From contig DLKT01000008.1 of assembly GCA_002477825.1 (NCBI GenBank), positions 42,659 through 106,658 of the forward strand: a DNA stretch of 64,000 nucleotides. Direction: 5' to 3'. The notes under the pieces are model-generated. The model was given only the letters and a program-made list of their open reading frames with translations. It was not told where the DNA came from and made no database searches. Source of the stretch: Bacillales bacterium UBA7581 (GTDB taxonomy: Bacteria; Bacillota_I; Bacilli_A; RFN20; CAG-826). Shown piece by piece: positions 1-64,000 of this stretch; position 1 is the first letter of the stretch; the number at the start of each line of letters is the position of its first letter. The position numbers and the translations under genes are program-made.

Positions 1-200
1 ATTATATAACTATTTGTTAAAAATAAAATAATTTAATCTATTGTTTTTTACATTAAATTTAATTCGTGTTTTTCAAAGAAAAAATTAGGAATTTTTCATT
101 TTATTTCGTATACGCAATAACTAAAAAATTCCTAAAATAAATTTAAAAAATATAGCATGGGCTCTTTTTTCAAGGTTAAATTGCTTTCCTTGATTTCTAC

Positions 201-334
201 CCATATAATTAAATTACCTCCTTTGGGTGAGATTTTTGTTCCGGGTGGGAACACATTAATCTTACTACATTGGAGTTTTGTCGTACTAAATGCCTGTCTC
301 GACTTTCAAACTGCATTTAGTTTGTCAATTGGGA
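201..334. repeat. Conserved ~134-bp non-coding element, copy 1 (reverse complement of copy 2 at 13040-13173)
   Basis: Manual alignment of the reverse complement of 201-334 to 13040-13173 gives 3 substitutions plus one 1-nt indel. Hairpin arms CTAAATGC/GCATTTAG (286-293/313-320) and GTTCC/GGAAC (238-242/248-252) are intact. Confidence 0.9.
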
Positions 335-411
335 GACTAACCTCATGACTTTACAATACGGAATTGAAATCGTTAAAATCTAAATTTTTATTCATATGAA
401 ATTATAAACTA

Positions 412-420
412 TGCTATAAT
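412..420 (+). promoter_or_regulatory. Extended -10 promoter (TGcTATAAT) for the SRP RNA
   Basis: TGCTATAAT lies at 412-420, 7 nt upstream of the predicted RNA 5' end at G427. Confidence 0.6.
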
Positions 421-426
421 AATAAT

Positions 427-511
427 GCCACCGCGATAGGGCTGGTGTGAACCTGGTCAGGACGGGAACGTAGCAGCCATAAGCATTCAACCTATGTGCG
501 ATGGTTTTTTT
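427..511 (+). ncRNA. ffs: Small (4.5S-type) signal recognition particle RNA
   Basis: Contains the domain IV signature ACCTGGTCAGGaCgGGAAcGtAGCAGCCAtAAG. The 5' GCCACCGCGATAGG pairs with the 3' CCTATGTGCGATGGT. It ends in a T7 run. Confidence 0.85.
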
Positions 512-538
512 ATGAAATAAAAAAGGAGGAATTCATGA

Positions 539-1012
539 GTGGAAAAAGAAAAATGGATGAAAGAAGCTCTAAAAGAAGCTAAAAAGGCTTTTGACATTGA
601 TGAAGTTCCTGTGGGATGTGTCATTGTGCAAGACGGGAAAATCATAGCTAGAGGACATAATTTAAGAGAAAAAACCAATGATCCTACCGCACATGCCGAA
701 ATCATAGCCATTCGAAAAGCAACGAAGAAATTAGCGTCCTGGCGTTTAGAAAACTGTGATGTTTATGTCACAGTAGAACCTTGCTCGATGTGTGCGGGAG
801 CGCTTCTTTGGTGTAGAGTGCGTTCTATTACTTATGGAGCAAAAGAACCTAAAGGTGGTGCGCTAGGGTCTTCTTATAATTTATTTTCTCAACCGAATTT
901 AAATCATCATCCTTTGATTGAAGGGGGAATATTAGAAGAAGAATCAGCCTCTTTAATGAAAGAATTTTTTAAAAGAAAAAGGAATCGTGTTGAAACACAT
1001 AGAAAAGGTTAA
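539..1012 (+). CDS. tadA: tRNA-specific adenosine deaminase
   Basis: Zinc motifs HAE (TAHAEIIAI) and PCxxC (EPCSMCAGAL). GTG start 8 nt after AAGGAGGA. Confidence 0.9.
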   Translation: MEKEKWMKEALKEAKKAFDIDEVPVGCVIVQDGKIIARGHNLREKTNDPTAHAEIIAIRKATKKLASWRLENCDVYVTVEPCSMCAGALLWCRVRSITYGAKEPKGGALGSSYNLFSQPNLNHHPLIEGGILEEESASLMKEFFKRKRNRVETHRKG

Positions 1013-1036
1013 ACTAACATAGGGTGATACCTAGTT

Positions 1037-1393
1037 ATGAAAAAAGTATTCTATTCTACATGTGTTTCTTTTTTATTTATCGTCTTTCTGTTTGGGTTAT
1101 CAGCAGCGTTAACATTTTTAATCGCACAGCCGATTTATGATCAAAAACCAATAGAAACAGAAATTCAAGTGGAAGAATATCTAATCACGAGAAGAGAAGA
1201 AAATAGAAATCTAACCTTTTATTTAGAAGAGCAAAAAGAAATATCTATGGCAAAGGTGATTGTACTTTCATACTCTATTTATGACATGGAAAAAAATCCA
1301 TTCGTTTTTATAGTTGAAACACCACAAAATTATATTCACGCAACAGTAAATCAAGGAGGCTTTGCTTCAGGAATTGTTGTAGAAAAAAGTTGA
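1037..1393 (+). CDS. Hypothetical membrane-anchored protein
   Basis: 118-aa ORF with one N-terminal TM segment. I recognise no motif. Confidence 0.5.
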   Translation: MKKVFYSTCVSFLFIVFLFGLSAALTFLIAQPIYDQKPIETEIQVEEYLITRREENRNLTFYLEEQKEISMAKVIVLSYSIYDMEKNPFVFIVETPQNYIHATVNQGGFASGIVVEKS

Positions 1394-1473
1394 AAAAAAT
1401 ATTACGCTATGTTTCTCTTTTTGCTTAATTTTATGTATAATAAAATTACAATTTAATTTTGAGGAGAACCATC

Positions 1474-3993
1474 ATGCAGAAGAATAGGATCAAAAAAAGT
1501 AAAGAAAAAAAACAAAATACAACTCGATTTTCCGATGTTCGCTTTCATCCGGAAATACAAGTCGGTCTTCTTTCTTCTCAAGTGGCTTCTAGAGAGCAAG
1601 ATGGTTTAACGAACAAAACAAAAAAACACTACTCGAAAAGTTATGGCGAGATTTTAAAAGACAATCTCGTTAGTCTTTTTAACATACTTTTGTTTGTAAT
1701 CGCATTAGCATTAATTATTGTTCGCGCTTTTGATCAATTGATGTTCTTAGTGGTTTTGTTTTTTAATATCGCGATTGGCATTTATCAAGAAGTTAGAGCA
1801 AAGCATACAATTGACCGCTTGCGTTTAGTCACAGCGCCAAACGCAGAAGTGATTCGTGATGCTCAACAAATTACAATATCTTCTGATAAAATCGTGTTGG
1901 ATGATATTTTGATTTTATCTTCTGGAAAACAAATTAGCGCAGACGCCATTGTTCGTAGTGGTGTTGTCGAAGTCAATGAATCTTTATTAACGGGTGAAGC
2001 TATCGCGGTAAAAAAGAAGGCGGGCGATATGGTTTATGCAGGTTCTTACGTTACTTCTGGCTCCGCTATTGTACAGGTTGAAAAAGTAGGCGATGATAAT
2101 TATGCGCAACAACTCCAAAAGAAAGCTAAAGTATTAGATAAACCAAAATCAGAATTATTGCGTTCTTTAAATTTTATTTTTCACATTATCAGTTTTATTA
2201 TTATTCCTCTAGGTATTATCATGGCTATTGGAAATTTTATTCAATTAAAAGGTAACGAAGAGTTAACTACTTTTGTTAAAGCAGAAAAAATTGTTTCAAG
2301 TACTGCAGGCTCTTTAGTTGGCATGATTCCTTCCGGAATGTTCCTTTTAACCTCAATGACTTTATATACTGGGGTTTATCGCTTAGGAAAAAAGAAGACT
2401 TCTGTACAGGAATTATATAGTATTGAAATGTTGGCTAGAGTAGATACTTTATGTTTAGATAAAACGGGGACCATTACCGATGGTACCATGAAAGTAGAAG
2501 ACACCATTGTATTTGATGAATATAAAGGAATTGATTTAGATACCATCATGGGTTCTTATTTACGAGCGGTCAATGATAACAATCAAACCGCCATGGCAAT
2601 GAAGGAAAAATATCCATGGAATAATATTTTAACCCCAATTACCGTTTTACCTTTCTCTAGCGAAAGAAAATATTCAGCAGTAACTTTCCAAAATAAAGGA
2701 ACGTTCGTTTTTGGAGCACCTGAATTTGTTTATAAAGGAAAAGATAGAGAAATTCAAAAAGCCATTCGTTTTTACATTTCAAAAGGAACTCGTGTTTTGA
2801 TGCTCGCTCATTCAAAAGACAAAATTAAAGGCGACAAAGTGCCGGAAGAAGTGAGCCCAATTTGTTTGTTTATTTTATATGATCACATTCGTGATGACGC
2901 TTATGAAACCATTAGTTGGTTTAGAAAAAATGATGTAGCAGTAAAAATCATTTCCGGCGATAACCCGATTGCTGTTGCGGAAATCGCTAAAGCAGTAGGC
3001 ATTGATACTGCCCACCAATATATTTCATTAGAAGGTATGACTTTAGAAGAAGTTGCTAATGTAGCTAATGATTACACGGTTTTTGGCCGCGTTACGCCAG
3101 AACAAAAAGCTGCGCTTATCACTTCTTTAAGGAAACATAAAAGAACGGTGGCCATGATTGGTGATGGTGTTAACGACATCCTCTCTTTAAAACAAGCCGA
3201 TTGTTCCATTGCTATGGCCTCCGGTTCAGAAGCCGCTTGTAACGTTGCTCACTTAGTATTACTTGATTCGAATTTTAATGTTCTACCTGATGTAGTTTCA
3301 GAAGGTAGAAGAGCAATTTCTAACTTACAAAATGTTTCTTCTTTATTCTTAACCAAAACCATATTTAGTATTTTCTTCTCGATTATCTGGGCCGTTGTCA
3401 TGTTTGCAGACTGGAGAAGTAATACCTCAAATAATTATCCTTTCCAAACCACAAACTTCTATATTTGGGAAATGTTAGCTATCGGTTTATCTTCGTTCTT
3501 CTTAGCCTTGCAACCGAATAAAAAGCGAATTAAAGGAGACTTCGTTAGTAACGTGGTTAGAAAAGCTTTACCAGGAGGATTAGCTATCACTTTAGGTGTT
3601 TCAGCTTTCTTCGTCTTTGAAAACTGGAACAATGGGGCTGGCCTATTCCAATTCCAAGTCGTAGGCGAAGGAGTAACCCATTCTTCGGCAGTTATTACAT
3701 GTAGTAGCTTAATTATGTACATCATAGCGTTTATTGTCTTATTAAGAATTTGTATTCCATTTAATCGGTATCGTGCGATTGTATGTGCGTCTTCTATTGC
3801 TTTGGCTATTCTTGCTTTAATTCTTTCTGAAACGGTCCTTCCTTTTACCGATGGAACGAGTTTCTTTGGATTATCGATTCATACGCTTTCTGGAGCGTCG
3901 GTTAAAGGATTCTTTATTGTACTAACTTTCGCAATTGGTATTTATTTTTTATTTGATTTTGTAATGAAAAATTTAGAGATACATCGTAAATAG
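1474..3993 (+). CDS. Cation-transporting P-type ATPase (HAD-IC type), substrate unknown
   Basis: Motifs DKTGTIT, LTGEA and GDGVND with multiple TM segments. ATG at 1474 follows GAGGAG. The ORF track starts at 1459. Confidence 0.85.
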   Translation: MQKNRIKKSKEKKQNTTRFSDVRFHPEIQVGLLSSQVASREQDGLTNKTKKHYSKSYGEILKDNLVSLFNILLFVIALALIIVRAFDQLMFLVVLFFNIAIGIYQEVRAKHTIDRLRLVTAPNAEVIRDAQQITISSDKIVLDDILILSSGKQISADAIVRSGVVEVNESLLTGEAIAVKKKAGDMVYAGSYVTSGSAIVQVEKVGDDNYAQQLQKKAKVLDKPKSELLRSLNFIFHIISFIIIPLGIIMAIGNFIQLKGNEELTTFVKAEKIVSSTAGSLVGMIPSGMFLLTSMTLYTGVYRLGKKKTSVQELYSIEMLARVDTLCLDKTGTITDGTMKVEDTIVFDEYKGIDLDTIMGSYLRAVNDNNQTAMAMKEKYPWNNILTPITVLPFSSERKYSAVTFQNKGTFVFGAPEFVYKGKDREIQKAIRFYISKGTRVLMLAHSKDKIKGDKVPEEVSPICLFILYDHIRDDAYETISWFRKNDVAVKIISGDNPIAVAEIAKAVGIDTAHQYISLEGMTLEEVANVANDYTVFGRVTPEQKAALITSLRKHKRTVAMIGDGVNDILSLKQADCSIAMASGSEAACNVAHLVLLDSNFNVLPDVVSEGRRAISNLQNVSSLFLTKTIFSIFFSIIWAVVMFADWRSNTSNNYPFQTTNFYIWEMLAIGLSSFFLALQPNKKRIKGDFVSNVVRKALPGGLAITLGVSAFFVFENWNNGAGLFQFQVVGEGVTHSSAVITCSSLIMYIIAFIVLLRICIPFNRYRAIVCASSIALAILALILSETVLPFTDGTSFFGLSIHTLSGASVKGFFIVLTFAIGIYFLFDFVMKNLEIHRK

Positions 3994-4004
3994 GAGGAAA
4001 ATTT

Positions 4005-4904
4005 ATGAAAATTTCACAAGAAGTAAAACATGCATTATTGCATCATCAACCCGTTGTTGCTTTAGAATCAACCATTATTTCTCACGGTATGCCTTATCCT
4101 AAAAATGTGGAAACAGCTTTACGGGTCGAACAAGTGATTCGTAATGCGGGTTGCATTCCTGCCACGATTGGTATTATTGAAGGCGAACCGATTATCGGTA
4201 TGTCTGCTGAAGAAATCGAATTGTTTGGTAAAAGAGAAGGTATTGTAAAAGTTTCTAGAAGAGACTTACCTATTGTTTATGCAAAAAAATTATGGGGCGC
4301 CACGACGGTAGCGGCTACGATGATTTTAGCAAGACAAGCCGATATCGAAGTGTTTGTTACGGGTGGTATTGGCGGCGTTCATCGTCATGGAAATGAAACC
4401 TTTGATATTTCTGCAGATCTTCAAGAATTAAGTCGTACTGATGTTACTGTTGTTTGTGCTGGAGCCAAAGCAATTTTAGACTTGCCATTAACCATGGAAT
4501 ATTTAGAAACTATGGGCGTGCCAGTTTTAGGCTATCAAACGAAAGAACTACCCGCTTTCTATACCAGAAAGAGTGGCATTGCTTTAGAATACTCTTTTGA
4601 TACACCGCAAGAATTAGCAATGATTATTAAAGAAAAAAGAAAAGCCCATCTTCATGGAGGTCTTTTAATTACGAACCCCATTCCCGAAGAATATGCATTA
4701 GATGAAAATCTAATGAATCAATCGGTCAATCAAGCGTTAAAAGAAGCGGATGAAAAAGGAATTCACGGGAAAGACGTTACCCCATTCCTTTTAAGAAGAG
4801 TGGTAGAACTTACAGGAGGAGAATCTTTAGAATCTAATATTCAGTTAGTGTTAAATAATGCTCGATTAGGCGCTGAGATTGCCAAAGAATTATGCAAGCG
4901 ATAA
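4005..4904 (+). CDS. psuG: Pseudouridine-5'-phosphate glycosidase
   Basis: Full-length resemblance to the PsuG/IndA family (ALESTIISHGMPYP, GGIGGVHR). Confidence 0.85.
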   Translation: MKISQEVKHALLHHQPVVALESTIISHGMPYPKNVETALRVEQVIRNAGCIPATIGIIEGEPIIGMSAEEIELFGKREGIVKVSRRDLPIVYAKKLWGATTVAATMILARQADIEVFVTGGIGGVHRHGNETFDISADLQELSRTDVTVVCAGAKAILDLPLTMEYLETMGVPVLGYQTKELPAFYTRKSGIALEYSFDTPQELAMIIKEKRKAHLHGGLLITNPIPEEYALDENLMNQSVNQALKEADEKGIHGKDVTPFLLRRVVELTGGESLESNIQLVLNNARLGAEIAKELCKR

Positions 4905-4915
4905 AAGAAGAACCG

Positions 4916-5467
4916 ATGAAAACAGAAGAAAAATTAGGGCGGGCATTAAAAGATTTAATGTCGAAAGAACCATTAGACCAAATTTCGGTAAAAAGATTGA
5001 CCGCTATCTGTGGAATTAATCGACAAACTTTTTATTATCACTTTCGTGACATTTATGATTTATTAACATGGATATTTCTAAATGAAACGATTCAAGAGAT
5101 AAAAAATGCAGAAACTTATTTAGAAGCAATTTATGGCTTTTTTGACTATATTGAAAAGAACAAGATTTTCGTTATGAATGTCGCTTCTAGTGCTGGTAAA
5201 GATCTATTTGTAGAATTTCTAACCAATCATGTAAAAATAATTATTATGCGTTCTTTACAAGTCAAAGATGAAGAAAATGCACTTACTTTAGATGAAAAGA
5301 AATTTATTGCTAAATATTTTGGCTCTGCAAGCGTTGCTATTCTCATCGATTGGATTACATCAAATATGAAAGAGCCAAAAAGCGAAGTGATTCGTAAGTT
5401 GGTAGTTGTTTCGAAGCACCAAGCTGAAGATTGTATAGAAAAGTTTAAACTCTCAAGGAAGGGATAA
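4916..5467 (+). CDS. TetR-family (DhaS-like) transcriptional regulator
   Basis: HTH SVKRLTAICGINRQTFYYHF. The start is ambiguous (4892 or 4916). It overlaps or abuts the psuG stop. Confidence 0.7.
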   Translation: MKTEEKLGRALKDLMSKEPLDQISVKRLTAICGINRQTFYYHFRDIYDLLTWIFLNETIQEIKNAETYLEAIYGFFDYIEKNKIFVMNVASSAGKDLFVEFLTNHVKIIIMRSLQVKDEENALTLDEKKFIAKYFGSASVAILIDWITSNMKEPKSEVIRKLVVVSKHQAEDCIEKFKLSRKG

Positions 5468-5468
5468 G

Positions 5469-6653
5469 ATGATTGCATTTAATTTCGAACCCAAAACCAA
5501 AATGATTTTTGGGATAAATAAAGAAGAAACAGTAGGCTCATTAATCAAAACCTATGGTAAAAGAAAAGTAATGGTTGTTTATGGAAAAAATTCCATTGTA
5601 CAATCCGGCCTTTTAGCACGCGTTATAAAATCTTTAAAAGAAGCGCATATTGAATATGTTTTATTTGGTGGGGCAGAGCCTAATCCAAAATTATCTCACG
5701 TTGAAGAAGGCGCTCGAAAGGTAAAAGAAGAAAATGTTGATTTTCTTTTAGCAGTAGGTGGAGGCTCCGCTATTGATACTGCTAAATTAATTGCCGTAAG
5801 TTATGATTATAATGGGAATCCTTTTGATTTTAATGATAAAAAAGTCGTTGCTGATCACGCTCTTCCGCTAGGTGTAATTTTAACCATCGCGGCAGCGGGA
5901 AGTGAAGGCTCTACTTCTTGCGTAATTACGAATGATAAAACGCATAGTAAGAAAGGATTTAATAGTGAATATAATCGCCCTGTTTTTGCTATTTATAATC
6001 CTGAACTCACCTATACAGTATCACCTTATCAAACCGCTTGTGGCATTGTTGACATAATGATGCATACATTAGAACGATATTTTAATCCTTCTAGAGAAAT
6101 TGAATTCTCTGATGAATTAGCGCTAGGCCTTTTAAAAACGGTTTATAAAGCAGGAAAAGTGGTAATGGAAAAACCGAATGACTATGAAGCAAGAAGTACA
6201 TTAATGATTGCTAGTACTTTTTCCCATAATGGTTTAACGAGCATAGGGAAAAATGCTTCTATGCCAGTTCACCAATTAGAACATGCATTAAGTGGAAAAT
6301 ATGATTTTGTTGCCCATGGCGCAGGTTTATCTGTTTTATTTCCTTACTGGGCTATGCTATACTATAAATACGACTTACCTAAGTTTGCTCGCTTAGCTAA
6401 GGAAGTTTTCGAAATTCAGGGAGAGGACGAAAGCAAAGTTGCATATCTTGGAATCGTTGCGATCCAATCGTTCTTTCACCAAATAGGAATGCCGATAACA
6501 TTCCAAGAATTAGGCGTTACTGCTTGTGATTATGATGCATTACTTGCATTAATGTTTGATGGGCGTGACACCATTGATAGTGTTGGGCAAAAACTTGATC
6601 GCAAAAAAGCTAAAGAAATCTTTATGCTTTGTGCAAAGGAGGAAGTTGTATGA
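5469..6653 (+). CDS. Iron-containing alcohol dehydrogenase (butanol dehydrogenase/YqhD-like)
   Basis: GGGSAIDTAK motif and full-length Fe-ADH-like sequence. Confidence 0.85.
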   Translation: MIAFNFEPKTKMIFGINKEETVGSLIKTYGKRKVMVVYGKNSIVQSGLLARVIKSLKEAHIEYVLFGGAEPNPKLSHVEEGARKVKEENVDFLLAVGGGSAIDTAKLIAVSYDYNGNPFDFNDKKVVADHALPLGVILTIAAAGSEGSTSCVITNDKTHSKKGFNSEYNRPVFAIYNPELTYTVSPYQTACGIVDIMMHTLERYFNPSREIEFSDELALGLLKTVYKAGKVVMEKPNDYEARSTLMIASTFSHNGLTSIGKNASMPVHQLEHALSGKYDFVAHGAGLSVLFPYWAMLYYKYDLPKFARLAKEVFEIQGEDESKVAYLGIVAIQSFFHQIGMPITFQELGVTACDYDALLALMFDGRDTIDSVGQKLDRKKAKEIFMLCAKEEVV

Positions 6654-7753
6654 AAAAGGCAACAAATTATAGTTTATTAGTATATGCTTTATTTTTAGTT
6701 TGCATTTACTTAATCGGAAGTTTTGTTTTATCTAAAGGAGCAGGCGCTATTGGAGGAAACGCTTTTGTTTTCTACTTAATCGCCATTATTATTGGTTTTA
6801 TTATCACCGTTATTTTTATGGAATTAGGGCATATCGTAGGTGCTAAAATAGGCGGATATCGCATTATTTCTGTATCGTTTTTATGGCTTACTTTCGTAAG
6901 ACAAAATAAGAAATGGAAAATTACAACGACAACATTTGATGGTTTTACTGGAGAGACTAAAGTCGCACCCAAAAAAGAAAATGCAAATCCTATGCCAATG
7001 TTCTGGTTTGGAACGATATTCATGTTGATTTTAATGCTACTAGGCATTTATTTACCTAGTATAATTCCTGCTAAAGATTCATTAAAAACACATTTTGTTT
7101 ATGGTGGGTATATTATCTCCACAATTGCAGGATTGATGGTGTTTTACAATATTTTACCATTAAGATTAGATACCAAAAATGACGCAATTATGATGCGGTT
7201 TGTACGTAAAGAAAGAATTCAAAAATACAATGATATTTGCCGAATACAAGGTGAATTATATGATGGGGAAGGCTTAGAAGAATTAGAAGATTTACCAGAA
7301 AATGATTATTTATTGGCGCATTGGAATTATTATGCTTATCTTGAAAAAGTCTATAATGGTGAATATCAAAAGGCGGAAGAAATTTTAGATAGAATGATTC
7401 AAGATTCGGAAAAATTACCAGACGCAATTTATGATGAGTTATTAGCAGCTAAATTAGTGTTGTTACTTCTTACGAAAAGTAAAGAAGAAGCCCAAGAATA
7501 TTTCTTATCTGTTTCCCCACAAGTTCGTAAAACCATTAATCTTTGTTCTACTGTAGAAGGAAGCCGCAATTATTTCTTCATTTCTGCGATTATGAACGAC
7601 AATTTTGAAGAAGCAAAATCAGCTTATAAAAAATACTTGACCAAGGAAAAACAAAATTTAGAAGTTGGAAGAAACTTTGATGAAGATTCAATGATGGCCA
7701 TGATGATGAATCAAATTCATGAAATTCATCCAGAATGGAACTTTAAAAAATAA
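6650..7753 (+). CDS. Site-2-protease (M50)-like membrane protein with a degenerate metal site and a C-terminal helical-repeat domain
   Basis: MELGH stands where M50 has HExxH, and NILPLRLDT stands where M50 has NxxPxxxLDG. ATGA start/stop overlap with the ADH gene, SD AAGGAGGAAG. Confidence 0.6.
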   Translation: MKKATNYSLLVYALFLVCIYLIGSFVLSKGAGAIGGNAFVFYLIAIIIGFIITVIFMELGHIVGAKIGGYRIISVSFLWLTFVRQNKKWKITTTTFDGFTGETKVAPKKENANPMPMFWFGTIFMLILMLLGIYLPSIIPAKDSLKTHFVYGGYIISTIAGLMVFYNILPLRLDTKNDAIMMRFVRKERIQKYNDICRIQGELYDGEGLEELEDLPENDYLLAHWNYYAYLEKVYNGEYQKAEEILDRMIQDSEKLPDAIYDELLAAKLVLLLLTKSKEEAQEYFLSVSPQVRKTINLCSTVEGSRNYFFISAIMNDNFEEAKSAYKKYLTKEKQNLEVGRNFDEDSMMAMMMNQIHEIHPEWNFKK

Positions 7754-7775
7754 AATTATTAACCTCGTTAGAATA

Positions 7776-7809
7776 GGACCCTTTTTTAGAAAAGAAGAGG
7801 GTCTTTTTT
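7776..7809 (+). terminator. Rho-independent terminator
   Basis: GACCC...GGGTC stem followed by TTTTTT. Confidence 0.7.
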
Positions 7810-7874
7810 GTTACGCTCTTTAGTCATGCAGCAGTCAACAAAAACATAGAGTATAAAGAGACGAGGATAACCTT

Positions 7875-10562
7875 ATGTACGAAACAAGAAGCGTAAAAGA
7901 AGTATGTGAAATATTAAAAGTTGATATGACGTTAGGTTTAAAAGAAGAGGACTGGCAAAGAAGACAAAAGAAAGATGGGAAAAATCAATTACAGAAGGAA
8001 AAGAAAAAGAACCCTTTCCGCATTTTCATACGTCAATTTCAGGATCCTATGATTTGCATTCTTTTTATTGCGTCGCTTCTTTCTTTTTTCTTAAAAGAAT
8101 ATGCGGATGCATTGATTATTTTGTTTGTTATTGGTGTGAACGCTATTGTGGGAACAATCCAAGAATTTAAAGCGGAAAAGTCATTAGAAGCTTTAAAAAA
8201 GATGTCTGCGCCATCGTGCTTAGTGAAAAGAAATGGCGTAATTCAAGAAATAAAAGCAGAAGATTTATCTGTAGGAGATATTGTTATTTTAGATGAAGGA
8301 AGAATTGTTCCGGCGGATTTAAGAATCATCGAATCGAATAATTTAAAAATTGATGAATCGAGTTTAACGGGAGAATCTTTGCCAGTATCTAAACATATAG
8401 AACCATTAAAGGATAAAACCCCGTTAGCGGATCAAAAGAATATGGCGTTTATGTCGACCTCGGTTGTTTATGGTAGAGGCATCGGTATTGTAACCGCTAC
8501 TGGCATGAAAACAGAGATTGGAAAAATTGCCAGTATATTAAACGAAACAAAGACAGAACTGACTCCTTTACAAAAAAGATTAGCGGATTTAGGAAAAATA
8601 TTAGGAATTTTAACGGTACTACTTTGTGTATCTTTATTTGTGGTTTCTATTATTCAAAAAAGAAATCTGTTTGAAATGTTAATCACATCGATTTCTTTAG
8701 CGGTAGCGGCCATTCCTGAAGGATTACCGGCTGCGGTAACAATTGTTTTAGCTTTGGGCGTTCAACGAATGGTAAAAGCGAATACGATTGTAAGAAGGCT
8801 TCCTTCTGTTGAAACATTAGGTGCGGTTTCTACTGTTTGCTCCGATAAAACAGGAACATTAACGCAAAACAAAATGACGGTACAAAAAGTGTTTTATAAT
8901 TTAGAGACCAAAGAAGCAAATCAAGTACGATTAGACGATATTCAGTTGTTAGTGCAAGGTATGGTTTTATGTAACAACGCTAATATAGATAATAATATCA
9001 TTGGTGATCCTACCGAGGTCGCGCTTTTAGAGATGGGGAAATATTTTGGAATCGATAAAAAGAGAATAGAAACAGATTATCCAAGATTAAATGAAATTCC
9101 TTTTGATTCTACTAGAAAAATGATGACAACTTTTCATGTCCATAAAAAAGAAAAAATATTATTCACGAAAGGGGCATTAGATATGCTCATTCAAAAAGTA
9201 ACAAAGATTTATAAAAATGGACAAGTCGTACCGATTACAAAAGAAGATATTGAAGTGATTCAAAAAGCCAATCATGAAATGGCAAAAGATGCCCTTCGTG
9301 TTTTAGCGGTAGCGTATCAGAAATCTAACGAAATGAAAGAGAAAGACTTAATTTTCTTAGGATTTGTTGGAATGATGGATTTACCTAGAGAAGAAGCAAA
9401 AATTGCAGTAGAAAACTTTAAACAAGCAGGAATTAAAACAATCATGATTACGGGAGATCATCCGGATACAGCATTCGCAATTGGAAAAAAACTAGGGATT
9501 ATAGAAAATGAAAAAGATTGTGTTACGGGGAAAGAATTAGATTCGTATAATGACGAACAACTCAAAGATGTATTAAAACACGCGAAGGTGTTTGCGCGCG
9601 TTACACCCGCACATAAAGTTCGTATTGTACAAGCGATTAAATCACAAGATCAAATTGTCGCTATGACAGGTGATGGAGTTAATGATGCACCAAGTTTAAA
9701 AGCAGCGGATATCGGTATAGCGATGGGCATAACAGGAACCGATGTTGCTAAAGGGGCATCCGATATGATTTTAGTGGATGATAATTTTGCTTCTATTGAA
9801 AAAGCAGTCGAAGAGGGTAGAGGAATATATGCAAATATAAAAAAGGTCGTTTTGTTCTTATTATCTTCTAATTTTGGAGAAGTTTTTACGATGTTTTTAG
9901 CCATTTTATTTCGTTTACCTGTTCCTTTAATTGCGATTCATATATTGTGGGTAAACTTAATCACGGACACGCTTCCCGCTTTAGCCTTAGGCGCAGATCC
10001 TAAAGATGAAGATATTATGAAAGAAAAGCCAAGAGATGCAAAAGAATCGCTTTTTGCAAAAGGCGGATTAAAATTAACACTATTCTATGGTATTTTTATT
10101 ACCCTTTTAACTCTATTAGCGTTTTTAGCATATCCAACTAGCATTATGATTCAACAAGGAAAATATTCACTATTTAATTTTAAGGATAACTATTTTGCTA
10201 TCCGTGATTTATTCCAAAACGGAAACACATACTTAGGACTTTCAGGCGAAGATATCGTTATGCGTTCAAGAACCTATGCGTTTACCGCATTAGGTATGTC
10301 TCAACTATTTCACATGCTAGGAATGAGCAACATAAAAAAATCAGTTCTTCATATTTTAAAAAGAAAGAACTGGTTAATGTTTATTTCATTTGCGCTTGGT
10401 ATTGCTTTACAGGTTTTAGTAACAGAAATTCCCTTTTTCAATCACTTTTTTCAAACTTCGGAATTAAGCTTTTTAGAGTGGATATGGTTATTGTTAATCA
10501 GTGCACTTCCACTATTTGTTCATGAAATTATGGTTCCTTTATGGAAGAAAAAGATGAATTAA
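7875..10562 (+). CDS. Ca2+-transporting P-type ATPase (type IIA-like)
   Basis: Motifs CSDKTGTLTQN, TGES, AIPEGLPA and TGDGVNDAPSLK. Confidence 0.85.
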   Translation: MYETRSVKEVCEILKVDMTLGLKEEDWQRRQKKDGKNQLQKEKKKNPFRIFIRQFQDPMICILFIASLLSFFLKEYADALIILFVIGVNAIVGTIQEFKAEKSLEALKKMSAPSCLVKRNGVIQEIKAEDLSVGDIVILDEGRIVPADLRIIESNNLKIDESSLTGESLPVSKHIEPLKDKTPLADQKNMAFMSTSVVYGRGIGIVTATGMKTEIGKIASILNETKTELTPLQKRLADLGKILGILTVLLCVSLFVVSIIQKRNLFEMLITSISLAVAAIPEGLPAAVTIVLALGVQRMVKANTIVRRLPSVETLGAVSTVCSDKTGTLTQNKMTVQKVFYNLETKEANQVRLDDIQLLVQGMVLCNNANIDNNIIGDPTEVALLEMGKYFGIDKKRIETDYPRLNEIPFDSTRKMMTTFHVHKKEKILFTKGALDMLIQKVTKIYKNGQVVPITKEDIEVIQKANHEMAKDALRVLAVAYQKSNEMKEKDLIFLGFVGMMDLPREEAKIAVENFKQAGIKTIMITGDHPDTAFAIGKKLGIIENEKDCVTGKELDSYNDEQLKDVLKHAKVFARVTPAHKVRIVQAIKSQDQIVAMTGDGVNDAPSLKAADIGIAMGITGTDVAKGASDMILVDDNFASIEKAVEEGRGIYANIKKVVLFLLSSNFGEVFTMFLAILFRLPVPLIAIHILWVNLITDTLPALALGADPKDEDIMKEKPRDAKESLFAKGGLKLTLFYGIFITLLTLLAFLAYPTSIMIQQGKYSLFNFKDNYFAIRDLFQNGNTYLGLSGEDIVMRSRTYAFTALGMSQLFHMLGMSNIKKSVLHILKRKNWLMFISFALGIALQVLVTEIPFFNHFFQTSELSFLEWIWLLLISALPLFVHEIMVPLWKKKMN

Positions 10563-10843
10563 GGGCGAAAATTTCTCATAATATCATCCATCCGTGATTG
10601 TGAACCTAAAACTTTATTCGTAATATCAGATAAATAAGTCCGTTGGGCATTCATAGATAGTAAGACTTGGCCAAAAAGAATGAAAGTATTGCCAATTGTG
10701 CTTTGTTGATCCGTGGTTAAAGGAATGGAAATAGTATAGGCAAGAGAAAAAGTTAGCAAAGTTAGTTCTTCAGCAGAAAGGCTCAATAAACAATTTGCTA
10801 GTTTTTGAAAATCATTTTGTGCATCTTTGATTCTTGGATCCAT
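10559..10843 (-). CDS. Small hypothetical protein (94 aa)
   Basis: Own SD (AAGAGGAAG) and an upstream TGtTATAAc element. The 3' end overlaps the convergent ATPase stop by 4 nt. Confidence 0.5.
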   Translation of the reverse strand: MDPRIKDAQNDFQKLANCLLSLSAEELTLLTFSLAYTISIPLTTDQQSTIGNTFILFGQVLLSMNAQRTYLSDITNKVLGSQSRMDDIMRNFRP

Positions 10844-10904
10844 TTCTAATCTTCCTCTTAAAAATATATGTTATAACACGTAAAAAAATAAGAAAGGAAA
10901 GCAA

Positions 10905-10940
10905 TAAAAAAGCAAGTGCTTATGAGGTCACTTGCTTTTT
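10905..10940. terminator. Bidirectional rho-independent terminator
   Basis: GCAAGTG/CACTTGC stem flanked by an A-run and a T-run. It lies downstream of mscL. Confidence 0.75.
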
Positions 10941-10946
10941 AAGTTT

Positions 10947-11474
10947 TTACTTATCTAATTTTTTGTCTTTGTTTTCTACTAATAAATCGCGAATTTCAGT
11001 AAGTAAGACGATTTGTGGATCAGGTTCAGGCTCTGGTTCTGGTTCAGGCTCTGGTGTAACTTCTGGTTCTTCATCTTTTTCTTTTGCTTTCTTTACTGCC
11101 TCTTCCATTTTGGTATGGATAGAATTAATGGCTTTTACAATGCAGAATAAGACGAAAGCAATTAATAAGAAGTTAATAATTGCGTTAATGAATTCGCCCC
11201 AATCGATATAGATTGAGTTGGCTAAATCAATTTCGGTGGTTCCTTCAACGTAAGTCTTCTTTAAATAGGTGTAGATACCTGATAAAGAATCAGAGCCAAA
11301 GATTAACGCTAAAACCCAGTTAATGATTGGTTTTAAAATGTGATTGCTTAATGAGTTCACAATGCTTGTAAAAGCGCCACCAACGATGACACCAACAGCC
11401 ATGTCTAAGACATTGCCGCGAGTAATAAAATCTTTAAACTCGCTAAAAAATTTGGATTTTTTTCTTTTTTTCAT
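10947..11474 (-). CDS. mscL: Large-conductance mechanosensitive channel with a Pro-Glu repeat C-terminal extension
   Basis: N-terminus RGNVLDMAVGVIVGGAF, two TM segments, tail PEPEPEPEPEPDP. Confidence 0.9.
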   Translation of the reverse strand: MKKRKKSKFFSEFKDFITRGNVLDMAVGVIVGGAFTSIVNSLSNHILKPIINWVLALIFGSDSLSGIYTYLKKTYVEGTTEIDLANSIYIDWGEFINAIINFLLIAFVLFCIVKAINSIHTKMEEAVKKAKEKDEEPEVTPEPEPEPEPEPDPQIVLLTEIRDLLVENKDKKLDK

Positions 11475-11532
11475 AATTTTTACCTCTTTTTTATTTTACA
11501 ATAAGTAATAACAAAAATACAAGATAGGCAAT

Positions 11533-11564
11533 AAAAAAAGGAAGCATATTTCATCTTCCTTTTT
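11533..11564. terminator. Bidirectional rho-independent terminator
   Basis: AGGAAG/CTTCCT stem flanked by A7 and T4. Confidence 0.65.
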
Positions 11565-11575
11565 CGTTTTGTAAA

Positions 11576-12901
11576 CTAGAAGCCAAAGTCAAATAAAGCG
11601 ATGACTAAGCAATGTCCAATACGAGGATATTCACCATCTGTAAATTGTAAGAAAGTATTGCCATCAGAACTTTGTGCATTATAGTAAGAATATTCTTGAC
11701 CTGATTGTGTTTTTTCTGTTCGTTTTTCAACAGTAAAGCCATTAGTTTCAAGAATGGTCTTATAGATGTCACATGCGTTTTCGCTTACACCACTGATAAG
11801 AATTGTGTGAAGTTTATATTCACCAATAGTTGGTTCAGATTCAGTAGTGGTTTGATAATAATATTCGAAGGTTTTTCCTTCTTCAACATAATTTGGTAAA
11901 GCACTTGCAAAGGATGGTAATCCTTCGGTTTTTACGAATGGTTCACTTGCTAAGTAAGCAAAGATAACAATGCCTTGATAACCAGTTTGCGTGGAATAAG
12001 CAAATTGAATGAGAACACCTGATATGTAGTCATATGCGCCATATAAATATTCTTCATTCGTATCTTCATCCGTGTCAGTAAGCATTTGATAGCCAGCATC
12101 TTCAAGGGCTTTAATATAGTTGTTATAATCATTTTCTGTAGCGCCCATACAATTGATAACGTAAATATCTAATAAGATGTCGTTTCCTTTATTATCAGTT
12201 CCAGGGAATACGTTCCATCCACCAAAGTACGAGATATTAGCTTCATTTTCATAAGTTGGATGTAAAATATCAGTGCCTAAAAGCTCTTCAAGTCCTTCGG
12301 TTGGCCATGCTGGTAAATTAGTACCAGTGTATCCATTTGCAGAAACATATTGTTGAACACCAACACTAATATAAATACCATAGCGAGCAGTGTATTCATC
12401 AATTTGTCCCAAAATGCATCTACCAAATTGAACAAATTGATATTTGTTACCACGAATCGCTTTAGAAGCCATATAGGTACCATTTTTAGAATAGCTAGAC
12501 ATATCAATGGTAAAACCTAAATCAGAATAGTGAGTTCTATAATCATTCAAGAAAGAGCTAAGCTTTGAACTTTCGATGGTTTCTTCTTCAGAATCAAAAG
12601 CGATAATCGTTGTAGCCGAAATTTCATAGTTGCTGTTTTCACGATAATCTAAATGGTCGAACTCTGCGTAATAATATTTGGTATTAACAAAAGGAAGGGC
12701 AATGGTATTGTTTTCATCACCAATGGCTTCATAAGCTTGATCTAATAATGCTTTAATGGAGTCAACCCAATCAGTGCCATTTCCTTCAATGCGTACTAAA
12801 TCTGAAGAGCCAGAGCTACTAGATGGATCATCAGTTTTTCCACAACCAGTTAACGCAAGTCCAAGAGCTAAAAATGCGGTAAATAAAGTTTTTTTGTTCA
12901 T
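11576..12901 (-). CDS. Lipoprotein with three internal repeats of a ~80-aa module
   Basis: Lipobox LALTGC. The repeated pattern is Y..L...GF ... QF ... I. Confidence 0.75.
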   Translation of the reverse strand: MNKKTLFTAFLALGLALTGCGKTDDPSSSSGSSDLVRIEGNGTDWVDSIKALLDQAYEAIGDENNTIALPFVNTKYYYAEFDHLDYRENSNYEISATTIIAFDSEEETIESSKLSSFLNDYRTHYSDLGFTIDMSSYSKNGTYMASKAIRGNKYQFVQFGRCILGQIDEYTARYGIYISVGVQQYVSANGYTGTNLPAWPTEGLEELLGTDILHPTYENEANISYFGGWNVFPGTDNKGNDILLDIYVINCMGATENDYNNYIKALEDAGYQMLTDTDEDTNEEYLYGAYDYISGVLIQFAYSTQTGYQGIVIFAYLASEPFVKTEGLPSFASALPNYVEEGKTFEYYYQTTTESEPTIGEYKLHTILISGVSENACDIYKTILETNGFTVEKRTEKTQSGQEYSYYNAQSSDGNTFLQFTDGEYPRIGHCLVIALFDFGF

Positions 12902-12930
12902 AATTTTTTCCTCCTTTTTTATTTGCGCTT

Positions 12931-12955
12931 TCTATATTTATATTGTAAATATAGA
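12931..12955. promoter_or_regulatory. Perfect 10-bp inverted repeat in the lipoprotein gene leader (possible operator)
   Basis: TCTATATTTA-tattg-TAAATATAGA, 30-55 nt upstream of the start codon at 12901. Confidence 0.35.
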
Positions 12956-13039
12956 GATAGTAGTATTATATCTTCATAAAACTTAAAATGCAATGAAAAA
13001 AAAGCAAAAAAGCGCTTACATGAATTTTTATCTTTTTTC

Positions 13040-13173
13040 CCCCAATTGACAAACTAAATGCAGTTTGAAAGTCGAGACAGGCATTTAGTACGACAAACCT
13101 CCAATGTAGTAAGATTAATGTGTTCCCCACACGGAACAAAAATCTCCCCCAAAGGAGGTAATTTAATTATATG
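13040..13173. repeat. Conserved ~134-bp non-coding element, copy 2
   Basis: Near-identical to the reverse complement of 201-334. Hairpins at 13054-13061/13081-13088 and 13122-13126/13133-13137. ACCTCC (13097-13102) is complementary to GGAGGT (13154-13159). Confidence 0.9.
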
Positions 13174-13329
13174 GCGTTTTATCTTTTTTTGCATGTAAAA
13201 ATGGTATGTTTTTATCAATAATTTAAGAAAAATTTTGACACATGACGAAAAATGACAAGATTTCTTCTGTTGAAATGATTTACTTATTTTACAAAGTAAA
13301 GTATAATTTTATCCCAGGGTGGTGGAAAA

Positions 13330-14196
13330 ATGAACAAAATAAAGATTATTATCGATAGTACTTCCGATTTAAGACCTGAAGAAATTCAAAAATATGACTT
13401 AGCAATAGCGCCATTATACGTTAGCTTTCCCGATAAAACGTTTATTGATGGTGTTGATTTGAATACCGCTAAACTTTATTCTTTAGTAGACCAATGTGGT
13501 GTTTTACCAAAGACGGCCGCTAGAAATCCAGAATTCTTTGAGGAGATGTTTGATCAATATATCAAAGAAGGTTATGACATTCTTTGTATTTTAATTTCTA
13601 GTGAATTCTCTTCGATGTATCAAGCAGCTAAAATTGCATCGCAAGATTTTGATGAAAATCGTATTCGTGTTGTTGATTCACGAAACTTATCCTCAGGTAT
13701 TGGTCTTTCCGTTTTAAAAGCATGCAAATTAAGAGAAGAAGGTAAAGGTCTTCACGAAATTGCTGACTATTTAGAGAAAGTTATTATTCCTAATGTAAAA
13801 GCACAATTTGTGGTAGAAAATTTAACATATCTTCATAAAGGAGGTAGATGCTCATCAACATCTTATTACTTTGGTAAGATTTTAAACATCCATCCTGAAA
13901 TCGTTGTTCGTGATGGTAAAATGAGTGTGTATCGTAAACCAAGAGGAAAAATGATTAAAGCATACAATGAATTATTAGATATGATTCGTGAAGATTTGCC
14001 AAATGTGGATTTAGATCATATCATGATTACCCATTCTATTTCTCCAATTGGTGAACAATATTTGTATGAAGAACTCTCTAAAATGGTACCAAAGGAAAGC
14101 ATTATGGTAACAGAAGCAGGCTGTGTTATCTCTTCACATTGTGGTAGAGGAACAATCGGTATTCTTTATATTTTGAAAGACAAAGATGAAAAATAA
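13330..14196 (+). CDS. DegV-family fatty-acid-binding protein
   Basis: IIDSTSDL N-terminus and DegV-like length and pattern. Confidence 0.85.
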   Translation: MNKIKIIIDSTSDLRPEEIQKYDLAIAPLYVSFPDKTFIDGVDLNTAKLYSLVDQCGVLPKTAARNPEFFEEMFDQYIKEGYDILCILISSEFSSMYQAAKIASQDFDENRIRVVDSRNLSSGIGLSVLKACKLREEGKGLHEIADYLEKVIIPNVKAQFVVENLTYLHKGGRCSSTSYYFGKILNIHPEIVVRDGKMSVYRKPRGKMIKAYNELLDMIREDLPNVDLDHIMITHSISPIGEQYLYEELSKMVPKESIMVTEAGCVISSHCGRGTIGILYILKDKDEK

Positions 14197-14220
14197 GCTC
14201 ATTACGAGCTTATTTTTTTT
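14194..14220 (+). terminator. Rho-independent terminator of degV
   Basis: TAAGCTC-attac-GAGCTTA followed by T8. It overlaps the 3' end of the convergent gene. Confidence 0.8.
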
Positions 14221-15382
14221 GACAATAAACATCTACCGCTGATAGAATCTTTTGCTGCGGAGAGAATAACGTGGAAAATGTTATGTTTTTCATTTGTAAA
14301 ATAGAAGAGAATATGTAATTTTCGCTAAGGTCATCCAAGTCAATATAACGAATTCCATATCCTAAAGTGATTTGGTTGCGCATAGGGATATAAACCGTTG
14401 AGTTGTTGATTTTAAAAGATTGAATAGCGGAACTTCTTTCACGATGATTGACAATGAGAATGGAATCACCATAGGATTCGCATTGTTGCGGCTTTAAAGA
14501 TAGAAATTGTTTACAAACATATTCGCTATCTAATGCTTCCGCTAAAGTGGTTTCACTTAAAAATTGAGAATTGTTAATCCATATATCGCCACTAGAGAAG
14601 ACCGATTCTCCATAGAAAATAGATTGATCAATTCGATATTGTCCGTTCGCGCATAAATAAAGAGGATAGGGACTACGAACTGTACAATTGTTGATTTTAA
14701 CCGTGGATCTTTTTGTTGAATTTGGATTTTCAGTAATTCCGTAACAAGAAGATTCAATCGTACACTGATCAATTTCAACATTCGGTTGATCAAAAATGGC
14801 AATACCAGCAGCACTATCTTGTTTACATGTAATGTGCGCATTTTGGATTTTAATTTTTCCATTACCATGTAAACTAATACCATAAGAATCACTATTGATT
14901 TGATTTTGATGGAAATCCAAAAGGAGATAATTTTTGGCTTCAATCGATAAAGTTTCGGTTATATTTTGCATAATGTCGAGTTTTGCATAATCGACATTTT
15001 TTTCTTTTATCCACGTGATTGCAGCGTGTAAATGTGAGGACTGATATATTTTTTGTGAAAAAAGCGTTAAACTTCTAGGAAAATCATTATACGAAACAAT
15101 TTGGTTGGTATCTTGTTTCCACCCAAATATAGGATAAGTGGAATAAGAGAAGGGATAATGTTCTTTTTCTAGCCATTCATTGACTTCATAAATATCTTTC
15201 GGATAATAACCTAGATTTGCATGATTTTTTAAAACAAAATTCATCTTTTGTAAAAGGAATTTTTGATAAGGAACACTTTCATTATTTTGACTTTTATTTT
15301 GATTATAGATGGCTCCTGACCCTAAAAATACAATCAATAAGAAAGTGATGAGTCCTTTTTTGTAATCAAAGTTATTTTTCAT
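14210..15382 (-). CDS. Membrane-anchored protein with a predicted right-handed beta-helix region
   Basis: N-terminal TM segment. Repetitive I/V-x-N/D-C-T-I type turns (NAHITCKQD, VEIDQCTIESS, VKINNCTVRS). ATG at 15382 has a better SD than 15400. Confidence 0.55.
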   Translation of the reverse strand: MKNNFDYKKGLITFLLIVFLGSGAIYNQNKSQNNESVPYQKFLLQKMNFVLKNHANLGYYPKDIYEVNEWLEKEHYPFSYSTYPIFGWKQDTNQIVSYNDFPRSLTLFSQKIYQSSHLHAAITWIKEKNVDYAKLDIMQNITETLSIEAKNYLLLDFHQNQINSDSYGISLHGNGKIKIQNAHITCKQDSAAGIAIFDQPNVEIDQCTIESSCYGITENPNSTKRSTVKINNCTVRSPYPLYLCANGQYRIDQSIFYGESVFSSGDIWINNSQFLSETTLAEALDSEYVCKQFLSLKPQQCESYGDSILIVNHRERSSAIQSFKINNSTVYIPMRNQITLGYGIRYIDLDDLSENYIFSSILQMKNITFSTLFSPQQKILSAVDVYCQKK

Positions 15383-15444
15383 TCGTAGCACCTCTTTCAT
15401 AACTAGTATGCGGATAAGGCGATAATGAAAAACTGGAAGAAAAT

Positions 15445-15480
15445 AGAAAAAAGCACTCCTTCTATAGAAAAGAGTGCTTA
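15445..15480 (-). terminator. Rho-independent terminator of the tetR-ABC operon
   Basis: AAGCACTC/GAGTGCTT stem with a T-run on the minus strand. Confidence 0.75.
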
Positions 15481-15501
15481 AAATGAATGATAAGTGAACT
15501 A

Positions 15502-17424
15502 TTATTCGAGCTCAAAAGCGCCAGTATAGAGTTGATAATAGGTGCCTTTTTGTTTTAATAGCTCTTCATGTGTTCCTCTTTCAATAATGTAACCGTGATC
15601 TAAGACCATGATTGCGTCACTATTACGAACGGTGGATAAACGGTGAGCGATGACAAATACGGTTCGACCTTCCATTAATTGATCGGTGCCTTTTTGAACG
15701 AGTTTTTCAGTACGGGTATCAATGGAAGAAGTAGCTTCATCTAAAATCATCACTGGAGCATCCGCAACCGCGGCACGGGCAATGGATAATAATTGGCGTT
15801 GACCTTGTGATAGGTTGGAACCATCGCCATTTAACATCGTATTAAACCCTTCGGGTAAACGAGTAATGAAGTCATAAGCGTTAGCAATTCTTGCCGCTTC
15901 ATAAACTTCCTCGTCGGTAGCGTCTAAACGACCATAACGAATATTTTCCATAACGGTACCGGTAAATAAATTAGTGTCTTGTAAAACAATACCTAAGGAT
16001 TTTCTTAAGTCGGCCTTTTTAATCTTATTAATATTGATGCCATCATAACGAATTTTACCATCAGCAATATCATAAAAACGGTTAATTAAATTGGTAATGG
16101 TGGTTTTTCCAGCTCCTGTTGCGCCAACTAATGCAATCTTTTGACCAGGGTGAGCGTAAATAGAAACATCATGTAAGACGATTTTTTCGGGAGTATAACC
16201 AAAGTCTACTTCGGTTAAAAGAATGTCGCCTTTTAGTTCGGTGTAAGTTGTGGTACCATCACCATGAGGATGTTTCCAAGCATAATAACGTGTTCTTTCA
16301 TCGGTTTCTTCGAATGTTCCATCTTCATTATACTTGATATGTACTAAAGTGACGTAACCTTCATCGGTTTCACTTGGCTCATCGACTAAATCAAAGACAC
16401 GAGAGGCACCAGCTAAACCCATGACGACAAAGGTGAATTGTTGTGAGAAGTTAGAAATGTTATTGGTAAACATACGGCACATCATCAAGAAAGAAACAAG
16501 AACACCATAACTCACTTTTTCAAATCCAAATAAAGTTAAATTATAAAGGGTATCTGGATTTTTGTTTTGAAGAATTAATAAAACACTTCCAAATACGGCA
16601 AGCAATACATATAAGAAGTTACCGATATTGCCCATAATAGGACCTAAAATATTACCATTAATGTTACCTACAGTAGCGACATCACATAAGTGGTTATTAA
16701 TTTCATCGAAAGCTTCTGCTGATTTTTCTTCATGGCAGAAAACTTTAATGACTTTTAATCCTTTAATTGACTCTTCAATATAACCTTCTACTTGACCTAA
16801 AGCTTTTTGTTGCTTGACGAAGTATTTAGCAGATTTTCCACCAATATGCTTGGTGTTTAAGAACATAAATACACTACCGAATAAAACGATTAAGGTAAGC
16901 CAAACACTATAACGGAGCATAACGAATAATAACGCGATGACGGTAAATGAGGTTTGGAAAATGTTAGGTAAACATTGACTGACTAATTGACGAATGGTAT
17001 CGATATCGTTAGTGTAGATGGACATGATATCACCATGAGCGTGGGTATCAAAATATTTAATCGGTAATGTTTCCATATGATCAAATAATTTGATTCGCAT
17101 AAAGTTTAAGAATTTTTGAGTGGTAATCGCCATTACATAGTTCCAAGTAAAGGATCCTAATAAACCAATGACATAAATACCGGCCATCATAATTAGAAGA
17201 GGTGTTAACTTTTCCCAAGGATCTGTACCAGCTTTAATAGCGTTTGTTAAAGCGTCGGTAATATTTTTTACGAAGATAGAAGAGGCTAAATTACCAAAAG
17301 AGGTAATGACGATACAGAACATAACAAGGATGAGTTGCCATTTAAATTCTTTAAAGAGGATCTTAACAAGACGACCAAATGTTCCTTTTTTAGCTTTTTG
17401 TGGTTTTTTCATTGTGCCTTCCAT
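15502..17424 (-). CDS. ABC exporter, fused permease/ATPase (heterodimer partner B)
   Basis: Six-TM N-terminal half. GATGAGKTT, LSQGQRQ and ILDEATS motifs. Confidence 0.9.
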   Translation of the reverse strand: MEGTMKKPQKAKKGTFGRLVKILFKEFKWQLILVMFCIVITSFGNLASSIFVKNITDALTNAIKAGTDPWEKLTPLLIMMAGIYVIGLLGSFTWNYVMAITTQKFLNFMRIKLFDHMETLPIKYFDTHAHGDIMSIYTNDIDTIRQLVSQCLPNIFQTSFTVIALLFVMLRYSVWLTLIVLFGSVFMFLNTKHIGGKSAKYFVKQQKALGQVEGYIEESIKGLKVIKVFCHEEKSAEAFDEINNHLCDVATVGNINGNILGPIMGNIGNFLYVLLAVFGSVLLILQNKNPDTLYNLTLFGFEKVSYGVLVSFLMMCRMFTNNISNFSQQFTFVVMGLAGASRVFDLVDEPSETDEGYVTLVHIKYNEDGTFEETDERTRYYAWKHPHGDGTTTYTELKGDILLTEVDFGYTPEKIVLHDVSIYAHPGQKIALVGATGAGKTTITNLINRFYDIADGKIRYDGININKIKKADLRKSLGIVLQDTNLFTGTVMENIRYGRLDATDEEVYEAARIANAYDFITRLPEGFNTMLNGDGSNLSQGQRQLLSIARAAVADAPVMILDEATSSIDTRTEKLVQKGTDQLMEGRTVFVIAHRLSTVRNSDAIMVLDHGYIIERGTHEELLKQKGTYYQLYTGAFELE

Positions 17425-17426
17425 AA

Positions 17427-19238
17427 TTATTCATCCTCCTCTCCGTCTTTTTTATTTTGTGTATAATAGACTTCTTGATAAATTTTATTGGTTTTTAATA
17501 ATTCTTCATGGGTACCAATTTGATCAATATGACCATTATCTAAGACGATGATTTGATCCGCATCTTCAATAGAAGAAATTCTTTGTGCGATAACGATTTT
17601 CGTGGTATCAGGAATATCTTTTCTTAAGCCCATACGAATTAATTTATCAGTTTTAGTATCAACAGCGGAAGTGGAATCATCGAGAATAAGAATTTTAGGT
17701 TTCTTTAACAAAGCACGAGCGATACATAATCTTTGCTTTTGTCCCCCTGATACGTTACTACCACCTTGCTCAATGTGGGTATTATAACCATCCGGGAAAG
17801 AAGTAACGAAGTCATCAGCTTGGGCAATTTTACAAGCATTAATTACTTCTTCTTCGCTAGCGTTAATATCACCCCAACGTAAGTTCTCAATAATACTACC
17901 AGAGAATAAAACGTTCTTTTGTAATACGACCGCGACGTTATTTCTTAAAGTCTCTAAATCGTATGCTTGAACGGGGTGACCACCGACATCTAGTTCACCT
18001 TCGTTAATATCATATAATCTTGAAATCAAGTTGATTAAAGAAGTTTTACCAGCACCGGTTGAGCCGATAATTCCAATAAATTGACCACTTTGAATGGAAA
18101 TATTAATATTCTCCAACGTATATTTTTCAGCAGTTTCTTTATATTTAAAGGAAACATTTCTAAAGGTAATTGAACCATCATCTAATTCATATAATGGGTT
18201 TTCTGGATTTTTGATTGTAGGTTCTTCTTCTAATACTTCAGCAATACGATTAATTGCTTCTAAGGATAAAGAAAGCATTACGATAATCATAGAAACCATC
18301 ATTAAGGACATTAAGATTTGAACGCCATAGGTTAATAAAGAAGATAATTGACCAACGGATAATGCGCCCCATTCAATAATCGTTTTGCCAGGATTTTCGG
18401 GATCAGGAATTGGATTTGCTGTTTTAAAAATTAAAGCTGCACCGAAAGTACAAACTAAAATGTTAGATAAGTGGATAGAGAAGTTCATTAAAGGGTTATT
18501 GAACGCTAAGATACGTTCAGCTTTAATGAATTCTTTGGCCATATTGGTGCTTGCACGATTGAATTTTTCTTGTTCAAAGTCTTCACGAACATAGGATTTT
18601 ACTACCCGAATACCGGAAACGTTTTCTTGAATAGATTCATTTAAGGCATCGTATTGTTTAAAGACTCTTTTGAAAATTGGCATAGCAAGTTTCATGATTA
18701 ATAAAAGACCAAAAGCTACAAATGGGATAATACAAACGAAGATCCAAGCCATATTTCCACCGATAATGAAGGACATAATCGCGGAGAATATAAACATTAA
18801 AGGTGCTCGCACTACAATTCGCGTACACATTTGGAAAGCTTGCTGAGTATCAGTGACATCAATTGTCATACGAGTAACTAAAGAAGAGTTAGAGAATTTA
18901 TCGATATTTTCGAAAGAAAATGATTGAATTTTCTTAAATAAATCACTTCTTAAGTTTTTCGCTAATCCTGTGGATGCGATTGCGGCTGTTCTACCACCTA
19001 AAATACCACAAGTTAAAGATAAAGCCGCCATTAATACTAAAGCAACAATATACATCCATAATTCTTTTACATCGGAAACGACTTCGATTTTATCAACGAA
19101 TTTAGACATAACTAATGGTAAAGCACATTCCATGGCCGCTTCACCCACCATAAATAAAGGCGTTAATAAAGCGGGGACTTTATACTCTCGGACACTTTTT
19201 AAAATTAGTTTAACTTTTTTCCACATAACATAAATCAC
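17427..19238 (-). CDS. ABC exporter, fused permease/ATPase (heterodimer partner A)
   Basis: GSTGAGKTS, VSGGQKQR and ILDDSTS motifs. GTGA overlap with the tetR stop (alternative ATG at 19226). Confidence 0.9.
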   Translation of the reverse strand: MIYVMWKKVKLILKSVREYKVPALLTPLFMVGEAAMECALPLVMSKFVDKIEVVSDVKELWMYIVALVLMAALSLTCGILGGRTAAIASTGLAKNLRSDLFKKIQSFSFENIDKFSNSSLVTRMTIDVTDTQQAFQMCTRIVVRAPLMFIFSAIMSFIIGGNMAWIFVCIIPFVAFGLLLIMKLAMPIFKRVFKQYDALNESIQENVSGIRVVKSYVREDFEQEKFNRASTNMAKEFIKAERILAFNNPLMNFSIHLSNILVCTFGAALIFKTANPIPDPENPGKTIIEWGALSVGQLSSLLTYGVQILMSLMMVSMIIVMLSLSLEAINRIAEVLEEEPTIKNPENPLYELDDGSITFRNVSFKYKETAEKYTLENINISIQSGQFIGIIGSTGAGKTSLINLISRLYDINEGELDVGGHPVQAYDLETLRNNVAVVLQKNVLFSGSIIENLRWGDINASEEEVINACKIAQADDFVTSFPDGYNTHIEQGGSNVSGGQKQRLCIARALLKKPKILILDDSTSAVDTKTDKLIRMGLRKDIPDTTKIVIAQRISSIEDADQIIVLDNGHIDQIGTHEELLKTNKIYQEVYYTQNKKDGEEDE

Positions 19239-19852
19239 CTCTCGTCATTTTTTTCTAGAGCGTCGCTCTTAATTAAAAGTCTTAACATCACTTTTTTTCT
19301 TGGACATTGAAACGGAATTACTTCAGCATGAAGTCTTTCATATAGCAAACCTTTTAAAAAGGAAAGAAAGAGTAAAACCATTTCATGAGGAGAACCTTCT
19401 AAGAAAGTTCCTTCTTCTTGACCCTCTTTTATGATTTCCTTTAATCGGTAATAAAGTGAATGTTTAGCAGAACATTTTTTAAAAGGTAGGGTTCTTTGAA
19501 AAGGGTTGGTTAAAAAGATATAAAAATAGCAACAGTTTATTTCATCATCCTTCAAAAGTTTATGAACATGAGAAACAAAAGATTGCATTTTTTCTATTGG
19601 TTTTTCTCCTTGAAACCAATCCGTGGGGTAGTTAATTCTTCCCGAAGCAAAGGCTTCATCGATCATGGTATTAAAACATTCAAGTTTTGAAGGAAAATAG
19701 TGATAAAAAAGCCCATGAGAACATCCACAAGCTTTGGTAATATCATCAATTTTCACAGCGTCATAGCCTTGTATCGTAAAAAGTGGCAAAGCGGCAAGTA
19801 AAATATTGTTTCTTCTTGTGTCCTTAACTAAGGAACTTGAATTATTTTCCAT
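19235..19852 (-). CDS. TetR-family transcriptional repressor
   Basis: N-terminal HTH (YDAVKIDDITKACGCSHGLFYHYF). First gene of the operon. Confidence 0.85.
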   Translation of the reverse strand: MENNSSSLVKDTRRNNILLAALPLFTIQGYDAVKIDDITKACGCSHGLFYHYFPSKLECFNTMIDEAFASGRINYPTDWFQGEKPIEKMQSFVSHVHKLLKDDEINCCYFYIFLTNPFQRTLPFKKCSAKHSLYYRLKEIIKEGQEEGTFLEGSPHEMVLLFLSFLKGLLYERLHAEVIPFQCPRKKVMLRLLIKSDALEKNDER

Positions 19853-19865
19853 TTCATCACCCCCA

Positions 19866-19929
19866 TTGACTTTTCAGTCAACTAGCATATTTTAGTATTC
19901 ATTGTTTTATATGTCAATATACATTGACA
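19866..19929 (-). promoter_or_regulatory. tetR-ABC promoter with two palindromic operators
   Basis: On the minus strand: TTGACA (19912-19917), 17 nt, TAAAAT (19889-19894). Palindromes TGTCAAT-atac-ATTGACA (19912-19929) and TTGACT-tttc-AGTCAA (19866-19881). Confidence 0.7.
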
Positions 19930-19940
19930 ATAAAAGTATA

Positions 19941-19970
19941 AAAAAAGAACGCGAGAATATCGCGCTCTTT
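19941..19970 (-). terminator. Rho-independent terminator of the lipoprotein gene
   Basis: CGCGA/TCGCG core stem with a T-run on the minus strand. Confidence 0.55.
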
Positions 19971-19984
19971 GAAGTTAAAAAATC

Positions 19985-20845
19985 TTATGCTACGGTTTTT
20001 TCTGTGAAATCAGAAAGATTTGGTTTGCTGAATTGCGTGCTATTTAAATGGACGTTGGTATTTGATTTTGCTTCAAGACTAACGGATTCACCGCCAGCAT
20101 TTAAATCAACATTGCAATTACTAGAAAGTGAAGAAAGGATATAATTATCGAATTGTACTTTCAAAGTAGAACTACCTTTAGCAGAAATGGATACACCTTC
20201 AGATTCGATTTTTGTATTAATAGAAGCTTTTTGTGTAATACCTAAGTTTCCATCTCCGGTAGAAGTATAGGTGACAGATGGAGTTCCAAAATCAACTTTA
20301 AATCCTTCAGTAACTTCGTTATTTACACCTGAAGTGTATTGATCTAGATTTAAATAATCTTCAGAAGTTAAAAGGTCATATACTTGATTAACAACATTAG
20401 CGGCAGCTTCAGAGAAGTTAAAGTTGTTAATTTCAACAGTGACTTTCGTGTAGTTCTTTTCTCCATCAATATCAGAAACAGCGTAGAAAGTATTATCTTC
20501 TAAATAGAACCATATTTCAGAAGAATAGTTTTTTTGCTTATCTGTTTCTCCTTGTCCCTTAAGAGACATATAGACTTGGAAGTTTTCTAAGTCAAGACTA
20601 AAAAGAGAAGATACTGTAACATTGGTTTTTTCTGTTCCAGTGGGAGACACCATTTCGCCTTTAATAACGGCTTCTTCATCAATGTAGAGTTTCTTTGGCA
20701 ATTCAAAGTCCTCTGATTTTTGAACTTCAGCAATTTTTTGCGCTCTTTGTTTGGCCACTTCAGGTTTAACTGTTTGACCACCGCAGCTAGCAAGTCCTAA
20801 AAGTGCGATAACTGGTAAGAGCATTTTCTTGGTAATTTTTTTCAT
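19985..20845 (-). CDS. Lipoprotein, function unknown
   Basis: Signal peptide plus lipobox LGLASC. Confidence 0.75.
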   Translation of the reverse strand: MKKITKKMLLPVIALLGLASCGGQTVKPEVAKQRAQKIAEVQKSEDFELPKKLYIDEEAVIKGEMVSPTGTEKTNVTVSSLFSLDLENFQVYMSLKGQGETDKQKNYSSEIWFYLEDNTFYAVSDIDGEKNYTKVTVEINNFNFSEAAANVVNQVYDLLTSEDYLNLDQYTSGVNNEVTEGFKVDFGTPSVTYTSTGDGNLGITQKASINTKIESEGVSISAKGSSTLKVQFDNYILSSLSSNCNVDLNAGGESVSLEAKSNTNVHLNSTQFSKPNLSDFTEKTVA

Positions 20846-21067
20846 TTTTCATTTCCCCTTTTCATATCAATTGTATGATTAAATTACAATAACCATTATA
20901 GCAAACTCATATAGAATTATTAATAGATATAGAAGAAAAAAATCAAAAAATTTTTAGACAAAGCAGCAGAAGTGTAACAAAAAATATTTTTTTTGAATTA
21001 AGCGCACGTTTTTGATTGTGCTTATAGAACGAAGTTTCCTAAATAGTAAAAACAAATAAATTGGGTA

Positions 21068-21095
21068 AAAAGAAAAGCACCTTAAAGGGTGCTTC
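21068..21095 (-). terminator. Rho-independent terminator
   Basis: GCACC/GGTGC stem followed by TTTTCTTTTT on the minus strand. Confidence 0.6.
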
Positions 21096-21139
21096 CTTAT
21101 AAATATCGTAGATTTGTTTGAATAATTCAATCAATATAA

Positions 21140-23245
21140 TTAAATCTCTAATTTACGTTTGTTAAAGAAATAATAACCAATAATTGATATGAATCCTAGG
21201 ACTACTACTAAAATCACAAAAGATACGTTGTTATTTGTAATGCTTGCATTGTTAAATCTAGCAGACTGACTATTATTGTTTGTTTTTTGCGCTAAAGCGG
21301 TTAAATAATTTACACGGTCGCCAATGGTAGTGCCGGCTTCCTCATCAATTATTTCATTTTCATAGCCATTAGCTAAAATTTGATATTCTAAATAATTAGC
21401 GGATTTATCACACCAATAGCCCGCTTCACGATCTTTAAAGTAAGTAATAATTGCGTTCTTTCTTTGCTCTTCAGTGATGCCATCTGTGTTAAACACGATA
21501 TTGCCATTTTCATAAGTTATACGGGAAACGCCAGTTGTGGAAGCAACTTTTCCTTTTGTGAATCCAGGAACAGGTGCGTCCATATTTTTACCTTCCATTG
21601 GATAGTAAACAGGTATTTTAACTTCTTCGTTTTTAATATGGGCTTGAATTGTCTCTGGGAGGAAGATTGCTCGAAGACCTTCATCAGAACCAGTATAAAT
21701 ATTGAAAGAACCTTTCATGTATTGATTGTAGTTAATGGTAAGAGTAAAGTCATCATTGACTTTAATTTTTAGTTGATCAAATGATTTAGATGCATCAAAA
21801 GTGAATTTATAGAATTTATCTGTAATTTGCACTACGTCATCAGGAAGATTATTGATATCGGTTGCATATGGATTATCAAAATTGGAAGACCAGCGATGCA
21901 CTGCTACATTTCCACCAGCCCAATTTTCGTAATAAAAATCAATATAAAGCTCAAAATCTTCAGCTTCTTCATATTTTGCATATAAATTTAGAGTATCTTC
22001 AGTAATGACACTATTAGTAAATAAAGTTTCAAAAGTTGGCTCTAAATACCAACCTAAGAGTCGATAACCTTCTTTTTCAAAGAATGTAGGTTGAACATTG
22101 ATATTCTTTAGTTTCTTTTCAGAGCCTAATAGTGTTTCTCCATCGTAGTAATTAATCATTGCATACTCAGGAGCAATGATATTATAAGTTTTATCTTCGT
22201 TCTGAGTACCAATTAAATAAATCTCTTGATCACTTGCTGTTTTGGCGTCAAAAATTACAGATTGAACAGCAGTATCTTGTTCAGAAGCCCCATTATTAAT
22301 AATCATCATGTCATAGCCATAAGAAACATCGATTGTAATCTCATAATAGCCGTTTTCATTTTTGGTTAAAGGTTCTCCAGGCCAATCGATTTTTCTATGA
22401 TTATCAAATTGACGTTTAAAATAGACATAAGGCGTGCTACCAAAAACGGAATTGGTATCATTCACATAGAAAGTATAGTCGGTAGAATCATCAAAATATC
22501 CATAAAGGTTAAGCGCTTCTTCTCCATCTTCAAGAATGGTTCCGTAAGTAAAAGGCGTTTCAAAAGTTGCCTCTTTAAACCAACCAGCGAAGCGTCCAGA
22601 AAGAGGAAAGCCAATTTCTTCAAGCCATTGCGCTTCATCATATTCTAGATATTGTGTATAGACTGGATCGCCTATAATTTTATCACTGCTTTCTAGCAAG
22701 CCATCTTTTATTTCAAGAAACTCTTCCATTTTTTCTTCTAATTGTGGAAGATAAAAATTAACGCAACGGCGAAAAACCTTTTTAATTGTGAACCGACTTG
22801 CATAGGGTGTAGTTGTTCCATCTTTTACAACAAAATCATATTCACCCTCAGCAAGAACTTTAAAGTTGTCACTATCATCGGCTTTTGTAAAATATTTACT
22901 CGTTTCTTCATCAACATAAGCCTCGTCATAACCAAAAGAATTTTCTAAGGACCAATCAGTGAAACTGGTTTTCCAAAGGATTCTAAATTCATCACCGACT
23001 TTAAGATTATTGTCGAAAGTCATTCGGTAACAATTGTCAGTGTTATCGTGATACATATAATCAATATTATTCAAATCCCAATTTTGAGATTCTCCTGTAT
23101 ATTGTCTTGTATAGGTACCAGCAACAGCAAAACTGACATTATCTGTTTCTTCTATAGCTTTTGCCTGCACATTTTTTTGAATAGAACCGCCTAATAATGC
23201 TAATGTGCCTAAAATCATTACGGCTAATTTTTTAGCTTTTAACAT
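21140..23245 (-). CDS. Tail-anchored surface protein, paralog A (Listeria/Bacteroides-repeat-like modules, extra N-terminal domain)
   Basis: Signal peptide, GYxLxGWY...LYAKY repeat modules, C-terminal TM segment plus KRK. Probable start MLKAKK at 23245 after AGAGGGGGAAG. Confidence 0.8.
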   Translation of the reverse strand: MLKAKKLAVMILGTLALLGGSIQKNVQAKAIEETDNVSFAVAGTYTRQYTGESQNWDLNNIDYMYHDNTDNCYRMTFDNNLKVGDEFRILWKTSFTDWSLENSFGYDEAYVDEETSKYFTKADDSDNFKVLAEGEYDFVVKDGTTTPYASRFTIKKVFRRCVNFYLPQLEEKMEEFLEIKDGLLESSDKIIGDPVYTQYLEYDEAQWLEEIGFPLSGRFAGWFKEATFETPFTYGTILEDGEEALNLYGYFDDSTDYTFYVNDTNSVFGSTPYVYFKRQFDNHRKIDWPGEPLTKNENGYYEITIDVSYGYDMMIINNGASEQDTAVQSVIFDAKTASDQEIYLIGTQNEDKTYNIIAPEYAMINYYDGETLLGSEKKLKNINVQPTFFEKEGYRLLGWYLEPTFETLFTNSVITEDTLNLYAKYEEAEDFELYIDFYYENWAGGNVAVHRWSSNFDNPYATDINNLPDDVVQITDKFYKFTFDASKSFDQLKIKVNDDFTLTINYNQYMKGSFNIYTGSDEGLRAIFLPETIQAHIKNEEVKIPVYYPMEGKNMDAPVPGFTKGKVASTTGVSRITYENGNIVFNTDGITEEQRKNAIITYFKDREAGYWCDKSANYLEYQILANGYENEIIDEEAGTTIGDRVNYLTALAQKTNNNSQSARFNNASITNNNVSFVILVVVLGFISIIGYYFFNKRKLEI

Positions 23246-23291
23246 AATACTTCCCCCTCTTGCATTCCACATTTAAAAAGCGTGCGAAATA

Positions 23292-23320
23292 ATAATATAT
23301 TAGAATATATTATCTTGCAA
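23292..23320 (-). promoter_or_regulatory. Promoter of paralog A (TTGCAA-17-TATTAT)
   Basis: The hexamers, the spacing and the following ATATATTATTATyTyrCACGCTTTTT block are shared with paralog B. Confidence 0.6.
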
Positions 23321-23463
23321 CTGAAAAATTAAAATTTGGTCTTATTAAATATGTAGGATAAAAATTATTAAAAGTGTTAAAAGCATACTATTACGATTAG
23401 CAATAAATACTATTTTTTTGCATACGAAATTATTTCGAGGTATTAGAAGATTTTGTTTAAATA

Positions 23464-23498
23464 CAAAAAAAGCACTTTGAGTGAGTGCTTTTCTTTTG
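23464..23498. terminator. Bidirectional rho-independent terminator between the paralogs
   Basis: AGCACT/AGTGCT stem flanked by A8 and T-rich runs. Confidence 0.7.
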
Positions 23499-23551
23499 CT
23501 GACAAGTAGGGCAGTGAAGCGATAAATTACTAAAATTATGAGATAATGTAA

Positions 23552-25348
23552 TTAGATTTCTAATTTACGCTTATTGAATAAATAATAACCAATAATAGAT
23601 AAGAGCCCTAAAGATACTACTAAGATCACAAAGAATGAATTGCTATGTGTGATATTCGCATAGTTAAATCTAGCAGATTGGCTATCAGGATTGGCTTTTT
23701 GTGCTAAAGCGGTTAAATAGTTTACTCGGTCACCAATGGTAGTGCCAGCTTCATCAATTATTTCATTTTCATAGCCATTAGCTAAAATTTGATATTCTAA
23801 ATAATTAGCGGATTTATCACACCAGTAGCCTGCTTCACGATCTTTAAAGTAAGTAATAATTGCGTTTTTTCTTTGCTCTTCAGTGATGTTATCTGTGTTA
23901 AATATTATTTCTCCCTCTTCACAAGTGACTCGAGAAACACCAGTTGTGAGGGCAGACGCTTCTTTTGATGTTGCTCCAATTGATGCGTCCATATTTCCAC
24001 CTTCCATGGGATAATAAATAGGAAGACTAATTCCTTCATTTTTGATATGAGCTTGAATCATTTCGGGAAGGAACATTGCGCGGAGCTCATCATCGGAGCC
24101 AGGATAAACACTGAAAGTACCTTTCATGTATTGGTTATAATTAATAGTCAAAGAAAGCTTGTCATTTACTTTAATCTGCAATTGATCAAAGGATTTAGAT
24201 GCATCGAAAGTGAATTTATAGAATATATCTGAAATTTTTACTACATCATTAGGAAGATTATTGGTATCGGTGGCATATGGGTTATCAAAATTGGCTGACC
24301 AACGATGAACTGCAATATTATTAATCGTTAGATTAATTCCTAAACCTCTATACATAGAAAAATCAATATAAAGTTCGAAATCTTCGGCCTCTTCATATTT
24401 TGCATATAAATTTAAAGAATCGTCAGCAAGAGTGCCACCTGTATAAAGGGTCTCAAATGTTGATTCTAAATACCAACCTATAAGTCGATAACCTTCTTTT
24501 TCGTAGAATGCAGGCTTAAATTCTACACTTTTTTTAGCTTTACTAGAGCTTAATAAATTTTCTCCATCATAATAGTTAATCGTTGTATACTCAGGAGCAA
24601 TGAGATTATAGGTTTTGTCTTCATTTTGTGTTCCAACGAGTAATACATCTTGATCAAGAACAGTGTTGGCGTCAAAAATTACAGATTGAATAGCAGTTTC
24701 TTGGTTAGAAGTCCCATCATTAATAACAATCGTGTCATAACCATAAGAAACATCAATTGGAATTTCATAATAGCCATTTTCATTTTTGGTTAAAGCTTCT
24801 CCTGGCCATGCGGCTTTTTCTTGATCATCATATTGACGTTTAAAATAAATATAAGGTTCGTTACCAAAAACAGAATCACTATCATCTAAATAGAAAGTAT
24901 AGTCCGTAGAGTAATCAAATAATCCATAAAGTTTAAGAGCGTCTTCTCCTTCTTCAAGAAGAGTGCCTCTTAAAAATGGAGTCTCAAAGGTTTCATCGGA
25001 GTACCAACCATCAAAATGACCAACTGAAGGATATCCTAACTTAACCCAAGTATCTTCATCGAACGGGATAAAGAAAAGATCAACGGGTTCTCCTACAACT
25101 TCAGAATATGAGTGATAAAGACATTCATAGTTTCCATATTTTTCATAAATTTCTTTAAATTGAGGAATATAGTAATTGACAGTACGATAGGTAACTTGAT
25201 CAGCGTTCAATGCAGAAATCTCATCTTTTAAAATCGTAGCAACTTCAGCATTACCATCAGCTTTTGCTTGCACATTTTTTTCAATAGAACCGCCTAATAA
25301 TGCTAATGTGGCAAAAGTCATTAAGGCGATTTTTGTGTGAATTTTCAT
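23552..25348 (-). CDS. Tail-anchored surface protein, paralog B
   Basis: Collinear with paralog A. The last ~130 aa are nearly identical and include a ~70-nt stretch of 100% nucleotide identity. Confidence 0.8.
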   Translation of the reverse strand: MKIHTKIALMTFATLALLGGSIEKNVQAKADGNAEVATILKDEISALNADQVTYRTVNYYIPQFKEIYEKYGNYECLYHSYSEVVGEPVDLFFIPFDEDTWVKLGYPSVGHFDGWYSDETFETPFLRGTLLEEGEDALKLYGLFDYSTDYTFYLDDSDSVFGNEPYIYFKRQYDDQEKAAWPGEALTKNENGYYEIPIDVSYGYDTIVINDGTSNQETAIQSVIFDANTVLDQDVLLVGTQNEDKTYNLIAPEYTTINYYDGENLLSSSKAKKSVEFKPAFYEKEGYRLIGWYLESTFETLYTGGTLADDSLNLYAKYEEAEDFELYIDFSMYRGLGINLTINNIAVHRWSANFDNPYATDTNNLPNDVVKISDIFYKFTFDASKSFDQLQIKVNDKLSLTINYNQYMKGTFSVYPGSDDELRAMFLPEMIQAHIKNEGISLPIYYPMEGGNMDASIGATSKEASALTTGVSRVTCEEGEIIFNTDNITEEQRKNAIITYFKDREAGYWCDKSANYLEYQILANGYENEIIDEAGTTIGDRVNYLTALAQKANPDSQSARFNYANITHSNSFFVILVVSLGLLSIIGYYLFNKRKLEI

Positions 25349-25393
25349 TATTCATGACCTCCTATGCGTCACGCTAAAAAAGCGTGTGAGATA

Positions 25394-25422
25394 ATAATAT
25401 ATGGGAAATTAGCGTTTTTCAA
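25394..25422 (-). promoter_or_regulatory. Promoter of paralog B (TTGAAA-17-TATTAT)
   Basis: Hexamers at 25417-25422 and 25394-25399 on the minus strand. Confidence 0.6.
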
Positions 25423-25540
25423 CTAAAATGCAATAATTTCCATTAAGGGCTATTCTATCTCGTTAGAACTTTAATAAAAAAGAGGACAAATACATTTTTC
25501 TATCTTTTCTATGTTTTAAATAATAATTAAAGAAAAATGA

Positions 25541-25568
25541 TTGCATTCTTTTTATAGCGGACTAAAAT
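25541..25568 (+). promoter_or_regulatory. Promoter (TTGCAT-16-TAAAAT) of the permease gene
   Basis: Hexamers read directly. ATG at 25598. Confidence 0.5.
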
Positions 25569-25597
25569 GAATAGAGTGATTGAAAGAGGAGAGAAGT

Positions 25598-26896
25598 ATG
25601 CTGGCGATAACGTTATCTTGTATTATCTTTGTAATTATGATTTTAGCCATCTTATTCTTTCCCTCTATTCAGATAAAAAGGGTAAAGATATCAACGTATT
25701 GGATAATTCCTTTTGTGGGTGCGTTGATTCTAATTATATTTAAACAAGTCAATATGAAAGAAGTGATTGAAACTAGTTTTCATTCTTCAAGTATGAATCC
25801 ATTAAAGATACTTCTGCTATTTTTATCGATGACATTACTATCAATTTTTCTTGATGAAGTTGGCTTTTTTCGTTATTTAGCTTTTCGTTTGTTAAAAAAC
25901 GCAACGCAAAATCAAATCCAACTTTTTATTATTTTATATATCGTTGTATCTTTTTTAACGGTGTTTACTTCTAACGACATTATCATTTTAACTTTCACAC
26001 CTTTTATTTGTTATTTTTCTAAACATGCTCATATTGATCCGATTCCCTATTTGATTTCAGAATTTGTAGCTGCAAATACGATGAGTATGATGTTAATGAT
26101 TGGAAACCCTACGAATATTTATATTGCAACTTCTTATGGCGTTGATTTTATGGAGTATCTAAAAATTATGGCACTTCCAACGATAAGTGCTTCAGTTATA
26201 GCCTTTTTTATCTTGTTTTTGCTTTTTTATAAGAAATTAAAAGTAAAGGCGGAAGTAGAAATAGAAGAAGTAAAAGTAGAAAAGAAAGCTTTTGTAATTA
26301 ATGGTCTCATTCATTTATGCGTTTGTACTTTATTATTAGCAGTAGCATCTTATATTCATATTGAAATGTGGCAGATTAGTGTGCTTTCTGCCTGTTCTTT
26401 GTTGATAAGTACACTCATTATTTCATGGATAAAGAAAGAGAAATCACATGAATTATTACTTGCTATCAAAAGACTTCCTTGGGAACTGATTCCTTTTTTG
26501 CTTTCCATGTTTATTATTGTTTTTTCACTTAAACAAAGTGGTTTTACGAATACGATTTATCAATTATTCAATAAAGGAAATCCTTTATTTCTTTATGGAT
26601 ATTCTTCTTTTTTCTTAGCAAATATCATGAACAACATTCCCATGAGTGTGTTTTATTGTTCCGTGATGGAATCATTGGAAGGAGCAAGTTTAAATCAAGC
26701 TATGTTTGCGACGATTATGGGCTCTAATTTAGGTGCTTATTTAACACCAATTGGTGCCTTGGCAGGTATTATGTTTTCTAATCTATTAAAAAAACATGAA
26801 GTGAAGTTTTCTTTTCTTCAATTCATGGGCTATGGCGTTTTAATTTCAATTCCTACCATTTCTGTAGGGTTATTGATATTGAGTTTTATTCTTTAA
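25598..26896 (+). CDS. ArsB/NhaD-superfamily ion permease
   Basis: About 11-12 TM segments with an ArsB/citrate-transporter-like pattern. ATG at 25598 follows AGAGGAGAG. Confidence 0.6.
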   Translation: MLAITLSCIIFVIMILAILFFPSIQIKRVKISTYWIIPFVGALILIIFKQVNMKEVIETSFHSSSMNPLKILLLFLSMTLLSIFLDEVGFFRYLAFRLLKNATQNQIQLFIILYIVVSFLTVFTSNDIIILTFTPFICYFSKHAHIDPIPYLISEFVAANTMSMMLMIGNPTNIYIATSYGVDFMEYLKIMALPTISASVIAFFILFLLFYKKLKVKAEVEIEEVKVEKKAFVINGLIHLCVCTLLLAVASYIHIEMWQISVLSACSLLISTLIISWIKKEKSHELLLAIKRLPWELIPFLLSMFIIVFSLKQSGFTNTIYQLFNKGNPLFLYGYSSFFLANIMNNIPMSVFYCSVMESLEGASLNQAMFATIMGSNLGAYLTPIGALAGIMFSNLLKKHEVKFSFLQFMGYGVLISIPTISVGLLILSFIL

Positions 26897-27595
26897 TTAA
26901 CGCATATGTTTTAAAAGCGCTTCAATTTCTTCATCCGTTAATGAACGATATTCTCCTTCTTTTAAGTCGCCAAGTGTTAAAGTGTCCATACGTTCACGGT
27001 GTAAATCAATGACATAATATCCTAAAGCTTCAAACATCCTTTTAATTTGATGATATTTTCCTTCTTTTAAAATGACGTGCGCTTGGGTTTCATTGACAAT
27101 CGTAAATTGGCTAGGCAAACATTGATAACCATCATCTAAAGTAATCCCTTTTAAAAATTGTTCAGAAAGTTCTTTTTTTAATGGATGATTAACAGTAACC
27201 AAATATTCTTTTTCCACATGAGAAACAGGGGATAACAAAAAATGAGATAATTTTCCGTTATCTAAAATTAACATTAAACCCGTTGTGTCTTTATCTAACC
27301 GTCCGCAAGGAGCTAGATTACGATAAGGTTCATGAATTAAATCTAAAGCGGTAGGCGTAAAAGCGTCTTCAGTGGCCGAGAGATATCCTTTGGGTTTATT
27401 TAAAAGAAAATAATGAAACTCTTGATAATCAATTTTTTGATGGTTAACCATGACAGTCATTTGATTTTCATCCACTTGAAAAGCAGGGGAAGTAATGATT
27501 TTTCCATCAATTTCCACAACTTTCGATTTTAAAAGTTCTTTTACTTCTTTTCGAGTTCCTAATCCCGCATGTGCTAAAAAACGATCTAATCTCAT
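26897..27595 (-). CDS. RsuA/RluB-family rRNA pseudouridine synthase
   Basis: S4 N-terminus MRLDRFLAHAGLGTRKE and catalytic GRLDKDTTGL. Confidence 0.85.
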   Translation of the reverse strand: MRLDRFLAHAGLGTRKEVKELLKSKVVEIDGKIITSPAFQVDENQMTVMVNHQKIDYQEFHYFLLNKPKGYLSATEDAFTPTALDLIHEPYRNLAPCGRLDKDTTGLMLILDNGKLSHFLLSPVSHVEKEYLVTVNHPLKKELSEQFLKGITLDDGYQCLPSQFTIVNETQAHVILKEGKYHQIKRMFEALGYYVIDLHRERMDTLTLGDLKEGEYRSLTDEEIEALLKHMR

Positions 27596-27692
27596 GACAC
27601 AACCCATCCTTATAACATTATTATAAAGCAAATATGAGAATAAAAAAATAAAGACATCAAATACTAATAGCGATTAGAAAGGAGAAAATTTT

Positions 27693-28007
27693 ATGCCACA
27701 TTTAAAATGTTATGAAAAAGGATGTGCTTCTAACCACTGTACACATTGTGTACTTTCAAGAATTCATGTAGGGAGTAGTGCGTTATGCGAATCGTTCTCT
27801 CAACGCACAAAAGAAAACGAGCATCAAGCGGAATTCGAATTTGAATTCGCCCAAGATTTAGAAATGGCAACGCGTTTAGATGGTCATAATGTGCATTGTG
27901 ATAATCGCATGTGCCGTTTCCAAGAATCAGGGGCATGTCATCATGAGCATGTCCGTATTGAAGGCGTCCCACAAGGACCAATATGCGCTAGTTTTCTTCC
28001 GCGGTAA
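27693..28007 (+). CDS. Small Cys/His-rich protein with two DUF1540-like repeats
   Basis: CxxxxCxxNxCxxC... repeated twice (KCYEKGCASNHCTHC; HCDNRMCRFQESGAC). Confidence 0.65.
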   Translation: MPHLKCYEKGCASNHCTHCVLSRIHVGSSALCESFSQRTKENEHQAEFEFEFAQDLEMATRLDGHNVHCDNRMCRFQESGACHHEHVRIEGVPQGPICASFLPR

Positions 28008-29274
28008 CTTTTAGATAAATTTGGGCAGAAATCGTTCCAATTAAGCCGATAATGGGAAGGAAGATCATGGTGATCAAGCGGAATGTTAATTCAGGATGAT
28101 TTCCAGGATTTGCGCCATCTTGATAGCCGGAGAAAGAAGAAATTAACATTAAAAGAAGAGCGGCAATAATTAAAGAAAGTCTTCTAGCAAAGCTGGAAAT
28201 AGACATTAATACGGCTTCTCTTCGCACATGATATTTTTGATAATCTCGATCAATAATTTCCGCCATCATTAAATCAGGAGTAATTAAAATTCCTCCTAAA
28301 CAAGGAGCGGCAAGCAAAACGGCAATTAAAGTTGTCCAAAAGTTAAAAGCAGAAGCTAAAACAAAAATAACAAGAGGAAGTAAACGGAAAGACCATAGGT
28401 AAGCATATCTATGGCCTTTTTTCTTAATTACACGGGTCCAGCCCTTTAAAGAAAAGAATAATAAAACGAAAGCAACACCAGTAACAATGGATTGTTGGAT
28501 GCCATTAATTTTTAAAGTATACTTCATTAGAAATGGCAAAATGGTGACAAGGGTGCCTAAAATAATTAAAAAAGAAGCATTGGATAAAAGATACCATATA
28601 AAACCTTTGTTTTTAAAAGCAGCTTTCCAAGTAGAGGTAAAAGAAAATTTTTGTTTTGCTTCAATATCGCGATTGGTGGGCTCGCTAACATTCATTAAAG
28701 AAACCATAATGATTAGAATCGAGATGGCACTAAAAATAGCACATGTAGTTAAATAACCTAATTTTTCTTTTAATATTGGAGCGGATAAAAATACAATTCC
28801 CGTTCCCAATATTTCAAAAATATGTTTGTAAGAAGATGCAGAAGTTCTTTCTTCTTCGCTTAAAAATATGGCAGGATACAAAGCATTATAATTTACATAC
28901 ATTAAAGAAGAGAAGTTATCAAACATCGTTGTGATAAAAATATAATATAAAAAGAATTGGGTAGATGAAAGATTCATTTCGCTATCGACTGCGAAGGTAA
29001 ATAAAAAAGAAACGCAAAATAAAGGGAGACCAAAAACGAGCCAAGTCTTTCTTTTTCCTGTTTTAAAAGCAAACTTATCGGATAAATAACCGAAGAAAAG
29101 ATCATTTAAGCCATCAAAGCAAAGAAAAATGACTTTGGCTAAGCTTGCTTGTTGAAGGGTAATTAATGCCGCTTCATCTACATAATAAGAATAATTATAA
29201 CTAGAAAACATTTGGTTGACTAAAGTTAGACCTAAAAGAATGCATGCATAGAAGATAATTTTTTTCTTGTTCAT
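27988..29274 (-). CDS. MFS transporter (GPH/MFS_2-like)
   Basis: Twelve TM segments and the loop GYLSDKFAFKTGKRKTW. Its 3' end overlaps the convergent gene by 20 nt. Confidence 0.7.
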   Translation of the reverse strand: MNKKKIIFYACILLGLTLVNQMFSSYNYSYYVDEAALITLQQASLAKVIFLCFDGLNDLFFGYLSDKFAFKTGKRKTWLVFGLPLFCVSFLFTFAVDSEMNLSSTQFFLYYIFITTMFDNFSSLMYVNYNALYPAIFLSEEERTSASSYKHIFEILGTGIVFLSAPILKEKLGYLTTCAIFSAISILIIMVSLMNVSEPTNRDIEAKQKFSFTSTWKAAFKNKGFIWYLLSNASFLIILGTLVTILPFLMKYTLKINGIQQSIVTGVAFVLLFFSLKGWTRVIKKKGHRYAYLWSFRLLPLVIFVLASAFNFWTTLIAVLLAAPCLGGILITPDLMMAEIIDRDYQKYHVRREAVLMSISSFARRLSLIIAALLLMLISSFSGYQDGANPGNHPELTFRLITMIFLPIIGLIGTISAQIYLKVTAEEN

Positions 29275-29332
29275 AGGGCCTCCTTTTATATCTATCTATG
29301 TTATAATATGCTCATATTAAGGGGATATAGTC

Positions 29333-29884
29333 GTGAAATTAATTGTTGGTTTAGGAAATCCGGGAAAAGAATATGAAAAAACAAGACATAACATGGGGTT
29401 TATGGCGCTTGATGCCTTTGCTGATGTTATGCAAGTGGATATCGATAAAGAATCTTTTCACGGAATATATGGTCGTCTACGCTTAGAAGATGAAGATTGG
29501 CTTTTATTAAAGCCATTAACCTTTATGAATCTTTCGGGTCAATCTGTAAGAGAAATTGCCGATTATTTTAAAATCAATGTGGATGACATTGTAGTTGTCT
29601 ATGATGAAATGGCCCTTCCACCAGGAAAAATTCGTTTACGTGAAAAAGGATCAAGTGGTGGACATAAAGGAATTCAAAGCATTATTGATCATTTTAAAAA
29701 TGACCAAATTAAAAGAATTCGTATAGGGATTGGCGAACCAACCTATAATGTAGTTGATTATGTTTTAGGAAAACCAAGTCCTGAAGATCAAAAAGAAATC
29801 GATCAAGCGATACAAAAAACTGTAGAAGCTTTAAAGATGATTGTACGTCAAGATTTTAAGCACGCCATGTCAAAATATAACTAG
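29333..29884 (+). CDS. pth: Peptidyl-tRNA hydrolase
   Basis: GLGNPG motif. GTG start. TGtTATAAT promoter at 29299-29307. Confidence 0.9.
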   Translation: MKLIVGLGNPGKEYEKTRHNMGFMALDAFADVMQVDIDKESFHGIYGRLRLEDEDWLLLKPLTFMNLSGQSVREIADYFKINVDDIVVVYDEMALPPGKIRLREKGSSGGHKGIQSIIDHFKNDQIKRIRIGIGEPTYNVVDYVLGKPSPEDQKEIDQAIQKTVEALKMIVRQDFKHAMSKYN

Positions 29885-29895
29885 GAAGTGAGAAC

Positions 29896-32800
29896 TTGAA
29901 AGCCTTATTTCAAATACTAGAAAAAAGTAAAGCCGTAGGGTCCCTTTTATCGAAAAAGGGATTTTTTGCGGTGGATGATACATTAGGTGTGAGCTTATTA
30001 GTGGCTACCGCTTATCAACATCAAAAAGAAGGGTATAACATTGTAGCTTCTAATCTTTATCACGCTCAAAAAATATATGATTTACTTTCTAATTTTGTAG
30101 GAGAAGAAAATTGTTTATTTTTCCCCGTGGATGAAATGTTACGGGTTGAAGCTGTTTCGGCTTCTAAAGAAATGCTTGCGCAGCGACTTTACGTCATGAA
30201 CGAATTATTAAAAAATCCTAAAAAGATTTTAATTACTCACGTTGCAGCAGCGACCCGCTATATGCCTAAAAAAGAGCTTTATGAAGAAAGTTGTTTGCAT
30301 TTTCAAGTAGGCAATCATGTTTCTTTAGAAGAAATTCGTTTAAAACTCATTCATATGGGATATGAAAAAGTGAATAAAATTGATCAAAGTTTACAATTTG
30401 CTATTCGTGGTGACATTTTAGATATTTTTAGTGTGAACATGGATTTACCTTTGCGTATTGAATTTTTTGATGATGAAATTGAAAGTATTCGTTTGTTTGA
30501 TATTCCTACCCAATGTTCAAAAGAAACAAGAGACAGTGTCGATGTTTTACCGGCTTCTGATTTACTTTTTAACGAAGAAGAAAAAGAACAAATTCAAGCT
30601 AAATTATTAGAGCGGCTGACTTTAGATCAAGCATCTCTTGATGAAGAAAAGCAACTACTTTTAAAACAAAAAGTGGAATTAGATATGGATAACTTATCCT
30701 ATAACGTTGTTAAATCAACGCTTTATCCTTATTATGGTTATTTACAAAACGAACATTATTCCATTTTAGATTACGCTTCAAGTAGTGTGACTTTAATTGT
30801 GGATGAAAGAGCGTGTGTCCAATCTTCTAATACTTTATTAGAAGAAGAGACTCATTATTTTCTTGAAGCTTATGAAGAAGGAAGAAGTTTAAGAAAATTA
30901 AGTATGTATCAAGATTTTTCTCGTCTTCTTACCCACTATCATTATTTAAAAACATCCTCTTTAGTGGAAAGTGATGATCAAATCTCTTTCTCTTTACGTC
31001 CAATTTTAGCAGGAGAGGGAACGTTTAAAGGAGCAAGACTATTAATTGAATCCTATTTAAAAACGGCAAAGAAAATTTTAATCGTTCTTTCTAGTGCTCA
31101 ACAAAAAGAAGCGATTTCTGATGTGTTAAATGAAATGAATGTTCCTTTTGATGTTTTAGATGATGACGGCTCTTTACCCAAAGAACAAGTAGGAATTTTA
31201 TTAGGTAATATGGAAAGTGGTTTTGAATTGGTGGAAGAAAGTATTGCCGTTTTAACAAGTCATGAATTGTTTGGTTATCGTAATCACGTATCCCGTTTTT
31301 TAAGTCGTTATAAAGAAGCGACCATTTTAAAATCGTATGAAGAATTAGAAGTGGGGGATTATGTCGTTCATGAACAAAATGGTATTGGCCAATTCTTAGG
31401 CATTCGCACTTTATTAGTGGATGGAATTCATCGTGATTATCTTCATATTGCTTATGCGGGAACCGATGTTTTATATGTTCCTTTAGAGCAATTTAAATTA
31501 GTAAGAAAATATGTGGGTAAAGATGGCGCACGTCCAAAACTCAATCGTCTCGGTTCTACCGAATGGGAAAAGACCAAAAGGCGAATTAAAGAACGCGTAA
31601 ATGATATGGCAGAAAGATTAATTCTTCTTTATGCTAAACGTCTTGAAGTACAAGGCTTTGCTTTTAAAGAAGATGATGAATTTCAAAAAGCCTTTGAAAG
31701 TCAATTTCCTTTTGAATTAACCAAAGACCAAGAAAGATCGTTAAAAGAAATTAAAGAAGATATGGAAAAGCCAGTACCTATGGACCGCTTATTATGTGGC
31801 GATGTCGGGTTTGGTAAAACTGAAATTGCTTTTAGAGCGGCTTTTAAAGCGATATTAAGTGGAAAACAGGTAGGATTACTTTGTCCAACCACCCTTTTAG
31901 CAAGACAACATTATGAACGAGCGTTAGATCGTTTTAGTATGTTTGGGGTAAAGATAGCCATTCTTTCTCGTTTAGTACCTGAATCGACACAAAAACAATA
32001 CTTGAAACAGATTGAAGAAGGCAGTGTTCATTTAGTCATTGGTACCCATCGCTTACTTTCAAAAGAAATTAAATTTCATGATTTAGGTCTATTAATCGTC
32101 GATGAAGAACAACGCTTTGGCGTGGAACAAAAAGAAAGAATTAAAGAATTAAAGAGTAATGTCGATGTTTTAACTTTAACGGCAACCCCAATTCCAAGAA
32201 CTTTACAAATGTCTTTAGTCGGTATTCGCCAATTATCACAACTCAACAGTGCCCCTACGAATCGTATGCCTATTCAAACTTACGTTGTACCCTTTAAAGT
32301 GAGCATGATTCGTGAATTAATGGAAAGAGAATTAGCAAGAAAAGGACAAGTGTTCTACTTGCATAATCAAGTTTCTACCATTTATAGTACCGCTAGAAAA
32401 ATTCAAGAGATGATTCCTGATGCGCATATTGGAGTTGTACATGGACAAATGGATCGCGAAATGATTGAAGATGTCATGACCCACTTTTATCATGGAGAAT
32501 TAGATATTTTAGTTTGTACTTCCATTATTGAAACCGGTATTGATATTGCGAATGCCAATATGATTTTAATTGAAGACGCCGATCATTTTGGTTTATCGCA
32601 ACTTTATCAAATTAAAGGTCGAGTCGGTAGAGGGAATCGTATTGCTTATGCCTATTTAATGTATAAGCCTAACAAATCACTATCAGAAGTGGCGCAAAAA
32701 CGATTAAAAGCCATTCAAGACTTTACCGAACTGGGTAGTGGATATCGTATTGCCCAACGTGATTTAATGATTCGTGGAGCGGGAGATATTTTAGGTGCTG

Positions 32801-33360
32801 AGCAAGCAGGTTTTATTGATTCGGTCGGTATGGATATGTATATTCAATTATTAAATGAAGTATTAGAAGAAAAGAAAACCGGTAAAAAACAAGAAGAAGT
32901 TAAAGCCAAAAAAGCTTTAACTATTGATGCATATATTCCTTCTAAATACGCAAACGAAAGCGATAAAATCGAAATGTATCAAGAAATAGAAGGCGCGAAA
33001 ACAAAAGAAGAATTAGAAGCCATTGAAAAAAGAATTGCCGATATTTATGGTAAAGTACCTTTAGAAGTCAGTCGATTATTCTTAAAGAAACGTATTGATT
33101 TCTATTTAGAGACACCGACTTTTGATGATTTACAAGAATATGCCGACTATGTGGATATTTTATTAAATGCAGAACTTAGTAACCGAAATGGTATTGGTAT
33201 TGTTTTATTTCAAGAACTGACCCCGTTTTTAAGTTTAATTAAAGTGACCATTGTGAAAAAGCAAATTAAAATTCGTTTGACAAAGAAAGATGATTGGCCC
33301 AACACACTTGTTAAATTGATGGAAAAAGTAGAAGAAATTGCCCATCGTTTTCATGATTAA
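29896..33360 (+). CDS. mfd: Transcription-repair coupling factor
   Basis: GDVGFGKTE, DEEQRFG, a CarD-like region and a TRG motif region. TTG start. Confidence 0.95.
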   Translation: MKALFQILEKSKAVGSLLSKKGFFAVDDTLGVSLLVATAYQHQKEGYNIVASNLYHAQKIYDLLSNFVGEENCLFFPVDEMLRVEAVSASKEMLAQRLYVMNELLKNPKKILITHVAAATRYMPKKELYEESCLHFQVGNHVSLEEIRLKLIHMGYEKVNKIDQSLQFAIRGDILDIFSVNMDLPLRIEFFDDEIESIRLFDIPTQCSKETRDSVDVLPASDLLFNEEEKEQIQAKLLERLTLDQASLDEEKQLLLKQKVELDMDNLSYNVVKSTLYPYYGYLQNEHYSILDYASSSVTLIVDERACVQSSNTLLEEETHYFLEAYEEGRSLRKLSMYQDFSRLLTHYHYLKTSSLVESDDQISFSLRPILAGEGTFKGARLLIESYLKTAKKILIVLSSAQQKEAISDVLNEMNVPFDVLDDDGSLPKEQVGILLGNMESGFELVEESIAVLTSHELFGYRNHVSRFLSRYKEATILKSYEELEVGDYVVHEQNGIGQFLGIRTLLVDGIHRDYLHIAYAGTDVLYVPLEQFKLVRKYVGKDGARPKLNRLGSTEWEKTKRRIKERVNDMAERLILLYAKRLEVQGFAFKEDDEFQKAFESQFPFELTKDQERSLKEIKEDMEKPVPMDRLLCGDVGFGKTEIAFRAAFKAILSGKQVGLLCPTTLLARQHYERALDRFSMFGVKIAILSRLVPESTQKQYLKQIEEGSVHLVIGTHRLLSKEIKFHDLGLLIVDEEQRFGVEQKERIKELKSNVDVLTLTATPIPRTLQMSLVGIRQLSQLNSAPTNRMPIQTYVVPFKVSMIRELMERELARKGQVFYLHNQVSTIYSTARKIQEMIPDAHIGVVHGQMDREMIEDVMTHFYHGELDILVCTSIIETGIDIANANMILIEDADHFGLSQLYQIKGRVGRGNRIAYAYLMYKPNKSLSEVAQKRLKAIQDFTELGSGYRIAQRDLMIRGAGDILGAEQAGFIDSVGMDMYIQLLNEVLEEKKTGKKQEEVKAKKALTIDAYIPSKYANESDKIEMYQEIEGAKTKEELEAIEKRIADIYGKVPLEVSRLFLKKRIDFYLETPTFDDLQEYADYVDILLNAELSNRNGIGIVLFQELTPFLSLIKVTIVKKQIKIRLTKKDDWPNTLVKLMEKVEEIAHRFHD

Positions 33361-33397
33361 CAAAAAAGTGTCACATACTACTATTTGAGGTGTTAAC

Positions 33398-33919
33398 ATG
33401 AATCAAATAGGTGCAGTAAGAAGAATTGATGAATTAGGAAGAATTGTCATTCCTAAAGGTATTCGGAATCGTTTACGAATTAATGAAGGTGATCGTTTAG
33501 AGATTGCTATTAGTGAAACGGGAAAAATTGAAATACAAAAGTATAATGCTTTTGTGGGAAACTACGATATGATTACCAATATTGTTTTTACCTTAGCAAA
33601 AGAACTTCATCATCCCGCAATGATCATTTGTGATGGAAAGATTTTAACGAAAAGCGATAATGTTCCAGATGAAATTCATGAAGGAATTCCCATTGAAAAA
33701 GGTATTAATGACCGTTTATATGAACGTAAAAACTTTTCTTTAACCGATGAAACAATTTTACCTTATGGAGAACATCATTCTTTTTCCGTTTTCCCTATTG
33801 CATATAATAGTGAAATATTAGGTGGATTATTAATTCTTCATGAGAATCCTTTAAATGAAGAAAACATCAAAATGATTCAAGCCTTTCGAAATCTTTTAAC
33901 GATGATTTTAAAAGTATGA
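33398..33919 (+). CDS. spoVT: Stage V sporulation regulator SpoVT (AbrB-type N-terminus plus GAF-like C-terminus)
   Basis: RRIDELGRIVIPKGIRNRL. Synteny after mfd. Confidence 0.85.
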   Translation: MNQIGAVRRIDELGRIVIPKGIRNRLRINEGDRLEIAISETGKIEIQKYNAFVGNYDMITNIVFTLAKELHHPAMIICDGKILTKSDNVPDEIHEGIPIEKGINDRLYERKNFSLTDETILPYGEHHSFSVFPIAYNSEILGGLLILHENPLNEENIKMIQAFRNLLTMILKV

Positions 33920-33942
33920 TACAATAACAATAGGTGAGAAAC

Positions 33943-34215
33943 ATGCGATTAGATAAATATCTTAAAGTAACAAGATTAATTAAAAGAAGAACGATAGCGA
34001 AAGAAGTTATTGATCAAGATGTGGTTTATGTAAATGATCGAATAGCGAAACCTTCTAAAGAAATTCAAGAAGGCGATATTATTCGTCTCATCTTAGGAAA
34101 GAAAGAACTAACCATTAAAGTAACGAGTTTACCCGCTACAGCCTTAAAAAAAGATACGAAAGAAATGTATGAAGTCCTCTCTTTAAAAGTGCTAAATCCT
34201 TCCCAACCTTCATAA
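33943..34215 (+). CDS. yabO: S4-domain RNA-binding protein (YabO/RqcP, Hsp15-like)
   Basis: MRLDKYLKVTRLIKRRT S4 motif. Synteny. Confidence 0.8.
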   Translation: MRLDKYLKVTRLIKRRTIAKEVIDQDVVYVNDRIAKPSKEIQEGDIIRLILGKKELTIKVTSLPATALKKDTKEMYEVLSLKVLNPSQPS

Positions 34216-34237
34216 GGTGAAGTGGGGAGGTTTTTTT

Positions 34238-34507
34238 ATGGAAGAAAAAAATAGTGTAGTCACGATAAAAAACCGAGAAGGCGTAGAATTAACAGGGGTA
34301 GTTAAACTCGATAGTTTTACGCACGTTGAATTTTTAGTACAAACAGAACTCGGTTATTTGCATATTAAAGGAAGTAACTTAAGCTTAGGTTTGATGGATA
34401 TGGAAAAAAAGACATTAACCATTCAAGGCACGATTGATAGTGTGGCTTATGTGGGAAAATCTAAAGAAGTGGCGAAAGAAAGTTTCTTTAAGAAAATCTT
34501 TAAATAA
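34238..34507 (+). CDS. yabP: Sporulation protein YabP
   Basis: Size, the LTGV..LDSF...L.IKG..L pattern, and position. Confidence 0.75.
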   Translation: MEEKNSVVTIKNREGVELTGVVKLDSFTHVEFLVQTELGYLHIKGSNLSLGLMDMEKKTLTIQGTIDSVAYVGKSKEVAKESFFKKIFK

Positions 34508-34926
34508 TGACTTTGTTTACACAAATACAAGTGTTTATAGGTACTTTAGCGCTTAGCATGCTCTATTTATTTTTCTATAGTGTCTATAATCGCTTGTTTT
34601 ATCATTGGCAAGGCAAAATCATTCGTTATCTTCTCGATATTATTTTCTTTTCCGCTTGTGCTTATTTCTATTTTCTTTTTTTAGTTCATTACGCGAAAGG
34701 CCAATTGAACCTTCATTATCTTTTAGCAGGACTTTTAGGTCTATTTTTCTATCAAAAATTTTATGCAAAATGGATTAACCTTTGGATGGAAAAGAAAATG
34801 AAATGGTTAGATATAAAAATTGGGCAGCCACTTTCTCGAACAATTTCTAAATTTCGTGCTATAATGAAAAAAAAGAAAAGAGGGATGGTTCATGAAAGAA
34901 GAAAAAAAGAGACATCGCATCATTAG
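34507..34926 (+). CDS. yabQ: Spore cortex biosynthesis membrane protein YabQ
   Basis: TAATG coupling to yabP, multi-TM, position. Confidence 0.7.
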   Translation: MTLFTQIQVFIGTLALSMLYLFFYSVYNRLFYHWQGKIIRYLLDIIFFSACAYFYFLFLVHYAKGQLNLHYLLAGLLGLFFYQKFYAKWINLWMEKKMKWLDIKIGQPLSRTISKFRAIMKKKKRGMVHERRKKETSHH

Positions 34927-35149
34927 TTATTGCCTTTTTGGTCTTTTTATTCTTTCTTTAGTGACGATTTTTTTGACTTCTTTTCAATTGGTGAAAAATT
35001 ATCGTTATCATCAGCAATTAGAGCGATTAATTGAGAACATGGAAAAAGATTATCAAAACCCATCGAAAGATGATAACGGCTATTATATTGAATTTGACGA
35101 AGATGAAAATGTAGAAGTGGAAAAGGGACAACCACTCATTTATTGGTAA
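34892..35149 (+). CDS. Small bitopic septum-formation-initiator (DivIC/FtsB)-like protein
   Basis: Single TM segment plus a short coiled-coil-like segment. It sits in the divIC position of the Bacillus cluster. Confidence 0.45.
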   Translation: MKEEKKRHRIISYCLFGLFILSLVTIFLTSFQLVKNYRYHQQLERLIENMEKDYQNPSKDDNGYYIEFDEDENVEVEKGQPLIYW

Positions 35150-35160
35150 AAATTAAGACA

Positions 35161-35188
35161 AGAAGCGACATCGTTCGCTTCTTTTTTC
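35161..35188 (+). terminator. Rho-independent terminator
   Basis: AGAAGCGA-catcgt-TCGCTTCT followed by T5. Confidence 0.8.
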
Positions 35189-35214
35189 TTCTACAATCAA
35201 ACTGGGTGATTTTC

Positions 35215-37380
35215 ATGGAAATAGTAGAAAGAAAAAAACAAAAAACGAGTGTAGCTTTATTCAGTTATCGTTCTTCATTTTTACTTTTGACGCTAGGTAT
35301 AATGAGTGTTCTTTTAGAAAAAGCTTTTTTATTTAATCCTCTTATTCTTGTTATTCTGTATTTAAGTATTGAAAAGTCTTTGGTTCAATATTTATTTTCT
35401 TTTACGACGATGTCACTGATGGCTTTTCTTATTGATCCTTCTTATGGACTAGAAATCGTATTAATTAGTTTTGTTTTATTTTTGCTTCATCAATTCTTCT
35501 TAAAAATTCATCATAAATTCGTACAGAAACGGGTGGATTTAGTTGTTTTATGTGGATTATTAACACTTCTAATGTGTATAAAGTCTTGGTCTTTTACGCA
35601 TTTAGCACTTTGCTTGATAGCAACAGGATTATCCTATCTATGGACAGTAGAACTCAATCAATTACAAAAAGCAATAGAGGATGAAACGCAGACGGTAAAA
35701 GATGTAACGCTATGGCTTGCGGGTCTTTTTGGTTTTACATTATCGATGGTTCATCCAATTTTAGGGTTTGTTTTTATACGCCTATTATTGTTATGCGTTC
35801 CCAAAGATAAAAAAATGCTACTAATTAGCTTAGCCACGAGTAGTGCACTAATGATTTTATTTGTGTATCAATATCCTTTAACTTACGCTTTGATGGTGAT
35901 TGGACCTAGTTTAATAGCGGCTTTGTTTGGAAAAAAGCAAAAGATCGTTGCATTTTTAATCGTCCATCTTCTCGTGTTTTTAGCGTTAGATCCTTTGTTT
36001 TACACCAATGGTCTTTTTTATCAAGGTATTGCTAGTTGCATTCTTTATTTAATGTTTTCTTTTAAAATCACTCCATGGATAGATGAATTTGTTTATCGAG
36101 AACGAACTTTACAAAACCAAGAAAATAAAAATCAATATATTCAAACACAACAATCCATTTCTTATCTTTATGATTTTATTTCCGCGATGGACTTTGAATT
36201 AGGAAAACAAGAGAAAACACCCGTTCAAAAAGCGAGGTTACGTGTCTTTAAAAGTGTATGTGCAAAATGTAGTCACCTACTTTATTGCCCATTAACAAAA
36301 GATTTAGAAACAATGGTACAAGGTAAACTCACACCAACACTAAGAAAAAGTATTAATCGAGATTGCATTACACCATATAAGCTCACTTTATCCATACAAC
36401 AATCCTCCGCTATCTTTTTAAATGAAGAAAACTATTATCAAGAATGTTTGCGGCGTAAAGAGGCGATTATCGAATTAATTGAGAGCTTAAAAGAACCTTT
36501 AAAAGAAATAAAAAGTTTACCGAATCAAAAAGATTATCATAGAGAGAAACTACTAGCGCATTTAGAAATTTCAGGTATTCCTCTTGAAGATTTCTATTAT
36601 CAAAAAGAAAAATGGATTTTTATAGTAAAAGAAGAATTGAGTCCTGAACAAGAAAATGACATTCTAGATCTTTTAAAACAAATCAAAAAAGAACGTTATA
36701 CATTAATCAAAAAAGAACGAATTCTTTTTTCTTCTCATCATCGCTATGTTTTTGAAAAAGAACCCATGCATCAAATTTCTTATCTCACTTATCAAAAAGG
36801 ATGTAATCCAAATGCGAATGGAGATCAATTAAAAATTTTACAAAAGGATACCCAGTTTATTGCGCTTTTATGCGATGGTATGGGACATGATGAAAGAGCA
36901 GAAAGAACAGCAAAATCTTTATTAAATTCCTTTTTAGCGCTTTATCAGCATTCTCCAAATGTGCAAAAGAATTTGGATCAATTGAACCGCCTTTTCCGCA
37001 TCAGTTTAGATGGAGATAATTATTCGACTTTTGATTTCTTCCATATTGATTTACAGTCATTAGAACTCACCAATTATAAAGGAGGCTCTTGTCCAACCTT
37101 TATGATCCGTGATGGCAAATTGCTCGTACTTCCTAATGGTGGACTTCCCATCGGCTTATTAGATGAAGTAGAAGTGGAAAGTAAAAGAGTTCAACTGGAA
37201 AAAAACGATATCCTTTTGATTACTAGTGATGGTATTAGCCAATTTATTCAAGATCAAGATCCGATTATTTTCCAAAAAATAGAAAATAAGAATGAATTTT
37301 TCCGTAGTCTTTTTCAACTTTCCATCACTTCTATGAAACATTTTGATGACGCTACTATGATAGTTTGTGAAATTCTATGA
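35215..37380 (+). CDS. spoIIE: Stage II sporulation protein E (membrane PP2C phosphatase)
   Basis: About 10 TM segments at the N-terminus. C-terminal PP2C motifs (LCDGMGHD, ITSDGIS, DDATMIV). Confidence 0.85.
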   Translation: MEIVERKKQKTSVALFSYRSSFLLLTLGIMSVLLEKAFLFNPLILVILYLSIEKSLVQYLFSFTTMSLMAFLIDPSYGLEIVLISFVLFLLHQFFLKIHHKFVQKRVDLVVLCGLLTLLMCIKSWSFTHLALCLIATGLSYLWTVELNQLQKAIEDETQTVKDVTLWLAGLFGFTLSMVHPILGFVFIRLLLLCVPKDKKMLLISLATSSALMILFVYQYPLTYALMVIGPSLIAALFGKKQKIVAFLIVHLLVFLALDPLFYTNGLFYQGIASCILYLMFSFKITPWIDEFVYRERTLQNQENKNQYIQTQQSISYLYDFISAMDFELGKQEKTPVQKARLRVFKSVCAKCSHLLYCPLTKDLETMVQGKLTPTLRKSINRDCITPYKLTLSIQQSSAIFLNEENYYQECLRRKEAIIELIESLKEPLKEIKSLPNQKDYHREKLLAHLEISGIPLEDFYYQKEKWIFIVKEELSPEQENDILDLLKQIKKERYTLIKKERILFSSHHRYVFEKEPMHQISYLTYQKGCNPNANGDQLKILQKDTQFIALLCDGMGHDERAERTAKSLLNSFLALYQHSPNVQKNLDQLNRLFRISLDGDNYSTFDFFHIDLQSLELTNYKGGSCPTFMIRDGKLLVLPNGGLPIGLLDEVEVESKRVQLEKNDILLITSDGISQFIQDQDPIIFQKIENKNEFFRSLFQLSITSMKHFDDATMIVCEIL

Positions 37381-37402
37381 TAAAATAATAACGGTGATGT
37401 AA

Positions 37403-38626
37403 ATGGAAAGCAAAGAATCTTCACATCCTTACCTTGTCGCTGTTTCTTTTGGCCCTGATTCCATGGCTCTTTTAAATATGCTCATTCAACAAAAGAAAAA
37501 CTTAGTGGTTTGTCATGTGAACTATCATAAGCGTAAAGAAAGCGATGAAGAAGAAAGAAAACTAAAAGCTTTTTGTAATGAGAGAAGTATTCCCATTCAT
37601 GTTTTAGAAGCTGGTCATCCTTTAGAACATATGAACTTTCAAGCTTGGGCTCGCGATATCCGCTATCGCTTTTTTGCTTCTGTTTATGAAAAATATAAAG
37701 CACAAGGTTTATTTGTAGCCCATCATGCGGATGATGATGTAGAAACTTTTTTCATGCAAAAGAAAAAACTTTTACGCGTTTATGGTATTCAAGAAGAAAG
37801 AATGCTTTATGGCATGCGGGTCATTCGTCCTCTTTTGAGTTATCGAAAAAGAGATTTATATCATTACTGTGTAGAACATCACATTCCTTTTTCGATTGAT
37901 TCTTCAAATTTAGAAAATGATTATGAACGCAATCGCATTCGTCATTCCATCGTGGAACAACTTTCTGATGAAGAGGTTCGTCAATATCAAGAAGAAAAGA
38001 GAAAATTAAATGAAAAAAGAGCAGAACAATTTTTAACAATTGAAAAAGTATATCAAGATAACACTATCAATATCAGTGCTTTTTTAAAATTAGATAAAGA
38101 ATGTCAATTACTTTGTTTACATGACTTCATTTATCGCTACCTTCCTCAATATTCGTTTAGTAAATATAAAGGTGAATTAATTTTAGAGGCTATTCATTCT
38201 AAAAAGCCAAACTGGAGAATGATTTTAGAAAAGCCATATTCTTTGGTCAAGGCATATGAAGTGATCTATATGCAACAAGAAGTAGAAGTTTCTGATTATG
38301 CTTATGTTTTAAAAGAGCCAGGAGTTCTAGATACACCTTATTTTTCATTAGATTTTAGAGGTGACACTTCGAATCGTAATGTAAAAGAGGAAGATTATCC
38401 TTTAACCATTCGTAATTTCCATGTCGGCGATTTTTATTGGATTCAAGATAAGAAAAAAATGGTAAATCGTTTGTTTTTAGATTGGAAAATGCCCATAGAT
38501 TTACGAAAAATATGGCCAGTAATTGTAAATGCAAAGGGCGAAATTATTTATATCCCTCGTTATCGCTATGCCTATCGAATTAAGCCTCAAGACAATTTTA
38601 TTGTCAAAAGTAAATTAGGTATTTGA
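37403..38626 (+). CDS. tilS: tRNA(Ile)-lysidine synthase
   Basis: PP-loop variant VSFGPDSMAL. Synteny before ftsH. Confidence 0.85.
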   Translation: MESKESSHPYLVAVSFGPDSMALLNMLIQQKKNLVVCHVNYHKRKESDEEERKLKAFCNERSIPIHVLEAGHPLEHMNFQAWARDIRYRFFASVYEKYKAQGLFVAHHADDDVETFFMQKKKLLRVYGIQEERMLYGMRVIRPLLSYRKRDLYHYCVEHHIPFSIDSSNLENDYERNRIRHSIVEQLSDEEVRQYQEEKRKLNEKRAEQFLTIEKVYQDNTINISAFLKLDKECQLLCLHDFIYRYLPQYSFSKYKGELILEAIHSKKPNWRMILEKPYSLVKAYEVIYMQQEVEVSDYAYVLKEPGVLDTPYFSLDFRGDTSNRNVKEEDYPLTIRNFHVGDFYWIQDKKKMVNRLFLDWKMPIDLRKIWPVIVNAKGEIIYIPRYRYAYRIKPQDNFIVKSKLGI

Positions 38627-38751
38627 TTTTGGATGTTTTTTCATTGAATATTTAGTAAATTAATGTATAATACTTAATACTAGGAATGTTATTCTGATTA
38701 CAACTTTTGTAAACAAAAGTTTAATAGATACAATTAGAAAGGGAGGTAAAA

Positions 38752-40800
38752 ATGATGAATGAACAAAGAAAGAAAAGTGCTTTATCTTTTATTTGGCCTT
38801 ATCTCATTATGCTTATTTTAGTTGGTAGTTTTGTTTGGATTACCTTTGGATCATCGGGTAATAAAACAGAGTCTACTGATTTAACACAAATCGCTAATAT
38901 TCTTTATAACGAAGAAGTGTTAAAAGTAACGGTAACCAAAAAACAAACCGTAGCGATTATTTCTGGTACTTATGTTAAAACCAACGAAGAAACTGGAAAA
39001 AATATTAAAACAGATTTTTATCGTCAAGCCGATTTAGATACCTTTAACACAGTGAAATTCCCAGTGGATTCAAACCACGATGGAGTTGTCGATGATGCTG
39101 ATGAAAAGTACTATATTATGGAAATTCTTGAAACGAGTGTCCGCTTAGATGAAGATGGAAATAATTACTATGTAAGTGGTGTTAACTATAAATTAAATAA
39201 CGCTTTTGAAACCAATTGGTTCTTAGAAATGTTACCAACGATTTTAATTATTGGTGGCGGTATTATTCTTACCTTTGTCGTCTTCTCTCGATTAAATGCC
39301 TCTATGAATAGTTCCAATAATAAAGCAATGGAATTTAATCGTTCTCGTGCTAGAAGAGAAGATACATCCAAAGTGAAATTTGATGATGTGGCTGGCGAAG
39401 ATGAAGAAAAAGCTGAATTAATAGAAATGGTGGATTACTTAAAAAATCCAAAGAAATATTCAAAGTTTGGTGCTAAATTGCCTAAAGGTGTCTTGTTAGT
39501 TGGGCCACCAGGAACAGGTAAAACTTTATTAGCGAAAGCTGTAGCGGGTGAAGCGGGCGTTCCATTCTATTCCATTTCCGGTTCTGACTTCGTTGAAATG
39601 TTTGTTGGTGTTGGTGCTGGACGTGTGAGAGATATGTTCAAAAAAGCCAAACAAACCGCTCCTTGCTTAATCTTCATTGATGAAATTGATGCAGTCGGTC
39701 GTCAAAGAGGCGCTGGTATGGGTGGCGGCAACGATGAAAGAGAACAAACATTAAACCAATTATTAGTCGAAATGGATGGTTTCTCTGACAATGCTGGTAT
39801 TATCGTTATGGCGGCTACTAACCGTGATGACGTATTAGATCCGGCTTTATTAAGAGCGGGTCGTTTTGATCGAAAGATTACGGTTGATTTACCTGATAGT
39901 AAAGGAAGAGCAGCTATTTTACGTGTTCACGCTCGTAATAAAATCATTGACCCAAGTGTTGACTTTGATTTAATTGCTCATCGTACAACCGGCTTCTCTG
40001 GCGCTGACTTAGAAACGATTTTAAATGATGCTGCCATTTTAGCGGTTCGTGGTAATAAAGAAAAAGTAACCATGGCTGAAATTGATGAAGCGATTGATCG
40101 TCGTATTGGTGGACCAGCCAAAACTTCTAAAGGTATGACGGCAAAAGAAAGAAAACAAGTTGCCTACCATGAAGCAGGTCACGCAGTCATCGGCTTATTT
40201 ATGCCATACTCCGATAAAGTACAAAAGATTACAATTATTCCTCGTGGAAGAACCGGTGGTCACGTTTTAATGGGACCAGAAGAAGATCGTTTCTTAGCTA
40301 CGAAGAATGAATTAATTGCAAGAATCGTTGGTTACTTAGGTGGAAGATCTTCAGAAGAAATCTTCTTTGAAGATGTTTCTACTGGTGCCCAAAACGATAT
40401 TGAAGTCGCTACTCGTATTGCTCGTTTAATGGTAACTGAATATGGTATGTCCTCTTTAGGACCCATTCAATACGAATCCGATTCTGGCTCTGTTTTCTTA
40501 GGTAGAGATTATACTTCTTCACAAAAGAATTTCTCCACGCAAATTGCATATGAAATCGATAAAGAAGTCCGTTCCATCATTGATGATGCACACCAAAAAG
40601 CACTTTCTTTATTAGAAGAACATAAAGATGATGTGATACTCATTGCCGAAACCTTGTTAGCGCATGAAACCATCACTTCTGAACAAATTGCTTATCTTTT
40701 AGAACATCGTAAACTTCCGGAAGAAAACGTAAGTGCTCCTACGGAAATTGAAGTTGAACCATTAAAAGACGAAAGTGAAGGAAAAGAAGGAGAGGAGTAA
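38752..40800 (+). CDS. ftsH: ATP-dependent zinc metalloprotease FtsH
   Basis: [13 protein letters not shown] and HEAGHA motifs. Confidence 0.95.
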
Positions 40801-40827
40801 TCCTTTCCTTTTTTATGTAGTATAGTT

Positions 40828-41805
40828 ATGTGGAAGATTAAAGATATTGAAGTAGATGGCAAGGTCGTTTTAGCGCCGATGGCGGGAATTACGAATGTTG
40901 CCTATCGAGAATTCATGAAACCATTTGGTGTCGCCTTATCCTATACAGAAATGGTATCCGACTGTGGCTTAATTTATAATAATCAAGAAACGTATCGTTA
41001 TTTAGAGATATCACCGAAAGAACACCCGGTCGGTATTCAATTATTTGGTGGCTCAAAAGAAACTTTATTAGCGGCGATAGATATTATAGAAAATAGAAAC
41101 ATTGATTATGATTTTATTGATATCAACTTAGGCTGTCCTGTTCCTAAAGTGACCAAACAAAACGCGGGTTCTTCTTGGTTAAGAGATGAAGAGGCACTTT
41201 TTGATATGATGCAAGCGTTAGTAAAAAAATCAAAGAAACCCATCACCGCAAAAATTCGTTTAGGTTGGGACGATGAACATATTAATTTTAAAAGCGTCAT
41301 TCAAAAGTTGGAAAAAGCGGGCGTTTCTATGATTGCGATTCATTCGCGTACAAAAAAAGCGATGTATACAGGAAAAGCCCATCATGAATTATTAGTGGGC
41401 TTAAAAGAAATGATGACAGTGCCACTTGTAGTAAGCGGCGATGTATTTACATTAGAAGACGCAATTGAAATTCAAAAGTTAACACATGCAGACGCAATCA
41501 TGGTGGCAAGAGGTGGATTAGGAAATCCTTTCTTAATTCGACAAATGGATCATTATTTTAAAGAAGGAAAAAAATTACCACTTCCTTCGTTAGCGGAAAA
41601 TTTGAAATATTTAAAAGAGCATTACTTACTTTTAAAGAAATTAAAAGGGGAAAAGGTAGCAATTCGTGAACTTCGCGGGATAGCGCCCCATTATCTAAAA
41701 GGTTACCCTTATATGAAGAATTATCGTTATCTTTTAAGTTCACAAATGGAAACAGAAGAAGATTTCTATCGCATTCTTTTAGAAGCAGAACAAAAGTGTG
41801 ATTGA
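40828..41805 (+). CDS. dusB: tRNA-dihydrouridine synthase
   Basis: Dus-family pattern (LAPMAGITN, NLGCP, HSRT). Confidence 0.85.
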   Translation: MWKIKDIEVDGKVVLAPMAGITNVAYREFMKPFGVALSYTEMVSDCGLIYNNQETYRYLEISPKEHPVGIQLFGGSKETLLAAIDIIENRNIDYDFIDINLGCPVPKVTKQNAGSSWLRDEEALFDMMQALVKKSKKPITAKIRLGWDDEHINFKSVIQKLEKAGVSMIAIHSRTKKAMYTGKAHHELLVGLKEMMTVPLVVSGDVFTLEDAIEIQKLTHADAIMVARGGLGNPFLIRQMDHYFKEGKKLPLPSLAENLKYLKEHYLLLKKLKGEKVAIRELRGIAPHYLKGYPYMKNYRYLLSSQMETEEDFYRILLEAEQKCD

Positions 41806-41882
41806 AGTGCAAATGAATAAACTTTCGTGACTTCTCAAAGAAAGAAAAATAAGGTAAAATAAATTGTTGAGGTGAAAATTTT

Positions 41883-43391
41883 ATGAGCGAAGAACAAAAA
41901 TTAACAGAACAAGAAATGAATCGTAGAAACAAATTAGAAAAATATATGGAAAGAGGTATTGATCCCTTTGGTCAAGCCTATGAAAGAACCCATTTTTCCA
42001 CCGAAATTCGTACTTTAGTCGCAGGTAAGAGTCATGATGAGGTCTTAGCAATGGATTTACATGTGGCAATTGCGGGACGTATCATGTTTATTCGTAAAAT
42101 GGGAAAAGCCAGTTTCTTCTCTATTCAAGATTTAAAAGGGAAAATGCAAGTCTATATCAGTATTAATGATGTTGGTGAAGATATGTATACTTTATTCAAA
42201 ATGGCGGATGTAGGTGATATCGTTGGGGTAAAAGGTACAGTTATGTTAACCCAAACTGGAGAACCTACTGTTAAATGCTTTGAATATACACACTTATCGA
42301 AAGCCCTTCGTCCACTTCCTGAAAAATTCCATGGATTAACGGACAAAGAAGAAAGATATCGTCGTCGTTATGTCGACTTAATTATGAATGAAGAAGCGAA
42401 ACGTGTCGCAATCATGAGACCACGTATTGTTAGAGCCATTCAAGAATATTGCGACTCTTTAGGCTTTATTGAAGTGGAAACCCCTGTATTACAACCCATT
42501 CAAGGTGGAGCGACGGCACGTCCATTTAAGACCCATCATAATGCTTTAGATAAAGAATTTTATTTAAGAATCGCTACCGAATTACCTTTAAAGAGATTAA
42601 TCGTTGGTGGCTTAGAAAAAGTTTATGAAATCGGACGCTTATTCCGTAATGAAGGTATGGATTTAACCCATAACCCAGAATTTACAACGATTGAATTATA
42701 TGAAGCGTATGGTGATTTATCTTCCATGATGAGAATTACGGAAGGCATGATTCGTCACGCTGCTGAAAAAGTGGCCAATAAAGAAGTTTTCACTAATATC
42801 TTTGATGTGGAAGGTGAAAAGATTGACTTATCCAAACCATTTAGAGTAGTCACCATGTGCGATATGATTCTTCAAGAAACCGGAATTGATTTTAAAAAGA
42901 ATCATTATACTTTAGAAGAAGCCAAGGCTTTAGCGGAAAAACATGGTGTTGCCGTAGAAAAACACTTTACCGTTGGACATATTATTAACGCGTTCTTTGA
43001 AAAGTTCTGCGAAGAAAAATTAATTCAACCAACTTTCTTATGCGGACACCCTGTTGAAATTTCACCACTTACCAAAATGGACCCAGAAGATCATCGCTTT
43101 GTACAAAGGTTTGAACTTTATATGGGTGGGCATGAATTCGCTAACGCATATACTGAATTGAATGACCCGATTGATCAAAGAAATCGTTTCTTAGAACAAT
43201 TGAAAGAAAGAGATGCGGGAAATGATGAAGCCAATGAAATGGACACCGATTTCTTAGAAGCTCTTGAATATGGTATGCCACCATGTGGCGGTGTCGGTAT
43301 GGGAATTGACCGCTTAGTGATGTTATTAACGGAACAAACTTCCATTCGTGAAGTTATCTTATTCCCATGTATGCGCGATAGAGGTATATAA
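41883..43391 (+). CDS. lysS: Lysine--tRNA ligase (class II)
   Basis: Full-length LysS pattern (FRNEG, ELYMGGHEFANAYTELNDP, GMGIDRL). Confidence 0.95.
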   Translation: MSEEQKLTEQEMNRRNKLEKYMERGIDPFGQAYERTHFSTEIRTLVAGKSHDEVLAMDLHVAIAGRIMFIRKMGKASFFSIQDLKGKMQVYISINDVGEDMYTLFKMADVGDIVGVKGTVMLTQTGEPTVKCFEYTHLSKALRPLPEKFHGLTDKEERYRRRYVDLIMNEEAKRVAIMRPRIVRAIQEYCDSLGFIEVETPVLQPIQGGATARPFKTHHNALDKEFYLRIATELPLKRLIVGGLEKVYEIGRLFRNEGMDLTHNPEFTTIELYEAYGDLSSMMRITEGMIRHAAEKVANKEVFTNIFDVEGEKIDLSKPFRVVTMCDMILQETGIDFKKNHYTLEEAKALAEKHGVAVEKHFTVGHIINAFFEKFCEEKLIQPTFLCGHPVEISPLTKMDPEDHRFVQRFELYMGGHEFANAYTELNDPIDQRNRFLEQLKERDAGNDEANEMDTDFLEALEYGMPPCGGVGMGIDRLVMLLTEQTSIREVILFPCMRDRGI

Positions 43392-43396
43392 TAAAG

Positions 43397-43421
43397 GTAT
43401 GGCAGAAATGCCATACTTTTT
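43397..43421 (+). terminator. Rho-independent terminator of lysS
   Basis: GTATGGCA-gaaa-TGCCATAC followed by T5. Confidence 0.85.
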
Positions 43422-43445
43422 AGATAATTGATGGAGGAGAACGAA

Positions 43446-44288
43446 ATGCAACATGTAAAAGGTGGCTTGTTTGTTGGAGAAAGAGCCTTATACCATAGTG
43501 AAAATCTTTTCTTAGAAAATGTAACTTTTGCGGATGGTGAATCTCCTTTAAAAGAAAGTTCTTTTTTGAATTTAAAAAATTGTATTTTTAAATGGAAATA
43601 TCCTTTATGGTATTCTCACAATATTGAAGTAGAAAACACTACACTTTTAGAAACAGCGCGTTCAGGTATTTGGTACACTACCGATATTGTGATTCGTAAT
43701 TCTTTAATTGAAGCACCGAAAACTTTCCGTCGAGCTTCTGGTATTTATTTAGAAAATGTATCTTTACCGAATGCTCAAGAAACATTTTGGAACTGTAAGG
43801 ATATCGTTTTAAAAAATGTCAACGCTAAAGGCGATTATTTTGGTATGAATGCCGAAAATGTTTCCATTGAAAACTTTACTTTAAGCGGGAACTATGCCTT
43901 TGATGGTGGAAGAAATATTGAAATTCATAACGCGACCATGACTTCAAAAGATTCTTTTTGGAATTGTGAAAATGTCGTCGTTTATGATTCGACGATTATT
44001 GGAGAATATTTAGGATGGAATTCTAAAAATATTACGTTTATTCGTTGTACGATTGATTCAACCCAAGGCATGTGCTATATGGAAAATATTAAAATGGAAG
44101 ATTGTATTTTACTGAATACCAACTTATGCTTTGAGTTCTGTAGTGGTATTGATGCCAAAATTGATTCGGACATTGATTCAGTGAAAAATCCGATTTCGGG
44201 GAAAATTGAAGCAGAACATATCCAAGAAATCATTTTAGATAAGGATTTAATTGATCCTTCCTTAACCGAAATTATAGAAAAGGAGTAA
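43446..44288 (+). CDS. DUF3737-like beta-helix protein
   Basis: Repetitive 'N-x-x-x-N/D-C/V-x-I' turns. This family is commonly found next to patB/malY. Confidence 0.6.
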   Translation: MQHVKGGLFVGERALYHSENLFLENVTFADGESPLKESSFLNLKNCIFKWKYPLWYSHNIEVENTTLLETARSGIWYTTDIVIRNSLIEAPKTFRRASGIYLENVSLPNAQETFWNCKDIVLKNVNAKGDYFGMNAENVSIENFTLSGNYAFDGGRNIEIHNATMTSKDSFWNCENVVVYDSTIIGEYLGWNSKNITFIRCTIDSTQGMCYMENIKMEDCILLNTNLCFEFCSGIDAKIDSDIDSVKNPISGKIEAEHIQEIILDKDLIDPSLTEIIEKE

Positions 44289-44292
44289 AGAT

Positions 44293-45468
44293 ATGAAGCA
44301 GTACGATTTTGATTATACACCTTCTCGTTGGAATACCTTTTCTTTAAAATGGGATATAAAGCCGAATGAGCTTCCAATGTGGGTAGCGGATATGGATTTT
44401 GAGACCGCTCCAGAAGTAAAAGAAGCCATAATCAAACGGGCAGAACATGGCATTTATGGTTATTCTATTATTCCAGAAGAATTCTTTTCTTCCATTCAAT
44501 CATGGTGGAAGAAAAGACATCACGTCGAATGGAAACGGGAATGGATGATTTATTCTTCCGGTATTGTTGCCGCCATTTCTTCTATTGTTCGTCGTTTTAT
44601 AAAAAAAGGGGATTCTGTACTCATTCAATCTCCCGTATTCAATATTTTTTATAATTCAATTTTAAATAATCAAGGTACCGTTTTATCCAATGATTTAGTG
44701 TATAAAGACGGAAAGTATTCCATTGATTTTACTGATTTAGAAGAAAAACTCTCTCATGAATCTACAAAAATGATGATTTTATGTAATCCTCATAATCCGG
44801 TAGGAAAAATATGGAGTGTAGAAGAATTAACGCGTATCGCTACGCTTTGTAAAAAATATAACGTGCTATTACTTTCGGATGAAATTCATTGTGAATTTGT
44901 ACGCCCAGGCTTACATTATAATTCTTTAGGATTACTTGATTCCGATTTATTAGATAACGCAATTATGTTAGTGGCAGCATCTAAAACCTTTAATTTAGCC
45001 GGTTTACAATCAGCGTGTGTAATCGTGCCTAATGAAAAGATCCGTAAAATTGTCGACCGCGGTTTAAATACGGATGAAGTGGCAGAACCCAATGCTTTTT
45101 CGATGATTGCGAATATTGCCGCGTTTACTTATGGAGAAAAATGGGTAGATGCACTCATTGAATATATTGATCAAAATCGTTTATATGCAACCGAATTTAT
45201 TCATACGCACTTACCACATCTTCATTTAGTTGAACAAGAAGCTACTTATCTTTTATGGATTGATATTTCTTATTATTCTTCTAACAGTGTTGAATTTGTA
45301 GAAGAATTACGAAAAGAGACAGGTCTTTATGTCTCGGATGGAATGGAATATGGATTAAACGGAGCGTCTTTTATCCGTGTAAATATTGGAACTTCGAAAA
45401 AGAATGTGGAAGATGGGATGCATCGTTTAGCCACATTGATTCAAAAGAAAGAAAATCAAAGCCTATGA
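44293..45468 (+). CDS. patB: PLP-dependent C-S lyase (PatB/MalY family)
   Basis: Class I/II aminotransferase fold with the SKTFNLAGLQ lysine motif. Confidence 0.8.
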   Translation: MKQYDFDYTPSRWNTFSLKWDIKPNELPMWVADMDFETAPEVKEAIIKRAEHGIYGYSIIPEEFFSSIQSWWKKRHHVEWKREWMIYSSGIVAAISSIVRRFIKKGDSVLIQSPVFNIFYNSILNNQGTVLSNDLVYKDGKYSIDFTDLEEKLSHESTKMMILCNPHNPVGKIWSVEELTRIATLCKKYNVLLLSDEIHCEFVRPGLHYNSLGLLDSDLLDNAIMLVAASKTFNLAGLQSACVIVPNEKIRKIVDRGLNTDEVAEPNAFSMIANIAAFTYGEKWVDALIEYIDQNRLYATEFIHTHLPHLHLVEQEATYLLWIDISYYSSNSVEFVEELRKETGLYVSDGMEYGLNGASFIRVNIGTSKKNVEDGMHRLATLIQKKENQSL

Positions 45469-46175
45469 GAAAAACTTTAGAAAGAACCGCTTTAATCTAT
45501 GGTAAAGAAATTTTAGAAGCGTTAGAAAATAAAAAGGTCATGGTCGTTGGCCTAGGTGGCGTGGGAGGTTATGTAGTAGAAGCCTTAACGCGTATGGGAA
45601 TTGGGCACTTTATTTTAATCGATCATGATATAGTAAGTGAAAGTAACATCAACCGCCAACTCATTGCCACTTATCAAACCCTTGGTCAAAAAAAGATTGA
45701 CGCCATGAAAGAAAGAATGTTAACCATTCAACCAGAAGTGGATGTTAAAACTTTAGATATGTTTGTTTTACTAGAAAATATTGATTCTATTGATTTTGAA
45801 GGTGTGGATTACATTGTGGATGCAATTGATTGTGTAACTGCAAAAATTGCTCTTATTTTAAAAGCAAAAGAATTGAATATTCCTATCATTTCAAGCATGG
45901 GAACAGGAAATAAAGTGAATCCTTCTTTATTAGAAATCACTGATGTTTATAAAACCTCTATGTGCCCTTTGGCCAAAGTAATGCGCCATGAATTAAAAAA
46001 ACGGGGAATAAAGAAATTAAAAGTTCTTTATTCTAAAGAAGAACAACAAAAAAATGTTATTGTTGATGGTAAAAAAAGAGCGCCAGGTAGCACTCCTTTT
46101 GTGCCTTCAAGTGCAGGACTTTTAATCGCAAGTGAAGTAACTGCCGATTTAATTAATGCTTTAAAAGAAAATTGA
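45465..46175 (+). CDS. tcdA: ThiF-family tRNA threonylcarbamoyladenosine dehydratase
   Basis: VVGLGGVGG Rossmann motif and NINRQ. ATGA overlap with patB. Confidence 0.75.
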   Translation: MRKTLERTALIYGKEILEALENKKVMVVGLGGVGGYVVEALTRMGIGHFILIDHDIVSESNINRQLIATYQTLGQKKIDAMKERMLTIQPEVDVKTLDMFVLLENIDSIDFEGVDYIVDAIDCVTAKIALILKAKELNIPIISSMGTGNKVNPSLLEITDVYKTSMCPLAKVMRHELKKRGIKKLKVLYSKEEQQKNVIVDGKKRAPGSTPFVPSSAGLLIASEVTADLINALKEN

Positions 46176-46245
46176 TAACAATAGATTGTTATAATTAAAA
46201 AAAGAGTTTATAATTTTTGATATTAAAAATAGGAGGAAATATTTT

Positions 46246-48747
46246 ATGAATAAAAATTTGATATTTGGACTAGCCTTAATAACTTCCTTATTAATGGGCT
46301 GTTCAGAAGCAAAACCAACAACGTCTTCATCCCCAAATAGTTCTTATGTAGACCAAGACGTTCATGTGGAATCAGTCACTATCAAAAATAAGGAGAAAAC
46401 GACGCTTAAAGTAGGAGAGTCGATTTCATTAGAAGTTGAAGTACTACCAAAGAACGCTACCAATCAACTCGTTCATTATTCTTCTTCTGATGAGAGTGTT
46501 GCTTATGTTTCCATTGATAATGTCTTGCATGCTCGTAAAAAAGGCACTTGTAAGATTACCGTTACATCGGATGACGGAAATAAAGTAGATACGATGGATA
46601 TTTCTGTTATCGATTCTACAGTTACTGATTTTCAAGTAGCGTTCAAAGGCCAAGTGGATACCATTCAATCGGGAGTTAACACTTTTTATAAATTGATTTT
46701 AAATCAATCCTATCCTTTAGAAATCACTTTTACTTCAACTGATCCAGAAGATGAGCAATTAGAAGTGTCTTTTAGCTTAGATGGTTTTGTGGAATATCAT
46801 GAGGCAACGAAATCCTTGCTTCCTCTTAAGAGAACGGACTCTTTGACGGCAACTTTCAAAGTCAAAGGAACAGATTTAAAGAAAGAAATCTTCATTAAAG
46901 TTGTTTCAGAAGGCGAAAAAGATGTAAGTGAAGCTTTAAATATACTAAAAGCGTCTTATCAACGAGAGAAGAACTTAAATATCTCTAGTTATCAGTTTGA
47001 CTTTGAATTTGATTACGATAAACTCCAAGGAACAAAACTTAATCGTTATCACACCATTCAAACCACTCAATATGATATTTATAAACAATCCTCCAATCGC
47101 TATATGTTAGGAACTACACATAACGAAACTGAAGTGACTTTGGAAGGAGCAAGTACTTCAACAAAGAGCACAATTGACTCAAGAATTTTTAAAGGTATGA
47201 GCGATGATGGTAACTACTATGAATTCCAAGTGAATCAAGAAGGAAAACATCTTACAACGCCTTTAAAGAAAGCTATTGTTGATGAAATTAGTGATAAAAC
47301 CACACAAACGACTAGAGAATTAGCAATTCAAGATTCTACGCGCTATACGATGAATAGCCACGTGGGATTATCCGCGATTGGATATTTCCATTTCAGTGGT
47401 TTATATGAAAACTCATTAGGATTTACTTCTTTACCAATGTATTTTGGAATGGGCGGATTGACAAATTTAAAAATCACTGGTGATGCACATCAATTAAAAG
47501 CTGAGACTTACTTTATTGAAGAAAGACCTTCCAACGTTTCTAATGGAAAAGTCTTCTTTAATACAGGAATTTATGATTTTGATGATAATGAAAATTTGAT
47601 TTCCATTGATGTGACTTCTTATGTTTACGATTCTACTTCTTTTGATTTTAATACAGAAACACTAAAAGAAAATCCAACATACTATGAACTCTATAAGACG
47701 AAATATACCCAAACTTATGGAGATTTAAAGACACAAGAAACTAATGATTTAGATCCCAAAAATTTATATTTCAATGATTATACGCCAATTTTAACGACAG
47801 CGAATGGAACAAAAGTAACAGAATATAAAGAAGGACAAACCTATTATCTTAGTTTTGAAAATCCAAATCCTTCTATCGCTACCAATTTGATAGATGGATT
47901 ATTTGTTGATGATGCAAGCGATAAAAATGTTGTTCAGATTCTTGATAACGGAAAAGCCATTAAAATTTTAAAATCAGGCGTTTCTCAACTAACGGTTTAT
48001 TCATCTAAAAATCAAATTGAAAAAACGTTAATGGTCAATGTTGGCGTCACCATGCCATCTTCAATTTCTATCGAAGTGAATGGAGAAGGCAAAGATTCAG
48101 TGCAAGTTCAACAAGGAGAAAAATTAGAGCCGATTACTTTTAAAGTTTTACCAGAAGCGGCTTCACAAGAAGCGGAAGTAACTTTAAATGGCGTTGGTGC
48201 TATTACCAAAAATCAAGATGGATCTTATTCATTTATTAGTAATGAAGTGGGAAGTGCAACTTTAACAGTTACAAGTAAATTAGATAAAAATATTTCCAAG
48301 AGCTTAGCAATTGAAGTTACAAAAAAAGACAGTTCTGCTTCTTTTATGGATGTTTTATTAGCAAGTACTTATGCAAGTTCAGATGATTCGTTAACTGAAT
48401 CAGATAAGGTGCAATTAGCTAAAATCTCTTTTGTTTCTAAAAATAAAGCAAGATTTAGTGTTACCGCTATGCGGGGGTTTGAAGCTTATGAATACATCTT
48501 TGATTGTGATATTACTATTGATGAAACCAATAAAACGATTACATTTAATGAAGTAACCCTTACAAATGATGATTATAGCGAATATACAGATGATTATAGC
48601 TTCCCTGTAATAGAAACGGGTATTGCTTATCAAATTGAAGATGATGCAAGTGCTTTACATCTTAAATTGATTTGTATTTATGAAGGTGAAAATGATGGAT
48701 TATACGATAATAATTTTCCACTCAATACCTTTAATAAAGTAGCCTAA
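46246..48747 (+). CDS. Large lipoprotein with Ig-like (Big_2-type) domains at both ends
   Basis: Lipobox LLMGC. The LKVGES..L.V.VLP.NATNQ...SSD..VA.V pattern appears near the N- and C-termini. Confidence 0.75.
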   Translation: MNKNLIFGLALITSLLMGCSEAKPTTSSSPNSSYVDQDVHVESVTIKNKEKTTLKVGESISLEVEVLPKNATNQLVHYSSSDESVAYVSIDNVLHARKKGTCKITVTSDDGNKVDTMDISVIDSTVTDFQVAFKGQVDTIQSGVNTFYKLILNQSYPLEITFTSTDPEDEQLEVSFSLDGFVEYHEATKSLLPLKRTDSLTATFKVKGTDLKKEIFIKVVSEGEKDVSEALNILKASYQREKNLNISSYQFDFEFDYDKLQGTKLNRYHTIQTTQYDIYKQSSNRYMLGTTHNETEVTLEGASTSTKSTIDSRIFKGMSDDGNYYEFQVNQEGKHLTTPLKKAIVDEISDKTTQTTRELAIQDSTRYTMNSHVGLSAIGYFHFSGLYENSLGFTSLPMYFGMGGLTNLKITGDAHQLKAETYFIEERPSNVSNGKVFFNTGIYDFDDNENLISIDVTSYVYDSTSFDFNTETLKENPTYYELYKTKYTQTYGDLKTQETNDLDPKNLYFNDYTPILTTANGTKVTEYKEGQTYYLSFENPNPSIATNLIDGLFVDDASDKNVVQILDNGKAIKILKSGVSQLTVYSSKNQIEKTLMVNVGVTMPSSISIEVNGEGKDSVQVQQGEKLEPITFKVLPEAASQEAEVTLNGVGAITKNQDGSYSFISNEVGSATLTVTSKLDKNISKSLAIEVTKKDSSASFMDVLLASTYASSDDSLTESDKVQLAKISFVSKNKARFSVTAMRGFEAYEYIFDCDITIDETNKTITFNEVTLTNDDYSEYTDDYSFPVIETGIAYQIEDDASALHLKLICIYEGENDGLYDNNFPLNTFNKVA

Positions 48748-48761
48748 GAGGAGTTGAAAGT

Positions 48762-50441
48762 ATGAAAAAATTAATTTTAACAGCGGTATCTTTGACATCT
48801 GTTTTACTGATTGCAGGATGTGGTAAAACGGAAGATAAAACACCAGCAAGCCGTGAAAAGATTGCTAAAAAATTAAGTGAATTTGATTTAGATAAAGTAA
48901 TTTCTTATGACTTTGTTGATCGTACTTATTCATACCTTTATTACAATAACGCTAAATATGTTGTAAGCGGTGCGGGCAGTTCAGGTATTATTAATTACGA
49001 AGCAAGACATCAATTTCAATTGTTTAAGAATCAAACGATTACAGATTCGATTGAAGTGGATGGATTAGTCGACGTTGCCGCTTCTAAAGTAGACTTTACG
49101 ATACCAGCAAAAGGACAAATCTTTGTTCAAAATGGATATATTTATGATTACTTTATCTGCGATTCAATGAAAGATCAATCCTACGTTAATTGTTATGAAA
49201 CTGATGTTTATAATACATTTGAAGATTACTTTAATTATCTTTCTATTATAACAACTGCGCGTTATGCATTTAATGATCCATCTACTTATTTCCCAAGCGA
49301 TAGTGACTATACACAACCAGTTCTTGAGATAAAGGAACAAGATGGCGTAGAAATTTATGATTTAGAAAGCTCCTATCCAGGAGACAACACGTATCGCCCA
49401 TATACAATTAGTTTTCATGTTGAATATGACAAAAAGGCAAAAGAGTTTGTCAGTGTTTCTTACCAAGAAAGAGCAATGAAGAATGATTTAAGTGACGATT
49501 ATGAAACAGGAACTTCTTCGTTAATTCGTTATACAATTCGTAACATAAAATTAGGAGAAAAAGAAAATTATTCAAAGACGTACTATTCTTATGATGACAT
49601 TCAAGATAAAAACAAAATTCATGATGCACCGAATGAAGTTGTGGATGTTTCACAACTAGAAGATGGGAAGCTAGATGATGAAATCACACTCGATATTATC
49701 CGAAAAATTGATGCTTATTCTAATGATGTTCGTGAGACACAATACTCTATGATTTATCATAATGCTTTTGATTTTGCAAATACAGATCAAACGGAGTTAG
49801 GCGCAATGATGTTTAGTGGAAAAATCACGTCATATAGCGATAATATCACCGATAACATAGGTTATATGCAAAAAGTAGATAAAGATGATTCTCCGATTAA
49901 CGGAACAAAAGCCAACTATCGGATTTTCACGAAAGCAATGGAAGAATATATTATTCGAGGCGGTATTTTTGATAAATACATTACCTCATCTATGGCGGGC
50001 GTTTTAAAAAGTCAAGTGAATCGCGCTCGTGCTTATTTAGACGCTAACCCACTTTATTGGAATGAAATTAATAACATTTACAGTGGCTTTATTAATTATG
50101 AATTAGGAAAAACAAATCTTGATGGTGGAAGTTCTTTCCAAGTGGCAGTTTCGGGAACCAAGAAAGGAACACATTTGGAAATTAAAGGAGAACTCCATAA
50201 GAAAATTAATACTGGTTATAATGTTGAAAACATTGATACATTTACCTTTATTATTGATAATGACAAATTAACCTCCTTAGTGTTTGTTGCAAAAGGAAAC
50301 ACGCAAGCCGATGGCCCTTATACGGACACTTATATGGCAAACTTTGTTCATGGCATTAAAAAGCCATTTGATGGTGTAGAAATGGATTTTGATACCATAG
50401 ATACACAAGTCACAATGGAATCCTTTAACATCATTGGCTAA
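48762..50441 (+). CDS. Lipoprotein, function unknown
   Basis: Lipobox LIAGC. Starts 14 nt after the upstream lipoprotein gene. Confidence 0.7.
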   Translation: MKKLILTAVSLTSVLLIAGCGKTEDKTPASREKIAKKLSEFDLDKVISYDFVDRTYSYLYYNNAKYVVSGAGSSGIINYEARHQFQLFKNQTITDSIEVDGLVDVAASKVDFTIPAKGQIFVQNGYIYDYFICDSMKDQSYVNCYETDVYNTFEDYFNYLSIITTARYAFNDPSTYFPSDSDYTQPVLEIKEQDGVEIYDLESSYPGDNTYRPYTISFHVEYDKKAKEFVSVSYQERAMKNDLSDDYETGTSSLIRYTIRNIKLGEKENYSKTYYSYDDIQDKNKIHDAPNEVVDVSQLEDGKLDDEITLDIIRKIDAYSNDVRETQYSMIYHNAFDFANTDQTELGAMMFSGKITSYSDNITDNIGYMQKVDKDDSPINGTKANYRIFTKAMEEYIIRGGIFDKYITSSMAGVLKSQVNRARAYLDANPLYWNEINNIYSGFINYELGKTNLDGGSSFQVAVSGTKKGTHLEIKGELHKKINTGYNVENIDTFTFIIDNDKLTSLVFVAKGNTQADGPYTDTYMANFVHGIKKPFDGVEMDFDTIDTQVTMESFNIIG

Positions 50442-50455
50442 TTAAAGAATCTTAA

Positions 50456-50493
50456 AAGGCATAGTATTCTTGATAGAACGCTATGCTTTTTTT
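50456..50493 (+). terminator. Rho-independent terminator
   Basis: GCATAG...CTATGC stem followed by T7. Confidence 0.75.
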
Positions 50494-50577
50494 GTCGAAT
50501 CTTTTTTTGTTTAACGATTCAATTTATGTTCAAAATATCAATCGTAAAACATAAGTTTTGTTAGGAGCGTGGAAAGC

Positions 50578-52632
50578 ATGCTAGAAAAGTTTTCAATTGA
50601 ATCTCAAAAAATGATTGCGGTTGCCGAATCTTTAGCTTTTGATTTATCGAGTTCTTTTATTGGTAAAGAACATCTTTTTCTTGCTTTTTTAAAAGCACGT
50701 GATTCTTTATTATCAACACTTTTACTACCTTATGGAATCACTTATGAAGTCTTTTTAAAAGAGCTAAAGAAAAAAAGAAAAGAAGAAGACGTATATTTTA
50801 TGGAGTATACTACTTCTTTTAAAGTTCTTTTAGAAAGAGCGGTACAAAAAGCAAAAGAAAACAAAGAAGAAAGAGTTTCTCTTGAATCCTTAGCCTATGT
50901 GTTAGTGGAAGATAATGAAGGCATGGTTTCTGATTTCTTAACAAATAATAAAGTCAAGAAAAAGGAAATGATGGCACAAATGGCAAAAGCAATGAAAAAG
51001 CATAGTGAATTAGAAAATATCATCGATCTGCACGAATTAAGTAAAACCAAAAAAGATCCTTTAATTGGTAGAGAAAAAGAATTAGATCAATTAATTCGCG
51101 CTTTAATCAGAAGAAATAAGCCGAACGCTCTTTTAGTTGGAGCGCCAGGAATTGGGAAAACCGCTATTGTAGAAGAATTAGCGTATTTGCTTTCTTTAAA
51201 TAAAGTAAAAGGCTTAGAAAATAAAAGGATCTATGAATTAGATCTTTCTTCCGTAGTAGGCGGAACAAAATACCGTGGAGAATTTGAAGAAAAATTAAAA
51301 AAGATCATTCGAAAAGTGAAAGAAGACGGGAACGCTATTCTGTTTATTGACGAAATCCATAATATTATTAAAGCTGGTGGAGCGGAAGGCGCTATTGATG
51401 CAAGTAATATTTTAAAGCCCTATTTATCGAGAGGAGAAATTCAACTTATAGGAGCAACGACAACGGATGAATATCATTCCACCATTGCAAAAGATAAAGC
51501 ATTAAGCCGTCGTTTTCAACTGATTAAAGTCGATCCTTCTACCGCCAGTGAAACCGAAAAAATCCTACAATCTTTAGTGCCAATTTATGAGAGTTACTAT
51601 CAAATTAAAATCCCTCGTAATCTAGTTCGCTTTATTGTGGATTTAGCGGATGAATATCTTCCAGCACGTTCTTTTCCAGATAAAGCTATCGATATTTTAG
51701 ATAATAGTTCAGTTATTGCAAATAAAACATTAACTAGAGAAAATATTGTGCGGACAATGGAAAGCTTTTATAATGTAACGATTGATATTCAAAACAAAGC
51801 CATTTTCACAAGAAATGAGTTAGAAAGAAAATTAATTGGGCAGAAACCCGCTATTGAAAAGATTTATCGATGGTTAAGACTTCTTGAAAATGGGGCAAGA
51901 TTGCCGTCACACCCACTTCTAGTTCTCTTTTTTGCCGGACCATCAGGCGTAGGAAAAAGTGAAGCAAGTAAAATTATTGCGGAATGCTTTTTGAAGAATA
52001 AAGAAGCTTTTATTCGCTTAGATATGGCTTCTTATCAAGATAGTGCTTCATTAAATAAACTCATTGGCTCTGCTCCCGGTTATAGTGGCTATGATAGTAA
52101 ACCCACATTCATAAAAAGAATTCAAGCACATCCAAATGCCGTAGTTTTACTAGATGAAATCGATAAAGCCCATGTCGATGTCTGCGATTTTTTCTTAAGC
52201 ATTTTCGATGAAGGGTATTTTTACGATGCCACACAAGAAAAAGTGGATTGCTCCAACATTATATTTATCATGACCTCAAATCAAGGTTTTGGTAAGGAAG
52301 AATCTTTTTCTAGAAGAATGCATTTCCATGTAGAAAATGGAAAAGAAGATATTTATACCAAATTATCTTCACAATTTCGTTTAGAATTTCTTAATCGTTT
52401 AGACGATATTATTCTTTTTGATTATTTTGATGAAGAGGCCAAAAAGCAACTAATTCATCAGTATTTAATGTTATATCAAGAAGCACAAAGCATGGAAATT
52501 GTCAAAGAAATTCACGAAGAAGATGTCCACGTTAACAATACAGATCTAGCGCGTTTTGGAGCAAGATACGTAAGAAGAGCGGTTATACAGAGTATATCTG
52601 AACTTTTGGACGAAAAAGAAAAAATACAATAA
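50578..52632 (+). CDS. Divergent two-ring Clp/Hsp100 AAA+ ATPase (ClpC-like N-domain, no middle domain)
   Basis: Clp_N repeats. D1 GAPGIGKT/LFIDEIH and D2 GPSGVGKS/LLDEIDKA. D1 runs directly into D2. Confidence 0.8.
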   Translation: MLEKFSIESQKMIAVAESLAFDLSSSFIGKEHLFLAFLKARDSLLSTLLLPYGITYEVFLKELKKKRKEEDVYFMEYTTSFKVLLERAVQKAKENKEERVSLESLAYVLVEDNEGMVSDFLTNNKVKKKEMMAQMAKAMKKHSELENIIDLHELSKTKKDPLIGREKELDQLIRALIRRNKPNALLVGAPGIGKTAIVEELAYLLSLNKVKGLENKRIYELDLSSVVGGTKYRGEFEEKLKKIIRKVKEDGNAILFIDEIHNIIKAGGAEGAIDASNILKPYLSRGEIQLIGATTTDEYHSTIAKDKALSRRFQLIKVDPSTASETEKILQSLVPIYESYYQIKIPRNLVRFIVDLADEYLPARSFPDKAIDILDNSSVIANKTLTRENIVRTMESFYNVTIDIQNKAIFTRNELERKLIGQKPAIEKIYRWLRLLENGARLPSHPLLVLFFAGPSGVGKSEASKIIAECFLKNKEAFIRLDMASYQDSASLNKLIGSAPGYSGYDSKPTFIKRIQAHPNAVVLLDEIDKAHVDVCDFFLSIFDEGYFYDATQEKVDCSNIIFIMTSNQGFGKEESFSRRMHFHVENGKEDIYTKLSSQFRLEFLNRLDDIILFDYFDEEAKKQLIHQYLMLYQEAQSMEIVKEIHEEDVHVNNTDLARFGARYVRRAVIQSISELLDEKEKIQ

Positions 52633-52654
52633 AGTTAGGAATTTTCAATTTTAA

Positions 52655-52699
52655 AGCGTAATGAATACTTGAGAACCTCAAGTCGATTACGCTTTTTTT
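52655..52699 (+). terminator. Rho-independent terminator
   Basis: GCGTAAT..ACTTGAG-aacc-CTCAAGT..ATTACGC followed by T7. Confidence 0.85.
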
Positions 52700-52700
52700 C

Positions 52701-52729
52701 TTTACAACCAAGAAGAATTATTTTATAAT
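52701..52729 (+). promoter_or_regulatory. rpsF operon promoter (TTTACA-17-TATAAT)
   Basis: Hexamers at 52701-52706 and 52724-52729. This leaves a ~77-nt leader. Confidence 0.65.
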
Positions 52730-52812
52730 AATTCTACTATGGGGTGAAGGCCATAGGAATACTCTCTGCCAATGCTAAAATTGGCCAGAAAAGACCAAAG
52801 GGAGGTGTACTC

Positions 52813-53103
52813 ATGAAAAAGTACGAAATTATGTATATTGTTAGAGCTAATCTTGATGAAGAAGCACGCAAAGCTGCTATTAGCAAGATGAACGCAGTCA
52901 TCACCGATAACGGTGGAACCATTGATGATGTCAATGAATGGGGACTTCGTGATTTAGCTTATCCAATCAAAGACGAAATGAAAGGATTCTACGTTGTAGT
53001 CAAAGTTACTGCTGATGCAGCGGCTACGAAAGAATTTGATCGTCTTGCCAAAATTAACAACAATATTCTTCGTCATTTGATCGTTCTCGGTCATGCTGAA
53101 TAA
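52813..53103 (+). CDS. rpsF: 30S ribosomal protein S6
   Basis: MKKYEIMYIVR N-terminus after GGGAGGTG. The ORF-track start at 52744 is an upstream extension. Confidence 0.95.
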   Translation: MKKYEIMYIVRANLDEEARKAAISKMNAVITDNGGTIDDVNEWGLRDLAYPIKDEMKGFYVVVKVTADAAATKEFDRLAKINNNILRHLIVLGHAE

Positions 53104-53126
53104 AGAATATAAGGAGGAATTCAATC

Positions 53127-53561
53127 ATGATTAATCGTGTCGTATTAGTAGGTCGTTTAACTAGAGATCCTGAACTTAGAAGAACAAGTTCTGGTATTGC
53201 TGTCGCATCCTTCACCATTGCGGTAGATAACCGTGTGAAAAGCGGAGCAGAAAGAAGTGCAAGTTTTATTCCATGTACAGTTTGGAATCAAGCTGCAGAC
53301 AATATGGCGAGATTTACTAGAAAAGGTTCGCTTGTTGGTGTTGAAGGTCGTTTAAATCAACGTACTTATGACGCTAAAGACGGACGTAAAGTAAATGTTT
53401 TAGAAGTCATTTGTGATTCTGTCCAATTCTTAGAACCAAAAGGCACGAGCACCGAAACGGCGCCAAAAGAAGAAACGCCAGTTTTCGATGACATGGCTGA
53501 AGATAGTGGCAATCGTAACTTATCATCTATTGATATTCCAGATGATGATTTGCCATTTTAA
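53127..53561 (+). CDS. ssb: Single-stranded DNA-binding protein
   Basis: MINRVVLVGRLTRDPELR OB fold and the acidic tail DDDLPF. Confidence 0.95.
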   Translation: MINRVVLVGRLTRDPELRRTSSGIAVASFTIAVDNRVKSGAERSASFIPCTVWNQAADNMARFTRKGSLVGVEGRLNQRTYDAKDGRKVNVLEVICDSVQFLEPKGTSTETAPKEETPVFDDMAEDSGNRNLSSIDIPDDDLPF

Positions 53562-53598
53562 AAAATAAAAAATTAATCAATGAAAGGTGGATGAAACA

Positions 53599-53826
53599 AT
53601 GGGTTTCAAAAAAATTAGACCTCGTAAAAAGGTTTGCTATTTCACCAAAAATAAAGTTGCATATATCGACTACAAAGATGTCGAATTATTAAAGAGATTT
53701 ATTTCTCCAAACGGTAAAATCACTCCACGTCGTGTGACTGGTACCTGTGCAAAATATCAACGTGAATTAGCGAAAGCAATTAAAAATGCTCGTTATATGG
53801 CTTTATTACCATATGTTATCGACTAA
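53599..53826 (+). CDS. rpsR: 30S ribosomal protein S18
   Basis: RKKVCYFT...IDYKD..LL.RFIS..GKI.PRR.TG. Confidence 0.95.
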
Positions 53827-53845
53827 TTAAATTAAAAAACATAAG

Positions 53846-53877
53846 GCCTCCGAAGTATGGTTTCGGGGGCTTTTCTT
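53846..53877 (+). terminator. Rho-independent terminator
   Basis: GCCTCCGAA/TTCGGGGGC stem followed by TTTT. Confidence 0.8.
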
Positions 53878-53901
53878 CTAATAGGGAAAGGAGAGGAAAA
53901 A

Positions 53902-54828
53902 ATGAATAAATTAAAATATTTAACGGATGCAGCAATGACAACCGCTATTGCGATTGCTATCCTTTTAATTTCTCATGTAACGGGATTAGAAATAGAAGAA
54001 TTATTTCCTTTTTTAATTCCTATTCCAGTGGCTCTTTATACGATGCGATATGGTTTCGTTAAAGGATTAATTCCTATGATTGCCATTTCAAGTTTGTCGT
54101 TAGCGCATAATCCATTACACGGACTATTTTTCGTTTTAAGTGGCAATTTGATTGGATTATTGTATGGATTAAGTCTTTATAAAACGAAAAAGCAAGGCGT
54201 TCATATTACTATTGCCGTTTTAGGCTCTGTTGTGATTAATGTTTTAACCATGCTTGTTTTCTCTCAACTTCTTTATGGCTATTCGATTTATGATGAAATT
54301 TCTTCGGTTCTGCAGGCTTTATTTGAAAGATTACCTCAATTAAATAATGAAACGAAAATTATGGTTGAAGCCATTTCTAAAGGATTAGTGCCTAGTATTA
54401 TTGCGATTATGAGTCTTTTAGAAGGCGTGTTATTTCATTATGTTACTTTGCTTTTATCAAAAAGAATATTTCAACATGAGACAGAGCAATTTTCATTTCA
54501 AAAAATTCGATTCCCATTTGCGGTTAACATCGTATTCTGCATGATGAGCATTCTTGTTTTTGGCTCAATGATGTTTTATCAACAATTTCCAAGTTGGCTT
54601 CGCACCCTATGGGAAATTCTTTTAAATATCATTATTATTCTCTCTTTAGTCTACTTATTAATTTCTTTAGTTTATTTTTCTCAACTTGCACGAAAAAAGA
54701 ATAAAATGTGGATTTATTTGCTTGCCTGTTTATTTATCGTATTATTCCCACTTCATGTCATTAACGGAGTAGTACAATCTTTTATTTCTTACCATAAAGA
54801 AAAAGATTTAAATAAAAAAGAAAACTAA
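53902..54828 (+). CDS. yybS: YybS-like (DUF2232) polytopic membrane protein
   Basis: Multi-TM. It occupies the position upstream of gdpP, as in Bacillus. Confidence 0.65.
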   Translation: MNKLKYLTDAAMTTAIAIAILLISHVTGLEIEELFPFLIPIPVALYTMRYGFVKGLIPMIAISSLSLAHNPLHGLFFVLSGNLIGLLYGLSLYKTKKQGVHITIAVLGSVVINVLTMLVFSQLLYGYSIYDEISSVLQALFERLPQLNNETKIMVEAISKGLVPSIIAIMSLLEGVLFHYVTLLLSKRIFQHETEQFSFQKIRFPFAVNIVFCMMSILVFGSMMFYQQFPSWLRTLWEILLNIIIILSLVYLLISLVYFSQLARKKNKMWIYLLACLFIVLFPLHVINGVVQSFISYHKEKDLNKKEN

Positions 54829-54856
54829 AATAATCCAATTTACCGCGCTTAAAAAT

Positions 54857-54886
54857 AATAGAACTATGTTCTATTTTATTTTTAAT
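54857..54886 (+). terminator. AT-rich hairpin plus T-run after yybS
   Basis: AATAGAAC-tat-GTTCTATT followed by TTATTTTT. Confidence 0.45.
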
Positions 54887-54931
54887 GGGTGACGTGTATA
54901 ATATACTTAAATAATGATTGAGGTGATCATC

Positions 54932-57136
54932 GTGAAAAAAGTTCCGACTTCATATTCAATGAATGCAGTTACGGCTTTACAAGCGAAAAAGAAGAAAAAA
55001 AAGAATCGAACCAATATTAGCCATGTATTACATAAATTTACAGTAATTGGCTCTATTCTTGGCTTTATACAAATCGTATTTATTATCGCTTTTATTTTAT
55101 TACTCCAAAATAAAGCTTCAATTCCATGGATGGATTCGTTATCCAAAAATACATTAGCGATATCCATTATTTTTTCCGCTTTCATCTTTATTGATGCACT
55201 TTTAGTATTGATTTATATTTCAAAACTTGTACGTGTGTCCCATAAAACGGATTTAGATGTAGCAAGCATTATTGGTCAAGATGTAAAAGAAGCCTATGAT
55301 TTCTCACGCTTAGGATTAGCGGTTGTTGATAAAAATGACATGGTCATTTGGACCAATGAATTCTTAAGTAGCCGTCAAATCAATATGCTTGATATGAATA
55401 TTTATAGCTTATTTGAACCACTTCGTTTCTTTAAGAGTGAAGAAGAAACTGAACAAAAAACAGTGCAAATCAAAGTCAATAACACAACATTTGATGTGGA
55501 ATATTTACGTGATTCAAGATTATTCTTATTCCGCGATGTTTCCGATTATACCGAAGAACATGAAATGGCTTTAAAAGAAGCAATTGTTATCGGTAAATTA
55601 GTTATTGATACTTATGATGAATTATCGAAAATTTTAGAAACTAAGAAATTTAATGATGTCGTTATTGAAACGCATCACTTAATCGATAAATATTTCTCTG
55701 AGCATGGCGCACTTGCGGTTATGTCCAATGATGATGAATTCTTAATTATTAGTAACTTTGAAAACTTTAATAAGATGCGTGAAGAACGTTTTACTTTATT
55801 AGAAACTATTCGTGAAAATTCTCGTGGTGATGACGCAACGGTTATGACGGTTTCTATTGGTTTCGCTCATGGCTTCAATGAAAGTATTGTATCTCTTGAA
55901 AGCAAAGCAACAAGAGCGTGTTCCACTGCTTTACGTCGTGGTGGCGACCAAATTATTGTTTCGGATATTGATGGTCAAACCGTATTTGGTGGAACCAATA
56001 AAGTGCAAAGACAGCAGAATTTAGTGCGTTATCGTACCTATGCTCAATCTTTATCTTCCAGTATTCGTGAAGCATCCAATGTCATTATCTCTGGACATAA
56101 AATTTCCGATATGGATAGCTTAGGTAGTTCATTAGGATTTTATTCTTTTGTAAAAACGGTACATCGTAATAATGGTGAAAGTATTCCTGCTTATGTAGTA
56201 TTTGATAGCAACTCAGCGCAATCGAATACTTTAACGGCATTTCAAACATTGCGTTCATCAGGATTAAAATCTATCTTTATTACTCCGAATGATGTTCCTG
56301 ATTTAATGGATGATCGTTCTTTAATTATTCTTACCGATGTATATAACCCCGTTGGTTCGTTGCTAAGTAAAATTTTTGATAGAAATAGTAAATCTATGAC
56401 GCCAAGTAAAGTCATCGTATTTGATCACCACATGAAAAATACAAAAGATATGGAAATTGCTCCTATTCTTGAATGCGTTGATCCATCGATTTCTTCTTGT
56501 TCAGAAATGGTAACTCACTTACTTCAATATACCGAAGAAGATTGTAAGATGAATCCATTAATCGCGGATGTTTTATTATCTGGTATTATGCTAGATACTG
56601 GTTTCTTTAAAAACCGTGTAGATACCACAACATATTCCGCTTGTAATATGCTTGTTCAACGGGGTGCTAAATCAGAAAATGCCAGTAATATGTTAAAAGA
56701 AGCTTATGAAACCTATCAATTAAAATGTAGTATTGGTGCGGGAACATCTGCTGTATATAATTCTTTGAATTTCTATATTAGTGGTGGCATTCACATTTTC
56801 ATTATTTGTGCAACTGATCCTAAAAATCCAAACTCACTTTTAGATGAAGATATTTTAGCTAAAGTAGCGGATGAGCACGTAGCTACAAAGGACGTTGATG
56901 CTTGCTTTGTTATTGGTAAAGTAAGTGATAATGGCATTAAAGTGAGTTGCCGCGGTAATGGCAAATATAACGTACAACGTGTCGCAGAAAGCTTCCCAGA
57001 TGGCTATGGTGGTGGCGAATTTGATCGCGCGGCGGTATTATTCACAACCCATGGCTTAACGGTAGAAGATGTGCGTGAAAAAGTAAGAGAAAAAATACTT
57101 GAGTTATCCGATTTAAGCGATTCTCAAGAAGCTTAA
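54932..57136 (+). CDS. gdpP: GdpP-type c-di-AMP phosphodiesterase (2 TM, PAS-like, degenerate GGDEF, DHH/DHHA1)
   Basis: RRGGDQI degenerate GGDEF, DHH motifs (GHKISDMDSLGS, VFDHHM), DHHA1 region. GTG start at 54932 after GAGGTGA. Confidence 0.85.
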   Translation: MKKVPTSYSMNAVTALQAKKKKKKNRTNISHVLHKFTVIGSILGFIQIVFIIAFILLLQNKASIPWMDSLSKNTLAISIIFSAFIFIDALLVLIYISKLVRVSHKTDLDVASIIGQDVKEAYDFSRLGLAVVDKNDMVIWTNEFLSSRQINMLDMNIYSLFEPLRFFKSEEETEQKTVQIKVNNTTFDVEYLRDSRLFLFRDVSDYTEEHEMALKEAIVIGKLVIDTYDELSKILETKKFNDVVIETHHLIDKYFSEHGALAVMSNDDEFLIISNFENFNKMREERFTLLETIRENSRGDDATVMTVSIGFAHGFNESIVSLESKATRACSTALRRGGDQIIVSDIDGQTVFGGTNKVQRQQNLVRYRTYAQSLSSSIREASNVIISGHKISDMDSLGSSLGFYSFVKTVHRNNGESIPAYVVFDSNSAQSNTLTAFQTLRSSGLKSIFITPNDVPDLMDDRSLIILTDVYNPVGSLLSKIFDRNSKSMTPSKVIVFDHHMKNTKDMEIAPILECVDPSISSCSEMVTHLLQYTEEDCKMNPLIADVLLSGIMLDTGFFKNRVDTTTYSACNMLVQRGAKSENASNMLKEAYETYQLKCSIGAGTSAVYNSLNFYISGGIHIFIICATDPKNPNSLLDEDILAKVADEHVATKDVDACFVIGKVSDNGIKVSCRGNGKYNVQRVAESFPDGYGGGEFDRAAVLFTTHGLTVEDVREKVREKILELSDLSDSQEA

Positions 57137-57162
57137 TTAGAAGTAAAAGGAGGGACTTCTTT

Positions 57163-57615
57163 ATGCAAGTTATTTTATTACAAGATGTAAGAGGCGTAGG
57201 AAAAAAAGGACAAACTGTCGATGTAAGTGATGGTTATGGCAATAACTTCTTATTACCTCGTCGTTTAGCAGTTCTTGCTACGAAAAGAAGTCGTGAGATT
57301 TTAGATAATCAAATCGAAGCAAAAAAACAAGAAGAAGCCAATAAGAAAAAAGAAGCGGAAGAACTTGTTGTCCGTTTAAAAGATATTATTTTAGAGTTCC
57401 AAGCAACACCAGGAAAAGATGGAAGGATGTTTGGTTCTATTTCCAGTAAACAAGTTTGTGAAGCAATGAAAGAAAGACATGGTATTCTTTTAGATAAACG
57501 TAAATTTGTGGAGAAAGACACCGTCAATGTCTTTGGTATAACCACAATGAAAATTGAACTTTATAAGGGCGTTATTGGCACATTTAAAGTTCATGTGAGT
57601 GAAAAAGTGCGGTGA
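57163..57615 (+). CDS. rplI: 50S ribosomal protein L9
   Basis: MQVILLQDV.GVGKKG...V.DGY.NFL.P. Confidence 0.95.
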   Translation: MQVILLQDVRGVGKKGQTVDVSDGYGNNFLLPRRLAVLATKRSREILDNQIEAKKQEEANKKKEAEELVVRLKDIILEFQATPGKDGRMFGSISSKQVCEAMKERHGILLDKRKFVEKDTVNVFGITTMKIELYKGVIGTFKVHVSEKVR

Positions 57616-59018
57616 AATCCATGATTGAGAAGCAACCGAACAATATTGAAGTAGAAAAAACAGTATTAGGCGCGATGATGCTTTCAAAGGAATCGCTTTT
57701 GGATGCATCAAGCCTACTTGAAGAAGAAGACTTTTATGATATCAAGCACCGAATTATTTTTAGTGCTATTTTAGACGTACAACAAAAAGGGATTCCGGTT
57801 GATATCAAAACCGTAACGGAAGCATTAATCAATTTAAAAGAATTAGATAAAGTAGGTGGAGTTGAATATTTACAAGAACTCTGTGAATCCATTGTAAGTT
57901 TTTCTAGTACCGAACACTATATTCATATCGTCCAAGATCAATCCTATTTACGTTCGTTATTAAATACGATGGATGATATTATCAAAGAATATAACGAAAA
58001 TGAAATTGAAGATATTGGTACCTTTATTGGTGATGCAGCAAGAAGAGTGGATAAAGCCGCAGAAAAAAGAAGAATTAGTTCTTTCTCCACTTCTAAACAA
58101 GTGACTGAAAAAGTGCGCCAAATGCTTTTAACCCAGAAAAAAGCTTCCGAAGATGGCGTTACAGGGGTAACGACTGGATATCGTGAGCTTAATATGAAAA
58201 CGCATGGTTTTCAACCATCCGATATTATTATTTTAGCAGCCCGTCCTTCGGTTGGTAAAACGGCTTTAGGATTAAACATTGCTTTTAATGCAGCTTCTAA
58301 AACGAATACACCTGTCGCTATTTTCTCATTAGAAATGCCATCCGAACAATTGATTTTACGTTTATTAGCGAATCGTTCCTGTGTAGATTTAGGAAAAATT
58401 CAAACAGGTTTTCTCACAAAACGTGAACAATTAGAATTAGAAAGAGCGATGAATGAACTTGCTGAAACTAAACTCTACATTGATGACACTCCAGGTATTA
58501 AATTAATGGATATTTTAGCGAAATCTAGAAAACTTAAAACCGAATGTCCTGATCTTTCATTAATTATGATTGACTATATCGGTTTAATTACTACCGGCGC
58601 TAAAAAGATTGAAAGTCGTCAATTAGAAGTATCAGAAATCTCACGTTCTTTAAAGGAACTAGCGCGTGAATTAAAAATACCTATTCTTGTAATTAGCCAG
58701 CTTTCTCGTGCGGTAGATAGCCGTACAGGAAGCAAAAAACCTGTTTTAAGTGACTTACGTGAATCCGGATCTATTGAACAAGATGCGGACCAAGTTTTAT
58801 TGCTTTATCGAGAAGATTACTATGCGCAAGATAAAAAAGGCGACGCTAATAAAGAAGAGATGAAAGCGCCAAATGGAGAAGATGCAAGTGTCTCTATTGT
58901 AAAAGTATTAATTGCTAAAAACCGTAATGGCCAAATTGGTGAAGTTGAATTAACCTTTACGAAAAGCATTGGCCGTTTTGATGATTCTGCTCGTCCCCAT
59001 GAAGAGGAAGATGAGTAA
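57612..59018 (+). CDS. dnaB: Replicative DNA helicase
   Basis: PSVGKTALGLN Walker A and IDYIGLI. GTGA overlap with rplI (alternative ATG at 57621). Confidence 0.95.
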   Translation: MKSMIEKQPNNIEVEKTVLGAMMLSKESLLDASSLLEEEDFYDIKHRIIFSAILDVQQKGIPVDIKTVTEALINLKELDKVGGVEYLQELCESIVSFSSTEHYIHIVQDQSYLRSLLNTMDDIIKEYNENEIEDIGTFIGDAARRVDKAAEKRRISSFSTSKQVTEKVRQMLLTQKKASEDGVTGVTTGYRELNMKTHGFQPSDIIILAARPSVGKTALGLNIAFNAASKTNTPVAIFSLEMPSEQLILRLLANRSCVDLGKIQTGFLTKREQLELERAMNELAETKLYIDDTPGIKLMDILAKSRKLKTECPDLSLIMIDYIGLITTGAKKIESRQLEVSEISRSLKELARELKIPILVISQLSRAVDSRTGSKKPVLSDLRESGSIEQDADQVLLLYREDYYAQDKKGDANKEEMKAPNGEDASVSIVKVLIAKNRNGQIGEVELTFTKSIGRFDDSARPHEEEDE

Positions 59019-59773
59019 TGGAATTTTACGTTTTAGCTAGTGGTTCCAAAGGAAATGCGACATTAGTAGCGTCTCATCAACATGTAATATTAATCGATAT
59101 GGGGCTTACCCAAAAAAGATTTTTAGAGCAGTTATCCAAGACTCCTTATCGATTAGAAGACATTTCTGCTATTTTAATCACACATGATCATAGTGATCAC
59201 ACGGCAGGATTGCGCTTTTTAAAAGACATCCCTATGTTTGCTGGAGAAGGTACGTATGATATCGATGAATCTGGTTATTTAGACCCATATAGTCACTACG
59301 ACATTGCAGGCTTTCATGTTTTTACTTTACCGACTTCTCATGATGCTAAGAATCCTTTAGGCTTTGTGATTGAAGATGACGAAGAAAAATTAGTGTACAT
59401 GACAGACACTGGCTATGTAAGTGAAAACAATTTAAAACATATGCAGAATGCAGATTATTACATCTTTGAAAGCAATCATAATGTAAGAATGCTATTGGCC
59501 ACAAATCGACCTTATGAATTAAAGCAAAGAATTTTAGGCGATGAAGGTCACTTAAGTAATGAAGATAGTGCTTACTATTTAACGCAGTGCATCGGTGATA
59601 AAACCAAAGAAATTGTCTTAGCGCACTTATCACAAGAAGCAAATACGGAAGAAAAAGCTTTAGAAGCATATTTACGCGTATTTAGAAAAGAAAAAATAAA
59701 CCCAGATCGGTTTCAAATTCGAGCCGCTTCTCAATATGAGATACTCATCGGTGGAGATAAAATAAAGTTATGA
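59018..59773 (+). CDS. yycJ: Metallo-beta-lactamase-fold hydrolase (YycJ/WalJ-like)
   Basis: THDHSDH motif. TAATG overlap with dnaB. Confidence 0.75.
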   Translation: MEFYVLASGSKGNATLVASHQHVILIDMGLTQKRFLEQLSKTPYRLEDISAILITHDHSDHTAGLRFLKDIPMFAGEGTYDIDESGYLDPYSHYDIAGFHVFTLPTSHDAKNPLGFVIEDDEEKLVYMTDTGYVSENNLKHMQNADYYIFESNHNVRMLLATNRPYELKQRILGDEGHLSNEDSAYYLTQCIGDKTKEIVLAHLSQEANTEEKALEAYLRVFRKEKINPDRFQIRAASQYEILIGGDKIKL

Positions 59774-60249
59774 AAATATCCATTATTGCCGTAGGTAAAA
59801 TAAAAGAAAAATACTTTCTAGATGCAATTTCAGAATATAAAAAGCGTTTGCAAGCTTACGCTGAAATTGAAATCATCGAAGTAGCGGACGAAAAAATTCC
59901 CGATAAAGCTTCTTTAAAAGAAGAAGAATTAATTAAAAGAAAAGAAGGAGATAAACTCCTTCAAAAGATAAAAAAGAATGATTTTGTTGTTTTATTAGAT
60001 TTACATGGAAAAGCAATGGACTCTGTATCATTTTCTAATTTCTTAGATAATAAAATGACGGAAGGCGTTTCTTTTTTTTCCTTTGTAATCGGCGGCTCTT
60101 TAGGCTTATCTAAAGAAGTCATTGAAAGAGCAAACTTTCGTTTATGCTTATCCCCAATGACGTTTACCCATCAATTCACAAGAGTGATTATCTTAGAGCA
60201 AATTTATCGCGCGTTTAAGATATTACATCATGAAACTTATCATAAATAG
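59770..60249 (+). CDS. rlmH: 23S rRNA (pseudouridine1915-N3)-methyltransferase
   Basis: SPOUT RlmH pattern and a 159-aa length. ATGA overlap with yycJ. Confidence 0.9.
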   Translation: MKISIIAVGKIKEKYFLDAISEYKKRLQAYAEIEIIEVADEKIPDKASLKEEELIKRKEGDKLLQKIKKNDFVVLLDLHGKAMDSVSFSNFLDNKMTEGVSFFSFVIGGSLGLSKEVIERANFRLCLSPMTFTHQFTRVIILEQIYRAFKILHHETYHK

Positions 60250-60252
60250 AAA

Positions 60253-61974
60253 TTAATCTTCAAGATGCTTGAAGAGGAGAATATCCTTCTTCTGCATCTT
60301 TTTTTCTATTAAAATGATAAGTCCAGCAACAATTGCTGTAAGTGAAATTAATAAAAAGTAACCTGGAATCGCTAAAGAATAAAAGAGTATTCCAAGCAAA
60401 ATAATGGCAAAAAATAATCCGAGTAAAATGAGCATTGTCATAACAACGGAACGATTTTGCTTCATAGCCGCGACTTCATTTTCCCAATCTAAATATGGAT
60501 GTTTTAAATCCATTAAAATCATAATGTAGTTGATAATGACAATTGTAAAGAAAGAAAGCGGGAAATAAAGAAGGGGTAAATACCAAGGCAATTGTAAGAA
60601 AATGGTTCCTCCAATGAATATGATAAGCATAAAGAAGGTAGCGAATAAAACACCAACGCTCATTTTAGCGTGGATTTGTTTCATCGGAGAAATCGGTAAT
60701 ACTTTTAATAAATAAGCATTTTTTCCTTCTCGAGAAATTGCACTTGCAGAGGCTAAAATCATTGTGCTAAATAAAGCGCTGATGGCGCATATAAGAAATG
60801 GAGCAATAGGACTATTTAAAGCAATAAAGCTTCTAAAGTATTCAATGGCCTCGGCTAATTCTTCCATTGTTGCTTGACTTCTGGAATAAGTAGCAAAAAT
60901 AGAGATAAAAAGAATGATGATAAGAAAAAAGGGCGGAAATAAAATTTGAATACAAGCAGAAGGAGAACGTACAATCGTTTTCCATTCTTTTAGAGCATAA
61001 CTTTGAAAAGTAGAATGATGAGAACTTTTGATTTCATTCGTGTGGTGTTTCTTTTTCGTTACTTCACCTTCACCCATAATGGATTTTTGATAAAAAATAT
61101 TACTGATAAAAGAGATAATACCTAATACACCGAGTGAGATACCTACGAAAGCAAGAATGTTGAGCAAACCACTTATGCCATTTCGTGTAAAACCATCTAC
61201 GACGAAATGGTTGATGAAATTTAAAAAAGAGAGTGATTCTGCTTGGCTTTTCATTAATTCTTTTGCTTGCGCAATCAAAGCGACATCTTCTTTAGGATCT
61301 TCACCAGGTAAAGCAAATTGAACAACAAATTCAACGGCAATGATTCCAACAATCATTAGAATTGAATAGATAAAGGAAAAAACTTCGCGATGTCTTTGAA
61401 TGTGCACAATTAAATCAATGATGATTGTTAAAATAAAAGTGATAGAAATAGGTAAAAATGGCATGGATAAGAAGAGCAAAACCTCATTTAAATAAATAAG
61501 AGGTCCGGCACTTGTTATCAAATTAAAGGATAGATAAATAGGAAACAATAAAACAAATTCTAAAATATAACTAGTTAATAATGTTGAAATAAAACGCGCT
61601 AAAAAGATTTGATAAGGCTTGATTGGCATAGCTAAATAAACATGTGAATCATTGGACAAAAAGAAAATAGAAACGACGAGCGAATTTAAGAAAATAAATA
61701 AAAAGCCAAAGAGATAAGGAAAGAAAACCGTGAGAATATTTTTAATATATTCTGTATCTAAGGTACTAGGATTTCCTTGATTATCAAGAAGTGCAACGGA
61801 AAAAAGACTATAAGAAATCGTAAAAATACTGATACCGATAAAGATAAAAGCAATGGCTAAAATAATCGCTGTTGCTTTTCCACCTTTTTTTGACTTCTTT
61901 CCATTATTAACTTGGGCAAATAAATTGGAGTTATTTTTAAAAATAACCGCAGCTAATTTTAAAGTTTTACTCAT
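60253..61974 (-). CDS. Large polytopic ABC-exporter permease (ABC-2-like)
   Basis: More than 12 predicted TM segments. Overlaps the upstream ATPase gene by 8 nt. Confidence 0.6.
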   Translation of the reverse strand: MSKTLKLAAVIFKNNSNLFAQVNNGKKSKKGGKATAIILAIAFIFIGISIFTISYSLFSVALLDNQGNPSTLDTEYIKNILTVFFPYLFGFLFIFLNSLVVSIFFLSNDSHVYLAMPIKPYQIFLARFISTLLTSYILEFVLLFPIYLSFNLITSAGPLIYLNEVLLFLSMPFLPISITFILTIIIDLIVHIQRHREVFSFIYSILMIVGIIAVEFVVQFALPGEDPKEDVALIAQAKELMKSQAESLSFLNFINHFVVDGFTRNGISGLLNILAFVGISLGVLGIISFISNIFYQKSIMGEGEVTKKKHHTNEIKSSHHSTFQSYALKEWKTIVRSPSACIQILFPPFFLIIILFISIFATYSRSQATMEELAEAIEYFRSFIALNSPIAPFLICAISALFSTMILASASAISREGKNAYLLKVLPISPMKQIHAKMSVGVLFATFFMLIIFIGGTIFLQLPWYLPLLYFPLSFFTIVIINYIMILMDLKHPYLDWENEVAAMKQNRSVVMTMLILLGLFFAIILLGILFYSLAIPGYFLLISLTAIVAGLIILIEKKMQKKDILLFKHLED

Positions 61975-62692
61975 GACTTGTAAGCTCCAAGAATAATTCT
62001 TCTAAGGATTCATCTTTCGCTGTTTGTTTCTTTAATTCTTCAATCGTTCCAACAAATACGAGTTTTCCGTGCGATAAAATGCCGATTCGATCACATACTT
62101 TTTCCGCCACATCCAAAACGTGTGTGGAAAAAAGGACCGTATTTCCAGCATCCGCATGTTCGCGCATCATTTCTTTTAAAGTAAAAGCAGATTTTGGATC
62201 TAAACCAGTTAAGGGTTCATCTAATATCCAGTTAGCGGGTTGATGTAATAAAACACCAATCATCATTAATTTTTGGCGCATACCATGAGAATAAGAGGAA
62301 ATCTTATCATTCAAAGCGTCTTGAATCTCAAAGCGTTTTGCTAAAGAGGAGATTCTTTCTTTTGCAATCGTACACTCCACATTATAAATACTAGCGATAA
62401 AGTTTAAATACTCAATCCCTTTTAAACGTAATAGAACATCAGGACTATCAGGAACGAACCCAAATTGTTGCTTTGCTTTTAAACTTTGTTTTGTAATATC
62501 AAAACCATCAATTGTAATAGAACCTTCTGTGATAGGAGAAATACCAGTCATCATTTTTAATGTTGTGGTTTTACCCGCACCATTTGGCCCTAAAAAGCCA
62601 AAAATTTCTCCATTTTCTATAGTTAAATTCATGTGAGAAACGGCTGGTTGCCCTTTCCCATATACTTTCGTGACATCATGGATTTCAATCAT
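61967..62692 (-). CDS. ABC transporter ATP-binding protein (ABC-2/DrrA-like)
   Basis: GPNGAGKTT, YSHGMRQK and ILDEPLTGLD motifs. Confidence 0.9.
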   Translation of the reverse strand: MIEIHDVTKVYGKGQPAVSHMNLTIENGEIFGFLGPNGAGKTTTLKMMTGISPITEGSITIDGFDITKQSLKAKQQFGFVPDSPDVLLRLKGIEYLNFIASIYNVECTIAKERISSLAKRFEIQDALNDKISSYSHGMRQKLMMIGVLLHQPANWILDEPLTGLDPKSAFTLKEMMREHADAGNTVLFSTHVLDVAEKVCDRIGILSHGKLVFVGTIEELKKQTAKDESLEELFLELTSHE

Positions 62693-62835
62693 TTTAAGTC
62701 ACCCTTTCTTTAATCTATTACATTATACTGATTTTAAAAATAAAAGAATAGTGTTCAAAAATAAAAAATTAGATAAGGAAAATCAAGAATAAAATAAATA
62801 ATTTTCCATATGAATTCACGTATAAAGTTAAAAAC

Positions 62836-62861
62836 ACGACAAAAAGACCTCAAAAGAGGTA
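62836..62861 (-). terminator. Rho-independent terminator after the transposase gene
   Basis: ACCTC-tttt-GAGGT followed by CTTTTTGTCGTGTTTTT on the minus strand. Confidence 0.6.
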
Positions 62862-64000
62862 TTTCTAAAAAATATGTAGTATAATGTAAATGGTTATTTA
62901 AATAAAGAACCACTTTTGCATAATGAATAGATGATTCTAACCAACTTATTCATTGATGCTACAAAGGCAGAACGGGGAGCTAATCCATCTGCCTTTTTCT
63001 TTTTATAAAAATCAACAATTACAGTATCTCTTGATGTTTTGACCATACATGTTACTGCTAAATATAATAAGCATCTAAGCTTTTTATTGCCTTTTTTAGA
63101 TATCTTTAAATGTAGTCCAGAGATTTGACCGGATTGATAAATTTGAGGATCTATGCCACAATAGGCTACTACTTGTGATGCATTGTTGAATCTTGATATA
63201 TCACCAAGCTCAGCCAATATTCTGGATGACAAGTTATCACCAATGCCCGGAATACTTCTTATATATTCATAATTAGGTAATGTTTTAGCTATATCTACTA
63301 TCTCTTCAAGAACATAATTAAGATGTTGAATTTGAGCATTAAGATTATGAATAACTACATTAAATTGATTGACTAAATATGACTTTGAACTACATCCAGA
63401 CGCACAGTTTTCTGCATATTCTTTTAAAGTTTTTGCTTGTCTTAAGCAATAGGCTTCCTGATGACATGTATGTTTCTCTAAGAACTTTGCTATCGTATCT
63501 AATCTCTTTTTTCGAATGATTTCTGGATGAGAATATTCAAGTAAAAATGATTGTATAAAATCACCATATAAATCATTATATATCTCATCAAATCCAGGAT
63601 AGATAATATCTAATAATCTTCTAAACTCAATCTTCCAACGTTTCATTTCGTCCATTAAAAAGTCATAATATCTGCTTTTTTCTCTCAAATCATCATATAT
63701 TTCATCGATTTTAGTATATATTCTCAATTTCTTTAAATAGAATACATTGGCTATAGATGTACAATCTTTTACATCTGTTTTCGTACCTCGAATATCACTT
63801 TTCCTAACCTTAGCTGATAGTAATGGACTGATGATTGTATATTTGAAATCATGCTCATCTAAGAATGTTTGTAAAGCTTTATGGTATACACCAGTTGATT
63901 CAAATATTACTATACAGTCTTCATCATATTCTTTTCTTATTTTTTCTCTCAAGTGAATAAGCTCTTTAAAGCCTTCTAAATTATGGTCAATCTTTTTTGG
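62862..64000 (-). mobile_element. IS110-family insertion sequence (partial; ends not determinable)
   Basis: Transposase identity. This family lacks terminal inverted repeats, so the near end is only guessed to lie between the stop codon and the terminator. Confidence 0.6.
62894..64000 (-). CDS. IS110-family (DEDD) transposase, N-terminus cut by the window edge
   Basis: IFESTGVYH, KTDVKDC and the C-terminal IPGIGDNLSSRILAELGD...YCGIDPQIYQSG...KKGNKKLR. The frame stays open upstream of the listed TTG to position 64000. Confidence 0.9.
   Translation of the reverse strand, partial: PKKIDHNLEGFKELIHLREKIRKEYDEDCIVIFESTGVYHKALQTFLDEHDFKYTIISPLLSAKVRKSDIRGTKTDVKDCTSIANVFYLKKLRIYTKIDEIYDDLREKSRYYDFLMDEMKRWKIEFRRLLDIIYPGFDEIYNDLYGDFIQSFLLEYSHPEIIRKKRLDTIAKFLEKHTCHQEAYCLRQAKTLKEYAENCASGCSSKSYLVNQFNVVIHNLNAQIQHLNYVLEEIVDIAKTLPNYEYIRSIPGIGDNLSSRILAELGDISRFNNASQVVAYCGIDPQIYQSGQISGLHLKISKKGNKKLRCLLYLAVTCMVKTSRDTVIVDFYKKKKADGLAPRSAFVASMNKLVRIIYSLCKSGSLFK

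What the first reader, a model, noticed from the sequence alone, without database searches (positions are those of the whole stretch)
201..334. Unassigned ~134-nt structured non-coding element, copy 1, just upstream of the SRP RNA gene
The reverse complement of 201-334 matches 13040-13173 with only 3 substitutions and one 1-nt indel, while the flanks are unrelated.

Why it is not coding:
- The indel breaks the 63-aa ORF at 157-348.
- No ORF is shared between the copies.

Conserved structure:
- An 8-9 bp hairpin, CTAAATGC-19 nt-GCATTTAG.
- A GTTCC/GGAAC hairpin. Its loop carries 2 of the 4 differences (GGGTG here versus the equivalent of GTGTGG in copy 2) while the stem is untouched.

The two strands give different readings:
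- One strand ends in AAAGGAGGT-11 nt-ATG, and an upstream ACCTCC could sequester that SD. This would be a riboswitch- or leader-like architecture.
- The other strand begins exactly at a conserved TATAAT (204-209, with TTGCTT 17 nt upstream in this copy). It would give a ~115-nt RNA with a 5' CCUCCUUU anti-SD-like tract and a terminal hairpin followed by UUUGU. This would be an sRNA-like architecture.

I could not match it to any riboswitch, ribozyme, 6S, tmRNA, RNase P or T-box pattern I know. The ends are not inverted repeats, so it is not MITE-like.
Basis: seen in the sequence. Interest (0 to 1): 0.7.

Follow-up and report, generated by a model that had tools for sequence, protein, structure and literature searches.

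The report
Leftover ends of an insertion sequence
The two near-identical ~134-nt copies are not a new RNA gene: each is the left end (terminal repeat plus transposase leader) of an IS30-family insertion sequence that has lost its transposase gene, which is ordinary genome debris.

Summary
Window 201-333 (+) is the reverse complement of 13041-13174, with 3 substitutions and 1 indel.

It is not an unassigned RNA gene. A metagenome contig (L022) carries the same sequence at 96-97% identity as the first ~135 nt of a complete 1,635-bp insertion sequence. That IS has perfect 42-bp terminal inverted repeats and a 433-aa transposase.

- **Copy 1 (161-333, minus strand):** keeps the inverted repeat, the leader and the first 15 transposase codons.
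- **Copy 2 (13039-13176, plus strand):** keeps the inverted repeat and leader, joined at ATGG to the last nucleotides (CG) of the right tip. It is flanked by a 13-bp target duplication and is absent from the same site in five other strain contigs.

The hairpins are real too. An anti-SD/SD helix capped by the GTTCC/GGAAC stem is conserved, with compensatory changes, in IS relatives down to 48% transposase identity. It most likely limits transposase translation. The CTAAATGC/GCATTTAG "hairpin" is a repeated subterminal DNA motif.

Both window copies are dead relics lying upstream of their neighbours' predicted promoters. This is a new member of a known kind, of low interest.

The parts
161..333 (-). 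Copy 1: truncated left end of the IS. It comprises the terminal inverted repeat, the 5' leader and the first 15 codons of the transposase gene.
   Evidence: blastn of the L022 IS matches window 332-161 at 97.1% over 174 nt. tblastn matches window 204-160 with 15/15 identical residues, MGRNQGKQFNLEKRA. The alignment with L022 and L045 diverges after ...GAAAAAAGAGC.
294..333 (-). Copy 1: left terminal inverted repeat (IRL, ~40 nt). The outer tip is CCCAATTGACAAAC, with the tip base at 333.
   Evidence: This stretch also matches the right end of the L022 IS in inverted orientation (window 293-332 against IS nt 1597-1636, 95%). L022 itself has a perfect 42-bp TIR (I1).
285..321 (.). The 'hairpin 1' arms ACTAAATGC (285-293) and GCATTTAGT (313-321). 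This is a repeated subterminal motif, probably a transposase-binding site acting at the DNA level.
   Evidence: Six of its nine pairs never vary among 9 IS relatives, so there is no covariation support (helix 1). The motif TGCATTTAGT(T/C)TGTCA recurs several times at the right ends of L022 and L026.
216..276 (-). Long leader hairpin of the transposase mRNA. The anti-SD (CUCC, 275-272) pairs with the SD (GGAG(G), 221-217). The apical stem is GUUCC/GGAAC (252-248 and 242-238).
   Evidence: Single-sequence folds of six IS relatives all give the same three-tier hairpin, with z-scores from -2.6 to -4.9. In the consensus structure, 7 of 22 pairs have compensatory changes, 94% of cells are paired, and 0 of 500 shuffles reach the observed covariation score.
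160..204 (-). Remnant of the transposase gene: the start codon at 204-202 and 15 codons. It then diverges into unrelated sequence; the ORF at 121-204 is a chimaera.
13039..13176 (+). Copy 2: an internally deleted IS. The IRL (13041-13080) and leader run to ATGG (13171-13174), fused to CG (13175-13176), the last nucleotides of the right tip (...TTGGCG in intact copies).
   Evidence: blastn matches window 13042-13174 to IS nt 6-139 at 95.5%. The right tips of L022 and L045 end in ...CAGTTGGCG. The junction was read.
13026..13038 (+). Left copy of the 13-bp target-site duplication, TTTTATCTTTTTT.
   Evidence: Filled versus empty site. Contigs L001, L002, L004, L008 and L009 read GAATTTTTATCTTTTTTTGCATG uninterrupted. 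The window and L003 carry 151 extra nt, made up of the 138-nt element and a second copy of the 13-mer.
13177..13189 (+). Right copy of the 13-bp target-site duplication, TTTTATCTTTTTT.
   Evidence: sequence
334..359 (+). 26 nt of unknown origin between the tip of copy 1 and the surviving 3' end of the ASCH gene.
   Evidence: Homology with strains carrying an intact ASCH gene begins only at about window 360. The 26-mer is found only in the window, L018 and L019.

Best explanation
Both copies are relics of the left end of a ~1.63-kb insertion sequence of the IS30 family. This IS is active in a gut lineage whose proteins cluster with those of Coprobacillus sp. CAG:826.

**Layout of an intact element (shown)**
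- A ~40-bp terminal inverted repeat.
- A ~90-nt leader ending in AAAGGAGG-N11-ATG.
- A 433-aa DDE transposase with an N-terminal HTH.
- About 200 nt of subterminal repeats, then the right inverted repeat.

**How the two window copies arose (inferred)**
- The IS inserts into palindromic or terminator-like targets and duplicates about 12-13 bp.
- Copy 2 arose by such an insertion between the lipoprotein and DegV genes. A ~1.5-kb internal deletion followed, between the TGG of the start codon (ATGG) and the TGG of the right tip (TTGGCG). It left 138 nt between intact target duplications.
- Copy 1 is an IS left end truncated after transposase codon 15. It lies at a strain-specific rearrangement that also removed most of the ASCH gene.

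**What the structure does**
- The long hairpin is part of the transposase mRNA leader. An upstream CCUCC tract pairs with the SD, so translation of the transposase is held down. The conserved fold is shown; the effect on translation is inferred by analogy with IS10/IS50, IS200 and ISPpu9.
- The CTAAATGC/GCATTTAG 'hairpin' is mainly a pair of inverted subterminal DNA motifs of the kind transposases bind (inferred).
- In this window neither copy has a transposase or a second end. Both are immobile and probably neutral.
For: **The element is one end of a complete IS**
- The transposase matches NCBIfam transpos_IS30 over 251 of 267 model positions (E 8.7e-16) and Pfam HTH_38.
- All 13 aligned relatives hit transpos_IS30 (best E 6.9e-25) and HTH_38.
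- The two named homologues in the 5.8-billion-protein search and all 12 listed tblastn hits in plasmids (75 matching records) are annotated IS30 family transposase.

**Mobility and copy number**
- The copy 2 site is empty in five other strain contigs and filled in the window and L003, with a 13-bp direct duplication.
- Related intact ISs have 12-bp duplications: L026 (AAAAAAGCTGCC, one arm of a terminator hairpin) and L037 (AAACGCTTTTTT).
- In sample ERZ808275 the IS assembles as its own 1,634-nt contig at 28x coverage. Four chromosomal contigs at 5.2-5.8x end in its left tip, which suggests about 5 copies per genome.

**The window copies are truncated**
- Copy 1 keeps 15 transposase codons.
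- No other piece of the IS is present in the window.

**Leader structure**
- The leader hairpin is conserved with compensatory changes. G.U pairs lie on the sense strand.

**Precedent**
- IS1630, an IS30-type element, has 16-26-bp duplications and targets inverted repeats (PMC3317919, citing Calcutt 1999).
- 5'UTR structure represses the transposases of IS200 and ISPpu9 (PMC4513863, PMC8450116).
Against: - The transposase scores below NCBIfam's curated cut-off for transpos_IS30 (58 bits against 80). Pfam rve is not detected, so this is a divergent IS30-like clade.
- Target duplications are not uniform. L022 shows only 5 bp (or 2 bp), and L035 shows none that is obvious.
- At copy 2, two nucleotides (CC on the left) lie between the duplication and the recognisable left tip.
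- The deletion route for copy 2 is inferred. No strain with a full IS at that site was recovered.
- The origin of window 1-160 and 334-359 next to copy 1 is unresolved.
- The transposase promoter was not located.
- No expression data exist for either strand.
Confidence: 0.93

Rival explanations
1. It is a miniature non-autonomous transposable element (MITE-like). The ~138-nt form itself is mobilised in trans by the IS30-family transposase, and copy 2 is a fresh insertion of that short form.
For: Copy 2 is flanked by an intact 13-bp target duplication and is polymorphic among strains. Intact IS copies that could supply transposase exist in related metagenomes.
Against: - The short form has only one inverted repeat. 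Its right end keeps at most 5 nt (TGGCG) of the right tip, and DDE transposases of this type need two ends.
- No second site with the same ATATGGCG junction was found in any fetched locus.
- Copy 1 has a different truncation point, inside the transposase gene, so the two copies are independent decay products rather than copies of one short element.
Confidence: 0.04
2. It is an independent cis-regulatory RNA or sRNA gene (riboswitch-like leader or ~115-nt antisense-strand sRNA), duplicated in the genome for a host function.
For: - Both strands fold better than shuffles.
- The structure shows covariation.
- A perfect TATAAT lies on the strand opposite the ATG and is kept in most IS relatives, as ATTATATG.
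- Antisense RNAs opposite transposase leaders are known for IS200 and ISPpu9.
Against: - There is no Rfam match even at E<=10.
- The downstream ORFs differ between the copies.
- Strains of the same species lack copy 2 altogether, and others have an intact ASCH gene where copy 1 sits.
- The sequence is co-linear with an IS end and its transposase gene.
- The covariation comes from IS copies, not from host genes.
- The -35 box is weak and the scan did not flag the promoter.
- G.U pairs favour the transposase-sense strand.
Confidence: 0.02
3. The relics are dead as mobile DNA but have been co-opted. Outward-reading promoter elements (TTGTCA near the tip, TATAAT opposite the ATG) or the inserted 151 bp would alter expression of the lipoprotein, DegV, SRP RNA or tadA genes.
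For: A -35-like TTGTCA near the tip forms a promoter-like site with flanking DNA at 13052-13024 (-). IS ends creating hybrid promoters is a well-known effect (general knowledge).
Against: - The predicted promoters of SRP RNA (391-420) and DegV (13279-13307) lie between the relic and the gene and are untouched. By reading the sequence, the lipoprotein gene likewise has a TTGCAT-17-TATAAT near 12996-12968.
- Strains without the insertions keep identical promoter regions.
- No expression data exist.
Confidence: 0.05

Closest known systems
IS30-family insertion sequences, especially the IS1630 / ISMhom-1 type of Mollicutes
   Same: - A single DDE transposase with an N-terminal HTH_38.
- Terminal inverted repeats of tens of bp.
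- Untranslated regions of about 100-200 nt at both ends. ISMhom-1 has 108 and 140 nt (PMC7648426).
- Insertion into palindromic or terminator-like targets, with unusually long duplications. IS1630 gives 16-26 bp (PMC3317919); this family gives 12-13 bp.
   Different: - The transposase is longer (433 aa) and has a Cys-rich segment between the HTH and the catalytic core.
- It scores below the NCBIfam cut-off and lacks a Pfam rve hit.
- The TIRs are longer (40-43 bp, against 27 bp).
- Identity to annotated IS30 transposases is at most 30%.
- The IS is unnamed as far as these tools show.
Translational repression of transposases by 5'UTR structure (IS200 tnpA leader; ISPpu9; IS10/IS50 fold-back inhibition)
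   Same: The SD is buried in a leader stem-loop. In IS200 and ISPpu9 an antisense RNA is also encoded opposite the leader (PMC4513863, PMC8450116). The IS10/IS50 comparison rests on general knowledge.
   Different: - The IS families and the leader sequences are different.
- Repression here is inferred from conserved pairing, not measured.
- An antisense transcript is only a possibility here.
Solo IS ends and internally deleted IS relics
   Same: One terminal repeat and adjacent non-coding DNA survive, and target duplications are retained around an internally deleted element. Such relics are immobile and polymorphic between strains.
   Different: Nothing of note. This is the category the two window copies belong to.

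Membership tests
IS30 family insertion sequence (tested on the intact relatives; the window copies are fragments of it) | Encodes a DDE transposase homologous to IS30 transposases. | tested here: met
   - NCBIfam transpos_IS30 matches at E 8.7e-16 over model positions 14-264 of 267. All 13 relatives match, with a best E of 6.9e-25.
- The listed plasmid tblastn hits are annotated IS30 family transposase, the best at E 8e-52.
- Invariant D257, D319/D321 and E357 sit in a VENxNxQLRxxFPK context.
- Caveats: the L022 score of 58 bits is below the curated 80-bit cut-off, and Pfam rve is not detected.
IS30 family insertion sequence (tested on the intact relatives; the window copies are fragments of it) | N-terminal helix-turn-helix DNA-binding domain (HTH_38 type). 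| tested here: met
   Pfam HTH_38 matches residues 6-48 at E 5.7e-6. All 13 relatives match.
IS30 family insertion sequence (tested on the intact relatives; the window copies are fragments of it) | Terminal inverted repeats bounding a ~1-2-kb element with a single ORF. | tested here: met
   - L022: 1,635 bp with a perfect 42-bp TIR.
- L026: 1,637 bp. L035: 1,641 bp with a 43-bp TIR. L038: 1,648 bp. L039: 1,649 bp. L040: 1,660 bp.
IS30 family insertion sequence (tested on the intact relatives; the window copies are fragments of it) | Target-site duplication on insertion. It is 2-3 bp in classical IS30 and long and variable in the IS1630 type. | tested here: inconclusive
   - A duplication is shown: 13 bp at window copy 2, by comparison of empty and filled sites, and 12 bp in L026 and L037.
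- L022 has 5 bp or 2 bp, and L035 has none obvious.
- The length differs from classical IS30 and is shorter than in IS1630.
IS30 family insertion sequence (tested on the intact relatives; the window copies are fragments of it) | Copy-out-paste-in transposition through an IR-IR junction (circle or dimer). | not testable with these tools
   This needs junction PCR or long reads. No junction sequence was seen in the fetched contigs.
MITE (miniature inverted-repeat transposable element) | Two terminal inverted repeats on a short non-coding element. | tested here: not met
   Each window copy carries only the left repeat. Copy 2 keeps at most 5 nt of the right tip.
Known RNA families (Rfam 15) | A covariance-model match at or near the gathering score. 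| tested here: not met
   Only the SRP RNA at 420-518 passes in the window. Nothing overlapping the element scores above 16 bits at E<=10.

The most novel reading that the evidence does not exclude
The conserved ~60-nt SD-sequestering hairpin of this IS clade, possibly with an antisense RNA started at the conserved TATAAT opposite the start codon, could be a dedicated riboregulator of transposition not yet in Rfam. It might be temperature- or factor-responsive. The solo relics in this window could still express its antisense or decoy half and so damp transposition of intact copies in trans.
Probability: 0.1. Interest if true: 0.35.

Novelty: new member of a known kind. Interest (0 to 1): 0.1.

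Why it matters
Mostly as a correction. It removes a candidate novel structured RNA next to the SRP RNA gene and replaces it with an annotation: two decayed IS30-family ends.

Three minor points of value follow.
- It documents an unnamed IS30-like clade that is widespread in gut Erysipelotrichales-type genomes. The clade has 12-13-bp target duplications, a preference for palindromic targets and a Cys-rich transposase insert.
- It shows a leader hairpin with good covariation that could be added to RNA-family libraries, so that such IS ends stop appearing as orphan structured elements.
- It marks two strain-polymorphic sites, one linked to loss of the ASCH gene, that are useful as strain markers.

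Tried and rejected
- **Rfam:** the gathering-score search over the whole window and the E<=10 search over 100-420 gave nothing for the element.
- **blastn against plasmid and phage collections:** no match.
- **Exact-pattern scans:** viral contigs gave 0 hits. A gapped two-anchor pattern in GTDB species genomes gave 0 hits.
- **The spurious 63-aa ORF as a handle for other copies:** it is not on record as a gene and has no homologues.
- **Composite transposon or IS-bound prophage (IScream type, PMC12823448) bounded by the two inverted copies:** rejected. The 12.7 kb between them carries SRP RNA, tadA, P-type ATPases and mscL. It is syntenic in a strain contig that has neither copy (L002 and L011 come from one contig).
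- **Inversion between the two copies:** no contig shows the segment inverted.
- **Assembly artefact at the window start:** rejected. The same truncated junction occurs in two other samples, L018 and L019.
- **att site of an integrase-type element:** rejected. The duplicated 13-mer is target DNA present once in empty sites and is unrelated to the flanks of copy 1.
- **Origin of window 1-160 and 334-359:** blast against all fetched loci found nothing.
- **Calcutt 1999 (PMC94219):** could not be read because it is not held.

Full report
**Observation**

The repeat is real. Window 201-333 (+) and 13041-13174 (-) align with 3 substitutions and one 1-nt indel. The flanks are unrelated. A 51-nt core pattern hits only these two places, with none expected by chance. 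The 63-aa ORF at 157-348 is split by the indel in copy 2, and no ORF is shared. Rfam finds only the SRP RNA at 420-518 in the whole window. Nothing meaningful overlaps the element even at E<=10. Both strands fold better than shuffled controls, with z-scores of -3.2 and -3.9.

**First clue: copy 2 is a presence/absence polymorphism**

Contigs from other samples that encode the identical DegV protein fall into two classes.
- L001, L002, L004, L008 and L009 read GAATTTTTATCTTTTTTTGCATG without interruption.
- The window and L003 carry 151 extra nucleotides there. These are a 138-nt element (13039-13176) plus a second copy of TTTTATCTTTTTT (13026-13038 and 13177-13189).

This is the signature of a transposition event with a 13-bp target-site duplication. 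Three further contigs (L005-L007) end inside the element, as assemblies do at multi-copy repeats.

**Second clue: copy 1 sits at a strain-specific rearrangement**

In most strains an ASCH-domain gene ends 37 nt upstream of the SRP RNA gene. In the window, L018 and L019, homology stops at about position 360. Only the last 24 nt of ASCH survive, and everything to the left, including copy 1, is different DNA. The same junction occurs in three samples, so it is not an assembly artefact.

**Identification**

A gapped-pattern scan of JGI metagenome contigs returned five loci. Four are contig ends from one sample. The fifth, L022, contains the element internally.

L022 holds a complete 1,635-bp insertion sequence (259-1893) with perfect 42-bp terminal inverted repeats.
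- Window copy 1 matches its nt 6-179 at 97%. This includes the first 15 transposase codons, MGRNQGKQFNLEKRA (window 204-160).
- Copy 2 matches nt 6-139 at 95.5%.
- No other part of the IS is present in the window.

Several lines place the transposase in the IS30 family.
- It matches NCBIfam transpos_IS30 (E 8.7e-16, 251 of 267 model positions) and Pfam HTH_38.
- All 13 aligned relatives do the same, with a best E of 6.9e-25.
- Invariant D, D and E residues sit in a VENxNxQLRxxFPK context.
- All 12 listed tblastn hits in plasmids (75 matching records) are annotated 'IS30 family transposase'.
- Two homologues in the 5.8-billion-protein search are named IS30 family transposase by JGI.

There are caveats. 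The L022 score is below NCBIfam's curated cut-off, and Pfam rve is not detected. This is a divergent IS30-like clade.

**Family properties**

Intact relatives with 42-86% transposase identity were recovered from MAGs and metagenomes. One is an uncultured Coprobacillus MAG (L026) and another an Erysipelotrichaceae MAG (L035).
- They are 1.63-1.66 kb long with 40-43-bp TIRs.
- The tips read (C)GCCAACTGACAAACTAAATGC.
- The leader is about 130 nt.
- The motif TGCATTTAGT(T/C)TGTCA recurs near both ends.

Target duplications are as follows.
- 12 bp in L026 (AAAAAAGCTGCC, one arm of a terminator hairpin).
- 12 bp in L037 (AAACGCTTTTTT).
- 13 bp at window copy 2.
- 5 bp or 2 bp in L022, and none obvious in L035.

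The copy 2 target lies in the loop of TTACATG-N19-CATGTAA. Long, variable duplications at inverted-repeat targets are the published hallmark of the IS30-type element IS1630. It gives 16-26 bp (PMC3317919, citing Calcutt et al. 1999).

In sample ERZ808275 the IS assembled as a separate 1,634-nt contig at 28x coverage. The four chromosomal contigs that end in its left tip have 5.2-5.8x. This suggests about five copies per genome.

**How the two window copies arose (inferred)**

Intact copies end on the right in ...CAGTTGGCG. Copy 2 ends in ...ATTATATGG-CG, followed immediately by the duplicated target. It is best read as a full insertion that then lost about 1.5 kb. The deletion ran between the TGG of the start codon and the TGG of the right tip. 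Copy 1 was cut at a different point, after codon 15, so the two are independent decay products. Each keeps one inverted repeat and no transposase. Neither can move.

**The structures**

I aligned nine left ends, whose transposases are 48-100% identical to L022's. RNAalifold predicts three helices.
- **Helix 1 (ACUAAAUGC/GCAUUUAGU):** six of its nine pairs never vary. It offers no covariation evidence, and its arms are copies of the subterminal DNA motif.
- **Helix 2 (anti-SD with SD) and helix 3 (GUUCC/GGAAC):** these vary and stay paired.

Over all 22 pairs, 94% of cells are paired and 7 pairs show changes on both sides. None of 500 column shuffles reaches the observed covariation score. Sliding the partners drops pairing to 36-46%.

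Six leaders folded one by one all give the same three-tier hairpin with the SD at its 3' base. Free energies range from -16 to -33 kcal/mol and z-scores from -2.6 to -4.9. Ten G.U cells occur on the transposase-sense strand. Only one C.A cell would be G.U on the other strand. The folded molecule is therefore most likely the transposase mRNA leader.

The likely function is to limit transposase translation. This has been demonstrated for 5'UTR structures of IS200 and ISPpu9 (PMC4513863, PMC8450116). For IS10/IS50 fold-back inhibition I rely on general knowledge. It is inferred here, not shown.

Its -35 (TTGCTT) lies in codons 7-9 and exists only in copy 1 and in intact copies. The consensus scan does not flag it. 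An antisense RNA of the art200/Asr9 kind remains possible but has no support here.

**Consequences in this window**

The predicted promoters of SRP RNA (391-420) and DegV (13279-13307) lie between each relic and its neighbour and are intact. By my reading of the sequence, the same holds for the lipoprotein gene (about 12996-12968). Strains without the relics have the same promoter regions. The 12.7 kb between the copies is housekeeping DNA. It is syntenic in a strain contig that has neither copy. It is therefore neither a composite transposon nor an IS-bound prophage. The host belongs to the 'Coprobacillus sp. CAG:826' group, judged from protein clusters at 90% identity or more.

**Verdict**

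The interpretation as an unassigned structured RNA is replaced by 'two decayed left ends of an IS30-family insertion sequence'. The leader-like reading was right in form, but it is the leader of a transposase gene that is no longer there. This is a new member of a known kind, of low interest. The residual novelty is the well-supported leader hairpin of this IS clade and its 12-13-bp target duplications.

Noticed in passing
window 360-383 (+), compared with L011 9510-9845: Only the last 24 nt of an ASCH-domain gene survive upstream of the SRP RNA gene. Strains without copy 1 have the full 111-aa gene, preceded by serS. The window lineage lost the gene in a rearrangement next to the IS relic.
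   Followed up: partly
window 1-160 and L018 1-245: The DNA left of copy 1 is found in no other fetched locus. It contains a 12-bp-stem hairpin, TTAGGAATTTTT...AAAAATTCCTAA (about window 85-134). In L018, further left and on the minus strand, there is a 31-codon hydrophobic ORF with a lysine-rich tail (MIEFITAILGLAAAILKVVGLLLSKKKKKDK, GTG start). It resembles type I toxin or holin-like peptides.
   Followed up: no
L022 391-1692 (transposase residues ~60-125); alignment A6: The transposases of this IS clade carry a Cys-rich segment between the HTH and the catalytic core. Four of its cysteines (C103, C113, C116, C122) are invariant, and the consensus reads CxxC...CNGCxKExxCP. The proteins are 433 aa long, which is long for IS30-type transposases. 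This may be a zinc-binding insert.
   Followed up: no
one search hit list (for example P0013 with 678 member sequences and P0077 with 268): Relatives of this transposase are very abundant in public gut metagenomes. Nearly all sit on ~1.6-kb contigs, which are collapsed multi-copy IS assemblies. Most carry no functional name, and NCBI labels one only as 'helix-turn-helix domain-containing protein'.
   Followed up: partly
window 420-518 (+): Bacterial small SRP RNA (Rfam RF00169, 59.8 bits) with its own promoter-like site at 391-420. It is followed by tadA at 539-1012.
   Followed up: yes
L026 4507-4540; L037 2870-2890; window 13014-13045: The insertion targets of this IS family are palindromic. 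They are a terminator hairpin (GCTGCC-TTCT-GGCAGC), the run A6CGCT6, and TTACATG-N19-CATGTAA. The duplicated segment covers one arm or the loop.
   Followed up: partly
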